Of a DNA stretch of 64,000 nucleotides, positions 1-64,000 are shown in pieces (within the stretch, counting starts at the first letter, position 1; every line of letters starts with the position of its first letter). The translations under genes and the position numbers were made by a program. The notes beneath the pieces are model-generated. The model saw only the letters and a list, made by a program, of their open reading frames with translations. It did not search any database and was not told where the DNA came from. The DNA comes from Candidatus Woesearchaeota archaeon (GTDB lineage: Archaea > Nanobdellota > Nanobdellia > SCGC-AAA011-G17 > JACPIM01). The stretch lies in NCBI GenBank assembly GCA_964513145.1, contig CAZELK010000003.1:32001-96000 (forward strand), written 5' to 3'.

Positions 1-306
1 GCAAAGGTTAATGTTAATTTTTCTCAAAATGAATTTGACTGGCTAGATACACAATTTAAAAAGAATTCTGTCAAAGTTGCTTCTTATTTGCCCAGTGTTT
101 CAAATAGACATGATGAAAATGAAATCAGGCATATTTACTCAGAATTATTTCATCAGTTTAATTACATTGTAAATGACTATATTGCTTTGATTTTGAAAAA
201 AACTGATTTAATAAAAAATTATTTAGATAATTTTAAAATTATAGATGAAAAAGCAATTGATATTGGATCTGAGAAATATAATATCTTATTAATTAAGAAA
301 AATTAA
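1..306 (+). CDS. Hypothetical protein, 3' part (open from the window edge)
   Basis: Frame 1 has no stop from position 1 to TAA at 304-306; no recognisable motif. Confidence 0.55.
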   Translation, partial: AKVNVNFSQNEFDWLDTQFKKNSVKVASYLPSVSNRHDENEIRHIYSELFHQFNYIVNDYIALILKKTDLIKNYLDNFKIIDEKAIDIGSEKYNILLIKKN

Positions 307-320
307 TTCTAAAATAGGCA

Positions 321-575
321 TTAATCTATTTTTAATTTTTTTGAAATTTTATTTATATCTTCTTTTAATTTATTAAATGAATGGATTGTTTTTATTTTAA
401 ATTCTCCAAACTCTTTGTTTAAATTATATAAAAGTCCGCTTAAAATAGTAAATAATGAAACGCTGATTGTTGTGTCTGTTGCTGAATGTCCAAATAATCT
501 TGTTAATATGAAATATATTGTTAATAAAAACATAACAATAATAAATATATCAACCAAGCCCATTTTTTTGTTCAT
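321..575 (-). CDS. Small two-TM membrane protein
   Basis: ATG at 575 preceded by AGGTG SD-like motif; two hydrophobic segments and a charged C-terminus. Confidence 0.7.
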   Translation of the reverse strand: MNKKMGLVDIFIIVMFLLTIYFILTRLFGHSATDTTISVSLFTILSGLLYNLNKEFGEFKIKTIHSFNKLKEDINKISKKLKID

Positions 576-576
576 T

Positions 577-681
577 TCAAACACCTTTTAATATAATTAG
601 TATGAGCAAAATTGTAAAAACTATTATCATAAATCCAATAAAATACTGCCTCCAATTATCTGGCAATTCTGATAATTTCAT
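577..681 (-). CDS. 34-aa single-TM micro-protein (not in ORF track)
   Basis: Hand translation MKLSELPDNWRQYFIGFMIIVFTILLILIILKGV*; stop is 1 nt from the next ATG. Confidence 0.5.
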   Translation of the reverse strand: MKLSELPDNWRQYFIGFMIIVFTILLILIILKGV

Positions 682-826
682 GATAATGTAACTCATTATA
701 TGTATTTAATATTTTATTTTAACTTGAAAGTAGCCCAGGAATCTTCCGGGTTTTTTGAAAGATTTGCAAAAAGATGCCCATAATATGAAGAAAAATATAT
801 AAATAAAGCTTAAAGAGTATTAAATA

Positions 827-2293
827 ATGAAACCTGAAGATTTGCTAGTAAAAGAGAGAATAGAAAAATTAGAGAAATTAAAAAAATTAGGTGCAGATCC
901 CTATCCTTCTAAATTTGACAAAAAGAATGACATTATTGATATTGTAAACAAATACTCAAAATTAAAAAATGAAGAACATTCCAAAGATGCGATTAAAACT
1001 GCTGGCAAAGTAATGTCTATCAGAGAAATGGGTAAGGCATCTTTTTTTGATATTAAAGATGAAAAATCAAAAATTCAATGCTTTATTAAAGAAGACGAAG
1101 TCAAGAAAAAATATGAAATTTACAAACTTCTTGATATTGGCGATATTGTCGGGATTGAAGGCAGTATTTTTAGAACCAAGAGGGGAGAATTATCAATATT
1201 AGTAAAAAATATTGTTATTTTATCAAAGTCTTTAAAACCCCTGCCTGACAAATGGCATGGATTAAAAGATGTTGAAGAGAAATTCAGGAAAAGATATTTA
1301 GATCTTCTTATGGATCCAGAATTAAAAGAATTATTTATAAAAAAATCCAAATTCTGGCAGACAATAAGAAACTTTTTATTAAATAAAGGATTTTTAGAAG
1401 TTGAAACCCCTGTTTTAGAAACCTCGACTGGGGGTGCGGCTGCCATGCCGTTTAAGACACATCATAATTCTTTGGATATTGATGTTTACTTAAGAATTTC
1501 AATGGGCGAATTATGGCAAAAAAAATTATTAGTTGGTGGTTTTGAAAAAACTTTTGAGATAGGAAGACAATTCAGAAATGAAGGTGTAGATACAGAACAT
1601 TTACAAGATTATACGCAAATGGAATTTTACTGGGCTTATGCTAATTACAATGATGGAATGGAATTAGTTCAAGAGATGTACAGATTAGTTGCCAAAGAAA
1701 TTTTAGGAACTCTGAAATTTAAGACACATGGCTTTGATATTGATTTAGGAAAAAAATGGGAATTATATGACTATGAAACTTTAATTAAAGATAAAACAGG
1801 AATAAAAATATTTGAAGCTTCTAAAAAAGAAATTCAAAAAAAATTGGATCAATTAAAAATGGAATATGAAAAAAATGCTGCTAAATGGAGGTTGGTTGAT
1901 GTTTTATGGAAATACTGCAGAAAATCATTATCTGGTCCGGGGTTTTTAATAAACCAGCCAGTTGATGTAAGCCCATTAGCGAAAAGAAGCGACAAAGATA
2001 ATAGAAAAGTTGAGCAATTTCAAGTTATACTTGCTGGAACTGAATTAGGAAATGGATATAGTGAATTAAATGATCCGCTTGATCAGGAAAAAAGGTTTAT
2101 AGAACAAAGAAAATTGAAAGAAGCTGGAGATAAGGAAGCTCATGAACATGATGAAAGTTTTGTCGAGGCTTTAAAATATGGGATGCCACCTGCTTGCGGA
2201 TTTGGAGTTTCTGAAAGATTATTTGCTTTTCTAGTTGACAAACCAATCAGGGAATGCGTTATTTTTCCTTTAATGAAACCTGAGAAGAACTAA
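827..2293 (+). CDS. lysS: Lysyl-tRNA synthetase, class II
   Basis: OB-fold anticodon domain, FLEVETP motif 1, FEIGRQFRNEG motif 2, YGMPPACGFG motif 3. Confidence 0.97.
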   Translation: MKPEDLLVKERIEKLEKLKKLGADPYPSKFDKKNDIIDIVNKYSKLKNEEHSKDAIKTAGKVMSIREMGKASFFDIKDEKSKIQCFIKEDEVKKKYEIYKLLDIGDIVGIEGSIFRTKRGELSILVKNIVILSKSLKPLPDKWHGLKDVEEKFRKRYLDLLMDPELKELFIKKSKFWQTIRNFLLNKGFLEVETPVLETSTGGAAAMPFKTHHNSLDIDVYLRISMGELWQKKLLVGGFEKTFEIGRQFRNEGVDTEHLQDYTQMEFYWAYANYNDGMELVQEMYRLVAKEILGTLKFKTHGFDIDLGKKWELYDYETLIKDKTGIKIFEASKKEIQKKLDQLKMEYEKNAAKWRLVDVLWKYCRKSLSGPGFLINQPVDVSPLAKRSDKDNRKVEQFQVILAGTELGNGYSELNDPLDQEKRFIEQRKLKEAGDKEAHEHDESFVEALKYGMPPACGFGVSERLFAFLVDKPIRECVIFPLMKPEKN

Positions 2294-2735
2294 ACTGTTT
2301 TTTGAGCAATTCTTCTTTTTTTTCTTGAAGGATTTCTACCAATTCTCTTGTTTTTCCTTTTTCTAATGGCAATGTTAATGGTTTTTTTCTTTTTGAAAGA
2401 TCGTCAGAATCTTCAAGAAATTTGACAAATAGCATATCAGTTATTGCATTATCTAAATTTATTCTTTCATTAAATTCTGGCTGAATTCTTAATTTCCTAT
2501 ATACGTCTAAATAATTTTCCTGATTAAAGTAAAAAATGAAATGCTCACTAGAGACAAAACTTTCTAAAAATAAATTATACTCAAGTGGTTTTCTGCAATT
2601 TTCAATTTTTAGGATATTTTTCTGATGCTGAAATTCTGCATAAATATAATCTTTAAGATAAATGCAGCTACCTAATGTTGCTAAAGCAGCAAGTGTTAAT
2701 CCAGCTGCCAAAAAATCTGACAAGCTTCTTGACAT
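2259..2735 (-). CDS. Hypothetical protein with N-terminal membrane anchor
   Basis: 158-aa ORF with hydrophobic N-terminus. Confidence 0.6.
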   Translation of the reverse strand: MSRSLSDFLAAGLTLAALATLGSCIYLKDYIYAEFQHQKNILKIENCRKPLEYNLFLESFVSSEHFIFYFNQENYLDVYRKLRIQPEFNERINLDNAITDMLFVKFLEDSDDLSKRKKPLTLPLEKGKTRELVEILQEKKEELLKKQFSSSQVSLKEK

Positions 2736-2810
2736 AAACCCTAATTAATTTGCAAGTTTATATTTCTGCCTAAAAACCTTTAAATTCGGGCTTTTTGAGC
2801 CATTTTAAGC

Positions 2811-2824
2811 AAAAGCTTTATATA
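2811..2824 (+). promoter_or_regulatory. BRE/TATA box upstream of the histone gene
   Basis: AAAAGC-TTTATATA about 80 nt upstream of the ATG; GGAGG SD at about 2890. Confidence 0.55.
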
Positions 2825-2901
2825 TTAGTACTTCATTATTCTAAATAAAATAAGGTTTTAAGCCTTATAATGATTAAATACAAAAATATGGAGGGGTTTT
2901 T

Positions 2902-3072
2902 ATGGCAGAACTTTTGGTTGTAAGATCTAAAATAAAGGACTTTGCTAAGAACATGAATGTAGCAGGTGATTTCGCAGAGGCTTTAAGTGCTAAGGTTGAA
3001 GTGTTAGTCAAGGAAGCTTGCAAGAGAGCATCTGAAAACGGAAGAAAAACAGTTCAATCCAGAGATCTTTAA
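2902..3072 (+). CDS. Short archaeal histone-fold protein (DUF1931-like, 56 aa; not in ORF track)
   Basis: MAELLVVRSKIKDFAKNMNVAGDFAEALSAKVEVLVKEACKRASENGRKTVQSRDL*; RKTVxxxD histone L2 motif; strong SD. Confidence 0.9.
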   Translation: MAELLVVRSKIKDFAKNMNVAGDFAEALSAKVEVLVKEACKRASENGRKTVQSRDL

Positions 3073-3242
3073 TTTTATTTTTATTTTTTATTAATTTTTA
3101 CAAAATTAATTCTAAAAAATATTTTTTGTAACTTATTTGTTTCTAAATAATTTAATTTTTATAAACTTTATTTTTTCCAGATAAAGATATAAATTTAAAC
3201 ACCAAAAATATTTAGATAAGATAAAAAAGGAGCTGATGTAAA

Positions 3243-3635
3243 ATTTCGAAATTGAAAGGAAATCGAACTGAAAGGGAATTATTTCATATGTTCTGGGACT
3301 CTAATATGTGGGTTTGTATCAGAACTGCTGGTTCTGGAAGCACTACTGTTCCTGCTCCAGATTTATTAGTTGGAAATCAACAAAGAAAATTAGCTATTGA
3401 ATGCAAGTCTGGAAAAGATAAAAGATATTTAACAAAAAAAGAAGTTGAGGAGTTGATTTTCTTCGCTGAAAAATTTGGGGCTGAGGCCTGGATTGGTGTT
3501 AGATTTAATAATGTTGACTGGTTATTTTTAAGACCCGAAGAATTGGGTGTAAGCAAAGGAGATAATTTTTTTGTTTCTGTTGAACTGGCAAAAGAGAGAG
3601 GAATAAGTTTTGAGAATTTAATAAATTTGAATTAA
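3243..3635 (+). CDS. hjc: Archaeal Holliday junction resolvase (start at ATT 3243 or TTG 3252)
   Basis: KGNRTERELF, PDLLVG and IECKS PD-(D/E)xK motifs. Confidence 0.92.
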   Translation: MSKLKGNRTERELFHMFWDSNMWVCIRTAGSGSTTVPAPDLLVGNQQRKLAIECKSGKDKRYLTKKEVEELIFFAEKFGAEAWIGVRFNNVDWLFLRPEELGVSKGDNFFVSVELAKERGISFENLINLN

Positions 3636-3718
3636 TTTCCGGATTTTGCGCTTTATTTCCGAAATATTTGCGGAATTTCTTGAACAAAGTTAATTAAACT
3701 TAAATTAATTTTAATTTT

Positions 3719-4384
3719 ATGAAAACCTTATTTATTATATGTATTATTTTTATTTTAGCAGGAAATGTTTTTGCCTATAATAATATAACTTTGCGAATAA
3801 CTGAGTTTTTCCCAAATCCCATAGGAAAAGATAATTTTGGTTTAGAGAATATGGAATTTATTGAGATTTATAATTTTGGGGCTTCTGAAATTTATTTAGA
3901 CGGGTTTAAAATTTATAATAATAAAAACAAAAGCCTGTCTATATCTGAATATTTTAAATCTATCAAGCCAGACCAATATATAGCATTTTACCCAGCAATG
4001 AAATTCTCCCTAAAAAATAATGGCAAAGAAAATTTAATTCTAACTTATAAGGACTTTTTAATTGATGAAGTTGGATATTTGCATTCAAAAGAAGGTTTTT
4101 CATGGGCTTATATAAGCAATAATTGGACATTAACAAAACCTACGCCAGGCAGATCAAACACAAATGAAAATTTAAAAGATCCTAAATTAAATATAAATCA
4201 TATTACAAATAAATCCGAAAAGTTATTAAATATTACAAATTTTAATACTTCCAGAGCAGTATACAAATCTAAAACCCTTAAACAAGGCAAAATAGGATTA
4301 TACTTGTTTTTGTTTACATTAACACTTATCATAATTTCATTTGCAGTAGAAAAATGGAAGATAAACAAATTAAGGCAAGAGTAA
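3719..4384 (+). CDS. Lamin-tail-domain (LTD) surface protein with C-terminal TM
   Basis: Signal peptide; ITEFFPNP...EFIEIYN...PTPGRSN LTD signature. Confidence 0.8.
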   Translation: MKTLFIICIIFILAGNVFAYNNITLRITEFFPNPIGKDNFGLENMEFIEIYNFGASEIYLDGFKIYNNKNKSLSISEYFKSIKPDQYIAFYPAMKFSLKNNGKENLILTYKDFLIDEVGYLHSKEGFSWAYISNNWTLTKPTPGRSNTNENLKDPKLNINHITNKSEKLLNITNFNTSRAVYKSKTLKQGKIGLYLFLFTLTLIIISFAVEKWKINKLRQE

Positions 4385-4767
4385 TAATTGAGGTAGTTGG
4401 AATGCCAATTGATCATGTTAGAGAAACTTTAAACAATCTGATTGAAAAAATAAAAGATGATAAATCATTAGTTTTAGAAAAACAAGAAATATTTGAGCCT
4501 GTTGAATTACCTGAAATGAAACTTTTCAGCACTTTTGTGGAAGCAGATATAAAATTTACAAATATGGAAAAGTTAATTGGTTTTTGTTTTGACTTTACTC
4601 CAAGTTCTGTAGAAGTTTTAGAGCCGTTTAGTTTTATATTTGATGCCAGGTTTTTGAATGGGTTGTTAAATGACATAGTTATGAAACTCCACAGATATAC
4701 CATGTTAATCAGGAATTTAGACGCTGAGTATGCATTATTAAAAAAACAACTTGATACTAATAAATAA
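4354..4767 (+). CDS. Conserved archaeal hypothetical protein
   Basis: 137-aa ORF with IIEVVG.P...PSSVEVLEP pattern; function not assigned. Confidence 0.75.
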   Translation: MEDKQIKARVIIEVVGMPIDHVRETLNNLIEKIKDDKSLVLEKQEIFEPVELPEMKLFSTFVEADIKFTNMEKLIGFCFDFTPSSVEVLEPFSFIFDARFLNGLLNDIVMKLHRYTMLIRNLDAEYALLKKQLDTNK

Positions 4768-5982
4768 TTATCTGAATATATCTGAGATTTCTTTTGGTCT
4801 GCTTTTTTGAGCTTTTCTGAAAATTATAACATATAATATTATAAAAATTATTATGACTGCAATTATTAACATATATGACAATCTTTCTTTATTTACTTTT
4901 TTATTTGTAATTGGCTTTATTTCTTTGTCAATTTTTTCATTTTCTTCTTTTACTGTTTCGGAGATATTAGTTGTTTTTTCTATTTCTTCTATAACTTTAT
5001 TTTTCAAGCCAATTATTTTTATAGATAAAGGCAGGTTTACTTCAATTTTTTCATTAAAAATTTTTAAATCACCTTCATAAAGACCAATCTTAGCTTTATT
5101 TATGTATAGATTTAAAGCTATTACTTTTTTATTTTCAAAAAAATCTATTTTTTCAAACCCTAATTTTATCATATCCTTTATATTTCCCTTTATTGATATT
5201 GTGAGATTTGCAAGATTATTTTCATTGTTTTCAAGAAAAATATCTGTTTCTGCATAATTTCCGTAAGGGATTTCTGCTTTAAAATCTTTAATATATTTCT
5301 TTTCGTTGTTATTTTCTATAAAAAATTTGATGTTTTCTTTTTGCCTTATATTTTTTACATAAATTGGCAGAGTAAAAATATTTTTGTTATATATTAAACT
5401 TAAATTAACTTTATTTATGCTTTTATTAATTGCAAAGTAAACATAATCTATTGATTCCTTGTTGATACTTATATTTTTAGTAATCAAATTTGTTGAATTG
5501 CTATTGTCAGTTATTTCCAAGAAAATAAGATTATTGCCTTTGTTTTCCAATTTAATCTTAAAAAAACTTTTTTCATCTATATCAGCAATTATGACTGGGG
5601 GGTTTATTGATATTATATCATAATCTTTTTTTGAAATTAATATCTCTTTTTCAAAATTCTCTTTTTTTAAAATGTTATTTTCTATATATTTTACATTATT
5701 TACAGTTAATTTATACAAACCGTTTTCTATTTCAGGTATATCAAAATAGACGAAGTAATTTTCTTTATCTATATCTTTTAATATTACCCCTATATTTGTA
5801 GGTTCATTTAGATTATTCAAGATTTTTATGTTGCTCAATTCAATTTTATCAACGATATCTGGAAACTTTAATTCTGCTTGAAATGTTTCACCTATAAAAT
5901 ATTCATTTTTGAATGTTGTTATATTACCATTAGCAGAACTTATCAATATTAAAAAGATAAATGTCAGAATGAAATATTTCAT
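4768..5982 (-). CDS. Secreted, membrane-anchored beta-rich (Ig-like) protein
   Basis: Signal peptide, C-terminal TM plus basic tail; start overlaps stop of upstream gene. Confidence 0.7.
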   Translation of the reverse strand: MKYFILTFIFLILISSANGNITTFKNEYFIGETFQAELKFPDIVDKIELSNIKILNNLNEPTNIGVILKDIDKENYFVYFDIPEIENGLYKLTVNNVKYIENNILKKENFEKEILISKKDYDIISINPPVIIADIDEKSFFKIKLENKGNNLIFLEITDNSNSTNLITKNISINKESIDYVYFAINKSINKVNLSLIYNKNIFTLPIYVKNIRQKENIKFFIENNNEKKYIKDFKAEIPYGNYAETDIFLENNENNLANLTISIKGNIKDMIKLGFEKIDFFENKKVIALNLYINKAKIGLYEGDLKIFNEKIEVNLPLSIKIIGLKNKVIEEIEKTTNISETVKEENEKIDKEIKPITNKKVNKERLSYMLIIAVIIIFIILYVIIFRKAQKSRPKEISDIFR

Positions 5983-7616
5983 CGCTCTAAGATTTTTTTT
6001 GCCTCTTTTAAGGACTTTTCCAAATCTTCTTCTATCCTAGATTTTCTGCCTGGTTCTGCATTAGCTACTGATTTTAATAAATTTATAGGTCCTTTAAATT
6101 CTGTTTTCTCCACTCTTGGCTGCTGATTTTGAATAGAGCCAAAAGTCGGCTTTGATGGCTGCTTTTTTTGCTTAAATTTGGATATAATATTATTACCGAA
6201 TTTTTTATAGAGAAAGAACAATCCAATACCCAATATTATTAAGATCAAAATATACTTGAAAAAACCAGAACTTTTTTCTTCTTTTTTGCATGTGCAATCT
6301 AAGTTACATAGACCAGGACAATTTTTATCGTCACTTCCGTCACATTCTTCATTTTCATCTACAGCATTGTTACCGCAAAGAATAACTTCGTTGCCTGTTT
6401 GCTCTTCTTTACAGTCTAAAGGACAAATTAAACTACTTTCGCTTGAATCACATTTATTATCCCCACAACTACAATCATTCGGGCATTCCAAAGCAGTTTC
6501 GCCAAAATTACAAGTATTATCATTATTACATGCGCTTGGTTCTGTATTTTCTTCTGTTTCAACTTCTGTTTTTTTATTTCCCAGATCAATGCCAGTTTTT
6601 GGATATGCACTATATAATATCAATGAACTTTCCACTATATTTTTATTCCATGTACCTTCTGCATCTTGCTTACCATCTAACCATTTTATTCCTGATTCTA
6701 ATTTACTTTGATCTTCATTTAAAGCCAATAATGCAATAGCAGTATCAAAGACAGAACCAAAACTTCCATCCTGCTTTTGCAAGTTACTTAATTCATTTGC
6801 ATAAGTTTGCTTTTGAGTTATCATATATAAAAAAGCATTTGACTTAACATCTGTTGCTATATAATTTTTCCTTAAATATATTAAATTATCAAATGAATCA
6901 TAATTAAGATTTTTTAATACCCAATTTACAAATAAAGTTTCTTCCAAGTTACTAAAGTGGCCGTTATTTATTTTTATTGTTGCGCTCTGCCCAGAAGTTA
7001 CATCATCATTAAGATAGTAAATGCCCTGATCACTATATAAACTAGAGAATTTTCCATCGAAATTACATTTTATATCAAATATTACTGGCGGGCTGCTTAA
7101 AATATTGTTCTCCAGGCATTTGCCCAAATTAAATAATGTGCTCGGGGCTTGACAAAGACCAGATTTAATAAAACCTTTTTCTACATTAATTACTTTTTTT
7201 ACTTGGTTTTGACTTTTTTTATATTCTATGTCACAGTCACCAGTGCTTTGCGTATCTATTTGCAAAAACCAATCCCCAGTTAAACTTGTTAATTGATGAT
7301 TTTTTAACCATTCCAAACTTGAATCTACATTTTCTCCTGACTTACTTAATGCCAGGGCTGCCAAAGCAGTTTCTTTTCCTTTACAATTCTGACTTGGCCA
7401 GCAGTTATCTTTATTTTTTGCATTTGTCAAATAATCGAAGTATTCTTTACCACCGCTTACTTCATTTAAAGCTAACGCGCCTAAGGCAGCACTAAAAACA
7501 TCAACTGGTTTTTGTTTATCTAACCAGTTGTAAGCTGAACTTAAATTGGCTGCATAAGCATTTACAGAAAAAACTAACAATACAAACACCAATACACCAA
7601 TCTTTTTAATATACAT
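5979..7616 (-). CDS. Surface protein with prenyltransferase/squalene-cyclase-like repeats and Cys-rich repeats
   Basis: LQKQDGSFG and WLDGKQDAEGTW QW-type repeats; CGDNKCD and CGNNAVDENEECDG motifs; C-terminal TM. Confidence 0.7.
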   Translation of the reverse strand: MYIKKIGVLVFVLLVFSVNAYAANLSSAYNWLDKQKPVDVFSAALGALALNEVSGGKEYFDYLTNAKNKDNCWPSQNCKGKETALAALALSKSGENVDSSLEWLKNHQLTSLTGDWFLQIDTQSTGDCDIEYKKSQNQVKKVINVEKGFIKSGLCQAPSTLFNLGKCLENNILSSPPVIFDIKCNFDGKFSSLYSDQGIYYLNDDVTSGQSATIKINNGHFSNLEETLFVNWVLKNLNYDSFDNLIYLRKNYIATDVKSNAFLYMITQKQTYANELSNLQKQDGSFGSVFDTAIALLALNEDQSKLESGIKWLDGKQDAEGTWNKNIVESSLILYSAYPKTGIDLGNKKTEVETEENTEPSACNNDNTCNFGETALECPNDCSCGDNKCDSSESSLICPLDCKEEQTGNEVILCGNNAVDENEECDGSDDKNCPGLCNLDCTCKKEEKSSGFFKYILILIILGIGLFFLYKKFGNNIISKFKQKKQPSKPTFGSIQNQQPRVEKTEFKGPINLLKSVANAEPGRKSRIEEDLEKSLKEAKKILER

Positions 7617-7751
7617 AAATAAACCTCTTTTTATTACTTCTTAAAGGTTGATAATTTAAATACTTTTCTTTCGGATTTTTTAAGTTATTTCCGTAATTAT
7701 TTCGAAATATTTTGAACAATTTTTATTAAGGGCAAAGCAACTTGTTTTAAT

Positions 7752-8096
7752 ATGAAATGGCAAGAAAGTTTAACATTATTTTTGGGGATTGGCGGTCTAG
7801 TTCAATTAATAAAGTGGATACTTGATTCATTGAATATTGATTTTAGTACCACAATAAATTTCTTTTTGGCTAGTATTTTCGCTTTACAATTAATTAGTAT
7901 ATTTATTTTAATTAACATTCAAAGAGATCAAAAAATAATGAAAGAATTTTTAAAGTCCATAGGATTTAAAGATGAAGAAGGGGTTATTAATAAGATGTTT
8001 AAAAATAAAAAAGCAGAACTTGACGCCAGGGTACTTTTACTATTTGCGATTTTAGTTATTTTATATTTATTATACAAGGCTTTTATTTCTAATTAA
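7752..8096 (+). CDS. Small membrane protein
   Basis: Three hydrophobic segments. Confidence 0.65.
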   Translation: MKWQESLTLFLGIGGLVQLIKWILDSLNIDFSTTINFFLASIFALQLISIFILINIQRDQKIMKEFLKSIGFKDEEGVINKMFKNKKAELDARVLLLFAILVILYLLYKAFISN

Positions 8097-8675
8097 ATGC
8101 TGCAAAAACTAGTAGCCAAAGGACATAGAAGTATAGTTTATTTATGCCAATATAAAAATAAAAAAGCAATAAAAAAAATTGAAAGAACTGATATTTATGC
8201 TGTTAACAGAATTCAAAATGAAGTTTATTGGTTAAAGAAATTATTAAAATATAAAATAGCACCAAAGCTTTATTTTTATGAAAATAATTATTTTATTTGT
8301 GAGTATATTTTTGGTGAAAATATAATCCCTTATTTAGAAAATACTAAAAACCCCTCAAAAGTTATTAAAGATATTTTAAAACAATGCAGAATTTTAGACA
8401 AATTAAAAATTGAGAAGAAAGAAATGACAAATCCCTACAAACATATTATTGTACAAAAAAATAAACCAATTATGATTGATTTTGAAAGGGCTAGATTCAG
8501 TTTGAAACCTGGAAATGTGACTGCTTTTTTTAGTTTTCTAACTTCTGGAAAAATTACGAAAATATTGGATAAAAAAGGAATAATTTTAGATAGAGAAAAA
8601 TTAAAACCCTTATTACAAAAATATAAGAAAACTTATTCTGAGCATGATTTTGAAGAATTAATAGATTTAATTTAA
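8097..8675 (+). CDS. Archaeal Ser/Thr protein kinase (RIO/Bud32-like, COG2112 type)
   Basis: KGHRSIVY, AIKK and MIDFERA kinase motifs. Confidence 0.8.
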   Translation: MLQKLVAKGHRSIVYLCQYKNKKAIKKIERTDIYAVNRIQNEVYWLKKLLKYKIAPKLYFYENNYFICEYIFGENIIPYLENTKNPSKVIKDILKQCRILDKLKIEKKEMTNPYKHIIVQKNKPIMIDFERARFSLKPGNVTAFFSFLTSGKITKILDKKGIILDREKLKPLLQKYKKTYSEHDFEELIDLI

Positions 8676-8948
8676 AAATTCTTTAATGATTTTTTTTGTG
8701 TCTTCTATGGATACTTTTTTAAAAATATAACCTTCTGGATAAACTGCTATTGTAGGGCCTTCATTGCAGTGACCAAGACATTTTGTTTTAGTTATATTAT
8801 AAATCCCAATTAAACCATTTTGGTTAATGTGCTCTCTTAATATTTTTAATATCTGTTCAGAGTTCTTTTTAGCACAACATTCGCCCTGCTCTTTATCATT
8901 TATGCATACAAATATGTGTTTTTTATATTTTGCATTAACTAATTCCAT
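8667..8948 (-). CDS. Thioredoxin-like [2Fe-2S] ferredoxin
   Basis: HIFVC...CC...CLGHCNEGP..VYPEG. Confidence 0.9.
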   Translation of the reverse strand: MELVNAKYKKHIFVCINDKEQGECCAKKNSEQILKILREHINQNGLIGIYNITKTKCLGHCNEGPTIAVYPEGYIFKKVSIEDTKKIIKEFLN

Positions 8949-8999
8949 TTCAAGGTCTAATTTGAAAATCTTTTTAAGTTTATTTATTTCTCTTTTCTT

Positions 9000-9752
9000 A
9001 TGATTAAAATCGGGATTATAGGCGGGTCTGGATTAGATGACCCTGATATTTTAGAAGATAAACAGGAAAAAGAAATAATTACCCAGTTTGGCAAGCCTAG
9101 TTCTAACTTAACTATTGGCAGAATAAAAGGAGTTGATGTAATTATTTTGGCAAGACATGGAAAAAAACATACTATTACTCCAACTAAAGTAAATTATAGG
9201 GCCAATATCCAGGCTTTTAAACAAGAGGGCTGTACACATATTTTAGCAACTACTGCAGTCGGGTCTTTAAAAGAAGAAATAAAAAGGGGGGATTTAATAA
9301 TTATAGACCAGTTTATAGATTTTACAAGACATAGAGACATAACTTTCCATGATTCTTTTGAAAATGGACCAGTGCACACATCAATGGCAGAACCTTTTGA
9401 TAAAAATTTAAGAAACAAACTTATTGAAACTTCCAGGGAATTAGATTTTAGAGTTCATGAAAAAGGAACAGTTATTACAATTGAAGGCCCAAGATTTAGC
9501 ACTAAAGCAGAATCGAAAATGTTTAGATTATGGGGTGCAGATATAATCAATATGTCAATTGCTCCTGAAGCTACTTTAGCAAATGAAGCTGGAATTCCCT
9601 ATGCTGCTATTGCCATGAGCACTGATTATGACTGCTTATTTGATGATCTTCCACCAGTGACTTGGGAAGAAGTTTTAAAAGTATTTCATGAAAATGCGAA
9701 AAAAGTTACAACTTTGCTTATTAAAACAATTCCAAAGATTACTTCTTTATGA
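9000..9752 (+). CDS. mtnP: S-methyl-5'-thioadenosine phosphorylase
   Basis: [23 protein letters not shown] and STDYD motifs. Confidence 0.95.
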
Positions 9753-11075
9753 TTTTTTCTTTTTAGTTTTATTTTCTTCCGAGATTCTTATTTTTTTCAT
9801 AACTTGCTGAACTGGATTTTTTATATTATTGCACCAGAAATCTGGCTTGCATACTAGCATTCCTTTATAGTAACTTGGATTGTCACAATTTGGGGGGAGA
9901 ATATCCTGTTTTTGTCTTTTATGCCAACTTATTTGAGATATTATGTAGCCGTCTCTTAATTGTTCATAATTTAATTTGTTCCATTCTAATAATCTTGCCT
10001 GTATCTGATCCAATGACCAGCCCATTTTTTTCAAAAAATTAATTAAAATAAAAATAGTTCTTTTTCTTCCATCATGCTGCATTCCTTTAAGCAATAACTG
10101 CATACAAGGCGGAAATAAGTCTTCTTTTATAGCTATTTTTGGGAGCTCATATTCTTTTTTTTCTTTGGAAATTATTTTTTCGTTTTGATTTTTTATTTCA
10201 TTTCTTACCAAGTTTCTTGAATGCCAATCAAAGGCCTGAATCAATAATTCTGAAGCGTCATTACCTTTACCTTTATATTCTAAAAATGAGCCAGTTACTT
10301 CAGTCTTATCTGGTGTTGCATTTTCCCTTTTAAAATTTAATATATTGCTTAATTCTATTGGTATACTTACCAGACCGCTTTTTTCGTTTAAACTGTATAT
10401 TGACCTGAACATATGACGGCTTGAGATTAAAACACTGTCAATGTCGATGACTGTAAACGGATTAAAAGAATTATTTTCCAAAAAATTATTGCTTTCTTTA
10501 TTTAATATTTTGCTTAAATCTTCAATATTATAATTATCTAAAATTTTTGCTTTTAAGTGGTCTTTAATGAAATTTTTTATATAGGAATTGACAACTCTTA
10601 TTCCTTCTGGAAATAATAACTTAACTTCCTTATTGTTTATGTGGGAAGGAAAACTTTCAAATGGTATTCCTATATGAAGGCCGCTGTTCCCACTAAATTT
10701 TGCAGAAATATTTTTTACATTATGAAATTTTAAACATTCAACAACTAAATTTGCGCATAATTTTGCGACTTCAAAAATCTTTGTATCCAAATCTATTACT
10801 ATATCAAAACCAATTCTTAATTCGTCCAGCTCTTTTTGATTCATGCCTGTTTTTAATTTTAAAGGATCTCTGAAACGCTCCAAAGAAACATGGAAAGAAG
10901 TTGCGCCTTGTTTTGCAAGTTCCAATATGTCATTTTCATATTCTAAAATATCCGGTCTTTTACCAAAACCTTTTTCACCAAATTTAACTGCGAATTCCCT
11001 GTTTTTTGCTAGCTTTACTATCTCTTTTTGAATACTTTTTTTACTATAGAACTTTAATATATTTGTATCTATCAT
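9747..11075 (-). CDS. Fused DNA primase (PriS catalytic plus PriL Fe-S domain)
   Basis: DIVIDLD and KFSGNSGLH PriS motifs, then PPCM...PPNC...C..C PriL-CTD cysteines. Confidence 0.88.
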
Positions 11076-11130
11076 GTTCCCCAGTTTTTTAAATGATTAT
11101 CTTAATAAATATATACTCCTTTATAGAATT

Positions 11131-11529
11131 ATGGAAACTAAAGACTTAAAACAAACAATCATTTTTAGAGCAAGCCCACATGACGTTTATGAGTCTTTGA
11201 TGGATTCTGTAAAACACTCTAAATTTACAAATAGCAAGGCAGTTATCAGCAGGGAAATCAATGGGAAATTTACTGCATATGATGGATATATTAAAGGAAC
11301 TAATCTAGAATTAATTCGGGATAAAAAAATAGTACAAGAATGGCAAGGAACTGGGGAAGGATGGTCCAAAGATTATTTTTCAAAAGTAACATTTTTACTC
11401 TCTAAAGATAAAGAGGGCACTAAACTAATATTTATTCATGAAGGAATACCTGAAGAATGGTACGAAGACATTAAAGCGGGGTGGCATGAGCATTATTGGG
11501 AACCAATGAAAAAAATGCTTGAAAAGTAA
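11131..11529 (+). CDS. SRPBCC/AHSA1-like domain protein
   Basis: ASPHDVYE...KIVQEW...GWHEHYW pattern. Confidence 0.85.
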   Translation: METKDLKQTIIFRASPHDVYESLMDSVKHSKFTNSKAVISREINGKFTAYDGYIKGTNLELIRDKKIVQEWQGTGEGWSKDYFSKVTFLLSKDKEGTKLIFIHEGIPEEWYEDIKAGWHEHYWEPMKKMLEK

Positions 11530-11897
11530 TGGCAAAAATAGCAAATTTAGATGAGAAATATTTACTTTTAAGAAAATTTGTTTATGATATAGAACTAAGG
11601 GCTGATTATTTTATTGAGCAGATCAAAAATTATGGACATAATGAACTCAAAAAAAGAAAACTTCTTTTTAAGGAAATCTCTATTTTCTCACATGCGCTTT
11701 TATTAGCTACTGAGAGAAATAGCGAAGAATTTCCTGAATATAATAGTAATTTTAAAAAAATTAATACTTTTTGTGAAAATATTTCTAAGTTAGCTAACAA
11801 TGCCCTATCTTCAGGCAGACTTACTCATGAAGTTTTAGAACAAATTAATGGCCAATTATTTTTTATAAAACAAGAATTAAAGAAGATTGATACTTAA
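11529..11897 (+). CDS. Hypothetical helical protein
   Basis: 122-aa ORF coupled to the upstream gene. Confidence 0.6.
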   Translation: MAKIANLDEKYLLLRKFVYDIELRADYFIEQIKNYGHNELKKRKLLFKEISIFSHALLLATERNSEEFPEYNSNFKKINTFCENISKLANNALSSGRLTHEVLEQINGQLFFIKQELKKIDT

Positions 11898-12964
11898 TAA
11901 TTTTTTAAAATGGCTTTATTTATTTGTGCTTCTTTAATATTTTTTATTCTCTTTTGAAAATCTGAAATAAATTTTATTAGTTCATCAGAAAGCATTTTTT
12001 TTACTTCTCCAGAAAGAACTTTGCCTTTTTTATAATTCTCAAATAATTCTTCAGATTTTTTTTTATTAAAGAAAAATTTAGAAAGATACTGACAAGCAAT
12101 ATCAACTTCTGGATTACCACCTAATTTTTTGTGTTCTTCAATTGTTTTTTGACCACCACTGAAGGCATTATTAATTTTTTTTGCTATTGTTTTTGGATCA
12201 TCTTTTAAAAATATCCCGTTATTTTTCGATTTAGACATTTTTTCTCCATCGATACCTGGCAAAAATGTAGTATGCAGAACTGACGGCTTTTCATAACCCA
12301 TTAATGGAGCTACGTCACGGCAAATTCGGATGTGACTATCTTCATCTGGACCAATTATAACAAGAATATTTTTAATTTTTAATTTTTCTTGTGGAAATAG
12401 GATATGCGCAGACTGGACTGATGGATAGAAATAAAGCCCAATATTATCTTCATTTTTATAACCATATGTAGCTTTAACTTCTGACAGATTGATTTTTTTT
12501 GATAATTTTATTGCTAAATTATAAATATTTGTATATATCTGATCAATTATAAAAAATGTATTCTTAGGATCAAAGCCATAAGCTAATAACTCTTTTGCCA
12601 AGGTCAAAGAATTCTTTAAAGCCTCTTCCTGGTTTTTTACTTTTCCAGCAACGTAACTCTCATCATCTGAAATTGGAATAAAAACCGGAATGCCAAATTT
12701 TTTTTGAAAATATAAATTTGTATCAAAAACTACTTTATGCCCCAAATGAATTGTACCAGAGGCATTAAATCCAGAAACAATAGCACATTTTTCGTTTCTT
12801 TTTAATGCACTTAAAAATTTATCAAAATCTCTGTGTGAATATATTAACTTATTTTTAAATGTATAAAAATCAGGAATTTCTTTTAACTCAGAAATGAGCC
12901 TAGCACCAAATTCTTTTACGAGTTTTTCATTATCCAATAATAGATTTTCTGCATTTTTTCCCAT
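11894..12964 (-). CDS. trpS: Tryptophanyl-tRNA synthetase (archaeal type)
   Basis: HLGH and KMSKS class I motifs; AFSGGQKT...GGNPEVD. Confidence 0.95.
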   Translation of the reverse strand: MGKNAENLLLDNEKLVKEFGARLISELKEIPDFYTFKNKLIYSHRDFDKFLSALKRNEKCAIVSGFNASGTIHLGHKVVFDTNLYFQKKFGIPVFIPISDDESYVAGKVKNQEEALKNSLTLAKELLAYGFDPKNTFFIIDQIYTNIYNLAIKLSKKINLSEVKATYGYKNEDNIGLYFYPSVQSAHILFPQEKLKIKNILVIIGPDEDSHIRICRDVAPLMGYEKPSVLHTTFLPGIDGEKMSKSKNNGIFLKDDPKTIAKKINNAFSGGQKTIEEHKKLGGNPEVDIACQYLSKFFFNKKKSEELFENYKKGKVLSGEVKKMLSDELIKFISDFQKRIKNIKEAQINKAILKNY

Positions 12965-13008
12965 AAAATTAAGAAAACTCTATTAATATTTAAATAGTAT
13001 GTTTTTTA

Positions 13009-13083
13009 TTAAATAAAAAAGAAAATTATTACACTCAGCAGAGCAAGAAAGAAGAATAGCAAAGCTTCTTTTTTTGAAGACAT
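13009..13083 (-). CDS. Possible 24-aa hydrophobic micro-peptide
   Basis: MSSKKEALLFFFLALLSVIIFFFI*; very short and may be chance. Confidence 0.3.
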   Translation of the reverse strand: MSSKKEALLFFFLALLSVIIFFFI

Positions 13084-13135
13084 AAATATTATAATTATTT
13101 CAAGTATTAAAATCCAATTTTGTGCGCTTATTAAT

Positions 13136-13309
13136 TCAGACATATTTTGCTCCAGTGATTAAACCAAAACCTATTATCGCCAATACTCCCCCCAGAATTT
13201 CAACAAGAGGATTGTTAGCTAATTTTACTATTATGATAGCAACCACTATTAAAGCTACACCAGATATATTAAATGCTAAACTTACTTTTGGTTTTGCTTT
13301 TTTCTCCAT
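13136..13309 (-). CDS. 57-aa two-TM membrane protein (not in ORF track)
   Basis: MEKKAKPKVSLAFNISGVALIVVAIIIVKLANNPLVEILGGVLAIIGFGLITGAKYV*. Confidence 0.65.
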   Translation of the reverse strand: MEKKAKPKVSLAFNISGVALIVVAIIIVKLANNPLVEILGGVLAIIGFGLITGAKYV

Positions 13310-13361
13310 TTTTATTAATAAAACTTTTTAAATATTTGAAGGTCTGTTGGAAGTTCAAATA

Positions 13362-13640
13362 TTACTTATTTAAATTGTAAATATAATTAAAAAAATCCAA
13401 TGCTTTTAAAGCTTGAATCTGTTTTTTATTTCCGACTTCTAATTGTTGCCCAGCTATTTCCAAACATTTTTCTAAATCCCAAAATCTTCCACTATAATCT
13501 TTGACTATTCTTGGCTTTTGAGACCAATGCTCGTAATAAGTTTCGTCTGTCCAACTTTGCATAAATTTACCTTTCAATTCCTTGAGTTCTTCTGAAGAAA
13601 ATTTATAAAATGGGAAATTTACTTTATTCATTTCAACCAA
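13362..13640 (-). CDS. Hypothetical protein
   Basis: 92-aa ORF overlapping the stop of the FNR-like gene. Confidence 0.6.
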   Translation of the reverse strand: MVEMNKVNFPFYKFSSEELKELKGKFMQSWTDETYYEHWSQKPRIVKDYSGRFWDLEKCLEIAGQQLEVGNKKQIQALKALDFFNYIYNLNK

Positions 13641-14343
13641 ATCTTTCCAATTTAATTTTTTCTTCCTTTACATTAATACTTTTTAGGAGTTTATTTGTAT
13701 CTTCTACCATAGTTGTAGGACCACAGATAAAATAATAAGGTTCTTGTATATTATTTACAATATTTCTTATCATTTTTTCATCTATTCTTCCTGTTAAACC
13801 AGACCATTTTTCCCCATTTGGCCTTGTTATAGTAAGGTGAATGTTTATATTTTTTGGATAATTATTTGACATTAGTTCTTTTTTGAAAGTAATATCTTCT
13901 ATAGTTTTTGATGAGTAGATTAAAGTTGCTTTATTATCTTTTAAATTTTTGTCTTTAATATATCTTAACATGCATGCCAATGGTGTAATGCCGACGCCAC
14001 CAGCTAGTAAGACTATATTTTTTTGTGCGTTTTCATCAAAAACAAAGTGACCATAAGGACCAGCAATATCCATTTCTTCGCCTAACTTCATATTGAAAAG
14101 ACGTTTTGAAACTAATCCTTTTTCAGGATATATTTTAACTGTTAAGTCCAAATAATCTTTTGTTAATGGGGAAGAAGATATTGAATAGGCTCTTTTTACG
14201 AATTTTTTTACTCCATCTATAACTATGTCAGCATTTACCATTACAAACTGGCCTGGCTTAAAATTGAACTCCCTATCTAAAGCAAACCTTATTGTTCTAG
14301 TATCTGGTGTTTCATCCCAAACATCAATAACTTTCATTATCAT
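13633..14343 (-). CDS. FAD/NAD(P)-binding oxidoreductase, ferredoxin-NADP reductase family
   Basis: RAYSISS, GPYGHF, AGGVGITP and ICGP motifs. Confidence 0.92.
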   Translation of the reverse strand: MIMKVIDVWDETPDTRTIRFALDREFNFKPGQFVMVNADIVIDGVKKFVKRAYSISSSPLTKDYLDLTVKIYPEKGLVSKRLFNMKLGEEMDIAGPYGHFVFDENAQKNIVLLAGGVGITPLACMLRYIKDKNLKDNKATLIYSSKTIEDITFKKELMSNNYPKNINIHLTITRPNGEKWSGLTGRIDEKMIRNIVNNIQEPYYFICGPTTMVEDTNKLLKSINVKEEKIKLERFG

Positions 14344-14344
14344 C

Positions 14345-14410
14345 GTAACCTTTTAATAAAAGCTTAACCAAAAGCTTTTTGTAACCTTTTAGCGAAAAGC
14401 TTAAGCAAAA
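14345..14410 (+). repeat. REP-like hairpin repeat, tandem pair
   Basis: GTAACCTTTT-N-AAAGCTTAAcCAAAA twice; family recurs at 20857, 25133, 25311, 34808, 35831, 56180, 59016. Confidence 0.65.
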
Positions 14411-14488
14411 AAAGCAAAGTTTAAACTAACGCTTTCTTGTAGAAAATAACTAAAAAACTATATATATTTAAAATTTACCTTTGTATTT

Positions 14489-15334
14489 ATGCTTAGCCAA
14501 ATACTTGGGAATTTAGATAAAAAACCAATAGATGCTGCTTTGGACAAGGTTAAAAAGCTTGTCAGAATACCTTCTAACTTAACTATATATTTTTTAGAGA
14601 AGATTGACTTTTGTTACTCTATTAAATTACCCAAAAATATCCAAGACAAGTTTAAAGTATCATGTGAACATAAAATTTCTTTTTCTTTTAAATTTAAAAA
14701 AAGGAAAATTATTGTCATATATCTAGAGAAGGACCTTTTGCAAAATCTGGATGCCTTAATCGGATTATTGCTTCATGAAATAACTCATATAAACCATATT
14801 GACAAAAGAGTTTATAGTTCAATTTATTCGAGCTACAATATTGGTTACAATAAAAATCTTAATTTGTTTAAATCATTGTCTTATGATAAAAATAAAATAT
14901 TAAAATTATTTCATGATATTTCCCTGATAACTATTTTAACATTAAAAGATATTTATACTAATAATGAATTGATTGACAAAAATCTTACAAATTATTTAAT
15001 TGCCTATTACAAAATTGAATTTAACAGGAAAATCTGCCCAAAACCAATATTTTATAAAAATATCAAATCATTAGCAAAAAAAGATCTTAATATCATAAAA
15101 AATGTTTTTGAATTTGAATTAGCTTTGCTTTCAGTTATATTACCATTATATGAAACCAAGAAAGCAAACTATTTAGTTAAATTCATAGAAACTTGCTATG
15201 AAATAAATATTCAAGAAATATCTCAGAAATGCCACGAATTAATAAGGCTGTATTTTGCTGAATTTAAGAAAAAAGAATTTAATCAAGATTTCATTAACCT
15301 GGTTTTTTTGAAGGTTTATAATCTGCTTAAGTAA
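14489..15334 (+). CDS. Hypothetical protein with HExxH motif (possible Zn-metallopeptidase-like)
   Basis: LLHEITHINH. Confidence 0.6.
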   Translation: MLSQILGNLDKKPIDAALDKVKKLVRIPSNLTIYFLEKIDFCYSIKLPKNIQDKFKVSCEHKISFSFKFKKRKIIVIYLEKDLLQNLDALIGLLLHEITHINHIDKRVYSSIYSSYNIGYNKNLNLFKSLSYDKNKILKLFHDISLITILTLKDIYTNNELIDKNLTNYLIAYYKIEFNRKICPKPIFYKNIKSLAKKDLNIIKNVFEFELALLSVILPLYETKKANYLVKFIETCYEINIQEISQKCHELIRLYFAEFKKKEFNQDFINLVFLKVYNLLK

Positions 15335-15365
15335 ATTTTATATACCTTCTTTTAAAGTTAATTTT

Positions 15366-16559
15366 ATGTTAATAGGTTTTGTTGGCAAGCCCAGCACAGG
15401 AAAATCAACATTTTTTAAGGCAACAACGTTGGCTGAAGTAGCTATAGCTTCCCACCCATTTACTACTATAAAACCAAATCATGCTGTCGGATATGTAAAA
15501 CTTAAATGTGTAGATGTTGAATTTAATGTTAAATGCACACCAAGGTTTGGGTATTGCATTAATGGAAACAGGTTTGTACCAATAGATCTAATAGATGTTG
15601 CTGGATTAATTGAGGGAAGTTATGAAGGCAAGGGTCTTGGAAGCCAATTTCTTTCTGATTTAAACCAAGCTGATGCTTTGGTTCATATTATTGATATATC
15701 TGGGAGCACAAATGAAAAAGGTGAATCAGTAAAACCATTAAGCCATGACCCACGAAAAGACATAAAATTTTTAGAAAATGAACTAGATATGTGGTATTTA
15801 GGGATAATGAAAAAAGGCTGGGATAAATTCGCGAGAACAGTCCAGCAAGAAAACCAGAACATAAAAAAGGCTTTAGCAAAACAATTATCAGGATTAAAAG
15901 TTACTGAAGAAATTGTTGAAAATGTTATTAAAAAATTAAATTTAAGTCATCATCCTTTAGAATGGTCTGAAACAGACTTGAAAAGTTTAGCATCAGAATT
16001 AAGAAAGTTAACTAAACCAATGATTATAGCTGCGAACAAAATTGATATTGAAGGATCAAAATATAATTTGGATAAAATGATTGAACAGTTTCCTGAATAC
16101 AAAATCTTCCCATGCTCAGCAGATTCTGAATTGGCTTTAAGAGAAGCAGCCAAACATAATTTGATAGAGTATATTCCTGGTGAAAACAATTTTAATATTA
16201 TTTCTGGCAAATTAACTGATACTCAAAAGAAAGCGCTAGAATTTATAAAAATTAATGTTTTAGATATTTATGGATCTACAGGGGTACAGAATATTTTGGA
16301 TTATATAGTTTTTAACTTGCTTAAATATATTGGTGTTTTCCCTGGGGGGGCTAATAATCTAAAGGACAGCCAAGGGAGAATAATTCCTGATTGTTATTTA
16401 TTGCCTGAAAATTCAACAGCTTTGGATTTTGCATTTAGACTACATACTGATTTAGGAAATAATTTTATCAAGGCTATAGATGTAAAAACAAAAAGAGTTA
16501 TTGGAAAAGAGTACAAATTAAAACACAGAGACAGCATCGAGATAGTGACTAGGAAATAA
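15366..16559 (+). CDS. ychF: Redox-regulated ATPase YchF (OBG family, TGS domain)
   Basis: GKPSTGKST, PFTTIKPN, DVAGL, NKID and C-terminal TGS. Confidence 0.93.
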   Translation: MLIGFVGKPSTGKSTFFKATTLAEVAIASHPFTTIKPNHAVGYVKLKCVDVEFNVKCTPRFGYCINGNRFVPIDLIDVAGLIEGSYEGKGLGSQFLSDLNQADALVHIIDISGSTNEKGESVKPLSHDPRKDIKFLENELDMWYLGIMKKGWDKFARTVQQENQNIKKALAKQLSGLKVTEEIVENVIKKLNLSHHPLEWSETDLKSLASELRKLTKPMIIAANKIDIEGSKYNLDKMIEQFPEYKIFPCSADSELALREAAKHNLIEYIPGENNFNIISGKLTDTQKKALEFIKINVLDIYGSTGVQNILDYIVFNLLKYIGVFPGGANNLKDSQGRIIPDCYLLPENSTALDFAFRLHTDLGNNFIKAIDVKTKRVIGKEYKLKHRDSIEIVTRK

Positions 16560-16610
16560 ATTGCGTTAAAAATAGAAATATTTATATATTCTGTAACCTT
16601 AAATAAGGTT

Positions 16611-17306
16611 ATGTTAAATTTAACAGAATTAAGGCAAAATGAGAATGTACGTAGGATTTTAGGGAATGTTGAAATAGCTACAGTTATAAAAAAAATTAAT
16701 GGCAGAAAATTAAAACAAGTTGAAAGAAATTATTTGTCCAGATCAATTAGACCTAAATTAATTGGTGCTAAATTATTAACACAACAGAATATTTTAGATT
16801 TAATAAAGAAGACTAATAAAATAAAGAAAAGCAATATAATCTTTAATTTAAGTAAATTTGGATATGATCTTATTTCGAATTATAATTTTTCTTATAAAGA
16901 AAATTTAAAATTGGAAGATCTGATCACGATCATTATTGCAGATTGTCCGGAATCTAGATATATTGAAAGCATCCCAATATTACTTTTAAAAAATAAGATA
17001 AACCCATTGTTATTATTAGAATTAGCCTTAAAATACAATATTAAAAACCAAATAGGGTATTTGTTAGAAACAAGTTTTATTATAGCTAAAAAATTTAGAA
17101 TTTCTAAAAAGATAGATTATCTTAATGATTTATTGGAATATCTTGGATTATACAAACAAAATGAACTTATAATACTTGGTTATGATGCTGATAATCTATA
17201 TAAAGAGTTTTTAAGAAAAACAAGTCCAATCAGAATAAAGAAATGGAATTTATTAGGGAGATATTTTGATGAAGATTTTGTTCATAATGCGGGAGTTTAT
17301 TTATGA
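16611..17306 (+). CDS. Putative antitoxin-like partner of the downstream nucleotidyltransferase
   Basis: Overlaps the start of the NTase gene by 4 nt; assigned from gene-pair architecture. Confidence 0.5.
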   Translation: MLNLTELRQNENVRRILGNVEIATVIKKINGRKLKQVERNYLSRSIRPKLIGAKLLTQQNILDLIKKTNKIKKSNIIFNLSKFGYDLISNYNFSYKENLKLEDLITIIIADCPESRYIESIPILLLKNKINPLLLLELALKYNIKNQIGYLLETSFIIAKKFRISKKIDYLNDLLEYLGLYKQNELIILGYDADNLYKEFLRKTSPIRIKKWNLLGRYFDEDFVHNAGVYL

Positions 17307-17818
17307 TTAAAAAAAATGATTTATTAAACTGGTTAAAGGAAATAGACCCCAAATTAGAAAACAAAATAGTTTTAACAGCTGTTGGCGGAACTGCAATGAC
17401 ACTTTTAGACTTAAAAGAATCAACTATTGATATTGATTTTGACATAAATAAAAATAATTATGATGAATTTAAAAAATTAGTTTTACGATCTAAAATATTT
17501 CGTGTTGATATTTTTCAAAATGGATATATATTTTCTGAACAACTCCCTGAAGATTATGTTGATATTGCTTTTGAATATAATTCTATTAAATTTAAAAATA
17601 TAGTCCTTAAAATATTAAACCCAATTGATATTATTTTAACTAAATCTGCAAGATATAATTCCAGAGATGAGGAAGATATAGCAACATTAGTTAAGAAAAT
17701 TAAAATTGATAAATCCAAATTAAAAAAGAGATTTCACAAGGTATTAGAAAGTTATGCTGGACTTGAAACTAATTTTAAATATAATTTTGATTTTATTTTA
17801 AAGAAGCATTTTGACTAA
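17303..17818 (+). CDS. Nucleotidyltransferase (DUF6036/AbiEii-like)
   Basis: VGGTAM..L...STIDID...KSARYNSRDEEDI. Confidence 0.75.
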   Translation: MIKKNDLLNWLKEIDPKLENKIVLTAVGGTAMTLLDLKESTIDIDFDINKNNYDEFKKLVLRSKIFRVDIFQNGYIFSEQLPEDYVDIAFEYNSIKFKNIVLKILNPIDIILTKSARYNSRDEEDIATLVKKIKIDKSKLKKRFHKVLESYAGLETNFKYNFDFILKKHFD

Positions 17819-17822
17819 AAAA

Positions 17823-17975
17823 TTACTTTTTAAATTGCGGACCCTGAACACATAATACGCACATATCTTTTCTCTTGTTAAAGCATTTATCACAAACATA
17901 GGCCAAACAATTATTACAAACCACATTAGCCCACTCTTTACCACAAATGCTACAAAGAGCTTTAATGTCCCCCAT
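17823..17975 (-). CDS. 50-aa double zinc-finger protein (not in ORF track)
   Basis: MGDIKALCSICGKEWANVVCNNCLAYVCDKCFNKRKDMCVLCVQGPQFKK*; four CxxC pairs. Confidence 0.8.
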   Translation of the reverse strand: MGDIKALCSICGKEWANVVCNNCLAYVCDKCFNKRKDMCVLCVQGPQFKK

Positions 17976-18026
17976 AATCTTTTTAAGATAATAATCTATT
18001 TAAATATATTTAGGTTTGATTATTTT

Positions 18027-18209
18027 ATGGTTTTAAAAGAAAGAAAACTAGAACAAGCCTTAAAATTGTATTCTGAAGGAAAGGTAACTTTATGGAAAGC
18101 AGCGAGACTTACTAACATTTCTTTATGGGAAATTATGGAAATAATTAAAGAAAAAAATATTAAAATACAATATGGAGAAAAAGAATTAAAAGAAGATCTT
18201 AAATTTTAA
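18027..18209 (+). CDS. UPF0175 family HTH protein
   Basis: LYSEGKVTLWKAARLTNISLWE. Confidence 0.8.
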   Translation: MVLKERKLEQALKLYSEGKVTLWKAARLTNISLWEIMEIIKEKNIKIQYGEKELKEDLKF

Positions 18210-18657
18210 ATCCCAATAAACTATTATTTAGGAACTTTTCAGCTTCTTTAATAATGTCTTTTGCACTTTTAAAACCCAATAATTTTAAAGCTTCTTTATA
18301 ATCCACCCACTTGAAATCCATGTGTTCGAATGATATTTTGATTTCTTTTGAGCCTGACTTTAGTAAATAATATGCGACTTCTTTATCAATTAATTTACCA
18401 TCCTTTTTAAAAAAATATTTTATTGATTTTTTAAAACCTTTAATTAACTCTAAATTAACTAATCCAGTTTCTTCTTTTATTTCTCTTAACAAAGTTTGTT
18501 CTTCTGCTTCATTTAATTCGACATGGCCTTTTGGAAAATCCCAATATTTATGCTTACCTTCTTTATCGTTAATTCTTTCATATTCTAATAGGAGGTATTT
18601 TCTTTGATTATTTTCTTCTATAAAAATTAATCCACCAATAGATTTCTCCTTGACCAT
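18199..18657 (-). CDS. NUDIX hydrolase (Ap4A hydrolase-like)
   Basis: WDFPKGHVE...LREIKEETG Nudix box; SFEH. Confidence 0.9.
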   Translation of the reverse strand: MVKEKSIGGLIFIEENNQRKYLLLEYERINDKEGKHKYWDFPKGHVELNEAEEQTLLREIKEETGLVNLELIKGFKKSIKYFFKKDGKLIDKEVAYYLLKSGSKEIKISFEHMDFKWVDYKEALKLLGFKSAKDIIKEAEKFLNNSLLGFKI

Positions 18658-18716
18658 TATTATTTGATTTTTTCAAAATATAAAAATATTTATATTAAGC
18701 AGTTTAATCAAGATTC

Positions 18717-19322
18717 ATGTCTTTATTTATTATTTCAGGGTCTTCACAATCAGGAAAAACCACCCTAATTAATCTCCTTTTAAAGGAGAAAAATATTGTA
18801 AGAATTATAACAGCTACCTCTAGAAAGCCCAGACTAGGAGAAAAAGACAAAGTTGATTATTATTTCTTAAAAAAAAGTGACTTTAAAAACAAATCCAAAT
18901 TTATTGAAACTGCTATTGTGCACGGCAATTATTACGGAACTTTAAAAAAAGAGCTAGATGACAAATTAAAATCTGGAAAAAATGTAATCTGGATCATGGA
19001 TGTACAAGGAGTAAAATATGTTTTGGATAATTATAAAGAACTTCCAAAAAATATAGTTACTATTTTTTTAACTCCAATTAAATTGTCTATTCTTCTTAGC
19101 AGGATACAGTTGAAAAATGACATAAACATGGAAAAACGAATAACCAGCATTAAGGAAGAAGTAAAGCAACTTAATTTATTTAATTATATTATTGATACAT
19201 CAAAAAATGTTGAAAATAGCTTGAATGATCTTAAAACAATTATTAATAATGATAAAAATAATATTAAAAAGATTGTTAAATTTACTAAAAACTTTGATAT
19301 TAATTATTTTATAAACAATTAA
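18717..19322 (+). CDS. gmk: Guanylate kinase (bacterial type)
   Basis: GSSQSGKTT P-loop; TSRKPRLGEKDKVDYYF and HGNYYGT GK signatures. Confidence 0.88.
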   Translation: MSLFIISGSSQSGKTTLINLLLKEKNIVRIITATSRKPRLGEKDKVDYYFLKKSDFKNKSKFIETAIVHGNYYGTLKKELDDKLKSGKNVIWIMDVQGVKYVLDNYKELPKNIVTIFLTPIKLSILLSRIQLKNDINMEKRITSIKEEVKQLNLFNYIIDTSKNVENSLNDLKTIINNDKNNIKKIVKFTKNFDINYFINN

Positions 19323-19398
19323 TTCTTCTGAAGATCATTTATTAATCTAGTTTATTGATATTAATAAAGTTTTTAAATTTAAAAAACAATTCGAAATT

Positions 19399-19788
19399 AT
19401 GCAGAAAACTATATACAAGATCAAAAAAATAGAGGTTGCTGATTTTAAACCAAAAGAGTCTGTTTCTATGATTAAAATAACTTATACAAAAAACGACCAA
19501 ATACAGCAGATTGTCAAAGACTTTTCAACAACAAATAACCCAGTTGAACTTGTTAATAAGATAATGCTGGAAGTTAAAAGTAAGGATAAAGTAATAGTTG
19601 AGGAAAGCGACGATATTTTACAAAATATTTACATCACCAGAATTGAAAATGAAGAAGCAACAGAAGAAAAAATGCTAATGTTTTTTCAAAATTTATGCGC
19701 TAAATTCTCCAAAATAAAATCCTTGAAAAAAGCATCAGACTACATGAAATTATATGACGAAATTAAAATTACAAAATTAATTTTATGA
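19399..19788 (+). CDS. Hypothetical protein
   Basis: 129-aa ORF. Confidence 0.65.
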   Translation: MQKTIYKIKKIEVADFKPKESVSMIKITYTKNDQIQQIVKDFSTTNNPVELVNKIMLEVKSKDKVIVEESDDILQNIYITRIENEEATEEKMLMFFQNLCAKFSKIKSLKKASDYMKLYDEIKITKLIL

Positions 19789-19890
19789 CAGCCGTATCCC
19801 AACAGTCCAGCTAGATAGTTTATTAAAAGGAAAAACTCTTGAAGAATGGAAGAAATAAATTTATAATTACTCTTTTCTTTGTTTATACTT

Positions 19891-20856
19891 ATGATTTGTT
19901 TAGGCATTGAGGGAACTAGTCATACATTTGGTTGTGGAATTGTGACTAGCAAGAAAAAGATTCTTTCTGATGTTAGAGATATGCATACGACTGAAGAAGG
20001 AGGAATTATACCAGTTATTGCAGCAGAACACCATAAAAAAATAGCTAAACAAGTAATTGAAAAAGCAATTTTGGAAGCGAGATATCCAAAAATAGATTTA
20101 ATTAGTTTTTCAAGAAGTCCGGGATTACCGCCGAGCCTGCATGAAACTAGAAAAATTGCATTGGAATTAGCAAAAGAAATGAATTTGCCAGTTATTGGCG
20201 TTAACCATGTTGCTTCGCATTTAAGTTCTGCTCATTTTCATACTAATGTTAAAGACCCAGTATATCTTTTTGTTTCTGGAGCAAATACACAATTATTAAT
20301 TTTAGAAAATAAGAAATTTCATATTATTGGAGAGTCTTTAGATATTGCAATAGGAAATGCTTTAGACAAATTTGCAAGAGAAATTGGCTTGGGTTTTCCA
20401 GGCGGACCAAAAATTGAGGAACTAGCAAAAAATGGTTCTTATGTTGGCTTGCCTTATTTAGTGAAAGGAATGGATTTGAGTTTTTCCGGCATAGTAACTT
20501 ATCTTACAAATTTGTATAAGAAAAATTTTAAAAAAGAAGATTTATGTTTTTCTTTTCAAGAAACTTGTTTTGCTATGCTAACAGAAGTAGCTGAAAGGGC
20601 TATGGCAAACTGCGATAAAAAAGAATTAGTTTTAATTGGGGGAGTAGCTGCAAATAAAAGATTAAAGGAAATGTTAAATATCATGTGCAATGAAAGAAAG
20701 TCGAAATTTTATTCTGTTCCATTGAAATATAGCGGGGATCATGGCGCAATGATTGCTTATCAAGGTATTTTGGAATATAATTCAACTAAGAAAGTAAATA
20801 CAGAAATAAATCCTTATGAAAGAGTTGATCAAATAACTGCTAACTGGAAATATTAG
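19891..20856 (+). CDS. kae1: tRNA N6-threonylcarbamoyltransferase Kae1/TsaD
   Basis: GIEGTSH, NHVASH, VSGANT and GGVAAN motifs. Confidence 0.95.
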   Translation: MICLGIEGTSHTFGCGIVTSKKKILSDVRDMHTTEEGGIIPVIAAEHHKKIAKQVIEKAILEARYPKIDLISFSRSPGLPPSLHETRKIALELAKEMNLPVIGVNHVASHLSSAHFHTNVKDPVYLFVSGANTQLLILENKKFHIIGESLDIAIGNALDKFAREIGLGFPGGPKIEELAKNGSYVGLPYLVKGMDLSFSGIVTYLTNLYKKNFKKEDLCFSFQETCFAMLTEVAERAMANCDKKELVLIGGVAANKRLKEMLNIMCNERKSKFYSVPLKYSGDHGAMIAYQGILEYNSTKKVNTEINPYERVDQITANWKY

Positions 20857-20887
20857 AACCTTTTTAATTAAAAAGCTTTACCAAAAA
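20857..20887 (+). repeat. REP-like hairpin repeat copy
   Basis: AACCTTTTT-aatt-AAAAAGCTTTACCAAAAA between convergent genes. Confidence 0.55.
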
Positions 20888-20893
20888 TTTACC

Positions 20894-21532
20894 CTAGCTT
20901 GCTTCTGCGAATTTTATTCTCAAATTTTTTAATTCCTTTTTAATTTTATTATGAATGGTTGCTGCTGAGATGTCTAATTCTTTAGCAACTTTCTTCATAC
21001 TTTTTTCTTCTTCAAAATACTTTTTAAATATATCTTTAGTTTGCGGTTCCTTGATGCTGTAATTTATACATTTTAATAATTCTTCTTTTTCTAGAATATC
21101 TACTTGCTTTTCTCTTTCTGATTCTACTATCTCTTCCAATTGAGACCAATTATTATTTGTAACATATCTATGTCTTTTTTCTTTTCTTAGCGAGTCAAGT
21201 ATTTTACTTTTTGCACATGAATAAACGTATGTTGAAAATCGGCTTTGATAATTATAATTTTCAATATTATTTATGGCTTTTAATAATCCCAGATTTCCTA
21301 TGCTTATCAAGTCTATAAAATTAATTTTACAACCTAGAAATTTATTCGCAACAGCACTAACAACCCAAAGATTATGATTTAGCAGTTTTTCTTTTATTTT
21401 TTCATCTTTTTTAGCTTTTTCTACCAATTCTTTTTCTTCTTCGTCATTTAGCCTGTGATATTTACTTATTTCATTAAAATAAATCTCAATTACATCAACA
21501 CCATTTTTTCTTTTATATTCCAATCTTTTCAT
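20894..21532 (-). CDS. Sigma-70-family-like protein (regions 1.2, 2 and 4)
   Basis: IYFNEISKYHRLNDEEEKEL (1.2), DLISIGNLGLLKA and RFSTYV (2), SMKKVAKELDISAATIHN HTH (4.2). Confidence 0.82.
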   Translation of the reverse strand: MKRLEYKRKNGVDVIEIYFNEISKYHRLNDEEEKELVEKAKKDEKIKEKLLNHNLWVVSAVANKFLGCKINFIDLISIGNLGLLKAINNIENYNYQSRFSTYVYSCAKSKILDSLRKEKRHRYVTNNNWSQLEEIVESEREKQVDILEKEELLKCINYSIKEPQTKDIFKKYFEEEKSMKKVAKELDISAATIHNKIKKELKNLRIKFAEAS

Positions 21533-21620
21533 TATTAGAAATTTAATTTTTGTATTTTAATATATTTCTATCTAGAAAGAATTTTTTATTAATAATTTTA
21601 GAATTAAAAAAATAAAAAAA

Positions 21621-21643
21621 CATAGGTAATTGGCTTGTATTTT
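21621..21643 (-). other. 3' arm of 23S flanking stem (pairs with 25047-25069)
   Basis: 23-nt inverted repeat with one mismatch. Confidence 0.85.
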
Positions 21644-21932
21644 ATTTTTGGGCTATTAGTAACTGCAAGCTGAATACGTCGCCGAAGCTTCGTACTTACA
21701 CTTCAGTCCTATCAAACTCATGTTCTTTGAGCGCCCTATATCTCTTTTCAAGTATAGCTTCCTCCTTAGATGCTTTCAGGAGTTATCTATTAGAGCGTAG
21801 CTGCTCGGCCTGCCTTGTCAGACAACCGATACACCAGAGGCTCCGAATCATTGTTCCTCTCGTACTAAATGATCCTTACCTTCAGATATTAAGCACTTCC
21901 AGTAGATATAATCCAAACTGTCTCACAACGTT

Positions 21933-22016
21933 ATGTTAAACGGGAGGAATTGAACCTCGCTTCGGCAAATACATAGAGATGTTTTAATTTGCTTATGTAT
22001 TTGCTTACAACCGTTG
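21933..22016 (-). other. 23S intron, 84 nt (about E. coli 2588/2589)
   Basis: Relaxed BHB: GUUA/UAAC central helix, bulges AG|C and AU|A, inner helix AACGG/CCGUU. Confidence 0.88.
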
Positions 22017-22070
22017 CTTAACCCAGCTCACGAACCATTTTAATGGGTGAACACCCCCACCCTTGGCTGC

Positions 22071-22256
22071 CTACAGTTCGAAGGACAATTCGTGAAAATA
22101 GTTTTCCTTAAAGTCAAAATATTAGTGATTAATTTAATATAGTTCTAAATAGTTCTCAAATTAACATACTAATTTTTAGACTTCTAAGTAATAGATATCG
22201 GAAATAAAAGACATTTTGACTTGAAAAACTATTGTTCGTATGATTGTCCTTCGACA
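22071..22256 (-). other. 23S intron, 186 nt (H91 loop, about 2534/2535)
   Basis: GCAG/CUGU helix, bulges AA|U and AG|G, long inner hairpin; splicing gives a GUGCAGAAGC loop. Confidence 0.85.
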
Positions 22257-22269
22257 TTCTGCACAGCCA

Positions 22270-22301
22270 CTATATTGATACAAGAATTAACTTTATATCA
22301 T
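22270..22301 (-). other. 23S intron, 32 nt (about 2521/2522)
   Basis: Strict BHB: AUAU/AUAU helix, bulges CC|A and AG|U, inner UGAUAUAA/UUGUAUCA. Confidence 0.9.
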
Positions 22302-22373
22302 GGATATGGTGAGCCGACGTCGAAGTAGCAAACAGCGCCATCGATATGAGCTCTTAGGCGCTACGACTCAGTT

Positions 22374-22410
22374 CTAGGGATCTAAGAGAAAATTTTTGAT
22401 CTCTAAGATT
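22374..22410 (-). other. 23S intron, 37 nt (about U2449/A2450)
   Basis: GGGG/CCCU helix, bulges AU|A and AG|A, 10-bp inner helix with one mismatch. Confidence 0.88.
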
Positions 22411-22914
22411 ATCCCCGAGATAGCTTTTCTGTCATACCTAGCCCCTATTAATAAGGACATAGGGGTTCGCTAGACCAGACTTTCGTCTCTGGATTTTTTA
22501 ATAGTCAAAATCCAGTCAGGCCAACTTTTGCTCTTGCACTCTTCAGAAGATTTCCAAACTTCTTGAGTTGACCTTAGGGCCCTGTTGATATCTTTTCAAC
22601 AGGGTGCCGCCCCAGCCAAACTGTCCAACTGCTGCTGTCCCAACTTTCGTTGGTAAGTAACATAAATTCTACAGAGTGGTATTTCAATTTTGTCTATCCT
22701 TAACCTAGCAGCTAAGGCATAGCGACTACCACCTATACTACACAGTAGAACATATATCACAACAACAGTCTACAGTAAAGTTCTACGGGGTCTTTTCTTC
22801 CCGCTGGAAGTCTCTGGCCTGCACACCAGAAGGGTATTTTCAGTGGATACTAACTAGGGACAGTGCGGATCTCGTTACGCCATTCATGCGCGTCGTCATT
22901 CAAACGACAAGGTA

Positions 22915-23053
22915 CAACGATATCATTAATCTCATTTCTCAGATTCAACTTTTCAGTTCAAAATGTGAAAGATATTTTTTGTTTAACAAACCCAAGGCAA
23001 TTCTCTTAGATGAATGGCTTTTTCATCAAAATCTATAGCGAGATTAATGATAA
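22915..23053 (-). other. 23S intron, 139 nt (about A1938/U1939)
   Basis: GCGA/UCGU helix, bulges AA|U and UG|U, 13-bp perfect inner helix. Confidence 0.9.
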
Positions 23054-23079
23054 TTTCGCTACCTTAAGAGAATTATAGT

Positions 23080-23111
23080 CTAGAATTGTTAAAGATTTTT
23101 CTTACAACAAA
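23080..23111 (-). other. 23S intron, 32 nt (H69 loop, about A1912/A1913)
   Basis: GGAA/UUCU helix, bulges UA|U and AG|A; splicing restores UAACUAUA. Confidence 0.9.
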
Positions 23112-23903
23112 TATTCCCGCCGTTTACAAGTCCTTAGCCTCCTTGAAAAGAGGTTTTAGATACTTGCACTGGGCAGACGTCACGTCTCATACACATCATT
23201 GCTGACTTGCGAGACGTTACGTTTTTGTTAAACAGTCGGACCCGCCTAGTCACTGCGCCCTGTAATTGCAGTTAGAAACTACAACCGCAGGGATTCCTTC
23301 TACCAAAGGTACGGAACTAAATTGCCGATTTCCCTTAGCTAGTTTACACCATCATACCTTAGGCTTCTCACCTAGAGTACCTGTGTTGGTTCTGGGTATA
23401 ATTATTCAAGATCCTTTTTAATTTCATTTTCACGGACTCCAGGCATCAACCAAATGGACCATAAGGTCCACTATTCTTAAAATTAATCAAGTTCTCACCA
23501 TTACGGTACTTCCTTGATTTGTTTTAATTAACATCCAAGACAATAGATGTTGGCTTAGCCCAAAATGTCTGAAACTAAACTTGTGTTACCACGCGTACTT
23601 GAATAGTAAAGGAATATTAACCTTTTTCCCATTCCCTAAGACCTATTAGGCCTTTGGTTAGGATTAACTTACTCTTAGCTGATTTGCATTGCTAAGAAAC
23701 CCTTACTCTTACGGTATCAGGGAGTCTTACCCTGTATTGCTCCTACTACTACCAGGATTCTCATTTTTATTAGGTCCACTATTTCTTTCGAAAAAGCTTC
23801 TACCCTAACAAAGCGCCTACCTACCACATAAGTTCTTTACTTAGTCTATAGTATCGGTAACTGATTTAGCCCCGTCCATCTTCAGGGCATATAACCTTGA
23901 CAG

Positions 23904-23946
<43 letters not shown>

Positions 23947-25046
23947 TACCTCCCTGCTGTCTCTGGTTATACACGCCTTTTACCCTTTAACACTTAATCA
24001 GTATTTAGGGACCTTAACTATAGTCTGGGTTGTTCCCCTCTCGCGATATAAGCTTAACCCACATCGCTTTTTCCTAAGGTCTCAGATGACAAAATATTCG
24101 GAGTTGGACGAAGAGGGGAGGAATTTCTTCCCCTTACCCCTAAATCCGTAGCTCTACAATTTTATCTATCTCACTTAAGACTAGACTGAGGCCTATTTCG
24201 GTAGGAACCAGCTATAACCAGTCTCGATTGGCTTTTCACCCCTAATCTAAGGTTATACAAACAGATTTACACTAGAACTGCTTCAGGCCTCCACAAGGTT
24301 TTACCCCTGCTTCACCTTACCCTAGAATAGATCGACTGGATTCGGGTAGCATCCAAGTGACTATAGGCACTTTCATACCTAACCCCTCCTTGAAAAGTGT
24401 GGGTTTTTGGTTTCCCTTCAAGTTCAAACTGAAAAGTTTTTACTTTCGCCACTTAAATGCACTCCCTGGCTCGTTATTCGAAACGCACGATACAACTCCG
24501 AAGAGCAGTATCATTCTGTATTCATTAGGTTTCAGGATCTTTTCACTCCATGTTAAAGGTTCTTTTCAACTTTCCTTCGCAGTACTCTTTGCTATCGGTC
24601 TCAAGTTATATTTAGAGTTGGAAGTTAATAGCTCCCACATTCACACCCCATATCCGAGGAGTGCTACTCTGGATACCTCGCAAGTCTATTAATCTGCTCT
24701 ACAGGACTATCACCTTCTATGATGTCTTTTTCCAAAGAACTTTGAGCAGAATTAATTAAGATCAAAAGCAAGGTCCAAACACTACATTTCTATTTTATTT
24801 CTAAAATAGATTCAGTTTGCTCTATGTCGTTTTTTCTCGCTGATACTCACGACATCTATTTGATTTCTTTTCCTCCAGGTACTAAGACGTTTCAATTCCC
24901 CAGGTTCCCAATCTTTTCAGATTTAATGAGAAGTCTCATTCAGAAATCTCCAGTTCACAAGTTGCATGCACTTCGCTGGAGCTTATCACAGCTTGCCATG
25001 TCCTTCTTCGGAACTTGAGCCAAGTCATCCACCTAATGAAGTAGGA

Positions 25047-25069
25047 AAAATACAGGCCAATTACCTATG
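25047..25069 (-). other. 5' arm of 23S flanking stem
   Basis: Inverted repeat of 21621-21643. Confidence 0.85.
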
Positions 25070-25132
25070 CACGGAACTATATAAAAATAATTCCCTTGAC
25101 CCAAAAAAATTTCTTTTTCTGAGCTGCATTTT

Positions 25133-25161
25133 AAACTTTTTAAAAAAAGTTTAATCAAAAA
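25133..25161 (+). repeat. REP-like hairpin repeat copy in the tRNA-Ala/23S spacer
   Basis: AAACTTTTT-aaa-AAAAGTTTAATCAAAAA. Confidence 0.6.
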
Positions 25162-25217
25162 TAAGAACCGAGGTTCTTTTCAACTCCTAAAAGTTGATTA
25201 TATTTTTGAATATGAAA

Positions 25218-25364
25218 TGGACCCGTCGGGATGTTCATTACTTTTAATTTCTCAAAAGTTTATTTTGAACCCGAGGCCCCTGCCTTGCAAGGGCAGTGCT
25301 CTATTGCCCCAAACTTTGTAAAAAGTTTTGATCAAATTATTTGACCAGACTGAGCTACGGGCCC
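25218..25364 (-). tRNA. tRNA-Ala(UGC) with two non-canonical introns (D-loop about 25303-25343, 41 nt; T-loop 59/60 at 25232-25263, 32 nt)
   Basis: GGGCCCG/CGGGUCC acceptor with G3-U70; UGC anticodon; T-loop intron forms a BHB (UUCA/UGAA helix, bulges AAA and CAU); CCA not encoded. Confidence 0.92.
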
Positions 25365-25379
25365 ATTTATTTAATTGAA

Positions 25380-25410
25380 ATATGTAGGTTATTATGCATC
25401 TAGTAAAAAA
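25380..25410 (-). other. 3' arm of 16S processing stem (pairs with about 26991-27022), with relaxed BHB-like interruption
   Basis: AUAUGUAGGU/ACCUACAUAU and AUCUAGUAAAAA/UUUUUACUAGAU helices around an 8x8 interior segment. Confidence 0.75.
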
Positions 25411-25414
25411 ATAA

Positions 25415-26958
<1,544 letters not shown>

Positions 26959-27160
26959 TAATCGCAAGACTTTTATGAAAATAAAAGATCTTTTTACTAG
27001 ATTCTGCGCGACCTACATATTTGCATCATACTTAATGAAAATTAAGTACTCATAGACCCATATGTTTATCATTGAAATCAAAACATATGGCTTCAATTTA
27101 TGAATAGAATTGTGAATATTATCTTTAAGCCGCCATGAAAATTTTTAATCAAATTACTTC

Positions 27161-27168
27161 TATATAAA
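27161..27168 (-). promoter_or_regulatory. Likely TATA box of the rRNA operon
   Basis: TTTATATA on the minus strand with an A-rich BRE, about 200 nt upstream of 16S. Confidence 0.5.
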
Positions 27169-27246
27169 TGTTTCTTTTTAAATGGCTTTGGTGATATAAA
27201 ATTCTTATAGCTGTTTAACTTGCAGATTAACGAAGTGATTATTGGT

Positions 27247-28446
27247 TCAAAACTCAATTAATTTTCTTTGGCTTTTTTTATTTTTTAATAAAATACTTTT
27301 ATTTGTTATTTTATTTATACTAAATTTTAATCTTTCCTGCATATTATTTAATGCTTCTTTTAAATTATTAAATTTTAAGGGTGGTTTTTTGAATGAGTTT
27401 CTAGTTACTTCTCTTAAAATGCCGACGCCTAACTGAGCCCAATAATCACCTATTTCTCTTATTATTAAAATCCCAGCCTGCCTTTTTATTTGATTTAAAT
27501 ATTCGCAAGCAGCTAATCTATTTGCATAATATGCTCCTGTAACATCAAAGGCATATTTCTTTTTGCCTTCGTAACCTTCATAATCCTGCCAAAAATAATT
27601 ATCATCTAAACCAGGCAGCTTTATTTCTATTACTTCAAAAGACCATTCATTTGGGAATAAAATAATTTCATAATGATTTTCTAGATAAGTATCATGAAAA
27701 ACTAGAATCTCACTTAACCATTGATAATCTTTGATTTTTTCTGTTAAATCTTTTGATATTAAAGTATCAACTGCTGTGATGCTCCATTTTGTCGGAACTA
27801 ATTTTCTTTGCTCCACGATTCCAAGCAAGCCAGATGATAATATTTTTACTAAGTAACTTATATTGAAACCTTTTTTGTAAAGCTCTAAAATACTTTCTTT
27901 TGATTTTACGTCTTTACTGAAAACAGCTTTTTCGACTGGCTTTTCTATTTTAATATTTTCAGTTATTACTGCTTTTCTTAATGGTGCGGGATTAGACATT
28001 GGGACTGATTTAGAATCAAAAATAATGTTGAAATCTGGTTTTCTGTCCAAATAAAACTCAACATCAACTGATTTTTTACTCATTGAAACTTCCTGCATAA
28101 CTTCCAATAATTTATTTTTACTTTTAATATTGCTTTTAAAGCGAGAATATATCATTGAACTTCTTCTAGACAGAATATCCTGGATTTCTAATTTTTCCCT
28201 AAACCAGTCTTCAGGGTTGCTTAAATTACCTGAATCTTCTTTATATTCTATTGGGGAAATTATTCCAGTAAATATATTTGGATAATTATATTCGCCTACA
28301 AAAATATCTGGCGGTGTGTTTCCTAAAAATTCCAGATTAAATGTTTTTGGAGAGAACTTTTTAGTTATTTCTTTAAATGGACAAAAACCATCTTTTAAAT
28401 AAGGATGCTTTCCATTACAAGACTGACATAAATAACCCATTTTCAT
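27247..28446 (-). CDS. nreA: Archaeal DNA repair protein NreA
   Basis: N-terminal CxxC, PPDIFVGEYNYP, GAYYANRLA, C-terminal PIP box QRKLIEF. Confidence 0.9.
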   Translation of the reverse strand: MKMGYLCQSCNGKHPYLKDGFCPFKEITKKFSPKTFNLEFLGNTPPDIFVGEYNYPNIFTGIISPIEYKEDSGNLSNPEDWFREKLEIQDILSRRSSMIYSRFKSNIKSKNKLLEVMQEVSMSKKSVDVEFYLDRKPDFNIIFDSKSVPMSNPAPLRKAVITENIKIEKPVEKAVFSKDVKSKESILELYKKGFNISYLVKILSSGLLGIVEQRKLVPTKWSITAVDTLISKDLTEKIKDYQWLSEILVFHDTYLENHYEIILFPNEWSFEVIEIKLPGLDDNYFWQDYEGYEGKKKYAFDVTGAYYANRLAACEYLNQIKRQAGILIIREIGDYWAQLGVGILREVTRNSFKKPPLKFNNLKEALNNMQERLKFSINKITNKSILLKNKKSQRKLIEF

Positions 28447-28513
28447 GTATTAGTTAAATAAATATATAATAATTTTGCAATAAGCTTATAATTTAGTTTA
28501 ATTTCATTCTTTT

Positions 28514-28735
28514 ATGTTAGACAGATTAAAAGAAACTTGTAATTCTTTGAAAACAGCTTATGATTTGGGTTGTGAAAGACAGAAATCTCTTTTAGAAATC
28601 ACTATTATAAATGGAGATAATAAACTTTCTTCTGAAGAAGCTTGCCGTAGAATTAAAGAATTAGACCTTATTTATATTAACCTTAATATTTTAGAAAAAA
28701 TAGCTTTTGATTTTGGGTGCATGGAAGAATATTAA
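28514..28735 (+). CDS. Hypothetical protein
   Basis: 73-aa ORF. Confidence 0.45.
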   Translation: MLDRLKETCNSLKTAYDLGCERQKSLLEITIINGDNKLSSEEACRRIKELDLIYINLNILEKIAFDFGCMEEY

Positions 28736-28889
28736 TTATTATTTTTTATCTGTAATATATTTCTTTTTTAGCAAGAGCATTTTGTCTTAAAAAAGGCTGA
28801 GCAGTTCATTGTAATTGAAATAAATTTAACTTATGAAAATTAAGATTTTTGGAGAGAGAAACTTTTGAATTTTGATGAGGATATGAGTT

Positions 28890-29153
28890 TTAAATAGCGC
28901 CAGCCATAATTCTATAATTGTGTTTTTTTATTAAGTCTTCCAAGGCTATTCTTTTCTCTTCGCCTAATTCTCTTTTGGCTTCTTCATCAAAATTTATAGT
29001 AATAATTTTATCCTGACCATTTGTTTCCATAACTTTTAGAAATTTTCCAATTAAGCCATCGTAATCAGTTTTACATGATTTTACTTTAGCTGTACCAGAA
29101 TTATAAACATTATACCTTCCATGCTCGTATTTTATTTTGAAGTCAAAATCCAT
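28890..29153 (-). CDS. Hypothetical protein
   Basis: 87-aa ORF. Confidence 0.55.
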   Translation of the reverse strand: MDFDFKIKYEHGRYNVYNSGTAKVKSCKTDYDGLIGKFLKVMETNGQDKIITINFDEEAKRELGEEKRIALEDLIKKHNYRIMAGAI

Positions 29154-29186
29154 CTTAAATTTTCCATAGTTTTTATTTATAAATCT

Positions 29187-30503
29187 TTACTTTATAATTA
29201 GTTTTTTTTGTTCCTTAACTGCTGAGGGTGCTTCACCACCATGCCAACTTTTTTTTGGGTGAACTTGTATCTGATAAATTCTTTCTGAATTATCATCAAG
29301 CAATATCCCAGCACCCCTATATTTTGGAAGATTATTTATTTGAGTAGCAAGATCAGATATTAAATAAGACTGCATGATTGTGTTTAGAGCTTCAATATCT
29401 TTTTTTGCAGTTAGTCTATGGGCTAAAACTATATCTGCCTGAGTTAGCGCGTCTTTTATTATTTCACCAGGCTGCTGTGTAATTAATATTAATGAAATAC
29501 CTGGCTGACGGCCTTCTCTTATGACTCTTGTCAATGTTTCTGTTGCCGGAGTCTTTTCATCTTTTGACAGAAATTCTTGAATTTCATCGATTACAATCCA
29601 GACTAAAGGTTCTTCTTGTTTTCTTTCTTCTTCAAAATATTCACTTTGGAATTCAATGTTTTCTATTTCTTCAAATTTTCTTGAAATAATTCTTTCCTCC
29701 AAAATTTTTCTGGAAATTAATGATATTACCAATGCCTTAATCCTTGTATTTCCAGTTATGTTAGTATATGAACTTATATCAATAACTGAAACTTTTCCAG
29801 GTCCAATAATCTCTTTTATTTTAGTTCCTCTTTCACTAAACAAGCCCCATTTATCAGATGTTAGAAACCTGTTTTCCAGAGCGATTTTTACTTCAGAATT
29901 GATTTTTTTAGATTCTTTTATTTCTTTAACAATATCCTTAATCGAGAAATCATCTTGTTTTTCCTTTAAATCTAAAATTGTTGTTTCCAATGCGACACCC
30001 ATTGACTCTGTTATTTTAATTTCAAAAACTTCGCACCAATCATTTGCATTTAATTCTGAAGTTCTTATTGAAAAACTAAAATCTGCAGGAATCTTATTTT
30101 CTTTATATTTATTATAAAAACCTTCTGGAACATACAAGTCAATTGGAATTGATTCTGCCCTTAAATTCCATTCTTCTAATAATGACTCCTGTATTTTATT
30201 TGGAAACTTCATTGTCCAGAAAATCCCCATTGTATCAAAAAATAAAACAGAAATATTTTTTTTAACATCTTCCTGTAATGTAGAAATTTCTTCTGCGATA
30301 ATAGACGAACTGTAGGATTTCCCAGATCCTTTTTTGCCGACTATTAGGATTGTATGGGTTTTGGCAACATCTAAATAAATATTATTTGACAAGGAAATAT
30401 TTTGACCTATCTGGACATATTGTTTTCCTAGAAAAATAAGTCCTTTATTACCAAACTTTTTTTTGTCTTCTTCATTTCTTCCAATTATTATGTCAAAAAC
30501 CAT
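29187..30503 (-). CDS. HerA/FtsK-like ATPase (DUF87)
   Basis: GKKGSGKS, IVIDEIQE, REGRQPG and ITQQP. Confidence 0.88.
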   Translation of the reverse strand: MVFDIIIGRNEEDKKKFGNKGLIFLGKQYVQIGQNISLSNNIYLDVAKTHTILIVGKKGSGKSYSSSIIAEEISTLQEDVKKNISVLFFDTMGIFWTMKFPNKIQESLLEEWNLRAESIPIDLYVPEGFYNKYKENKIPADFSFSIRTSELNANDWCEVFEIKITESMGVALETTILDLKEKQDDFSIKDIVKEIKESKKINSEVKIALENRFLTSDKWGLFSERGTKIKEIIGPGKVSVIDISSYTNITGNTRIKALVISLISRKILEERIISRKFEEIENIEFQSEYFEEERKQEEPLVWIVIDEIQEFLSKDEKTPATETLTRVIREGRQPGISLILITQQPGEIIKDALTQADIVLAHRLTAKKDIEALNTIMQSYLISDLATQINNLPKYRGAGILLDDNSERIYQIQVHPKKSWHGGEAPSAVKEQKKLIIK

Positions 30504-30560
30504 CTTTTTTAATTTGTTTTTATTAGACAGACTTAAATATTAATTTATCGATTTAAATTT

Positions 30561-31205
30561 ATGAAAAAAATTGGAATAATCGGTTCTGGAAATGTTGGTC
30601 AGACTCTCGGACTTGGATTTTTAAAATTGGGCTATGAAGTTAAAATAGGAACTAGAGAAAAAAATAAGTTAGACGAGTGGTTAAGCAAAGCTGGAAAGAA
30701 TGCTTCTGTTGGTGATTTGACAGAAACCGCAAAATTTGCCGAAATCATAATTTTATGCACAAAATGGGAAGGAACAGAAAATGCGATTAATCTTGCAGGA
30801 AAAAATAATTTTAAAGGAAAAATTGTCATTGATGTTACAAACCCATTATTATTTGAAAAAGAAAATGAAGCTCCAAATTTAGCTTTGGGATACCCGAATT
30901 CAGCTGGTTTAACTATACAAAAATGGCTTCCAGATTCACATGTTGTCAAGGCTTTTAATATTATCACTGCGAATTACATGACAAACCCAGATTTAAAGGA
31001 CGGAAAGCCTGACATGTTTATAGCTGGAAATGATAAGAATTCAAAAAAAATAATTACTGAAATTTTATTGAAATTTGGATGGAATGTTTTTGATATTGGA
31101 GACATAAGCCAGGCTTATTTATTGGAATCCTTAGCAATGCTTTGGATAAGATTTGGGTTTTTAAATAACCACTGGACACATGCTTTTAAGCTTTTACAAA
31201 AATAA
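30561..31205 (+). CDS. NADPH-dependent F420-reductase-like dinucleotide-binding oxidoreductase
   Basis: GIIGSGNVG, DVTNP and VVKAFN. Confidence 0.88.
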   Translation: MKKIGIIGSGNVGQTLGLGFLKLGYEVKIGTREKNKLDEWLSKAGKNASVGDLTETAKFAEIIILCTKWEGTENAINLAGKNNFKGKIVIDVTNPLLFEKENEAPNLALGYPNSAGLTIQKWLPDSHVVKAFNIITANYMTNPDLKDGKPDMFIAGNDKNSKKIITEILLKFGWNVFDIGDISQAYLLESLAMLWIRFGFLNNHWTHAFKLLQK

Positions 31206-31243
31206 TAGCAAACTATTTAAACAATTAATTTTAAAATTTGTTC

Positions 31244-31789
31244 ATGGCATTAACAATTTTACTTGTAATTTTAGCAGGAATAGTTCTTTTATTTATTTTA
31301 ATTTATAATAGGCTTGTCAGCTTAAAAAACCAGACAGAAAATGCTTGGTCGCAAATAGATGTACAATTAAAGAGAAGATACGATTTAATTCCTAATTTAG
31401 TTGATACTGTCAAAGGATATATGAAGCATGAAAAAGAAATTTTGACAATGGTTACTGAATTAAGATCTAGATTAATATCTGGAAATGTAGAAGAAAAAGC
31501 CAAGGCAAACAACCAGTTTAGTAATGCTTTAAAAAGTATTTTTGCTGTTGCTGAAAGCTATCCAAAACTGAAAGCAAGCAAGAATTTTTTAAATTTACAA
31601 GATGAATTAAGCGCAACCGAAAATAAAATATCTTATGCAAGGCAATTTTATAATGACAGTGTTTATGGATTAAATACAGCCATAGAATCTTTTCCTACAA
31701 ATATTGTATCTATAATATTTAATTTTTCCAAGAAAGATTATTTTGCTGTAGAGGAAGAAGCTAAAAAACCTGTTAAAGTAAATTTTTAA
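31244..31789 (+). CDS. lemA: LemA family protein
   Basis: YNRLV...AWSQIDVQLKRRYDLIPNLV; AESYPKLKA. Confidence 0.95.
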   Translation: MALTILLVILAGIVLLFILIYNRLVSLKNQTENAWSQIDVQLKRRYDLIPNLVDTVKGYMKHEKEILTMVTELRSRLISGNVEEKAKANNQFSNALKSIFAVAESYPKLKASKNFLNLQDELSATENKISYARQFYNDSVYGLNTAIESFPTNIVSIIFNFSKKDYFAVEEEAKKPVKVNF

Positions 31790-31975
31790 AAAACATAATA
31801 TTTAAATATATAAATAAACTGATAATTTTATGCAGCATAATAACAAAATAATTAGTATTAATAGTTTTTGTTATTTAGTCTGCTAATAAACACTTACACG
31901 CGTTTTCTTCTGATTCTTGCTGTAGGTGTTTTACATAAAGTTTCTGAAGAAAATGTGCTGTAATTAGGAGGAAAA

Positions 31976-32281
31976 ATGGTAGAAGCACAAACTTTGGAAA
32001 TAAAAACTCTGGATGAATATAAGTTAGGCAGTTTTGTTAAAAGAGTTACTGGACGCAGTATTTTTCCTTATTTTAATCAAATTGCTGAAATAGCTGAATT
32101 TGATCAAGGTTTACTAGAAGCTCTTATTGGGGCTGTTTCTATTGTAAATCGCGCTGGAAAACTTGGAAAAGAAGTAAACTATGAGACTTTTGATTATTTA
32201 TCAGACTCATTGCCTAATGAGAAATTAAATTCTTTTTTAAAAGCAATTTATAATAAAGCAAACGGAGAAAAATCTTCATAA
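31976..32281 (+). CDS. Hypothetical protein
   Basis: Strong AGGAGG SD; 101 aa. Confidence 0.65.
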   Translation: MVEAQTLEIKTLDEYKLGSFVKRVTGRSIFPYFNQIAEIAEFDQGLLEALIGAVSIVNRAGKLGKEVNYETFDYLSDSLPNEKLNSFLKAIYNKANGEKSS

Positions 32282-32342
32282 TTATTTATTTTATTTTTTC
32301 AATTAAATTTATAAATTTTGTTAATATTAATAGAATTTTAAA

Positions 32343-33230
32343 ATGGTATATAATCAAATAGCTGTAAACAAGAGAAACTCGATTTTATTATTTATAGGAT
32401 TCTTTATTTTATTGGCTGTTCTTGGTTATGTGCTTGGTTATATTTTTCAAATTGGCGTTTATACTGGTGTAGTTTTAGGTTTAATTTTCTCTATAATCAG
32501 TGCCTTATTTAGCTATTATCTTGGGGACAAAATGGTGCTGAATATTTCTGGTGCAAGGGAAATAAAGAAAAGTGACAGTCCACTTTTATTTAATATTGTA
32601 GAAAGTTTGAGTTTAGGTAGCGGTCTGCCAATGCCAAGATTACATATAATAAACGATAATTCAATAAATGCTTTTGCAACTGGGAGGGATCCAAAGCATG
32701 CAAATGTAGCTGTAACGACTGGCAGTTTGAGCAAATTAAACAAAGAAGAACTAGAAGGTGTTTTAGCACATGAAATCAGCCACATAAAAAATTTTGATAT
32801 AAGATTTATGGTTTTAGTTTCTGTAATGGTGGGAACTATTGTAATGCTAAGCGACTTTTTCTTGAGAAGTTTTTTATTTTCAGGATCATCTGATAGAGAA
32901 AATAGAAATATAAATATAATCTTGCTTGCAGTTGGTTTTGTTTTGGCTATTTTGTCACCTTTAATTGCTGAAATAATCAAATTAGCTATTTCAAGAAAAA
33001 GAGAGTATTTGGCAGATGTTTCAGGCTCTTTACTAACAAAAAATCCCAAAGGGCTAGCAAATGCCTTAAGAAAAATTGCAGGAGATAATAATGTTTTACG
33101 AACTGCCAATCATGCAACAGCACATTTGTTTATTTCTAACCCATTTAAGAATAAAAGAAGCTGGCTTAATAATTTATTTAGTACGCATCCACCAGTTGAG
33201 GAACGTATTAAAAAACTTGAAGAACTTTAG
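32343..33230 (+). CDS. htpX: Zn metalloprotease HtpX (M48)
   Basis: NAFATG, HEISH, REYLAD and STHPP. Confidence 0.95.
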   Translation: MVYNQIAVNKRNSILLFIGFFILLAVLGYVLGYIFQIGVYTGVVLGLIFSIISALFSYYLGDKMVLNISGAREIKKSDSPLLFNIVESLSLGSGLPMPRLHIINDNSINAFATGRDPKHANVAVTTGSLSKLNKEELEGVLAHEISHIKNFDIRFMVLVSVMVGTIVMLSDFFLRSFLFSGSSDRENRNINIILLAVGFVLAILSPLIAEIIKLAISRKREYLADVSGSLLTKNPKGLANALRKIAGDNNVLRTANHATAHLFISNPFKNKRSWLNNLFSTHPPVEERIKKLEEL

Positions 33231-33562
33231 TTACTTACATAAGTGTTATTTAAAAATTCTGTAAATTCTTCTCTTTCTGTTTCGGGGATATTTAGATATT
33301 CAAATGCTGCCTGCAGGGCTTTTTTTGAATGTTCTTTTACATGGGCTTCATTTCTGCAGTTGAAATAAGTTATACATCCATCTTTGTACATTGTATTTGC
33401 TATATCTATATCTTTTTTATTTGAATTTGATAAAGCTGGCCTGATAACACTATATAAAAACAAACCAGCTCTGAGACTTTCATCATCTGATGGGCAATAA
33501 TTTCTCTGAGCGAAAATACAACCAGATATTGATAATAAGATAGTTACTAATGTTTTTTTCAT
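33227..33562 (-). CDS. Hypothetical secreted protein
   Basis: Signal-peptide-like N-terminus. Confidence 0.55.
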   Translation of the reverse strand: MKKTLVTILLSISGCIFAQRNYCPSDDESLRAGLFLYSVIRPALSNSNKKDIDIANTMYKDGCITYFNCRNEAHVKEHSKKALQAAFEYLNIPETEREEFTEFLNNTYVSN

Positions 33563-33610
33563 TTATTACCTTTATAAAATCAAATATAATATATTTAAGA
33601 ATATTTGCTT

Positions 33611-34807
33611 TTACAATCTTTTTATATATTCTATTTCTTCTTCTGTTAACCTTAACTCTTTTGGATTAATATTTTTTTTAATTAAAGTTTTTAGTATATT
33701 GAAATTATTTTGCAGTGTTTTTTTTATTGAACAATGCGTGTATTCTGCAAGTTTTTCTGCGATTGCTATTTTTTTTGCATTTTTTTGATTTTGTATATAA
33801 ATTTTAAGCAATCTTGTGGTTCTTTTATATGGAGTAAATCCAAGATAACTTTCTTTTTTTGAAAAAGCTATTCCAGCAGTCATTAAGGCATTTCTGTATA
33901 CTAGCAACCTGTAATATTGTTCTCTGAAAATTCTTTTTTTGTAAATATCTGCCCTGGACAATGCTTCATATCCCCTTTTTATATCCAAAGGCTTTTTATA
34001 TTCTACAGGCAAGTTTTCATCCAACCACAAGAAACATTCGTCCAAGTCAACACTTGTATTTTCGAAACTTTCCAATATTAAATTTACATCCTTGCTTTTG
34101 AAAACAGTTCTTAAGGCATTGAAGATTGTTTCTTCTTTTTCTCTTTCTTCTATTATGTCTACTCCTGTTAATTCTTTTCTGCCCTGGGTTAATGTTTGCA
34201 AGTCATTTACTCCAGCCCTTAAGTCACCATTAGATTTTCTTGCCAGCTTTCTTAACGTACTTTCATCATAGAGGACATTTTCTTTTTCCAATATATTTTT
34301 TAATGTTACATAAGTATCTTCCAAAGAAATTGGTTTGAACTCTACTAAACAGCATTTTTTCCTTAGTTCTGCTAATTTTTTTGAATATGGGTCATTGGCA
34401 GTTAATATTATTGAGTGTTTAGTTTCTTTTATTATCTGATTTAAAGCAGCTATCCCGCCACGATCTTCATTTCCAGCTATTCCATCCACTTCATCAATTA
34501 ATATTATCTTCCCTGAATTAAACAGACTCAATTGTTTTGAAGAAGATCCTATAATTTCAATTATTTTATCCTTGTTTCTTTGATCAGAAGCATTTATTTC
34601 CAATATTTCATAATTTAGTTCATTTGCCAAGACATGAACTGAAGAAGTTTTTCCTGTTCCAGCCGGACCATAAAGAATAGTTGGTTTTTTTTCAAGTATA
34701 AATTTTTTTAGGTTTATTACAGACTCTTTATTTGAAACTATATTATTAAGATTTTTTGGTCTATATTTTTCTGTCCAGTTTAAATTTATTTTATTTAGAA
34801 GAACCAT
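33611..34807 (-). CDS. rfcL: Replication factor C large subunit
   Basis: WTEKYRP, GPAGTGKT, LIDEVDG and GDLRA. Confidence 0.93.
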   Translation of the reverse strand: MVLLNKINLNWTEKYRPKNLNNIVSNKESVINLKKFILEKKPTILYGPAGTGKTSSVHVLANELNYEILEINASDQRNKDKIIEIIGSSSKQLSLFNSGKIILIDEVDGIAGNEDRGGIAALNQIIKETKHSIILTANDPYSKKLAELRKKCCLVEFKPISLEDTYVTLKNILEKENVLYDESTLRKLARKSNGDLRAGVNDLQTLTQGRKELTGVDIIEEREKEETIFNALRTVFKSKDVNLILESFENTSVDLDECFLWLDENLPVEYKKPLDIKRGYEALSRADIYKKRIFREQYYRLLVYRNALMTAGIAFSKKESYLGFTPYKRTTRLLKIYIQNQKNAKKIAIAEKLAEYTHCSIKKTLQNNFNILKTLIKKNINPKELRLTEEEIEYIKRL

Positions 34808-34840
34808 AACCCTTTTTGCGAAAAGTCTTAACCGAAAAAA
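34808..34840 (+). repeat. REP-like repeat copy (degenerate)
   Basis: AACCCTTTTT-gcg-AAAAGTCTTAACCGAAAA. Confidence 0.45.
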
Positions 34841-34861
34841 TGATTAGCTTTTATCATCTCC

Positions 34862-35827
34862 TTAATTATTTTTATTTATCAATATTAAATTAGCTAAAAA
34901 ACTTTCTATCTGAACAAACTCATCTGAACCTTCAACTATTCTGAACTCTATTTCCCCGCATTTATCAATCAAATAAACTTTTTTTTGTTCTTCAATCTCC
35001 AAAGACCAAATTTCTTTTTGAATCTGCTTAATTGTGTCTATTCCTGACAACCCATATTTTAACATTGTATCTAATAATTTTTCTCTGGATTTCAAGAAGT
35101 CACCTTTCAACGCTATATCCATAATTTCTTTTATTTCTTTAGGTCTTGCTGCAGAAACTAAACTAAAAACTAATTCTTCGTTGATATTATTGTCAATTGC
35201 AGCACAAGTCTGAAGCATGTTTTCTAATTTTCTACAGTCGCCTTCTGAAACTTTAAACAAGGCTTTAATTGCTTCTTCTGAAATTTTTAGATTTTCTTTT
35301 TGCGCAATATTTTCTATAATTTTTCTAATATCTTTTTCTTCCAAAGGCTTAAATCTAAAAACAGTACATCTACTTAACAAAGGATCGATAATTTTACTTG
35401 AGTAGTTGCAAGAAATTAAAAACCTTGTAGTTTGTGCAAAAGTTTCCATAGTTCTTCTTAATGCTTGCTGAGCATCTTTTGTAAGATTATCCGCCTCATC
35501 CAAGAAAATTATTTTCCAAGTAAAGTCCCCAATTGGTTTTACTCTTGCAAAATCTTTTATTATTCCTCTTATTGTGTCAATCCCACGATCATCACTAGCA
35601 TTGAGTTCAAGGAAATTTTGCTGCCATGTATCGCCGAACAGTTCTTTTGCTATTACTATAGAAATTGTTGATTTTCCTATTCCAGGAGGACCTGTAAAAA
35701 GAAGATGAGGGATATTTTTTAATTTTACCATTGCTTCAATTCTTTCCACTATTTTTTCCTGGCCAATTATTTCGGAAAACTTACTAGGCCTGTATTTCTC
35801 TACCCATATACTTTCTTTTATATCCAT
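34862..35827 (-). CDS. rfcS: Replication factor C small subunit
   Basis: WVEKYRP, GPPGIGKS, LELNASDDRG, DEAD and SRC; no intein. Confidence 0.96.
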   Translation of the reverse strand: MDIKESIWVEKYRPSKFSEIIGQEKIVERIEAMVKLKNIPHLLFTGPPGIGKSTISIVIAKELFGDTWQQNFLELNASDDRGIDTIRGIIKDFARVKPIGDFTWKIIFLDEADNLTKDAQQALRRTMETFAQTTRFLISCNYSSKIIDPLLSRCTVFRFKPLEEKDIRKIIENIAQKENLKISEEAIKALFKVSEGDCRKLENMLQTCAAIDNNINEELVFSLVSAARPKEIKEIMDIALKGDFLKSREKLLDTMLKYGLSGIDTIKQIQKEIWSLEIEEQKKVYLIDKCGEIEFRIVEGSDEFVQIESFLANLILINKNN

Positions 35828-35830
35828 TTT

Positions 35831-35859
35831 AAACTTTTAAGGAAAAGTTTAATCAAAAA
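35831..35859 (+). repeat. REP-like repeat copy
   Basis: AAACTTTT-aagg-AAAAGTTTAATCAAAAA. Confidence 0.6.
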
Positions 35860-36026
35860 CTTTTTTTGTTATAACTTTGTTGTAAATTGTCTTTTTAAAA
35901 TTATTTGCTTTTGAAAATCTATTTGAAAACTAAAACAATTTTAAATATACTCAGTATAAAAAAATCGTTTTATTATCTATTAAGTTAAACAATAATCATT
36001 TAATAAAGCCCCATATTTTTTATGCT

Positions 36027-37166
36027 ATGATCAATATAATTAAGAGGAAGTTATTTGAAAAAGGATTGACCAGCACCTCATTTTTCAGGAAAATAGTCCG
36101 CAAAGTTGCTTATTATACAGCTAATAATGACCCAGAAAATGTACATGATTTAGCCTTAAAGTCATTAAATGATTTTTCTATGGCTATTGATAAAAAAAGC
36201 AAGCTTTTTGATTTTCCAGATTTACATCTTAATATTGCTGGCTATGATGCTATGCCATTTGGTACTGCTGCTGGCTTGGATAAAAATGGAGATGCTTTAT
36301 ATCCCTTATCGAAAATATTCGGCTATTTAAAACCAGGGACAATAATTGTACCTCAAAGAGCTGGGAATAACAGGCCGAGAGTTACTGTAGACGAGAAATT
36401 GGATGAAATTTATAATGCCCAGGGTTTTCCAAGCAAAGGTTTAGAATATTTTATGAACAATCTTTTTCACTATTATGAGAAAAATATCAAAACACCAATT
36501 ATACCAAGTATTTGCGGAATACCAAATAGTGTGGATAATTTAAGCGGAGCATATAAGGAATTAGAAACTTTATTAACAATAATCACTCCCTATGCTGATG
36601 GCATAGAATGGAACCCTTTTTCTCCAAATACAGCTGCCTTGTCTGCATTAAGAACTCCAAAAGAATTTGAAAATAGTGCTAAATTAATTAAAGAAATTGC
36701 AGGCAAAAAGCTGAAAGTAGTTAAGATGGGTCCTTATGAAAAAGAAAAAAGTTCTGAGTGGCTAAAATTAGTAGGGGCTTTTTTGAATGGTGGTGGAGAC
36801 GGGATAACTGCTGTCAATACTTACATTGTTCCAAAAGAAAAAGTTCCTTCTAAAAGTTGGGGATATCAATCTGCTGGAAGAAGCGGAACTTTTTTACAAG
36901 TTTACAGGCAAAGAGCAATAAAAGACACAAGAAGAAATTTCCCAAATGCTTTTATTTTTGCAACTGGAGGCATTAATTCTGCTGAACAAGCCTGGGCGGC
37001 TTTTGAAGCAGGCGCAAATGCATTGGAAGGTTATACTCCTTATACTTTCAAAGGATTTGGTTTGATATTAGAAATGGCTGAAGGATTAAGAAGAAAAATT
37101 AAAAGAACTGGTTATAAAACCTTGAAAGAGTATTTAAATCATAAAATGCCTTCCCAAGCATCATAG
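36027..37166 (+). CDS. pyrD: Dihydroorotate dehydrogenase, class 2-like
   Basis: DPENVH, AAGLDKN, YNAQGFPSKG, FSPNT and ATGGI. Confidence 0.85.
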   Translation: MINIIKRKLFEKGLTSTSFFRKIVRKVAYYTANNDPENVHDLALKSLNDFSMAIDKKSKLFDFPDLHLNIAGYDAMPFGTAAGLDKNGDALYPLSKIFGYLKPGTIIVPQRAGNNRPRVTVDEKLDEIYNAQGFPSKGLEYFMNNLFHYYEKNIKTPIIPSICGIPNSVDNLSGAYKELETLLTIITPYADGIEWNPFSPNTAALSALRTPKEFENSAKLIKEIAGKKLKVVKMGPYEKEKSSEWLKLVGAFLNGGGDGITAVNTYIVPKEKVPSKSWGYQSAGRSGTFLQVYRQRAIKDTRRNFPNAFIFATGGINSAEQAWAAFEAGANALEGYTPYTFKGFGLILEMAEGLRRKIKRTGYKTLKEYLNHKMPSQAS

Positions 37167-38197
37167 TCATATTCTTTTCTTAATTGAGGAACTTCTTTAA
37201 TTAAATCTTCTAGTTTGTCCAGAGAAACATCTGTTCTTGGTTTTACATTATCCAATTTTGGAGAAAAAATCTTTTTAGTATTGCCAAATGTAAATTTTTT
37301 TATTTGTTCATTATTAAGATATTTTTTTAACCATCTTAAAAATAAAGGAAATATCGGCAATTGCGGAAAACCAGAAAAATAAGGTGGATTTAATTTTTCT
37401 TTTTTTATATGTGGAGCGTGATCACTTTCGTAAAAATCTAATTCATTATTAAAAAGCTTTTTTTGCATTGAAAGCATTCTATTTTCATCTCTTAATGGCG
37501 GGTTCTTTTTTCTGTATATTCCATTAAATTCTTTCATAAGACCTTCATGCATAAGCAAATGCTGGGGACCAACTCCAACACTTAATTTTTCTTTTAATAG
37601 ATGTCTATGGCACATTTCAACAGATTCTGGACACGATGCATGAGCTATATGAAGCCTTCCTTGATATCTATTTTCCAAAGCATCTCCAAGCATGTCAGAA
37701 ACAGAGGCGATTTCAGCTATTGGAGGTCTATTGCAACAATGGCTTATCGGGTTATTTGGATTAAAATCTTTTACAATGAAATCTTCTTTTTCACAGTGTG
37801 TCATTAGAACACCTTTATAATTTTCTTTTGCCAGGATTTCGAAAACTTTTCTTTGATCCTTTCTTTTATCTACTTTAGTTTCCCCAACAGAATGTCCTGC
37901 AAACATTTTAAAACCAATTGCTTCCTTGTATTTATACCATAATTCAATTGCTTTTTCTATCTGCTTTGTCTGTGGAGTTAACAATATCCACTGAAAGAAT
38001 TCTACTGAAGAATTTACTTTTACTGCTTTGTCTTGATAATATAGAAATGCTTCTTCATCTATAGTTGCTGGATCCCCATTTCCAACACTAGCTATAGCAC
38101 TCATTCCAACTCTATATGCAACAGAAAGAATATGTTCAATAGTTTCTTTATAGGCCTGCTTTCCATCTCTAGCATGGACATGAATATCAATAAACAT
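37139..38197 (-). CDS. pyrC: Dihydroorotase (amidohydrolase)
   Basis: DIHVHARD, HIAHAS, KKNPPLR and SDHAPH. Confidence 0.88.
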   Translation of the reverse strand: MFIDIHVHARDGKQAYKETIEHILSVAYRVGMSAIASVGNGDPATIDEEAFLYYQDKAVKVNSSVEFFQWILLTPQTKQIEKAIELWYKYKEAIGFKMFAGHSVGETKVDKRKDQRKVFEILAKENYKGVLMTHCEKEDFIVKDFNPNNPISHCCNRPPIAEIASVSDMLGDALENRYQGRLHIAHASCPESVEMCHRHLLKEKLSVGVGPQHLLMHEGLMKEFNGIYRKKNPPLRDENRMLSMQKKLFNNELDFYESDHAPHIKKEKLNPPYFSGFPQLPIFPLFLRWLKKYLNNEQIKKFTFGNTKKIFSPKLDNVKPRTDVSLDKLEDLIKEVPQLRKEYDYDAWEGIL

Positions 38198-38228
38198 AAA
38201 TTAATTTTTTTAATTTGAAATATAAGTA

Positions 38229-40247
38229 TTATTGTATTCTTGCACCCAGATCTATATCTTTGTCAGGAGTTATTAATGTAACTTTATTGTCTTTCACTGC
38301 AGCCAAAATCATACCAGCACTTTCTTCGCCCCGAATTTTAACAGGCTCCAGGTTTCGAAAAACAACAACTTTTTTATTTAACAATTCTTCTTTTGAATAA
38401 TGCTGTTTTAAGCCGGCAACTAACTGAATATTTTGTTCTACAGAACTAATATCTACCAAGACAATATATAATTTTTCTGCATTAGGATGATCTTTTACTG
38501 CTTTTATTTTTCCAATTCTTAAATCTAATTTTTGCCAGTCGCTAAATTTAATTTTGTCCATAGTAATTATACCTATATTTTCTTCTTTTATAGGTTTTGG
38601 TATGTTTTTTAAAATATCAAACTCTGTGACAGTTGAAGTTATTCTTTTTAATTCTTCAATTTCTTTCTTCTCAATAACTTTAAACAAGGGATTGGGCTCA
38701 TTGATTTTATGATTTTTTAAATTAAATTTATCGACTTTAATCCAATCACTTTCTTTACAGTTTAACATACCCAAAATCTTTTTAGAAGCATTTGGTAAGA
38801 AAGGACTTATCGTTAAACCAAGAATTTTACATAAATTAGCACAATTGAATATTACATCTTTATTTTTCGTTTTCCATGGTTCTTTTTCATCAAAATATTT
38901 ATTTCCCAGATCTGATAATCTTAATATTTCTTTTAAAGCATCTTTTAATTCAACTTTTTCAAATGATTTTTTTATTATTTTTATCTGCTTTTTTATTTTA
39001 TTCTCGAATTTTTTATCTATTTTGCCTGAAGGTATTTTTTTATCAAAATTATTTGCAATGAATTTTAGAACTCGGTTTATATAATTTCCAAAATTTCCAT
39101 TTAACTCACTATTTATTCTATTTTCAAATTCTTTCCAAGAAAAATCAGTATCTTTTGTTTCTGGAATTATATAGGATAAATAAAATCGCCAATAATCAGA
39201 GTCTAAACCTGTCTTAGATAAATTCTCACAAAATACGCCCCTATTTTTACTTTTAGAAAATTTTCCCCCTTCATAATTTAAATATTGCAATCCAACTACA
39301 TTATAAGGCAAATTAAATTTTCCATGAGCTAAAAGTTCTGCAGGGAAAAATATAGTATGGAATGGAATGTTGTCTTTTCCAATAAAATGGTAAACTTTTC
39401 CTTGTTTTGATTTCCAATATTTTGTCCAATTTTTTGAATATTCTTTAATGAAACTAATATAACCTAATGCATTTTCTAGCCATACGTAAAAAACTTTATT
39501 TTCAAAACCTTTGAGTGGTACCTTGATTCCCCATGATAAATCTCTGGTTATGCATCTCTGTCTTAAACCTTCTTTTATCCAAGCCAAAGCCATTTGTCTT
39601 ACTTGGGGGCGCCAATGTTTATTAGATTTAATCCATTTCTCTAATTTTTTTGATAATTTACTTAAATCGAAGAATAAATGTTTCTCATTTTTAAATTCTA
39701 TATTTTGAAGATTACAAATTGCACATTTAGGATTATTTAATTTTTCAGGATCTAATAATTTACCACATTTTTCACACTGATCTCCTCTTGCGCCTTCGTA
39801 ATTACAAAAAGGACAGTTTCCTTCTATAAATCTATCTGGTAATTGTCTTTTACAATTATTACAATATGGTAATTTTAATTTTCCTTCTATAAAATAACCT
39901 TTTTTATAAAGTTTGAGAAAAAAATCTTTTACGAACTCATGATGGCTTTTATTACTTGTTCTTGAGAAATTATCATAGTTAAAATTAAACCAATCATAAA
40001 TATCTTTATGAACTTTAAAATAAAAATCACATAATTCTTTTGGTGTAACTTTATTTTTTAATGCAGCTACTTCGGATGTAGTTCCATGTTCGTCAGTTCC
40101 ACCAATAAATAAACATTCATAATTATTTAATTTGCAATATCTATAAAATACATCTGCTGGCAAATGACTTCCTACAATATTGCCCAAATGGGGAACATTA
40201 TTAACAAATGGAAGAGCGGCTGTTATTAATCTATATTCCTTTTTCAT
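38229..40247 (-). CDS. metG: Methionyl-tRNA synthetase with C-terminal tRNA-binding domain
   Basis: HLGN, Zn knuckles, KFSKS and EMAPII-like C-terminus. Confidence 0.97.
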   Translation of the reverse strand: MKKEYRLITAALPFVNNVPHLGNIVGSHLPADVFYRYCKLNNYECLFIGGTDEHGTTSEVAALKNKVTPKELCDFYFKVHKDIYDWFNFNYDNFSRTSNKSHHEFVKDFFLKLYKKGYFIEGKLKLPYCNNCKRQLPDRFIEGNCPFCNYEGARGDQCEKCGKLLDPEKLNNPKCAICNLQNIEFKNEKHLFFDLSKLSKKLEKWIKSNKHWRPQVRQMALAWIKEGLRQRCITRDLSWGIKVPLKGFENKVFYVWLENALGYISFIKEYSKNWTKYWKSKQGKVYHFIGKDNIPFHTIFFPAELLAHGKFNLPYNVVGLQYLNYEGGKFSKSKNRGVFCENLSKTGLDSDYWRFYLSYIIPETKDTDFSWKEFENRINSELNGNFGNYINRVLKFIANNFDKKIPSGKIDKKFENKIKKQIKIIKKSFEKVELKDALKEILRLSDLGNKYFDEKEPWKTKNKDVIFNCANLCKILGLTISPFLPNASKKILGMLNCKESDWIKVDKFNLKNHKINEPNPLFKVIEKKEIEELKRITSTVTEFDILKNIPKPIKEENIGIITMDKIKFSDWQKLDLRIGKIKAVKDHPNAEKLYIVLVDISSVEQNIQLVAGLKQHYSKEELLNKKVVVFRNLEPVKIRGEESAGMILAAVKDNKVTLITPDKDIDLGARIQ

Positions 40248-40462
40248 TTACCAAATTTCCTGTTTCTTTCTAAAATATTGAGTTTTGCAAGTTTTAAATT
40301 CTTTACCCTTTTTTCATGCTTTAAATAAGATTCTATTTTTGTTAGTAGTTTGTATAAATCTTTCTTTTTTGTAATTGCTAATGTCCAGCAAACTTACGAA
40401 AAAATCGGAAAGTCTCCGAAAATAGATTTTAAATCAAATTTTTAATTATTTAAATTTTCACA

Positions 40463-40882
40463 TTAAAATGGTTCGTTTGAAACCCATAGACTTACTGCCT
40501 TACAAATAGTCAAATATCTTGTAACTCCTTTTTTATTGCAGCACAATTCCAAAGTTTGTCCGTTTTTTATTGGTATTTCTCTAGTAATTGTTTCTTTAAT
40601 GAACAACCAGGATTTTTTTGTTTCTTCAATCATGCCTACAGTTTCATTGCTTTTGAATATCTGTGTATAAAGCCCAGAATATTCTGATATTGGGGAGATT
40701 TTTCCATGCGGACTGCCAATATATCTCGATATAACTGAATCAAAATAAGGAAGAAGTATTTTATTTCCTTCAACAATTATATCAAAACTAATGTGCTTTG
40801 ACTGTCTATGAATTTCAAATTCTTTATTTAGTTCTACCTGACCAATTTTTTCATTTAATCTATAAACAGTCAAATAAAGCAT
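40463..40882 (-). CDS. Hypothetical protein (start likely MLYLTV)
   Basis: The 5' extension of the track ORF overlaps the divergent methyltransferase, so it was trimmed. Confidence 0.5.
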   Translation of the reverse strand: MLYLTVYRLNEKIGQVELNKEFEIHRQSKHISFDIIVEGNKILLPYFDSVISRYIGSPHGKISPISEYSGLYTQIFKSNETVGMIEETKKSWLFIKETITREIPIKNGQTLELCCNKKGVTRYLTICKAVSLWVSNEPF

Positions 40883-40934
40883 TCTCTTTATTGTTTTTAC
40901 ATTAGTATTTAAATAAGTTGTTTTTCTTTTATTC

Positions 40935-41738
40935 ATGTTAATTAGTTCGAATGAATTAAGAAATATTAAAAAAGCAATTGACAATGAATTGGGAGAAATA
41001 GAAATCTCTTTAGATTTGGGATTAAGCAAAACTAAAATTAAACTAAATAAAGAAGGCTTTTTTATTGAAAATAATCTTGTCAAAATTAAAAATATTAAAC
41101 AGGGTGATAAAAGCTGTTATTTTATTAATGAGAATAAATTAGAAAAATTGCAGTTCATAGACCATGAAACAGGGAAATTTTACAAATTAGTTCCAACACA
41201 ATTCAGACCAATTTTAAAAATATCCGGGACTTCGATGCATAAAAAAGAGTTTTTAGACAGATTACAAAGAGACAAACTTTATGGCGATGTTTTGGATTCT
41301 GGAACTGGATTAGGATATAGCTCCATTATTATTTCCAAAACTGCTGATAAAGTTACAACTGTAGAAATTGATGAAAATGTTATTCAAGTTGCAAAATTAA
41401 ACCCGTATTCTCAAGATTTATTTGACAATAAGAAAATTATCATTATTAGCGGAAATATTTGCCAGGAAATCAAGAAATTTGCAAATGAGGAATTTGATTT
41501 TGTTGTTCTTGACGGCGGGAGTGTAAAAGGGTCTGACGAATTTTTTTCTTTAAATAATTATAAAGAAGTTTTCAGGGTTTTAAAGAGAAAAGGCAAGCTA
41601 TATCACTATGTGCCAAAGCATCAAATTAAAAGGGGAAGGGATTTTGCAACTGAAGTTATCAGCAAGTTAAAAAAGGTTGGGTTTAAAAGAGTTTTTAGGG
41701 ATGAAGAAGGAAGTTACTTAATTGCACAGAAAAGTTAA
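40935..41738 (+). CDS. SAM-dependent methyltransferase (archaeal COG2521-like)
   Basis: VLDSGTGLGYS, VEID and GKLYHY. Confidence 0.85.
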   Translation: MLISSNELRNIKKAIDNELGEIEISLDLGLSKTKIKLNKEGFFIENNLVKIKNIKQGDKSCYFINENKLEKLQFIDHETGKFYKLVPTQFRPILKISGTSMHKKEFLDRLQRDKLYGDVLDSGTGLGYSSIIISKTADKVTTVEIDENVIQVAKLNPYSQDLFDNKKIIIISGNICQEIKKFANEEFDFVVLDGGSVKGSDEFFSLNNYKEVFRVLKRKGKLYHYVPKHQIKRGRDFATEVISKLKKVGFKRVFRDEEGSYLIAQKS

Positions 41739-41775
41739 TGATAACTTATAAATATCGGATTTAATTCTTTAAACT

Positions 41776-42192
41776 ATGATAAAAACAAGAACTGCAAAGA
41801 AAACTGATTTAAAATATTGCGAAAAAATAAGCAAAACCCCAGAACTTCAAATAGATTTTTACGGCAATTATCCAAATACAGCTTATTTAAAAGAATACCT
41901 GGGGAGATTATTTATAGTTGCTGAAGAATCTGGTCAAATTGTCGGATATGTTGTTGGCGAGAGAGATAAATCAAAATCAGTTTCTTTAGTTTTATTGATT
42001 GTGAGCAGCAAGCATAGGGACAGAGGAACAGGAAAACTTTTGATTAATGAATTTATTAAACGTGCTAAAAAAATGAAATTAAAAGAAATAATAACTCTTG
42101 TTCCCAACTGGAATAACAATACAATGCAATTTTATAAGAAAAATGGGTTTATTGAGATGAAATATTACACTTATTTTACAAAGGAAATTTAG
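41776..42192 (+). CDS. GNAT acetyltransferase
   Basis: RDRGTGKLL...FYKKNGF. Confidence 0.9.
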   Translation: MIKTRTAKKTDLKYCEKISKTPELQIDFYGNYPNTAYLKEYLGRLFIVAEESGQIVGYVVGERDKSKSVSLVLLIVSSKHRDRGTGKLLINEFIKRAKKMKLKEIITLVPNWNNNTMQFYKKNGFIEMKYYTYFTKEI

Positions 42193-42803
42193 CAAGAATT
42201 TAAAATCTTAGGAATTGTTATCGATTTATCTGCACATTCCTCTTCATTTGAAATAGGAACAAATTTTATATAATTTATTTCTGGGAATTTGCTTTTTATT
42301 TCTCGCTCTTCGAAAATAGATAATTTAATTGATAAATAAACTATTTTTTCATTATAAAAAATAAAATCTTTTTCATTTGCCAATTTATCATTTATATAAT
42401 ATTTAAATTTACTAAATGTTATGCCTTCATTTTTTACACTTATGATTATTTTATCATCTAATTTACAAGCTCTTTGCAACGAGATAGATATCGGACTGCA
42501 AAAAACTGAATTATCTTCAGAATTTTTACCAAAAACAAATAATGCTGATATTATTAATGCTGCTAAAACAATCAATGCAGGGATTAATACATAATAATTC
42601 AGGATTCTTTCTTTTATGTTTTCTATAGAAGTTTTTGTTTTTAATTCAACTACTGGTTTTTTTATTTCCTTTAAGTCTTTTGTTAATAGATCGACTTCTT
42701 CTTTTATATAACCGAAGTTAATAAGATTTTGTTTTATTTTTTCTATAGAATAGCCTTGATTTATTGAATCGTCCACCCATTTTTTTATTTTATCATCTAA
42801 CAT
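42189..42803 (-). CDS. Membrane-anchored hypothetical protein
   Basis: One TM and an extracellular Cys-containing domain. Confidence 0.6.
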   Translation of the reverse strand: MLDDKIKKWVDDSINQGYSIEKIKQNLINFGYIKEEVDLLTKDLKEIKKPVVELKTKTSIENIKERILNYYVLIPALIVLAALIISALFVFGKNSEDNSVFCSPISISLQRACKLDDKIIISVKNEGITFSKFKYYINDKLANEKDFIFYNEKIVYLSIKLSIFEEREIKSKFPEINYIKFVPISNEEECADKSITIPKILNSC

Positions 42804-42896
42804 TATAACCTATTTATAGAAAAAGATTGTACATTTTAAAGGTTTTTATCAATAATTTTCCTTCTTGTTAGAAATGCAAATATTCTGAAAAATAAA

Positions 42897-44987
42897 TCAT
42901 AAAAATAAAGGAGCAAGTACTAACATTAAAGTTCCTAATAATTTAATTAAAACATGTAAAGATGGACCATTTACATCCTTTGTAATGTCTCCTACAACAT
43001 CACCAGTTACTGCCGCTTTGTGAGCTTCAGAACCTTTTCCACCATGAAATCCGGATTCAATATATTTTTTTGCGTTGTCCCAAGCACCACCAGAATTATT
43101 CATTAAAATGGCTAATAAAATCCCTGAAATAGTTCCGATTACTAAAAAAGCTGCAGCAGCTTCAGCTTTTAATAAAAATCCTACAACTGCTGTTGCAACA
43201 ACAATTAATAAACCAGGAATCATCATCTCTCTTAAAGCGTTTTTAGTGCAAATGTCTACACAAGCTGCGTAATCAGGTTTGTCTTTTCCCTGCATAATCT
43301 TTTTTTCTTTAAATTGTCTTCTAACTTCTTCTACAACAGTCATTGCTGTATCACTTACTGCTTTGAATGTGAAGGAACTAAATAAAAAAATTAACATTGC
43401 TCCTAATAATCCGCCAACAAAAACTTCTATTTTAGAGATATCAATTGTTATTATTTCTCCAGTTAATGATTTTACTTCGTCTAAATAAGCTGTGAATAAT
43501 AAAAAAGCAGCCAATGCAGCTGAACCAACAGCATAACCTTTTGTTAATGCTTTTGTTGTATTGCCTGTTGAATCTAATTTTCCAATTATTTTTAAAACAT
43601 TTTTGTCTTTTACTCCGGACATTTCTGCTATACCCCCAGCATTATCTGCAATAGGACCGAAAATATCCATAGCCAAAATATAAGCAACAGTAGACAATAA
43701 ACCAATTGTTGCAACTGCTGTCCCATATAAACCACCAATTAAATTTCCAGAGTCATCAATTATATCCGTATATTGTCCAAATTTATATGATAAAATTAAA
43801 GCTATAGATAGAATTATTACTGGTGCTGCTGTACTTTCCAAAGCATAAGCGAAACCAGTAATTACATTTGTTGCATGACCTTTTTCAGATGCTTTTGCAA
43901 TTTCTTTTACAGGCTTGAAATAATGATGAGTATAATAAGTAGTGTTTATGAACAATAAAATTCCAGTAACTAAACCAACCAAAGATGCATAAAAAAACCA
44001 GATATTATTGAATAAACCTAATCCTATATTAACACCAAAAATACTTGATTTCATAATTATAAAATATAAAAATATTGCTGATAAAATTGTTGTAATTAAA
44101 TAACCTCTTGACATTGATTTCATCGGATCTTCTTCATTTTTGGATTTTGTCAGCATTACCCCGATAATAGAAGCAATTAGACCAAAAGCCATTGCTGTCA
44201 AAGGAAACAAAATTCCGTTTAACCCGAATACATTAAACAAGGCTACACCTATAATCATAGCACCAATATTTTCAGCTGCAGTACTTTCAAATATATCAGC
44301 ACCTCTTCCTGCACAGTCTCCAACATTGTCACCAACTAAGTCAGCAATTACTGCTGGATTTCTTGGGTCGTCTTCTGGTATATCTTGTTCGACTTTACCC
44401 ACTAAGTCTGCACCAATATCTGCTGCTTTTGTGTAAATTCCACCACCTAATTGCGCAAATAAAGCAACAAAAGAAGCTCCAAACCCAAAACCAACTAGCA
44501 AGAAAGGAATTTCTTTCGGAGTATAGTAAAATGAATCAATATAATATAGTAAAGTTACTCCCAATAATGACAAAGTTATAATTGTTAAACCAGCAACTGC
44601 CCCTGCTCTTAAAGAAATTTTTAGTGCTTTGTCTAAAGATGAAGAAGCTGCTGCAGTTCTTATGTTCGCTCTTATTGAAATCCACATACTCACTAAACCA
44701 GCCAATGATGAGGAAGCTGCGCCAAATAAAAATGATAATGAAGTTAATAACCCCAAACTTTGTTTTCCTATGAAATAATATATTAAATATATTATAATTG
44801 CCAATAATAAAGCTAAAATTCCAATTGTGGAATATTGTCTTTTCATAAAAGCATTTGAACCTTCTTTTATCGCGTTTGCAACATTCTGCATTTCTTTTGT
44901 TCCAGTATTTTCATTGAGAACATAATGGGCTAGATAAATAGCAACAAATATTGAAATCAATGACAACACTATTATGTATTCTAGCAT
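42897..44987 (-). CDS. hppA: Membrane-bound pyrophosphatase, K+-independent signature
   Basis: DIGADLVGKVE, DNVGDCAG, GNTTKA and GGAWDNAKK. Confidence 0.96.
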   Translation of the reverse strand: MLEYIIVLSLISIFVAIYLAHYVLNENTGTKEMQNVANAIKEGSNAFMKRQYSTIGILALLLAIIIYLIYYFIGKQSLGLLTSLSFLFGAASSSLAGLVSMWISIRANIRTAAASSSLDKALKISLRAGAVAGLTIITLSLLGVTLLYYIDSFYYTPKEIPFLLVGFGFGASFVALFAQLGGGIYTKAADIGADLVGKVEQDIPEDDPRNPAVIADLVGDNVGDCAGRGADIFESTAAENIGAMIIGVALFNVFGLNGILFPLTAMAFGLIASIIGVMLTKSKNEEDPMKSMSRGYLITTILSAIFLYFIIMKSSIFGVNIGLGLFNNIWFFYASLVGLVTGILLFINTTYYTHHYFKPVKEIAKASEKGHATNVITGFAYALESTAAPVIILSIALILSYKFGQYTDIIDDSGNLIGGLYGTAVATIGLLSTVAYILAMDIFGPIADNAGGIAEMSGVKDKNVLKIIGKLDSTGNTTKALTKGYAVGSAALAAFLLFTAYLDEVKSLTGEIITIDISKIEVFVGGLLGAMLIFLFSSFTFKAVSDTAMTVVEEVRRQFKEKKIMQGKDKPDYAACVDICTKNALREMMIPGLLIVVATAVVGFLLKAEAAAAFLVIGTISGILLAILMNNSGGAWDNAKKYIESGFHGGKGSEAHKAAVTGDVVGDITKDVNGPSLHVLIKLLGTLMLVLAPLFL

Positions 44988-45023
44988 ATTAAAAAACTCT
45001 AAATTAAGAATTTATAAATCTAA

Positions 45024-45365
45024 TTATTTTTTATAACCTACAAAACTAGGGCCCCAAGCTGTATAAATTAAATCAAACTCTGATTCATTAATTTTAAATC
45101 TCCATCTCCCCTGGACCCAAGTAGCCAAGAAGTTATTTGAAAAACTTATTTGTGTTGCTTTTACGTTTTTTAATGTTTCATCTATTAATTTTGGATTATC
45201 CCTATAATCTTTCCTTGAATCCCAAACATTTAAGTCTATATCATGATATTCAGAATATCTTGAAGCACTGCCCCTTATACCTGCTTTTAATTCTTTTGAC
45301 TCCAGAGCTTTAATCAATATACCTAAATTATTTTTGTCTTTTTCTTTTATATGTTCAAATGTCAT
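45024..45365 (-). CDS. Hypothetical protein
   Basis: 113-aa ORF. Confidence 0.55.
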   Translation of the reverse strand: MTFEHIKEKDKNNLGILIKALESKELKAGIRGSASRYSEYHDIDLNVWDSRKDYRDNPKLIDETLKNVKATQISFSNNFLATWVQGRWRFKINESEFDLIYTAWGPSFVGYKK

Positions 45366-45405
45366 ATTTTTATTTTAAATTATTTGTTTTTAAATTTACT
45401 GTAAC

Positions 45406-45493
45406 TGCAGTAGCAGGGATTTGAACCCTGGTCAGAGCCTTGGGAAGGCCCAATATTAGTTCTTTTATTGTCTAACCACTATACTACTACTGC
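45406..45493 (-). tRNA. tRNA-Gly(CCC) with a 16-nt intron at 22/23 (45456-45471)
   Basis: GCAGUAG/CUACUGC acceptor; CCC anticodon; GGUU/AACU BHB helix; 72-nt mature length. Confidence 0.9.
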
Positions 45494-45553
45494 TTTATCA
45501 TCATTCTGAAATAGTTATAAATATTTATATATAATGCTTTTTTAATTTTAATA

Positions 45554-45961
45554 ATGCCAAAGAGAGGTAAGAAAGTAATTAATAAAAAAATAAATGTTAC
45601 TAAAGAAACTAAACATAGATCATTAAATTTTGGACATTTCTTTTTCAGCTTAAGTATATTATTGGTAATTCTTTTTACAATAGCTGACCCTAATCATTTA
45701 AGCGGGAATAAGGGTGCATTTTTATTGATTTTGGGTGCAATTGTTGGTTTTTTGGATGTCAATAAAAGAGAAGCGCCTTATTTTTTATTAGCTTCAGTAA
45801 GTTTAATGATTGCAAGCGCAGCACCAGTCCAGGTTATAGAATATTTTGGAATTGGAACTTATATTAAAGCTGCTTTACTAAATATGGCTATATTCTTGAG
45901 CTTAGCTGTTGTTATGGTTTCTTTGAAAATAATTTACAGAATTTATTTAGAATCAAAATAA
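45554..45961 (+). CDS. Multi-TM membrane protein
   Basis: About four hydrophobic helices. Confidence 0.7.
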   Translation: MPKRGKKVINKKINVTKETKHRSLNFGHFFFSLSILLVILFTIADPNHLSGNKGAFLLILGAIVGFLDVNKREAPYFLLASVSLMIASAAPVQVIEYFGIGTYIKAALLNMAIFLSLAVVMVSLKIIYRIYLESK

Positions 45962-45996
45962 GTTTTTCTTAAAAAAACCTTGAAAAAGAATGAAAT

Positions 45997-46326
45997 TTAG
46001 AAATCCTTGACTTCCTTTATTATTTTAAGATCTACTTGCTTGATTGCATCTTTATTGCAATATGGGCAAGATTTGTTAAGGATGCTTTTATTTCTTGTAA
46101 ATTTGAAACCGCAGGCTTCACAATAATATTTCATTTTTTCTTCTTTTGAAGAACTTATTTCTTTTTTAATTTCCTCTAAAGAATTGCTTACATCTTTTGC
46201 CTTGTTGAAACATGAAACACATATCATTACGTCGCTATTTTGGTTTTCTTTTTTTAATTCAGAAGGGTGTACTTTTTTATTACATTTTCTGCAGACTACA
46301 ATTATATCATCAAACATAGAAGGCAT
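45997..46326 (-). CDS. Zinc-ribbon protein
   Basis: Four CxxC pairs. Confidence 0.75.
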   Translation of the reverse strand: MPSMFDDIIVVCRKCNKKVHPSELKKENQNSDVMICVSCFNKAKDVSNSLEEIKKEISSSKEEKMKYYCEACGFKFTRNKSILNKSCPYCNKDAIKQVDLKIIKEVKDF

Positions 46327-46409
46327 AAAGTTTTTCCTATATTTAAAATTTATTGTCTTTGTTTGTAAACTTTCGAAAAATCTATAAATAGCTGGGATTG
46401 CATAAAAGG

Positions 46410-47396
46410 ATGAACAGGCTGAATGTTTATGTTGTCTGGATGCTTATTTTTATGACTGTTTTTCTTTATGGATGCTCAGATGGAGAAACTACTGAAAGCG
46501 GTGGAGCTCTTAAAGAATGGAAGGAAAAGATATTGGAAAATACTGGACCAGACAGCGAAGCGTCAAAGACAATAGTCAGATGTGAGACAGCAATAAACAA
46601 ACAAAAAGAAACTTGTTCACAACGCGAGGGCTGGAGCATTGTTAATGCTATGGAAATTACAGATTTTAAATCAAGCAAAAGTTATAGTTTTCAGGATGTT
46701 CAGCAAGGTGGCTGTCCTGGCAAATCACCTGATGGCAAGGAATATGATCGAAATGTGGAGACTGGAACTATTGTTACACAAACTGAAAGTGATTCTTCAT
46801 ATCAAGTTGCATGCAATGTTGTTTGTAATTGGTGGGAATGCAAAGAAAAAACAGACAGATTAAAACCAGAAACTTGGACTGGAGAAATAACTGCAAAATT
46901 AGATGATCTTGGTGCATCATGCAGTGATGGGGAAGTTTCTTTAAGCTATATTTTTACATTAAATTCGCCAGTAAGTTTGGTTTCTGCGATTAAAGGTGAA
47001 CAAGAAATTACACTTTGGTCAGAACCAAGCTATAAAGAGGCAAGCGGAATTATTAAGGGAACTGCTGTTGTCAATAATCAACCTTCTAAATCAGGAGTTA
47101 TTTACTGTGAACTAGAAGAAGGTCAAAGCGAGGAAGTTCCAATTAATTTCTTTGCTACTGGAGATGAATCTGCTATCCAAATTTCAGAACCACCAGGATC
47201 TCAACAAAATATAAGAACACCAAGATTTGGGCAGGAATATTATTTTCACGAAGAAGCTGGATTAACTGACCAATCTTTCCTAGCTGGTTTTCCACCAATA
47301 TTATTAGCTACCTCAATTTCCGAAACTAAAATTTCAGGTTCTTTAAAACCAGGATTTGGATATTTGGGAACATTTACATTAACAAAAACCAATTAA
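46410..47396 (+). CDS. Putative Cys-rich lipoprotein
   Basis: FLYGC lipobox-like motif; many cysteines. Confidence 0.65.
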   Translation: MNRLNVYVVWMLIFMTVFLYGCSDGETTESGGALKEWKEKILENTGPDSEASKTIVRCETAINKQKETCSQREGWSIVNAMEITDFKSSKSYSFQDVQQGGCPGKSPDGKEYDRNVETGTIVTQTESDSSYQVACNVVCNWWECKEKTDRLKPETWTGEITAKLDDLGASCSDGEVSLSYIFTLNSPVSLVSAIKGEQEITLWSEPSYKEASGIIKGTAVVNNQPSKSGVIYCELEEGQSEEVPINFFATGDESAIQISEPPGSQQNIRTPRFGQEYYFHEEAGLTDQSFLAGFPPILLATSISETKISGSLKPGFGYLGTFTLTKTN

Positions 47397-47400
47397 AAAA

Positions 47401-48006
47401 TTATTTTTTTGCTTCTTTATAATATTCATTTACTTTATCCCAATTAATAACTTTGTAAAATGATTCAATAAACTCATTTTTTCTGTTTTGATATTTAAGA
47501 TAGTAGGCATGTTCCCAGACATCTAAACCAATAATTGGTATTTTTCCTTGAGAAATTGGACAATCTTGATTTGGTGTAGAAATTATTTCTAAATTTCCAT
47601 TACTCAACACTAACCAAGCCCAACCACTTCCGAAAACTGTCAGAGCTGCTTTTGTAAATTCTTCTTTAAATTTGTCAAAAGATCCAAATTTAGATTCTAT
47701 TGCTTTTAGAATTTCTCCGGACGGCTTAATGTCTTTTTTTAACATTGGCCACCAAAATGAATGATTAAAATGGCCACCACCATGATTTTTTACTTGGTTT
47801 CTAATTGCTTCTGGAATTTTATTTAAATCTTTTAATAATTCTTCTATTGTTTTATTTTGCAAATCTTTATGAGATTCTAATGCTGCATTTAATTTATCTA
47901 CATAAGTCTGATGGTGCTTATCATGATGAAGTTTCGTTGTTTGCTCATCAAAATAAGGTTCTAAAGCATTATATGCATATGGTAATGTATCTAATTTGTG
48001 CACCAT
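47401..48006 (-). CDS. sod: Fe/Mn superoxide dismutase
   Basis: HHDKHH, NHGGGHFNH and DVWEHAYY. Confidence 0.97.
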   Translation of the reverse strand: MVHKLDTLPYAYNALEPYFDEQTTKLHHDKHHQTYVDKLNAALESHKDLQNKTIEELLKDLNKIPEAIRNQVKNHGGGHFNHSFWWPMLKKDIKPSGEILKAIESKFGSFDKFKEEFTKAALTVFGSGWAWLVLSNGNLEIISTPNQDCPISQGKIPIIGLDVWEHAYYLKYQNRKNEFIESFYKVINWDKVNEYYKEAKK

Positions 48007-48070
48007 TTTAATAACCCCCAATAATCTAACTTAGCAATTATTATAAATAAACCTTTGCTTTATCAAATTA

Positions 48071-48862
48071 ATGAAACATAATATAAAAATAATTGGGATT
48101 ATAACAATTTTATTCTTGCTTGCACAATTTACTGGGTTGTATATAAGCCATATTTATTTTACAAAAGAATTGCCCTATGACATACAAAAACCACAATTTG
48201 AAACAAAATCTTCTTTTGTGAATATTTTTTCAGCTGTTATAATTGCTACATTATTTGCCATAGTTTTGATTAAATTTAAGGCAGAAAGATTATGGAGATT
48301 TTGGTTTTTTATTTCTGTTTGCTTTTCTTTATTAATTTCTTTATCTGCTTTTATGAGGCAAGAATTTGCTTTAGTCATTGCTTTAATAATTACATTTTTT
48401 AAAACTATTAAACATAATATAATTGTTCATAATTTATCAGAAATTTTTATTTATGGGGGGCTTGCTGCAATTTTTTCACAATCCTTAAGCATATTTTCAG
48501 TTTCAATTTTGCTTATTTTAATTTCTATTTATGATATGATAGCTGTATGGCAAACAAAACACATGGTGAAATTAGCTAAATTTCAAACAAAGTTGAATTT
48601 ATTTGCCGGTATTTTAATACCTTATAAATACAAAAAAGAGGAAAAAACAGCTTTATTGGGGGGTGGAGATATTGGATTTCCTTTGTTATTTGCTTCTGCT
48701 GTTTTAAAAAGTTATGGACTTAAATCTTTAATAATACCAATAATAACTAGTGTTTTTTTAGTTATGTTATTTATTTTTGGTAAAAATAATAAATTCTATC
48801 CAGCAATGCCATTTCTTTCTATAGGCTGTTTTTTTGGCTATATGCTGGTTCTACTATTTTAA
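48071..48862 (+). CDS. Presenilin/SPP-like intramembrane aspartyl protease
   Basis: YDMIAV, LGGGD and PAMP motifs. Confidence 0.9.
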   Translation: MKHNIKIIGIITILFLLAQFTGLYISHIYFTKELPYDIQKPQFETKSSFVNIFSAVIIATLFAIVLIKFKAERLWRFWFFISVCFSLLISLSAFMRQEFALVIALIITFFKTIKHNIIVHNLSEIFIYGGLAAIFSQSLSIFSVSILLILISIYDMIAVWQTKHMVKLAKFQTKLNLFAGILIPYKYKKEEKTALLGGGDIGFPLLFASAVLKSYGLKSLIIPIITSVFLVMLFIFGKNNKFYPAMPFLSIGCFFGYMLVLLF

Positions 48863-48938
48863 TTACTTATAAGTAACTATAATAATAAAATTTATAAAGT
48901 GTTAATATAGTGAAATATACAAATATTTTTAGAATAAA

Positions 48939-49223
48939 ATGAAAAACGAAGTAACAGAAGAAAGATTAAGCACTTACTTTAGACTGACTGAAGAAGCTTA
49001 CAAGAAAGCTGCTGAATCTAAAGATAAAATTAATTTAGACAATGCAAGGGACAAAATCCTGGATATGGTCAAAAGATATATTGATGATGCTTATCATTTT
49101 AAGAAAAAAGGAGATATAGTTACGGCTTTTTCAGCTTTAAGCTATGCCCACGGATTATTGGATGCCGGGGCTTTACTGGGGGTTTTTGATGTTCACGACT
49201 CGAACTTATTCATAGTCGATTAA
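48939..49223 (+). CDS. DUF357 protein
   Basis: YIDDAYHF..GD.V.AFSALSYAHGLLDAG. Confidence 0.88.
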   Translation: MKNEVTEERLSTYFRLTEEAYKKAAESKDKINLDNARDKILDMVKRYIDDAYHFKKKGDIVTAFSALSYAHGLLDAGALLGVFDVHDSNLFIVD

Positions 49224-49239
49224 CATTATAAGAAATAAA

Positions 49240-49887
49240 ATGTCAACATTTTCGTCAAATGAAATGCCTATAGAAATCACTGGGGATGATATAAATAATT
49301 ACAGGGATCTAGAAAGCAGGGCAGCAGTTCATGGTGGTGGAAAGAAACTTAATGATTTAATAATTGAAACTGCTTCTGATGTCTTGACTATTGTAAAACA
49401 AGGTCATTATATAAAAGTTCAAAAAATAGGAAGTGATGGAAAAATTATTTTAAAATATGCACCATTGCCTTTTGACAAAAGAGTTTCTTACTGGAATCCA
49501 GAAGACAAATTAAGCAAACATAAGGAACATGATAAGATTAGACATTTAAACCCTTGCTATGTAAATTTATCTTGTGAAGAAGCAGTATCATTGGAATCTC
49601 TGACTTATTTACATGAAGAAGTGAAAAGCGCTTATGAAGGGGGCAGCCAATATTCATTCGATGGAGAAATATTTTTAACAGGCTTAAATGCACTTAAGAT
49701 TTTAGTTGATTTAGCATCTTTTGACTACAGGGATAATGAAATAATCGGCATTAATAAAAATGGTGAGCCTTTTAAAGTTGACAACATAAAATTAAGGGCT
49801 GCTGACTTTTTGGAAAGAATAAGATTAAGCGAGGCTAAGCTCTCTGAGGATATTATGGCTGCTTTTTGGTCTCTAGAAAAATTATAA
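49240..49887 (+). CDS. Hypothetical protein
   Basis: 215-aa ORF. Confidence 0.6.
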   Translation: MSTFSSNEMPIEITGDDINNYRDLESRAAVHGGGKKLNDLIIETASDVLTIVKQGHYIKVQKIGSDGKIILKYAPLPFDKRVSYWNPEDKLSKHKEHDKIRHLNPCYVNLSCEEAVSLESLTYLHEEVKSAYEGGSQYSFDGEIFLTGLNALKILVDLASFDYRDNEIIGINKNGEPFKVDNIKLRAADFLERIRLSEAKLSEDIMAAFWSLEKL

Positions 49888-49955
49888 GCAAGTTATTTAA
49901 ATTTGAATTCTTTAGTTTTTATCATGATTTTTAATAAAACTCTTTTTGTGATTTT

Positions 49956-50450
49956 ATGAATAAAATAAAAGTAATTATTATATCAGGCATACCTGGGACT
50001 GGCAAGACTAGTCTGGCGAAAATTATTGAAAAAAAATCTAATTTTAAAATTCTCAATATAAAAAAAATAATTAAAGAAAATAATTTAAATGAATTTTATG
50101 ATAAGTCAAGGAAGTGCTATGTTGTTGACCTTAAAAAATTGAATAAGATTTTAATAAAATATATTCTTAATTCAAAATTTAATTTAATTATAGATTCTCA
50201 TTTAGCTCATTTTTTACCTAAAAAATATGCCAGTCTTTGTATTATAACGAAATGTGATCTGAAGATATTAAAGAAAAGATTAATTAAAAGAAAATACAAC
50301 TTATTGAAAATTAAAGAAAACATTGAATCTGAAATATTTAATGTCTGCCTTAATGAAGCGCACAAATTAAAGCACAATATCATAGTAATTGATACAACAA
50401 AAGGAGTTAAAGATTTAAATATAAGAAAAATAATTTCTTTTTGTAAATAA
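49956..50450 (+). CDS. Adenylate kinase, AK6/Fap7-like
   Basis: GIPGTGKT, IIDSH and ENIESEIF. Confidence 0.85.
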   Translation: MNKIKVIIISGIPGTGKTSLAKIIEKKSNFKILNIKKIIKENNLNEFYDKSRKCYVVDLKKLNKILIKYILNSKFNLIIDSHLAHFLPKKYASLCIITKCDLKILKKRLIKRKYNLLKIKENIESEIFNVCLNEAHKLKHNIIVIDTTKGVKDLNIRKIISFCK

Positions 50451-50451
50451 C

Positions 50452-51252
50452 ATGGATGTATTATTTGAACACCCAAGATTTAGAAAATTAAAGAAGCAGG
50501 GACTTACTTATGTGGACATGCATTATCATACTAATTTTTCCATGGATACTTCTACAAGGGTTAGCTTTATTGCAAAAAGGGCGAAGATGCTGGGATGCGG
50601 GGTTGCGATTACAGATCATAATGCAATAGGGGGAGCATTGAATTTAGCTAAAAAGAATGTGATGGTTGTACCTTCCCTGGAAATAACAACTTCTGAATTA
50701 ATAGACATAATTCCTTATTTTTATAGTTTTAGTGAGCTTAGAGAATTTTACAATAAATATATTAAAAATTACATAAGACCAAATATTGGTTTTAATTTTA
50801 ATCGTGTTACCTGGAAATTTGCTGAAATATTAGACATATTACAGAAATATAATTGTCTAACAATTATACCGCATCCATTTGCACCATATCCGCAAAGCAC
50901 AGAACAATTTTTGCTTAAAGACAATAAAAGTCTGCTGAAAAAGATCCATGGTTTTGAGGTTTTAAACGGCTTAATGAAAAAAGAACGAAACCAAAAGGCA
51001 TTGTCAATAACAAAAGAATTGGGAAAATGCTATATTGGCGGAAGTGATGGACATACATTATTACAATTAGGTGGTGTTGTTACAATAACTGAAAATACAG
51101 ATTTAGAAGGATTTCTGGATTACATAAGGAAAAAACAAAATATTGTCATGGGAGAAGAATTAACATGGTCTGCCAGAAAAATAGTTCATTTTATTATTAT
51201 AAAAAATTGCTTTAAATTAAAAATAAAAGAGAAAACACATGGCAATAATTGA
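50452..51252 (+). CDS. PHP-domain metallophosphoesterase
   Basis: DMHYHT, ITDHN, PHPF and GGSDGH. Confidence 0.9.
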   Translation: MDVLFEHPRFRKLKKQGLTYVDMHYHTNFSMDTSTRVSFIAKRAKMLGCGVAITDHNAIGGALNLAKKNVMVVPSLEITTSELIDIIPYFYSFSELREFYNKYIKNYIRPNIGFNFNRVTWKFAEILDILQKYNCLTIIPHPFAPYPQSTEQFLLKDNKSLLKKIHGFEVLNGLMKKERNQKALSITKELGKCYIGGSDGHTLLQLGGVVTITENTDLEGFLDYIRKKQNIVMGEELTWSARKIVHFIIIKNCFKLKIKEKTHGNN

Positions 51253-51754
51253 AGAATTATATTTTGCATTACCTATTTATGTCGGCAATATGATGCCTGT
51301 TTTTGCAAGAAAAATTAATTTTCTTAATTATCCGATTAATCAAAAAATGTTTGGTGAGAATAAGACTTTTAGGGGTTTTTTAAGCGCAATAATTGCAGCT
51401 ATAATAATCTTTTATTTACAATCTTATTTGTATAAATTTGATTTTATTAAAAATATTAGCTTAATAGACTATCAGCAGGAAAATTTATTATTTTTAGGAT
51501 TTCTTGGCGGATTTGGGGCTATTAGCGGTGACCTGATAAAAAGTTTCTTTAAACGAAGAAAAAGAATAAAACCTGGACAACCATGGTTTCCTTTTGATCA
51601 GCTAGATTTTATACTGGGTGCTTTAATATTTCTTTACCCATTTGTCAAATTAAATTTTGTAAATATTTTGACTTTGTTATTAGTTACGCCTTTTCTTCAT
51701 ATTGCTGCAAATCATGCTGGATATTATTTAGGAGTAAGAGAGGTTAAATGGTAA
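51239..51754 (+). CDS. carS: CDP-archaeol synthase
   Basis: NMMPVF, GENKTFRG, GDLIKSFFKRR and DQLDF. Confidence 0.9.
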   Translation: MAIIEELYFALPIYVGNMMPVFARKINFLNYPINQKMFGENKTFRGFLSAIIAAIIIFYLQSYLYKFDFIKNISLIDYQQENLLFLGFLGGFGAISGDLIKSFFKRRKRIKPGQPWFPFDQLDFILGALIFLYPFVKLNFVNILTLLLVTPFLHIAANHAGYYLGVREVKW

Positions 51755-52362
51755 GATATAGATTAGCTGAAAGATTTATAATGAATAATCAGAAATTTAG
51801 GGATATTTTATTCAAGCCTATTTTAACTGTTTTAACTTATTTTAATATAACTGGAAATTATTTAAGCAATCTGAAGTTAATTTTATCTTTACCATTTATT
51901 TACTTTGCTTTTATAAATTTAAAAATTGCTTTTGTATTCATTTTAGCTTCTATTTTTGTCGACTTATTTGACGGACCATTGGCAAGGATGCAGAAAATTA
52001 ATTCTGACAGGGGAAAGTTTGTTGATATTTTTGGGGATTTTATAATATATTTGTCTGTTATATTTACTTTATATTATCTTAATTTATTTAATAATAATTT
52101 GCTAGTTTATAATTTATTCATATTTCCCATGATAGCAATTTTATCCACTATTAGAAAACAAGAGTTTACAAAAACAGACTGGATAATAAAACCAGCACCT
52201 GAAATTGGGCATTTTAATGCTTTATTTTATTTACTTTTATTTTTATTTATTTATTTTAATATAAATTATATTGACTTAGTTTTATTTTTTATTAATCTTA
52301 TTTATACTTTTTTAACAATTTATTATTTTATATTTATACAATTTAGATGGTTAAAGAATTAA
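51748..52362 (+). CDS. CDP-alcohol phosphatidyltransferase
   Basis: DLFDGPLAR...GKFVDIFGD. Confidence 0.88.
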   Translation: MVRYRLAERFIMNNQKFRDILFKPILTVLTYFNITGNYLSNLKLILSLPFIYFAFINLKIAFVFILASIFVDLFDGPLARMQKINSDRGKFVDIFGDFIIYLSVIFTLYYLNLFNNNLLVYNLFIFPMIAILSTIRKQEFTKTDWIIKPAPEIGHFNALFYLLLFLFIYFNINYIDLVLFFINLIYTFLTIYYFIFIQFRWLKN

Positions 52363-52377
52363 GGTGATCTAAAATAG

Positions 52378-53193
52378 GCGCTTGATTTTTCGAGATTAAG
52401 AGATAATTACCTAAATAAAGCAGACCTTGACTTATATGATATTTGTATAGCTGTAGATAGTGGTCTAAATAAAATTGAAGACATTTCCAGTTTACTTAAT
52501 ACTTCTGAAAGATCAATTTTGAGAAGAATTAAACTATTAAATAATTATGGATTAAATTTTAGGATTTCTTGGACAAGGTCTCTTTCTAAAAATATTGGAG
52601 AAGTATATTTCGAGCTTCATGATCATATTGACGTTGCCTTAAGAAAACTGGATTATGCGCTTGGGATGTGGCCTTTTAACAAAGCAACAAAGTTATCTAA
52701 AGAAGAACAGGATAAAATCTTATCGACTTATAAAAGAGTTTTGAACAAAGAAATTAATTGGCCAAGTTGTTATTTTAAAAACTATAATTTAGATGAAATT
52801 ACAAGAGTAGTGCTGCCTTTTGCTCTTGAAAATGTTCTTAAATTAAACCCAGAGGATTGTTCAAAAAAAGATATCAAAAAAGCAAGACTTGGAACTCTTT
52901 TATCCAAGTATTATGGGCAGTCTATAAATAAATTTCTCAGGGTTTGTTATCCATGGCTAAAATTAAAAGTTGGCAGAAAAGAAAAATGGAATAAAGACAG
53001 GGCTTCTGAAGCAATTAGGTTATTAGTAAATAGTTATTCATGGTCTCCAGATGAAGCTTATGAAAAAATCAGACATTCACATTTCAGAGAGAAGGGATTG
53101 CTTCGCATACTTTATAATCCCCAACTCGGTTTGAAAGGTTCGCTGGATGCTGCCTTGAATTTAGCTTATCAGGAAAATATATTGTGGGAGTAA
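52378..53193 (+). CDS. HTH-containing hypothetical protein with no in-frame start codon near its SD (possible 1-nt insertion)
   Basis: Frame open from 52378; IEDISSLLNTSERSILRRIKLL HTH-like; SD AGGTGATC followed by ATAG. Confidence 0.55.
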   Translation, partial: ALDFSRLRDNYLNKADLDLYDICIAVDSGLNKIEDISSLLNTSERSILRRIKLLNNYGLNFRISWTRSLSKNIGEVYFELHDHIDVALRKLDYALGMWPFNKATKLSKEEQDKILSTYKRVLNKEINWPSCYFKNYNLDEITRVVLPFALENVLKLNPEDCSKKDIKKARLGTLLSKYYGQSINKFLRVCYPWLKLKVGRKEKWNKDRASEAIRLLVNSYSWSPDEAYEKIRHSHFREKGLLRILYNPQLGLKGSLDAALNLAYQENILWE

Positions 53194-53307
53194 GGATTTG
53201 AACCTTAGTAGGCACTGAGCCAACAGCTTTCTTTTAAGTCAAACTTAACTTGAGGTTGGACAATTTCTTTAAATTTCTGTCCCGTTTGACCGCTCCGGCA
53301 CTCCCAC
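53183..53307 (-). tRNA. tRNA-Leu(CAA) with two introns (30/31 at 53256-53276; 37/38 at 53229-53248)
   Basis: GUGGGAG/CUCCCAC acceptor, long variable arm, GGAC/GUCC BHB; 84-nt mature length. Confidence 0.88.
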
Positions 53308-53351
53308 TTAGAAGAATTTAGATTATTAATTGGTTAAAAACTTTTTGTTAA

Positions 53352-53969
53352 TTAAAAGTATTCCAGAACACTTTTTATTTTTACAGTTATTTTATATTTT
53401 TTAAATAATTGATGAAAAATATTTGTATGCTCGGAATCTATTATAATGCAACCTTTTCCTAATTTTTCTGCTTTGTACTTTTGAATTAATCCCAGATAAA
53501 ATTTTTCATTTTGTTTATATCCAAATAATTGTTTATTAAACAACACTCTTTTCGAATTTGGCTTAATATTCTCCCATATAAAAAATACCTTATGTTTTCC
53601 ATCTTTTATTTCTGGTTTATATTTTCCGTATAAAATAATTCCATTTGCAACAATACTCGGTTTTAAATCAGTCCATTTATCTAATTCTCCAATCATCAAT
53701 TTTATTTCGTTTTTAATATTTAATAATTTCCAATAATTTTTATATTTTGCAGAATTTTCAAAACCATTTAAAATTTTCTGAATTTCATTTTCAATTTTCT
53801 TATCTTCTCTTATTAAATCTATAAATATGTCTATATCACTATCTTTTCCAACTTCCTCTCTTGCTACAGACCCAAATAAAATAATATTTTTAATTTTATT
53901 TTTATCATTGATATTCTGAATCAAGAAAGATGTAAAATCCAATACATATGACATTAATTTATAATTCAT
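53352..53969 (-). CDS. Minimal nucleotidyltransferase (Pol-beta/MNT) with C-terminal extension
   Basis: ILFGSVAR...SDIDIFID. Confidence 0.85.
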   Translation of the reverse strand: MNYKLMSYVLDFTSFLIQNINDKNKIKNIILFGSVAREEVGKDSDIDIFIDLIREDKKIENEIQKILNGFENSAKYKNYWKLLNIKNEIKLMIGELDKWTDLKPSIVANGIILYGKYKPEIKDGKHKVFFIWENIKPNSKRVLFNKQLFGYKQNEKFYLGLIQKYKAEKLGKGCIIIDSEHTNIFHQLFKKYKITVKIKSVLEYF

Positions 53970-54085
53970 TTAAGCCAGCCTCTCTAAATTTTTCTTTTAA
54001 TTTATTGAAGTTATTATTTTTTAATATATAAATTTTATGGTTCATTTGAAACTATACTTAGGTTTCACTTGAAACTATTAAAAAA

Positions 54086-54949
54086 TCAAAACTTTTTGTT
54101 AATTTTTCTTAGACATAAATAAGAACATGTTTTCTTTAATTTTTTAGAGCACTCTTTACATGATATAAATAATTTATCGCATTTTTGGTTGGAGCAATTA
54201 ATATAACTGCTGCAAGGCATGTGACATAGTTCGCAGATGCTTATTTCTTTTGATTTTTTACTTACTGGAATAGACATCCTGCTGTCAAATACAAAACAAC
54301 GACCTTCAAAATATTTATCTGGGAATTTATTTATATAATCTAAAATCCCACCTTCTAATTGGAACACATTTTTGAAACCAATTTCTTTTAGAAAAGCTGA
54401 TGCTTTTTCACATCTTACGCCGCCTGTACAATATGTAATTATTTTTTTATCTTTATATTTTAACAATGATTTTTTTAACTTTTTAAATTCACGAAAAGTT
54501 TCTATATTTGGTGTTATTGCATTCTTGAATTTTCCAATTTTGCTTTCATAATTGTTTCTTGCGTCCAGAATTATTACATCTTCTTTATTATCTATTATGT
54601 TATTCAATTCTATTGGAGAAATATATTTACCTTTTTTCTTTAAATTTACTTTTAAGTCTGATGTGACTATTTCTTTTTTTACTCTTATGATCATTTTTTT
54701 AAATGGATGTTCATCAGAAATTGAATGCTTGAATTTTACGTCATTAAATAAGTCATTTTTTAGGAGATATTTTTCATATCTTGATATTTGTTCTTTTGTC
54801 CCAGAAATAGATCCGTTTATGCCTTCTTTTGCAATTAATACTTTTCCTTTTAACTTACTAATCTTGCAAAATTCCTGATTCTTTTCTTTAAATCTTACAG
54901 GTGCTTTTATTTTTACGTATTTATAAAAAGATGAAACTATTACTTTCAT
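54086..54949 (-). CDS. trhO: Rhodanese-family tRNA U34 hydroxylase (UPF0176/YceA)
   Basis: EGINGS, DARNNYE..IG.F, YCTGGVRCEK, LEGGILDY and CFVFD.R. Confidence 0.88.
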   Translation of the reverse strand: MKVIVSSFYKYVKIKAPVRFKEKNQEFCKISKLKGKVLIAKEGINGSISGTKEQISRYEKYLLKNDLFNDVKFKHSISDEHPFKKMIIRVKKEIVTSDLKVNLKKKGKYISPIELNNIIDNKEDVIILDARNNYESKIGKFKNAITPNIETFREFKKLKKSLLKYKDKKIITYCTGGVRCEKASAFLKEIGFKNVFQLEGGILDYINKFPDKYFEGRCFVFDSRMSIPVSKKSKEISICELCHMPCSSYINCSNQKCDKLFISCKECSKKLKKTCSYLCLRKINKKF

Positions 54950-55014
54950 TTTTTGAAACAAAACCTTTTTATATTTAAATTGTTTACTTTTCTAAGTAAA
55001 AAAGGTGATATAAA

Positions 55015-55641
55015 ATCAAAATTGAGATTTCAAATAAAATATTTTTTAGTTCTTTAGTATTATTGCTAATTTTAATAGCTGGTTTAGGGGTTTATGGTTT
55101 TGGCACTAGTAATCCAGCTGTTTTCGGGCATAGTGCAGAAGAAATTGCAGCAGGGACAATTGGTGGGGTTTTAACAATAACCAATAACCGAGTCGGAATA
55201 GGCACAACAAGCCCCTTGTCTCCTTTAACTGTTGTAGGAGAGATATCAGCAACTCAATTTTCTAAAAGTGGTTGTGTTTCAGGGTTTACAGATTATGGTG
55301 TATGCGTAAGCAATGGTTTTTATCTTCGTGATGATCAGATAGGGGATTTTTTTTTAGCAAGTGCTATTAGTGGTAATACTTTTTTAGGAAGGCAAGTAGA
55401 TGAACATGTTTGCACAAGAAGTGAAATTGCTGCTGCTTGTCGTTATGGTAATAGTAAAGGTTGGGCTACACCACCAAGCGGATATACTTTCTTATTAGGT
55501 GATTCTTGTGGAGATGATTGCCAGTTATATGTTAATAATCCAGATCAGTGTGCTGGTTCCCCGGCTGGTTATGTCTTTAATTTTGATGGACCAATTAATC
55601 CACATCAGGTAGCTAAATGGGCTGCAAGAATTTGTTATTAA
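55015..55641 (+). CDS. Secreted protein with FGHSA and VGIGTTSP motifs and a Cys-rich C-terminal domain (start ATC 55015 or TTG 55063)
   Basis: Hydrophobic signal region; SD AGGTGAT 5 nt before an in-frame ATC. Confidence 0.65.
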   Translation: MKIEISNKIFFSSLVLLLILIAGLGVYGFGTSNPAVFGHSAEEIAAGTIGGVLTITNNRVGIGTTSPLSPLTVVGEISATQFSKSGCVSGFTDYGVCVSNGFYLRDDQIGDFFLASAISGNTFLGRQVDEHVCTRSEIAAACRYGNSKGWATPPSGYTFLLGDSCGDDCQLYVNNPDQCAGSPAGYVFNFDGPINPHQVAKWAARICY

Positions 55642-55660
55642 ATCATTTTTTATTTTTTAA

Positions 55661-56191
55661 ATGAAAAGAATTTTACAAGTCATTAATCTGCTTGGAAAAA
55701 AAAGAAATGAAATTAATATTTCTCAAGACTCTATTGAGTTCATTACTGCTATTTCCAAAAGTTTGAGACCGGAAAATGTTTTAGAAATAGGGTGTTTTAA
55801 TGGCTATTCTGCTTTATGGTTTTCTTTATTTGCCAAGAATGTTATTACATTAGAAATTGATAATAATAATATAAAATCAGCTAAAGAAAACTTTTTTAAA
55901 GCTGGTTCTAAAAATATCAAGATAATTGAAGGCGATGCCAAGATAATTTTAAATAATTTAAAGAAAAAGTTTGAGATTATTTTTATAGACGGAAAAAAAT
56001 CAGAATATAAAGAATATTTAGAATTATCTTTAAATCTTCTTAGTAAAAATGGGTTGATTTTTGCTGACAATACTATTTCTCATAAAGATTTATTAAAGGA
56101 GTTTTTTGCTTATCTAGAAAAAAGCAGCTTGTATTATAAAGAACTTAATCTCGGGAAGGGATTAATAATAATTTCTAATAAACTTTTATAA
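55661..56191 (+). CDS. O-methyltransferase family 3 (CCoAOMT/TrmR-like)
   Basis: VLEIGCFNGYS, IFIDGKK and ADN. Confidence 0.88.
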   Translation: MKRILQVINLLGKKRNEINISQDSIEFITAISKSLRPENVLEIGCFNGYSALWFSLFAKNVITLEIDNNNIKSAKENFFKAGSKNIKIIEGDAKIILNNLKKKFEIIFIDGKKSEYKEYLELSLNLLSKNGLIFADNTISHKDLLKEFFAYLEKSSLYYKELNLGKGLIIISNKLL

Positions 56192-56258
56192 AAAGTTTAA
56201 TCAAAGAACCTTTTAACGAAAAAAGCTTCACCAAAAATTGGAAAAGCTTAAGCAAAAA
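56180..56258 (+). repeat. REP-like repeat, three tandem units
   Basis: AAACTTTT..AAAAGTTTAATCAAA; AACCTTTT..AAAAGCTTCACCAAAAA; AAAAGCTTAAGCAAAAA. Confidence 0.65.
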
Positions 56259-56343
56259 TAAAATATTCTAAAAATTCACTTATTTTTTGAGTGAAAAATT
56301 ACCAGATATTTATTTAAACAGATAAATGTAAAACGCGGATGAA

Positions 56344-57021
56344 ATGAAAGACTTAATCAGACTGGAAAATGTGGAGAAAACCTATAATCTGGGCGAGACT
56401 AAAGTCAAGGCTTTAAATAATATTAATTTAGAGATTTATCAAAATGATTTTATTGCTGTTCAAGGACCTTCTGGTTCTGGAAAAAGCACTATTGTTAATA
56501 TGATTGGATGTTTAGATACGCCAACAAATGGAAATATTTACTTGGAAAAACATAACATTGCACATTTATCAGAAAGTAATTTGGCACAAATAAGAGGAAA
56601 AAAAATCGGATTTATCTTTCAAACATTTAATTTAATTCCCAGTTTAACTGCTTTGGAAAATGTTGCCTTGCCAATGACTTTTCAGAATACATTTAGGGCA
56701 ATAAGATTAAAAAGAGCAGCAGAACTTTTAGAAAAAGTCGGGCTGGGAAACAGATTAAAACATTTGCCCAACCAATTATCCGGGGGACAAAGGCAAAGAG
56801 TAGCTATTGCACGAGCTTTAATAAATAATCCTGAAATAATTTTGGCAGATGAACCTACTGGAAATTTAGATACAAAAACTGGGGGAGAAATCATGAATAT
56901 ACTCTTGGACTTTAACCAAAAAGGAAAAACAATAATCTTAGTTACTCATAATTCTGACTTGGCTAAACTTGCAAAGAGGAATGTAATAATAAAAGATGGA
57001 GAGATAATAAAAGAAAGATGA
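56344..57021 (+). CDS. ABC transporter ATP-binding protein (LolD/MacB type)
   Basis: [13 protein letters not shown] and DEPTGNLD. Confidence 0.95.
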
Positions 57022-57842
57022 GAATCTTAATGACGTTATTACTAATATTTTTGATATTGCCAATAGCTAATGCACAAATAGCTATACAAACTTTTAATTC
57101 TTTGCCTAGCAAGGTGTTACCTGGCGAGAAATTAAAATTAGTAATTACTTTAGGAAATGTGGGTGATGAAGATATTGAGAATATTTTAGTAAAGTTAGAT
57201 TTGTCACAAGTTCCTTTTGCTCCCTTAGGGTCTTCGAGTGAACAAGCTATTAATGAAATTAAAAATGACAGAGAGAAGACAGTTAATTTTGATTTAATTG
57301 CATTGCCGAATGCTGAATCACAGATATATAAAATACCTGTGGAAATTTCTTATAATGAAACTAAAAAAAATTCTTTAATTAGTTTAGAAGTCAGCGCCAA
57401 AACGAATATTGACTTAATTTTAGACAATACTGAGCTTGTAAAAGTGAATGACAAAGGCAAAGTAAACTTGAAATTTATAAATAATGGGTTATCACAAATA
57501 AAATTTCTTAAAGTTATCCTAGAAGAAAGTCCAGAATATGAAATAATTTCCACAAAATCTATTTATATTGGGGAAGTAGATGTAGATGATTTTGAATCTG
57601 AGGAGTTTACAATTATTCCAAAACAAAAAAACCCACAATTATCATTTACTTTAGAATATAGGGATGTAAATAATAATCAATTTAGGGAAACCAGGGTTGT
57701 TAATTTAAATATTTACACTGAAGAAGAGGCAAAACAACTTGGTTTGGTAAGCCAGAGCTTTAACTGGCTATTCATAGTTTTAGTTGTTCTAGTCTTATTT
57801 TTAATTTACTTATATAGAAGAAAGAAAAAAAATGCTGGCTGA
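57018..57842 (+). CDS. S-layer-like (COG1361-type) Ig-fold membrane protein
   Basis: Signal peptide, beta-rich, C-terminal TM; sits between ABC genes. Confidence 0.75.
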   Translation: MRILMTLLLIFLILPIANAQIAIQTFNSLPSKVLPGEKLKLVITLGNVGDEDIENILVKLDLSQVPFAPLGSSSEQAINEIKNDREKTVNFDLIALPNAESQIYKIPVEISYNETKKNSLISLEVSAKTNIDLILDNTELVKVNDKGKVNLKFINNGLSQIKFLKVILEESPEYEIISTKSIYIGEVDVDDFESEEFTIIPKQKNPQLSFTLEYRDVNNNQFRETRVVNLNIYTEEEAKQLGLVSQSFNWLFIVLVVLVLFLIYLYRRKKKNAG

Positions 57843-59016
57843 TTATTTTTTAATAGCTGTAAACAGCATCCGCCATAGAAAACTCAGATCATGGTTAACT
57901 GTTGTAGGAATAATTATTGGTGTTGCAGCAATTATATCTTTGATTACTGCTTCCAGGAGTTTAGAGAGCACAATTGAACAACAATTTGAACAATTTGGAG
58001 CTAATAGAATTTTGATTTCTGCAAAAGGTTTTCAAGGGCCTGGAACTTTATCCCAGGGGCTGACTATGGATGATGCAGGAACAATAGAAAAAATGTCTGG
58101 TTTTAAGTATGTCAGCCCAGGATTATTCAGAACTGCAGAAATAAAGAAAAACAAGGAGACTGGATTTACTTTGGTTGTTAGTTTGCCTGCGAAGGATTTT
58201 GAGCATTTTTTTAAGGATGCTGGCATGAAAATTAGTGAAGGCAGATTTATACAAGATAATGAAAAGTTTGTTGCTATAATCGGGGCAAGGGCTGCTGAGG
58301 AGATGTTTTCAAAAGAACTGGTTATTGGAAACAAGATAGAAATAAATAAAAAAGAATTCAAAATTGTTGGCATTTTAAAGGAAATTGGAAATGCACAGGA
58401 TGATAACCAGATTAACATACCTTTAGAAGCTGCAAGGGAAATTTTTAATGAACCTGATAAAATAGATACTATTGTTGCACAAGTTAAATCAGTTACAGAT
58501 ATACCTGATTTACAAAAAAAAATTGAGAAAGAGCTAGAAAGAAAAAGGGATGATACAAATTTCCAGGTTTTAACTGCAAATCAAATTTTGGAACAAATAA
58601 ATCAGGTTTTAGGAATAATTCAGATATTTTTAGTAGGAATTGCAGCAATTTCATTGATAGTTGGAGCAATCGGCATAATGAATTCCATGTATACTTCTGT
58701 TCTGGAGAGAACAAAAGATATTGGGATTATGAAAGCAATAGGAGCAAGAAATTCAGATATATTAAAAATTTTTGTAATTGAATCTGGATTAATTGGATTA
58801 GTTGGAGGAATGTTTGGCGTAATTTTAGGAACTGCAATGGCTTTGATTATTGGAAGTATTTCCAAAAATTCCGGTTTCTTATTAATAATCAAAATAGAAC
58901 CTTTAATCTTAATTTTTGGTTTAGCATTTGCTTTTTTTGTTGGCGTAATTTCTGGAATATTACCAGCTTATCAAGCTTCTAAATTAAAACCAGTAGATGC
59001 TTTGAGATATGAGTGA
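57832..59016 (+). CDS. ABC transporter permease (MacB/FtsX type)
   Basis: RSWLTVVGIIIG, SVLERTKDIGIMKAIGA and PVDALRYE. Confidence 0.95.
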   Translation: MLADYFLIAVNSIRHRKLRSWLTVVGIIIGVAAIISLITASRSLESTIEQQFEQFGANRILISAKGFQGPGTLSQGLTMDDAGTIEKMSGFKYVSPGLFRTAEIKKNKETGFTLVVSLPAKDFEHFFKDAGMKISEGRFIQDNEKFVAIIGARAAEEMFSKELVIGNKIEINKKEFKIVGILKEIGNAQDDNQINIPLEAAREIFNEPDKIDTIVAQVKSVTDIPDLQKKIEKELERKRDDTNFQVLTANQILEQINQVLGIIQIFLVGIAAISLIVGAIGIMNSMYTSVLERTKDIGIMKAIGARNSDILKIFVIESGLIGLVGGMFGVILGTAMALIIGSISKNSGFLLIIKIEPLILIFGLAFAFFVGVISGILPAYQASKLKPVDALRYE

Positions 59017-59045
59017 AGCTTTTTTTGAAAAAGCTTTATCAAAAA
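59016..59045 (+). repeat. REP-like repeat copy
   Basis: AAGCTTTTTTT-g-AAAAAGCTTTATCAAAAA. Confidence 0.55.
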
Positions 59046-59117
59046 TAAAGTATTCAAGCAAGAAAAAATGAGAAAACTTTTTACCCAATACATATATTTC
59101 TAATTTTTATTTTAGAA

Positions 59118-59462
59118 TTAATCTTCTTTTATACTTTTTTTGAAACTGACTCTGTTTGTCTTTCCCTCTGTTTTAAATTTATGAGTTATTTCTGTTTCTA
59201 TTTTCTCGAATGTTTTATTTAATGTTTTTACCAAGTCCCAATCACTATATTCAACAGAAGCCAACAAACTAGGGGCTTCTATTCTGCCGTGAACAGAATA
59301 TTTACATCTTTTCCCAGAAGCTTTCATTTTTTTGACATGAAATATTACTAACGGGTCTTGTAAATTTCGACTTGTTTTATTATAAAATCTTTCGCTATAA
59401 GTTGTTAATTTACTTAACTCATCCTCATCTAAAGAATTAACACCTATAAAATTTAGGCTCAT
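59118..59462 (-). CDS. HPF/RaiA-like ribosome hibernation domain protein
   Basis: FHVKK...KYSVHGRI...DWDL...FEKIETEI pattern. Confidence 0.6.
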   Translation of the reverse strand: MSLNFIGVNSLDEDELSKLTTYSERFYNKTSRNLQDPLVIFHVKKMKASGKRCKYSVHGRIEAPSLLASVEYSDWDLVKTLNKTFEKIETEITHKFKTEGKTNRVSFKKSIKED

Positions 59463-59509
59463 GAATTCTTTTATAGTTTTTGTTATTAATAAACCTTATT
59501 AAAGTTTAA

Positions 59510-60349
59510 TTATTTAGTATGTATTTCAATACTATCATCATCTTTTAATTCGTAATTTAATCCTACTGTCTGGCCTGCAAATTTAACTGATTTACCCCAT
59601 ACCCTTGCAAACTTAAATTTTTTTACAAAATCTTTATGCAATATATTTGCCAAATCCTTAACTATAGCTCCTTTTTTAAAAGCAATTGGCGGAAAATCTT
59701 TTTCTCTTCCTGGCTGCTTTGTATATATTTTTACCATCCCAATATTTTTCCAGATTATTTCGATCATATCAAGATCATCAAAATAAATTATATAAGGAGT
59801 ATTAACTTCATTTTCCCTTAATTCTTTTAAGACCAAGCTAATTTCTTCCTTATTTTTTCCAAATATGACTACTAAATCAGCTTGTTTTAAAATTGCCAGA
59901 AACATTGGTCCTTTTTCCTGCACAACATAATCTTTTGTTATTGCCGGAATCTCAACTATTTGAATTTTAATTCCCTTATAATCTAAAGTTCCTATTTCTG
60001 GTTTTGTTGTTGTAAATGGATGGGTTCCTATTTTAGCATTAAGTTTTGTTATTTTATTTAGGAAGGTAGTTTTTCCAGAACTTGTTGTACCAATCAAGCA
60101 AACTTGGGCTGCACCATCTTTTTTTATTGAGAAAGATGAACTTCCGCCTTTTTTCTTTGATCTGGTTTCTATTTGCTCCCTTAATTTTGCTATTTTTTGT
60201 TTTATTCCTGATCTTAATTTTTCAGATGATTTATGATTGGGAGAAGCAGCAAGAACTTTTTGCAATGCTTTTAATTTTTCTTGAGGGGTTTTTGCTTTAT
60301 CGTATTCTCCCAAGGCTACACTATATTCATATCCAGCATTAATAGGCAT
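59510..60349 (-). CDS. DRG-like OBG GTPase with TGS domain (shortened)
   Basis: PNHKSSEKLR, GKT, HPFTT and FARVWGKSVKF. Confidence 0.85.
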   Translation of the reverse strand: MPINAGYEYSVALGEYDKAKTPQEKLKALQKVLAASPNHKSSEKLRSGIKQKIAKLREQIETRSKKKGGSSSFSIKKDGAAQVCLIGTTSSGKTTFLNKITKLNAKIGTHPFTTTKPEIGTLDYKGIKIQIVEIPAITKDYVVQEKGPMFLAILKQADLVVIFGKNKEEISLVLKELRENEVNTPYIIYFDDLDMIEIIWKNIGMVKIYTKQPGREKDFPPIAFKKGAIVKDLANILHKDFVKKFKFARVWGKSVKFAGQTVGLNYELKDDDSIEIHTK

Positions 60350-60379
60350 ATTTTTATTAAAATTAAATATTATAAAAAC

Positions 60380-61141
60380 TTATTCTATAAATAGAAGAAG
60401 AACCATTACTGTTACACCAATTACAATCCCAAAAATCTGCATTAAAGATTTCCCTATTTTTACTTCTTTATGAAGTTCTGGTATTAAATCCGCAGCAGCA
60501 ATATAAATAAAGCCGCCAATTGTTAATGGCAACAGTATCAAATTATAATTTTCGAAGTAACTTCCAAATAAAATCGAAATTAAAGTGCCCAAAATTGCGG
60601 TAGTTGCGGTTAAAAAATTAAAAAACAAGGCTTTTGCTCTTGAAAAGCCACCATGTATTAAAACTCCAAAGTCGCCTATTTCTTGGGGTATTTCATGCAA
60701 TATAACTGCTATTGTTGTAGCTATTCCAGTATTTATATCGACTAAATAACTTGCACCAATAACCAAACCATCTATAAAATTATGCAAACCATCTCCGAAA
60801 AGATTTACTATTGCAAACGGGTGCGGATGATCTTTAGATGTTGGTTCGTGGCAATGTCTCCAATGTATTATTTTTTCTATTATAAAGAATAACAAAATAC
60901 CCAGAATAATGTAAATTGAAACACTTAAGCTTAAACCATATTCTTCTGCTAATTCCGGCAAAATATGGATAAACGCGTCTCCCAATAATGCGCCTGCTGC
61001 GAAACTTACTAAAAATAAAAGCATTTTTTTCAAAAGTTTATGATTTAAAACCAAGGTTAAAACACCGACAAAAGAAATAGCAGAAACTATTATCACGCTT
61101 ATTAATGAATAGAGCAGGATTGTTGAGTTTCCAAATACCAT
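60380..61141 (-). CDS. ZIP family metal transporter
   Basis: GDAFIH, HNFIDG and HEIPQEIGDF. Confidence 0.95.
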   Translation of the reverse strand: MVFGNSTILLYSLISVIIVSAISFVGVLTLVLNHKLLKKMLLFLVSFAAGALLGDAFIHILPELAEEYGLSLSVSIYIILGILLFFIIEKIIHWRHCHEPTSKDHPHPFAIVNLFGDGLHNFIDGLVIGASYLVDINTGIATTIAVILHEIPQEIGDFGVLIHGGFSRAKALFFNFLTATTAILGTLISILFGSYFENYNLILLPLTIGGFIYIAAADLIPELHKEVKIGKSLMQIFGIVIGVTVMVLLLFIE

Positions 61142-61418
61142 ATATTCTTGTTTTATTTATACTATTTAAATATTTTCTACTAATTTGATATAATTATCTT
61201 GAGAAATTTTTTTAATTCCCGAGAAATCTCCATAATTTTGCTATGACTGGGTAAAATACAAAATAATATTTACAGTTCTTTTGTAAACTTTTTATCTCTT
61301 TATAAATTAGTACGAGACAAAATCCACTGGACAGGACAAAGACCTGCCTAGGGCTTATATATAAATAGCAACTTTTTTAAAATATTGCATATTTTTTTAA
61401 TTTGTATGCTTTTTTAAG

Positions 61419-64000
61419 ATGAAAGAACTAATAACATTTAAGGACAAGCCAAACACAAGGGTAGAAGTAGAGGAGTTATTAAATCCAACTATCAAGAAGT
61501 GGTTTTTTTCAAAATTTAAGGATTTTTCTTTGCCACAACTTTATGGAGTTTATGAGGTTCATTCTAGAAATAATGTTTTGATTTCAGCACCAACTGGTTC
61601 TGGTAAAACTTTGACTTCATTTTTAAGCATTTTAAATGAACTAGTTGATTTAGCTGAAAAAAATTTATTAGAAAATCGAATTTATTGTGTATATATAAGT
61701 CCGCTTAAAGCTTTAAATAGGGATATTTATAATAATCTCATAGAGCCTCTGGAAGAAATTGAAAAAATTGCCGGAAAAAAATTAGGTATAAGAGTCGCTG
61801 TTCGAACTGGAGATACTACGCAAGCTGAAAGAGCTTTAATGTTGAAAAATATCCCGCATATTTTAATTACAACTCCTGAAAGTGTAGCTTTATTATTATC
61901 TTCAATTAAGTTTAGGGAGAATTTGAAAAATGTTGACTTTTTAATTTTAGATGAAGTGCACTCTTTGGCTGAAAATAAAAGAGGGGTTCATTTAAGTTTA
62001 AGTTTAGAAAGATTACAGAGATTAAATCCAAATATGTGCAGAGTGGGTTTGTCAGCTACAATTGCCCCAATCCAAGAAATTGCAAAATTTTTAGTAGGCA
62101 ATTCCAGGGAATGCAAGATAATAGATGTACAATTTATTAAACAGTTAGATCTTAAAGTTTTAAGTCCCCTGCCAGATTTGATTGATATGTCTTTTTCTAA
62201 TTTAAACAAGGAGACTTATAATTTGCTGGATAAATTAATACAAGAACATAAAACAACATTAATTTTTACGAATACAAGATCAGGGACTGAAAGAGTTGTG
62301 CATCATTTGAAAATTAAATTCCCACATAAATATACTAAAATTGATGAAAAAGATTCTGGAAAAGTTGAAAGCTTGATCGGAGCACATCATGGAAGCTTAA
62401 GCAAAGATCATAGATTTCAAATTGAAGATGCTTTAAGAAAAGGAAAATTAAAAGCAGTTGTATGTTCAACTTCGCTTGAGTTGGGAGTAGACATAGGTTA
62501 TATTGATTTAGTAATTTGCTTGGGAAGCCCAAAAAGTGTTGCACGTACAACGCAGAGAACTGGTAGAAGTGGGCACAAATTACATGCAACAACAAAAGGG
62601 AGAATTATAGTTTTAGACAGGGATGATTTAGTTGAATGCAGTGTAATGGGAAAAAATGCTTTAGAGCATAAGATTGACAGGGTACATATTCCTACAAATT
62701 GTTTAGATGTTTTGGCACAGCAGATATTTGGAATTGCTTTGGAAGAGGTTATTGATATTGATGAACTATTTGATATGATTAAAAAAAGCTATTGCTACAG
62801 TAATTTAAGCAGAGGAGATTTTATGAATGTTATAAAATATCTATCTGGAGATTTTAGCACTCTTGAGGACAGGCATGTTTATGCAAAAATCTGGTTTAAT
62901 GAAAATAAGATAGGCAAAAGGGGAAGATTAGCCAGGGTAATTTATATGACTAATTCAGGGACTATTCCAGATGAAAGCAGCGTCAAAGTAAAGATTAATG
63001 ATTATAGTGTCGGGACTATTGAGGAAGAATTTCTTGAAAAATTGAAGAAAGGCGATGTTTTTGTTTTGGGGGGAAATACTTATGAGTTTAAATTTTCCAG
63101 GGGGACTGTAGCGCAAGTTGTCAGTGCAGAAGGGAAAAGACCCACAGTGCCATCATGGTTTTCTGAGATGCTTCCTTTAAGTTTTGACTTAGCCATGGAT
63201 ATCGGGAGATTTAGAAATCTTATGGATGAGAAAATGAAAAAAGAACCAAAAAAAGAGATTATAGAATTCATCAATAAATTTCTTTATGTTGACAATAATG
63301 CTGCTGAAGCTATTTATAATTATTTTAAGGAACAATTTGATTTTTTAGGAATTCCAAACAATAAGAAAATAATAATAGAAAATTACAAAGATGAAAAAGG
63401 AAAAAGATATGTCATATTTCATACGCTTTATGGAAGAAGGGTTAATGATGTTTTGAGCAGGGCTTTAGCTTATGTAATTGGCTTGACACAACATAGGGAT
63501 GTTGAAATTAGTTTTAATGACAATGGATTTTATTTGAGTTTTGAAAAAAATGTAAATGTAATAAAGGCATTTAATTCCTTGAAGAGCACAGACTTAAAAA
63601 GAATTTTAGAGTTTGCAATTGACAAGAGCGAGATCCTTAAAAGAAGATTTCGACATTGTGCCATGAGATCTTTAATGATACTTAGAGAATACAAGGGAAG
63701 AAGAAAGATGGTTGGAAGACAGCAAGTAAGCTCGATGATACTGATGAGCGCTGTTAAAAGAATAAGCAATGATTTTATAATTCTTAAAGAAGCAAGAAGA
63801 GAAATAATGGAAGACCTTATGGATATTGAGAATGCGCTTTATATTTTGGGCGAGAAAGAGAAAGGGAATATTGAAATAAAAGAAATTACTACAAATATTC
63901 CAAGCCCATTTGCCTTTAATTTAATTATACAAGGTTATTCAGATATTCTGAAAATGGAAGACAGAATTGAATTTTTAAAAAGAATGCACAAACTAGTTTT
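61419..64000 (+). CDS. lhr: Lhr-like SF2 ATP-dependent helicase (3' end beyond the window; not in ORF track)
   Basis: APTGSGKT, SPLKAL, TTPES, DEVH, LSAT, AHHGSLS, STSLELGVD and QRTGRSGH. Confidence 0.95.
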   Translation, partial: MKELITFKDKPNTRVEVEELLNPTIKKWFFSKFKDFSLPQLYGVYEVHSRNNVLISAPTGSGKTLTSFLSILNELVDLAEKNLLENRIYCVYISPLKALNRDIYNNLIEPLEEIEKIAGKKLGIRVAVRTGDTTQAERALMLKNIPHILITTPESVALLLSSIKFRENLKNVDFLILDEVHSLAENKRGVHLSLSLERLQRLNPNMCRVGLSATIAPIQEIAKFLVGNSRECKIIDVQFIKQLDLKVLSPLPDLIDMSFSNLNKETYNLLDKLIQEHKTTLIFTNTRSGTERVVHHLKIKFPHKYTKIDEKDSGKVESLIGAHHGSLSKDHRFQIEDALRKGKLKAVVCSTSLELGVDIGYIDLVICLGSPKSVARTTQRTGRSGHKLHATTKGRIIVLDRDDLVECSVMGKNALEHKIDRVHIPTNCLDVLAQQIFGIALEEVIDIDELFDMIKKSYCYSNLSRGDFMNVIKYLSGDFSTLEDRHVYAKIWFNENKIGKRGRLARVIYMTNSGTIPDESSVKVKINDYSVGTIEEEFLEKLKKGDVFVLGGNTYEFKFSRGTVAQVVSAEGKRPTVPSWFSEMLPLSFDLAMDIGRFRNLMDEKMKKEPKKEIIEFINKFLYVDNNAAEAIYNYFKEQFDFLGIPNNKKIIIENYKDEKGKRYVIFHTLYGRRVNDVLSRALAYVIGLTQHRDVEISFNDNGFYLSFEKNVNVIKAFNSLKSTDLKRILEFAIDKSEILKRRFRHCAMRSLMILREYKGRRKMVGRQQVSSMILMSAVKRISNDFIILKEARREIMEDLMDIENALYILGEKEKGNIEIKEITTNIPSPFAFNLIIQGYSDILKMEDRIEFLKRMHKLV

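Follow-up and report, generated by a model that had tools for sequence, protein, structure and literature searches.

A short, fast-evolving sigma-70-family gene with a fixed address between the 23S rRNA and kae1 genes of Woesearchaeota

Sigma factors define transcription initiation in bacteria; archaea initiate with TBP, TFB and TFE. Genes of the sigma-70 family (fam00359) have been described in DPANN archaea, where they are 'particularly prevalent in Woesearchaeota'; mis-binning was ruled out, anti-sigma factors were not found, and the mechanism was left open (Castelle et al. 2021, Front Microbiol, PMC8204110). Our own counts are in line with that account. Of 201 genomes from the phylum with a completeness of 90% or more, 81 (about 40%) encode the Sigma70_r2 domain, as do 24 of 41 relatives belonging to the same order; all four archaeal control genomes lack it. 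The occurrence of sigma-70 genes in some 40% of the good genomes of a phylum with an archaeal polymerase alone is a published puzzle, and the novelty implied in an earlier note on this DNA was overstated, since the Woesearchaeota genes have been in print since 2021 (PMC8204110). A search of the literature did not reveal a functional study of archaeal sigma homologues.

The gene described here lies in a stretch of 64,000 nucleotides, referred to as the window, which corresponds to positions 32,001 to 96,000 of contig CAZELK010000003.1 from a Candidatus Woesearchaeota archaeon (G000:C3:32001-96000; the genome is G000 below). Its product, the short sigma, matches the Pfam models for regions 1.2, 2 and 4, in each case above the curated gathering cut-off (Table 1), and a scan of the 212-residue protein gave no match to Sigma70_r3 (PF04539). 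The NCBIfam model of the sigma-70 superfamily, TIGR02937, matches residues 48–206 with an E value of 4e-26 and 91.5 bits against a cut-off of 42.9, and the closest solved relatives in a phmmer search of the PDB sequences are SigA chains (E 2e-12). The AlphaFold2 model, computed from an 84-sequence alignment, has a mean pLDDT of 88.7; its two helical domains are connected through a linker of low confidence, in which residues 130–141 have pLDDT values below 50. In a Foldseek comparison of this model with the PDB, the top 50 matches were all sigma factors, each with a probability of 1.00. By its regions 2 and 4, and by its sigma2 and sigma4 folds, the protein is a member of the sigma-70 family.

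Table 1. Features of the short-sigma locus. Positions refer to the window, except for the paralogue, which lies outside it.
Feature	Position	Strand	Evidence
293-aa sigma paralogue, 3 kb before the window	G000:C3 about 28018-28899 (L001 1018..1899)	-	
kae1/tsaD, convergent on the short sigma	19879..20856	+	Pfam PF00814, E 1.3e-71; synteny conserved
Short sigma-70-family CDS (sigma1.2-sigma2-linker-sigma4)	20894..21532	-	212 aa, ATG start; ORF, Pfam, NCBIfam, PDB, AlphaFold2, Foldseek
Short sigma, region 4 helix-turn-helix, residues 163-205	20918..21046	-	Pfam PF04545 (Sigma70_r4), 25.7 bits vs 24.1
Short sigma, linker in place of region 3 and the 3.2 finger, residues ~121-145	21098..21172	-	Alignment, AlphaFold2
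Short sigma, regions 2.1-2.4, residues 52-120	21173..21379	-	Pfam PF04542 (Sigma70_r2), 43.2 bits vs cut-off 24
Short sigma, region 1.2, residues 13-43	21404..21496	-	Pfam PF00140 (Sigma70_r1_2), 25.3 bits vs cut-off 22
Candidate archaeal promoter: TATA-like heptamer ATATATT at -33 from the ATG	21559..21565	-	
T7AT7 tract directly after the 23S flank helix, terminator-like (archaeal)	21606..21620	-	
Processing stem of the 23S rRNA (pairing of its two flanks/ends), 3' strand	21621..21643	-	RNA duplex, -41.6 kcal/mol
Archaeal 23S rRNA gene	21636..25056	-	Rfam RF02540, 2246.6 bits
Archaeal 16S rRNA gene	25415..26958	-	Rfam RF01959, 1354.2 bits

Alignment with Escherichia coli sigma70 (locus L163) places the deletion of region 3 at about residues 455–525 of the latter and sets Y104-S105-C106 of the short sigma opposite T432-W433-W434. 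The earlier note, which had seen a sigma-70-like gene with regions 1.2, 2.1–2.4 and a 4.2 helix-turn-helix, with region 3 missing and YSC in place of the tryptophan dyad, was thus right in its description throughout: Pfam, TIGR02937, phmmer, AlphaFold2, Foldseek and the E. coli alignment all agree with it. It had also held that the want of a sigma fold in profile or structure searches would speak against the assignment; the fold was found in both.

The short sigma fits the published definition of fam00359, namely a sigma-70 protein on a DPANN contig with archaeal markers. It belongs to the same Pfam family and the same lineage, it is encoded among archaeal genes, TBP, TFB and TFE are present alongside it, and in neither case is an anti-sigma factor reported. 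The subfamily to which it belongs is nevertheless not described in PMC8204110. Its members have 200–232 residues, lack region 3 and are fixed between the 23S rRNA gene and kae1, and they differ further from the published account in their very fast evolution and in the loss of canonical DNA-reading residues. What is new is therefore the locus-fixed short subfamily, its hypervariability, the pattern of residue loss and a probable promoter of its own, whereas the phenomenon itself is published; as a discovery it is incremental. Its value lies in offering a tractable case, for the protein is small, with two domains and a confident fold, and the gene has a fixed address and probably its own promoter.

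Among the bacterial groups, the best end-to-end NCBIfam alignments are with the group 3 sporulation factors SigK and SigE (residues 16–209 aligned with 20–229 of 235), which are likewise short proteins with a region 1.2. The scores, however, are 60 and 59 bits, far under the respective cut-offs of 252 and 339; the short sigma has no pro-sequence, and its region 3 is absent rather than merely short. The score is indeed far below the cut-off of every NCBIfam subfamily model (SigK, SigE, RpoD, RpoS and others). Group 4 (ECF) factors share with the short sigma the sigma2-linker-sigma4 arrangement without region 3 and without the tryptophan dyad, but they lack the region 1.2 that it possesses; the match to the ECF model PF07638 reaches 17.8 bits, below the cut-off of 21.1, and there is no adjacent anti-sigma gene. 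Assignment to each of the bacterial groups was accordingly rejected: to groups 1 and 2 (primary-like) on the missing PF04539 match and the changed tryptophan dyad and sigma70-type −35 residues, to group 3 (SigK, SigE, SigF and WhiG types) on a best score of 60 against 252 bits and the lack of region 3, and to group 4 on the PF00140 match (25.3 against 22 bits) and a PF07638 score below cut-off.

The residues that have been kept and lost follow a pattern, which is given here in E. coli sigma70 numbering. In the alignments the short sigma is best conserved in its 2.2 helix, IDLISIGNLGLLKAI. Most of the ten short sigmas retain D403, G408, N409 and L412 of this helix, although E407 is an isoleucine in the window's protein. 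F427, T429 and an aromatic residue (Y/F/W) at 430 are also kept in most of the ten, and the FSTY motif is conserved. W433 and W434 are lost in all ten; Y425, Q437 and R441 are changed in nearly all, with serine in place of Y425 in nine. The set of residues that canonically melts and reads the −10 element (Y425, Y430, W433, W434, Q437, T440, R441) is not preserved in the window's short sigma, which carries the substitutions W433→S, W434→C, Y425→S, Q437→S, T440→L and R441→D and keeps only F427, T429 and Y430. Nor are the canonical −35-reading residues kept in its region 4, and the recognition positions R584, E585, R586 and R588 in 4.2 vary from one short sigma to another. Many short sigmas end, past region 4.2, in a conserved tail of the form [FY]-x-E-A-[AS/N], with instances FAEAS, YVEAA, FMEAA and YAEAN; this tail (20894..20911 in the window) has no counterpart in E. 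coli sigma70.

A second sigma gene on the same contig, encoding a 293-residue paralogue of the same family (Table 1), offers an instructive comparison. It too evolves fast within the genus, at 40–47% identity, yet it has region 3 together with W433/W434, Q437 and R441, none of which is present in the short sigma, and it is identical to E. coli sigma70 at R584, E585, R586, R588 and Q589, of which the short sigma has none. The remaining positions of the pattern given above likewise carry the sigma70 residue in the paralogue. The two proteins do not group in the tree. Such sigma70-like residues in the paralogue are striking in a cell without a bacterial RNA polymerase.

An exhaustive HMMER search of 1.84 billion representative sequences returned 14,272 matches, four of them at E ≤1e-30, and a word-indexed protein search with the short sigma gave only seven. 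Full-length relatives of about 200–232 residues were collected (P0009, P0010, P0011, P0008, P0013, P0014, P0015, P0158 and P0098). A phylogeny of sigma-like proteins, a check called for when the gene was first noticed, has now been built: the ten short forms, the query included, make up a single clade with an SH-aLRT value of 97, apart from the long sigmas of the genus. Many forks in this tree are open and the branches are long, and the sister group of the short clade is left unplaced. When the family's GTDB representatives were compared, no genus other than that of the window yielded the short form. Neither the tree nor a pattern scan of GTDB identified a donor lineage; what the scan yielded was for the most part primary sigmas from AT-rich bacteria, Mycoplasma and Fusobacteria among them, and we read this as an effect of composition. 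Another genus of the family carries a different, 206-residue ECF-like sigma without region 1.2 (L160, G008:C15, 1465..2085); it lies directly behind what appears to be a beta-CASP/metallo-beta-lactamase-like gene, with no rRNA gene nearby.

At least seven further assemblies, independent of this one and drawn from different samples, show the same arrangement of 23S rRNA, short sigma and convergent kae1. It is found in G001 (Ca. Woesearchaeota archaeon isolate RIFCSPHIGHO2_02_FULL_29_19) and G002, in L034 (NCBI GCA_053532875.1), in the Logan assemblies L032 and L035, and in the ENA contigs L116 and L117, both with a LAGLIDADG ORF ahead of the sigma gene. At NCBI the orthologous protein of G002 goes under the name 'sigma-70 family RNA polymerase sigma factor [Nanoarchaeota archaeon]'.

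Taking the evidence as a whole, we lean with moderate confidence towards an intact archaeal gene for a two-domain sigma-70-family protein, belonging to a fast-evolving and locus-fixed subfamily, transcribed from its own promoter and acting as a cytoplasmic regulator. A cytoplasmic location is suggested because the protein has no signal sequence. It would be a regulator and not a classical promoter-melting sigma: the W433/W434 wedge, Y425, Q437, R441 and the sigma70-type −35 residues have been lost, while the protein retains its fold, its 2.2 helix and the helix-turn-helix of region 4. The short sigma probably binds DNA through sigma4. The known role of the 2.2 helix is to bind the β′ clamp helices of core RNA polymerase, and the retention of D403, G408, N409 and L412 suggests a helical docking partner; the helix may dock on a coiled coil, the obvious candidate being that of the clamp in the cell's sole RNA polymerase. 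Docked in this way, the short sigma would modulate initiation alongside TBP, TFB and TFE. That the regulator touches the archaeal polymerase is a tentative proposal, which we would not put at even chances.

The polymerase itself is archaeal. G000 has a single locus for the largest subunit, in the archaeal organisation Rpo2N, Rpo2C, Rpo1N, Rpo1C, and one TFB, one TBP and a TFE; a second, bacterial polymerase was looked for and rejected, the only Rpb1_1 locus being the archaeal one. The clamp coiled coil of Rpo1N aligns without gaps to residues 255–310 of E. coli β′. The β′ residues R275, E295 and A302, which we take to be critical for the docking of sigma70, correspond to I244, L264 and H271 in Rpo1N, so that the bacterial type of docking surface is not preserved; read from the alignment, the coiled coil leans slightly against bacterial-type docking of the short sigma. 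There is no sign of co-adaptation between the clamp and the sigma in the 28 relatives compared, with and without sigma genes, and since the coiled coil is invariant across all of them the comparison carries no co-adaptation signal. The notion that the sigma stands in for a missing TFE was rejected, TFE (PF02002) being present in 40 of the 41 relatives, G000 included. As a separate observation, both Rpo2N (991 residues) and Rpo1N (1363 residues) of G000 contain inteins of about 490 residues (Pfam Intein_splicing); the genes lie at 641..3616 and 5422..9513 of L031 (G000:C8:24000-36000). Rpo1N is free of the intein, at about 875 residues, in the congeners G001 and G002, and the long form occurs also in G008.

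These polymerase data, together with the loss of the −10 opening and reading residues W433/W434, Y425, Q437 and R441, bear on another possibility, in which the sigma fold has been exapted as a stand-alone DNA-binding factor that uses only its sigma4 helix-turn-helix and makes no contact with RNA polymerase. The docking positions of the clamp that are not bacterial-like, and an archaeal initiation set that is complete in TBP, TFB and TFE, are what such a protein would lead one to expect. Two features are not: the part of the protein best conserved is the 2.2 helix (D403, G408, N409, L412), known for core binding, and the recognition positions of the helix-turn-helix are variable, the opposite of the expectation for a pure DNA binder. 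We regard this possibility as rather doubtful, but it stands close behind a regulator that touches the polymerase, and the decaying-remnant and effector hypotheses considered below are minor beside both. A regulator in contact with the archaeal clamp is what we continue to prefer. Carried to its full extent, this would have the 2.2 helix dock on the archaeal clamp, the short sigma and the 293-residue paralogue serve together as accessory initiation or specificity factors, and the hypervariability arise through allele replacement under diversifying selection; the whole of this scheme is a good deal less probable, and we consider it speculative. If true, docking of a sigma on an archaeal polymerase would constitute a hybrid bacterial/archaeal transcription system, and the diversifying selection might come from, for example, viruses or partner organisms. 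With the 2.2 helix retained and the melting and reading residues lost, the question of docking on the archaeal clamp is testable with recombinant proteins.

The short sigma begins 103 nt past the end of the 23S gene on the same strand, a spacing that follows from the Rfam limits of the latter and bears out the figure of about 100 nt given in the earlier note. Oligo-T tracts act as terminators in archaeal transcription. A T7AT7 tract directly follows the helix of the 23S flanks, which ends at 21621, and T-runs occur at this position in most of the orthologous 23S–sigma spacers. Further downstream there is a TATA-like heptamer, and each of the eight orthologous loci has a single such heptamer at −30 to −42. 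When 705 long ORFs of the whole genome are taken together, the TATA-like heptamers ahead of them show a sharp peak at −28/−29 from the ATG, with 35–38 occurrences against a background of 5.5, which points to mostly leaderless mRNAs in G000; GGWG near the ATG shows only a weak rise genome-wide. TATA-like words are common at 28% G+C, and the designation of the heptamer as a candidate promoter is moderately supported.

The position of the gene had also prompted the suggestion that it is co-transcribed with the 23S rRNA. As a member of the rRNA operon it would have its level coupled to ribosome synthesis, and the shared strand, the 103-nt distance and the linkage to the 23S 3′ end, strict in all assemblies that reach that far, are in keeping with this. 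Co-transcription is nevertheless unlikely because the T7AT7 tract comes directly behind the 23S flank helix, with T-runs in most orthologous spacers, and the TATA-like box at −33 lies near the genomic peak, at a distance typical of promoters in this genome. From these signals in the DNA, the short sigma is probably a transcription unit of its own, with its own archaeal TATA promoter placed after an oligo-T stop of the rRNA transcript.

The short sigma evolves much faster than its surroundings. At six syntenic loci Kae1 is 77–90% identical and the short sigma only 29–61%; the N-terminus of Rpo1N is 87% identical within the genus. Its dN is five to eight times that of kae1, and the least saturated pair gives a dN/dS of 0.27, the other pairs 0.4–0.7, values that are indicative only, as dS is 0.7–1.5 and close to saturation. 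Across the window's locus at 19879..21650 and the syntenic loci L023, L024, L032, L034 and L116, divergence of the sigma is out of step with that of its flanks: L116 has the closest Kae1 (87%) yet a sigma of only 31% identity, and L032 has the most distant Kae1 (77%) yet comes closest both in the sigma (49%) and in the 23S end (95%). Alleles may have been replaced by recombination between the 23S and kae1 arms.

Very fast evolution and the loss of canonical functional residues might also mark the short sigma as a decaying, functionless remnant of an old bacterial import, kept by chance. The G002 orthologue could be taken in the same sense. Its ATG, at 540 of L024 (G002:C2, 540..615), and region 1.2 are in different frames, the break falling at a run of six A residues, and in three independent assemblies the G002-type protein is called as 200 residues with a TTG start and without region 1.2; either a real frameshift in this lineage or an unusual mode of initiation would account for this. 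The start region of G002 aside, no internal stops occur in the listed orthologues. The frame has stayed open, at a similar length, in at least nine diverged lineages while synonymous sites have come near to saturation; dN/dS is below 1, at 0.27 in the best pair; and the motifs are conserved in a protein for which the model is confidently folded. We therefore consider a remnant distinctly improbable, although fast evolution and variable recognition residues in the helix-turn-helix fit relaxed constraint equally as well as a regulator with shifting specificity.

Fast evolution is typical, too, of conflict genes, and a sigma fold with its 2.2 helix kept in a cell that lacks a bacterial polymerase raises the thought of an effector that, once delivered, would capture the core RNA polymerase of a bacterial host or partner. 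Such a function had been entertained from the outset and finds no support: the N-terminus has no hydrophobic signal sequence, the neighbours are housekeeping genes with no secretion system among them, the residues that would read a bacterial promoter have been lost, and Woesearchaeota are not known to have a bacterial host. Such an effector is very unlikely.

The argument that the archaeal flanks speak against contamination has held. Besides the rRNA genes, the window contains genes that are typically archaeal, among them those for Nre, a primase with both a PriS and a PriL domain, a HerA-like ATPase and Kae1; outside the rRNAs the region keeps an even G+C of about 28%; and the genome (977,603 bp in 18 contigs) reaches 98.8% completeness, with contamination at 0.27%. 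An assembly chimera or bacterial contamination is practically inconceivable, being refuted by the recurrence of the 23S–sigma–kae1 junctions in at least seven other assemblies and opposed by the uniform G+C and the low contamination, with nothing found in its favour in the junctions, base composition or genome quality. We conclude that the short sigma gene is intact, belongs to the chromosome of a Woesearchaeota archaeon (DPANN; GTDB Nanoarchaeota) and has been inherited vertically, and its identity as a sigma-70-family gene resident in an archaeon can be regarded as all but certain.

Elsewhere in the window, the proposal that a 114-residue ORF at 59118..59462 (−) encodes an HPF/RaiA-like hibernation factor was unsupported, as no Pfam model matched at E ≤0.001. 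In the window, in L023 (4439..8469) and in L034 (93..5895), the neighbouring 23S genes are themselves long, ranging from 3421 to 5803 nt against a model of 2987 nt. The extra length of the gene in the window includes no long ORF; LAGLIDADG ORFs lie inside the others, one in G001 (L023, 7218..7763) and three in L034.

Follow-up and report, generated by a model that had tools for sequence, protein, structure and literature searches.

Six short BHB introns in the functional core of a woesearchaeotal 23S rRNA gene and their probable removal by EndA and RtcB

Bulge-helix-bulge (BHB) introns have long been known in the 23S rRNA genes of crenarchaea, where they include the I-DmoI intron of Desulfurococcus mobilis, the small ORF-less introns of Staphylothermus and the introns of Pyrobaculum. 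The BHB motif is defined as a 4-bp central helix with two flanking 3-nt bulges on opposite strands (PMC4090602). In the Thermoproteales, rRNA genes likewise contain BHB introns, and those of the 16S gene include short, ORF-less forms that are hairpins or remnants (PMC4496867). A cycle in which homing endonucleases are gained, decay and are lost was modelled by Burt and Koufopanou, as cited in PMC11270868. In the LSU rRNA genes of Woesearchaeota and Pacearchaeota, BHB introns co-occur with group I introns (Nawrocki, Jones & Eddy 2018, PMC6125680). The α4 form of the endonuclease EndA is regarded as strict, enzyme type being tied to specificity, with exceptions reported in DPANN, among them α4-type enzymes associated with disrupted tRNA genes (PMC5829648).

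The 23S rRNA gene described here lies in a 64,000-nt stretch of woesearchaeotal DNA (the window) and carries six insertions that are very probably archaeal BHB introns, predicted to be cut by EndA and joined by RtcB. The gene resembles its crenarchaeal counterparts in the splice motif, in the predicted action of EndA followed by a ligase, in the clustering of introns at conserved central positions of domains IV–V and in the existence of both ORF-bearing and ORF-less forms; among proteins of solved structure, I-DmoI is the nearest, though weak, match to the LAGLIDADG ORF of an intron in a genome of the same genus (G001). It differs from them in its host, a mesophile-type, AT-rich DPANN archaeon with an apparently α4-like EndA rather than the heterotetrameric crenarchaeal enzyme, and in having six introns in one gene, all of them ORF-less and three of only 32–37 nt. 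With the introns described by Nawrocki et al. it shares lineage, host gene and the mixture of group I and BHB introns across the order. That study catalogued the group I introns and only sketched the BHB introns, whereas the present gene contains six BHB introns and no group I intron. The intron type and the mechanism are ordinary and already known; their density and the support for them are unusual. The site list, the covariation and the deletion series set out below were not found described in the searchable literature.

The gene belongs to a 16S–23S operon on the minus strand, as located with Rfam, and is the single LSU rRNA match in its genome (G000), a metagenome-assembled draft of 0.98 Mb in 18 contigs that is 98.8% complete; the gene is embedded in a long contig. 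It measures 3421 nt against the 2987 positions of the Rfam model for full-length archaeal LSU rRNA, and the 23S genes of relatives, recovered by searching their genomes, range from 2876 to 4031 nt. Alignment with the three shortest 23S genes of the same order, which served as intron-free references (L001–L003), revealed exactly six insertions, of 32, 139, 37, 32, 186 and 84 nt (introns 1–6; Table 1). Within domains I–III (the first 1945 nt), no insert of at least 12 nt was present relative to the three references. In agreement with the initial annotation, all six lie in domains IV–V, in the H69 loop, H70, the peptidyl-transferase ring (2449/50 and 2588/89) and H91. An Infernal structural alignment of positions 21900–23150 independently located the extra nucleotides: the H69 loop has 32, the segment that follows it 139 and H91 218 (32 + 186), and an insert of 37 nt falls at GGGGAUAA; over this stretch, 1251 nt were aligned to 740 model positions, an excess of 511 nt.

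Intron boundaries were set by scanning each junction for BHB geometry as described in PMC4090602, with the cut placed after the second bulge base, and E. coli numbering was obtained by mapping to E. coli rrlH. The six introns jointly cover exactly 21933–23111, so that the lengths and span originally given proved exact by alignment, by Infernal and under the BHB rule. Their removal leaves a gene of 2911 nt in which all six junctions are gap-free in alignment with the intron-free relatives and E. coli and match the relatives base for base, which bears out the earlier claim that cleavage would restore the conserved sequence. Two further points of that annotation also stand: direct reading gives UAG as the 3′ terminus of four of the six introns, and ORFs that overlap them do not exceed about 50 aa, which leaves no room for a homing endonuclease.

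Table 1. Positions (in the window) and BHB elements of the 23S rRNA gene, its introns and short exons, and the 16S intron of the same operon. H, central helix; ↓, predicted cut; sites in E. coli numbering.
Feature	Position	Strand	Length (nt)	Site or element	Details
23S rRNA gene	21636..25056	(-)	3421		Rfam RF02540, 2246.6 bits, model positions 1-2987
Intron 1	23080..23111	(-)	32	A1912/A1913, H69 loop	H = GGAA/UUCU; bulges UA↓U and AG↓A; h′ 6 bp; outer helix 1 bp
Exon between introns 1 and 2	23054..23079	(-)	26	3′ half of H69 to H70	derived from intron coordinates
Intron 2	22915..23053	(-)	139	1938/1939, H70	H = GCGA/UCGU; bulges AA↓U and UG↓U; h′ 12 bp; outer helix 5-6 bp with 1-nt offset
Intron 3	22374..22410	(-)	37	U2449/A2450, peptidyl-transferase ring adjoining A2451	H = GGGG/CCCU; bulges AU↓A and AG↓A
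Intron 4	22270..22301	(-)	32	2521/2522, H91 5′ strand	H = AUAU/AUAU; bulges CC↓A and AG↓U; h′ 8 bp; h 2 bp
Micro-exon UGGCUGUGCAGAA between introns 4 and 5	22257..22269	(-)	13		
Intron 5	22071..22256	(-)	186	2534/2535, H91	H = GCAG/CUGU; bulges AA↓U and AG↓G; outer helix 6 bp with 1-nt offset
Intron 6	21933..22016	(-)	84	G2588/A2589, base of H93, 3 nt from U2585	H = GUUA/UAAC; bulges AG↓C and AU↓A; h′ 5 bp
16S-gene BHB intron, same operon (context)	26156..26230	(-)	75		H = UUAG/CUAA; bulges AU↓A and AU↓A; h′ 7 bp; h 2 bp

At all six junctions, the central helix has four of four pairs and is flanked by 3-nt bulges at exactly the observed intron lengths. The 5′ half of the motif (central helix, 3-nt bulge and h′) is canonical in every intron, with h′ ranging from 4 to 12 bp. 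In intron 3, an h′ of 4 bp is followed by further pairs past a mismatch, and the 3′ side is relaxed; in intron 5, h′ extends over at least 11 bp past a G·A mismatch (12 or more by the geometric scan, 11 visible in the fold). Among random placements in the 23S gene, 0.9% combined a central helix of 4 bp with an h′ of at least 4 bp within ±8 nt, a combination found outright at five of the six junctions and at the sixth, that of intron 5, after one G·A mismatch. The outer helix h, which closes the 3′ bulge, is variable: 2 bp in intron 4, 5–6 bp with an offset in introns 2 and 5, and 0–1 bp in introns 1, 3 and 6 (at most 2 bp in rigid register), with none found for intron 6 by geometric scan or folding. 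The description of the junctions as strict or relaxed BHBs is upheld in these terms, intron 4 being nearest to a strict hBHBh′ and the other five relaxed and HBh′-like. In free folding, the BHB is not the minimum-energy structure for introns 4 and 6, and a soft constraint failed to force the central helix; the BHB calls rest on the explicit geometric scan rather than on free-energy folding. A perfect 14-bp processing stem also flanks the 23S gene, in which a two-bulge (BHB) motif was sought and none was resolved.

At site 2521, compensatory change between exon and intron maintains the BHB motif. Six genomes carry an intron of 31–34 nt at this position, with six different exon/intron helix pairs that are all complementary. 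In a referenced alignment of the six, 36 of 36 pair cells were paired, against 30–44% when the partner was slid. Double-sided compensatory changes occurred in three of the four central-helix pairs, and the covariation score was reached in none of 500 shuffles. Elsewhere the exon half shows no variation, which makes covariation uninformative at those sites.

The GG of the micro-exon between introns 4 and 5 forms part of the outer helices of both BHBs, and the complete motifs of the two introns therefore cannot coexist; either the two introns depend on a particular order of events or their outer helices are not required. Since introns at both 2521 and 2534 are present in five of the sampled genomes, such an arrangement evidently works. 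Multi-intron tRNA genes in Thermoproteales and DPANN likewise combine more than one BHB intron with micro-exons and relaxed hBH/HBh′ sites (PMC4090602), and the spacer tRNA-Ala of the same operon has two such introns. The present case is unlike those genes in that the host RNA is 23S rRNA and the introns lie in elements of the ribosomal active site.

A comparison of insertion sites, proposed in the initial annotation, was run on 54 full-length 23S genes of the order, in which insertions were mapped by pairwise alignment to the spliced gene. Short core insertions recur at positions 1085, 1784, 1873, 1912, 1938, 2070, 2310, 2449, 2475, 2521, 2534 and 2588, and nearly all have a perfect central helix at shift 0. 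A built-in negative control is provided by LSU/1931, where 27 insertions of 266–757 nt show no consistent BHB; Rfam group I matches were obtained in two of the 27. Two apparently separate sites, 'ref1951' and 'ref1970', were discarded because MAFFT had split the large LSU/1931 insertions, which pairwise alignment merged. Across the order, group I introns occupy LSU/1931 and 2593, and BHB introns the other sites.

When insertions of at least 24 nt at conserved core sites were counted, 31 of the 54 genes had at least one: none were present in 23 genes, one in 16, two in 6, three in 4, four in 1, five in 1 and six in 3. Multi-intron 23S genes are a trait of the order. The three genes with six insertions are the present one and those of G009 and G099, and only the present gene has an all-short, all-BHB core set; G009 and G099 each include an insertion of more than 500 nt, and G009 has a group I intron. 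Site 1912, or a position one base away, is also occupied in G009 and G037, and site 2588 also carries a BHB in G009 and G069. Site 2534 is occupied in ten sampled genomes including this one, by inserts of 38–213 nt, with a full 4-bp central helix in nine and three of four pairs in the tenth (G012).

Comparison with G001 bears on the origin of the introns, which are best read as remnants of selfish elements, at least two of them deletion derivatives of longer introns in the same genus. Intron 1 corresponds to a 132-nt intron of G001 from whose interior 100 nt have been cleanly deleted; 31 of the 32 nucleotides of intron 1 are identical. Intron 3 has the same ends as a 606-nt intron of G001 at site 2449, which contains a 181-aa LAGLIDADG ORF (PF14528, E = 1.5e-9), so that a single genus has inserts as short as 37 nt and as long as 606 nt at this site. 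Homologues of introns 2 and 6 in G001 measure 120 nt (99 of 116 positions identical) and 84 nt (73 of 84 identical), respectively; the hairpins of intron 6 are conserved there, with a compensatory change in the long one. These relationships suggest that the mini-introns are decay products retaining only the BHB-forming ends that EndA needs. As in the remnant 16S introns of Thermoproteales, the BHB core is kept after loss of the endonuclease ORF and the distribution is patchy. Unlike in those remnants, the decay steps are here legible between genomes of the same genus (132 to 32 nt; 606 to 37 nt), and one mini-intron of 31–34 nt persists across several families.

Other identities were considered for two of the introns. 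A tRNA-like reading of intron 6 found no support, as ARAGORN returned nothing and a permissive Rfam scan of 21900–23150 gave no tRNA or tmRNA. Intron 2 was compared with the features of a box C/D guide RNA, namely a C box (RUGAUGA), a D box (CUGA), a k-turn and a guide of about 12 nt complementary to its target beside D or D′. It contains UGAUGA, two CUGA boxes and a 9-nt complement to E. coli positions 1966–1974. A complement of at least 9 nt was equalled by 440 of 500 shuffles, the Rfam snoR11 match, at 25.2 bits (E = 0.11), falls short of the threshold of 50, and the G001 counterpart has lost the terminal CUGA and altered the C-to-D′ spacing. A box C/D guide RNA in intron 2 is unlikely.

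EndA is encoded by one gene of 188 aa that matches PF01974 (107 bits) and PF02778. Searches of the genome with PF01974, PF02778 or the EndA protein as query found no second (β) subunit or paralogue; a weak PF02778 match (E = 0.014) was discounted, having a stop inside it. The best solved relatives are the α4 enzyme of M. jannaschii and the catalytic subunit of N. equitans (E ~1e-34). The region of the Tyr/His/Lys triad aligns to M. jannaschii EndA, with no insertion or length difference between the catalytic Tyr and Lys, and the His–Lys interval, inspected for the DPANN 'L3' loop (PMC5829648), is equal in length to that of M. jannaschii and N. equitans α. From these alignments, EndA appears to be a single α4-like subunit, of the type regarded as strict, and this counts against the splicing model at the relaxed junctions. 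Its close relatives are labelled almost exclusively Candidatus Woesearchaeota or Nanoarchaeota, which, like the genome size of 0.98 Mb, fits the DPANN assignment.

The spacer between the 16S and 23S genes contains a tRNA-Ala(UGC) that ARAGORN recognises only once two BHB-compatible inserts have been removed, in the D-loop and the T-loop. As the tRNA needs both inserts removed, EndA would have to handle non-canonical sites. The T-loop insert also bears on the earlier count of three 32-nt introns in the window: the two in the 23S gene stand, and the third is consistent with this insert, whose ends are approximate.

The ligase RtcB is encoded as well (PF01139, 473 bits), in a gene whose frame is broken at two points inside its most strongly conserved motifs, near the N-terminus, and further along by an intein. 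Comparison with the intact protein of G003, from the same genus, shows that 33 nt, including an in-frame TAG, are inserted exactly between HWG and YGFPIGG at the first break; at the second, 11 nt are inserted between SPGG and IGFD, and this insert also explains a +2 frame offset. Both inserts are BHB-shaped, the first with GGGG/CCCU and bulges UU↓U and AU↓A, the second with GAGG/CCUU, an outer helix CCCG/CGGG and its 5′ site in a loop. Removing both by the BHB rule reproduces the G003 residues, including the Ile. The gene is uninterrupted in 10 of 20 relatives, and stops occur in the same region in several others. A BHB intron in a coding gene has a published precedent in cbf5 (PMC2738675). 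The ligase for the six 23S splices probably itself needs splicing; as its gene is interrupted, ligase supply would not be straightforward.

From the positions, the motif, the covariation, the restored exons and the enzyme genes, all of which are observed, we infer that cleavage and ligation occur, in the following order and with the following fate for the introns. At each junction, the four exon bases upstream of the 5′ splice site would pair with the four intron bases upstream of the 3′ splice site, and this pairing would leave two bulges of 3 nt separated by four base pairs. The single α4-like EndA would cut after the second base of each bulge, whereupon RtcB would ligate the exons and probably circularise the introns. 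The expected product is a 2911-nt 23S rRNA in which H69, H70, the peptidyl-transferase ring and H91 are all intact. The initial suggestion that six rounds of cutting and joining are required for 50S assembly is a reasonable inference, since no other 23S gene was found in a genome that is 98.8% complete and encodes both EndA and RtcB.

Cleavage by EndA might also occur with the exons left unjoined, so that the mature 23S rRNA would consist of up to seven non-covalently held fragments, much like rRNAs of some bacteria after excision of their intervening sequences. The DNA alone is compatible with ligation and non-ligation alike, and with two mini-introns and an intein in rtcB the ligase could be limiting. 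This outcome is nevertheless very unlikely: BHB rRNA introns are ligated in the characterised archaea (Desulfurococcus and Thermoproteales), the 13-nt piece in H91 and the 26-nt piece from H69 to H70 would be poorly held by base pairing, and RtcB is conserved, the interruptions in its gene being BHB-shaped and their removal restoring conserved motifs. Retention of the inserts in the mature ribosome as lineage-specific expansion segments is more improbable still. Small length variation is common among the sampled genomes in the variable regions of domains I–III and VI, but the sites in question are universally conserved elements (the H69 loop, 2449/50 and 2588/89) and not variable regions. The inserts are patchily distributed and absent from close relatives with identical exon sequence, their length at a single site spans 37–606 nt inside one genus, and the covariation between exon and intron preserves a cleavage motif and no rRNA helix.

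It is barely credible that the insertions splice themselves as group I or II introns, or that they are decayed forms of these still dependent on ribozyme chemistry, although site 2449 is a classic organellar group I site and group I introns do occur in 23S genes of the order, mostly at LSU/1931 (PMC6125680). No group I or II model matched 21900–23150 with permissive filters and E up to 1, a range in which RF00028 also gave no match, though it does match the relatives L006 and L010. The lengths of 32–186 nt compare with a usual minimum of about 200 nt for group I introns, and four of the six, at 32–84 nt, fall far below any ribozyme core. All six also have a BHB, which the group I-sized insertions of relatives lack. 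Given a metagenome-assembled draft in 18 contigs, an assembly artefact, a chimera or a dead rRNA gene has likewise to be weighed, and carries only the slightest probability. Genomes assembled independently have homologous introns at these sites, the exon sequence is conserved and unbroken by damage, and no other 23S gene was found in this genome.

A more speculative and, on balance, unlikely extension is that the BHB introns serve as ordered, built-in checkpoints of large-subunit assembly, or else that EndA has broad specificity through an undescribed determinant. As checkpoints, they may prevent H69, the peptidyl-transferase ring and H91 from forming before EndA and RtcB have acted, and the 2521 and 2534 pair with its 13-nt micro-exon, together with the 31–34-nt mini-intron at 2521, may be kept by selection. 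Since rtcB would itself need BHB splicing, ribosome production would then hang on a self-dependent ligase loop. Alternatively, the single α4-like EndA of Woesearchaeota may have a broad specificity whose determinant is yet to be described.

The comparison across the order yields a map of BHB versus group I sites in woesearchaeotal 23S genes, and provides snapshots of decay from endonuclease-bearing introns to minimal hairpins of about 32 nt. Introns of this kind break rRNA gene callers, primers and length filters, and thus matter for surveys of DPANN diversity. The relaxed BHBs of this gene would constitute a natural substrate set for an α4-type endonuclease that is expected to be strict. The locus is a clear case of introns, predicted to be spliced by enzymes, colonising the catalytic core of rRNA in an archaeon with a reduced genome. 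As its sole 23S gene would need six EndA/RtcB events to produce H69, the peptidyl-transferase ring and H91, the tRNA-splicing machinery would be essential for ribosome biogenesis too.

The 16S gene of the window carries a BHB intron of its own, and the same-genus genome G001 has a homologous 84-nt intron at the identical site in its 16S. A perfect processing stem flanks the 23S gene (see table), in which a two-bulge BHB was looked for and none was resolved.

Features of the rRNA operon, rtcB and relatives' 23S genes (a vertical bar marks the cut)
Feature	Location	Strand	Description
16S BHB intron	window 26156-26230	minus	75 nt, at GGAUUAGAU|ACCC site; central helix UUAG/CUAA, bulges AU|A
23S processing stem	window 21622-21635 with 25057-25070	minus-strand RNA	14 bp, GCAUAGGUAAUUGG / CCAAUUACCUAUGU; adjoins Rfam-defined 23S on both sides
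23S intron 2	window 22915-23053		C/D-like boxes; probably no guide RNA
Exon directly 3′ of 23S intron 3	window about 22368-22373		
tRNA-Ala(UGC), 16S-23S spacer	window 25218-25364	minus	ARAGORN match once two inserts are removed
Interrupted rtcB	contig C6 of the window's genome (G000), about 75368-78153 (L015:1501-1700 and L014:46-2685)		outside the window
Relatives' 23S insertions at LSU/1931, examples	L006:2791-3079; L010:2697-3019		

Across the order, 17 of the 29 BHB-positive 23S introns have the 3′ bulge A-G|N, a strong bias, and 10 of the 29 end in UAG, although homologous introns are included and these counts are not independent. Because both features occur order-wide, the four UAG-ending introns of the window's gene are nothing peculiar to it; they reflect either common descent or a preference in the bulge that runs through the lineage. 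The commonest 23S insertion site in the order is LSU/1931, occupied in 27 of the 54 genes sampled by insertions of 266-757 nt but vacant in the window's gene. These 27 insertions have no consistent BHB, and both of those scanned (n = 2) matched Rfam group I; group I and BHB sites do not overlap in the 54-gene sample.

The exon directly 3′ of intron 3 reads AACUGAG vs AACAGGC in E. coli, placing a U at the equivalent of 2453, beside A2451. This U is, on sequence comparison, a lineage trait unlinked to intron 3, because it is common to intron-free relatives, one of which also has U at 2452. Intron 2 holds boxes of the UGAUGA and CUGA types, and it matches the C/D-box family snoR11 below the Rfam threshold (25.2 bits, E = 0.11). 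It is nevertheless probably not a C/D guide RNA: its 9 nt of complementarity to the exon that follows (E. coli 1966-1974) carry no significance, as 440 of 500 shuffles do at least as well, and the D box is not retained in the same-genus genome.

With its inserts in place, the spacer tRNA-Ala(UGC) drew no call from ARAGORN or Rfam; it was found only when both BHB-compatible inserts were taken out. One, of about 37-41 nt, lies in the D-loop, and the other, in the T-loop, measures 34 nt in the ARAGORN trial or 32 nt as the T-loop is read. As these intron positions are non-canonical, they imply a splicing endonuclease, EndA, that would be of broad specificity.

The RNA ligase gene rtcB is itself interrupted by two small inserts, of BHB or BHL shape: one of 33 nt between HWG and YGFPIGG, containing an in-frame TAG, and one of 11 nt between SPGG and IGFD, which results in a frame offset of +2. 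An intein follows downstream of both, after GFDIN-C. Removal of the two inserts by the BHB rule yields a product colinear with the intact same-genus RtcB. Given their shape and this regained colinearity, the message of the splicing ligase probably needs splicing of its own.
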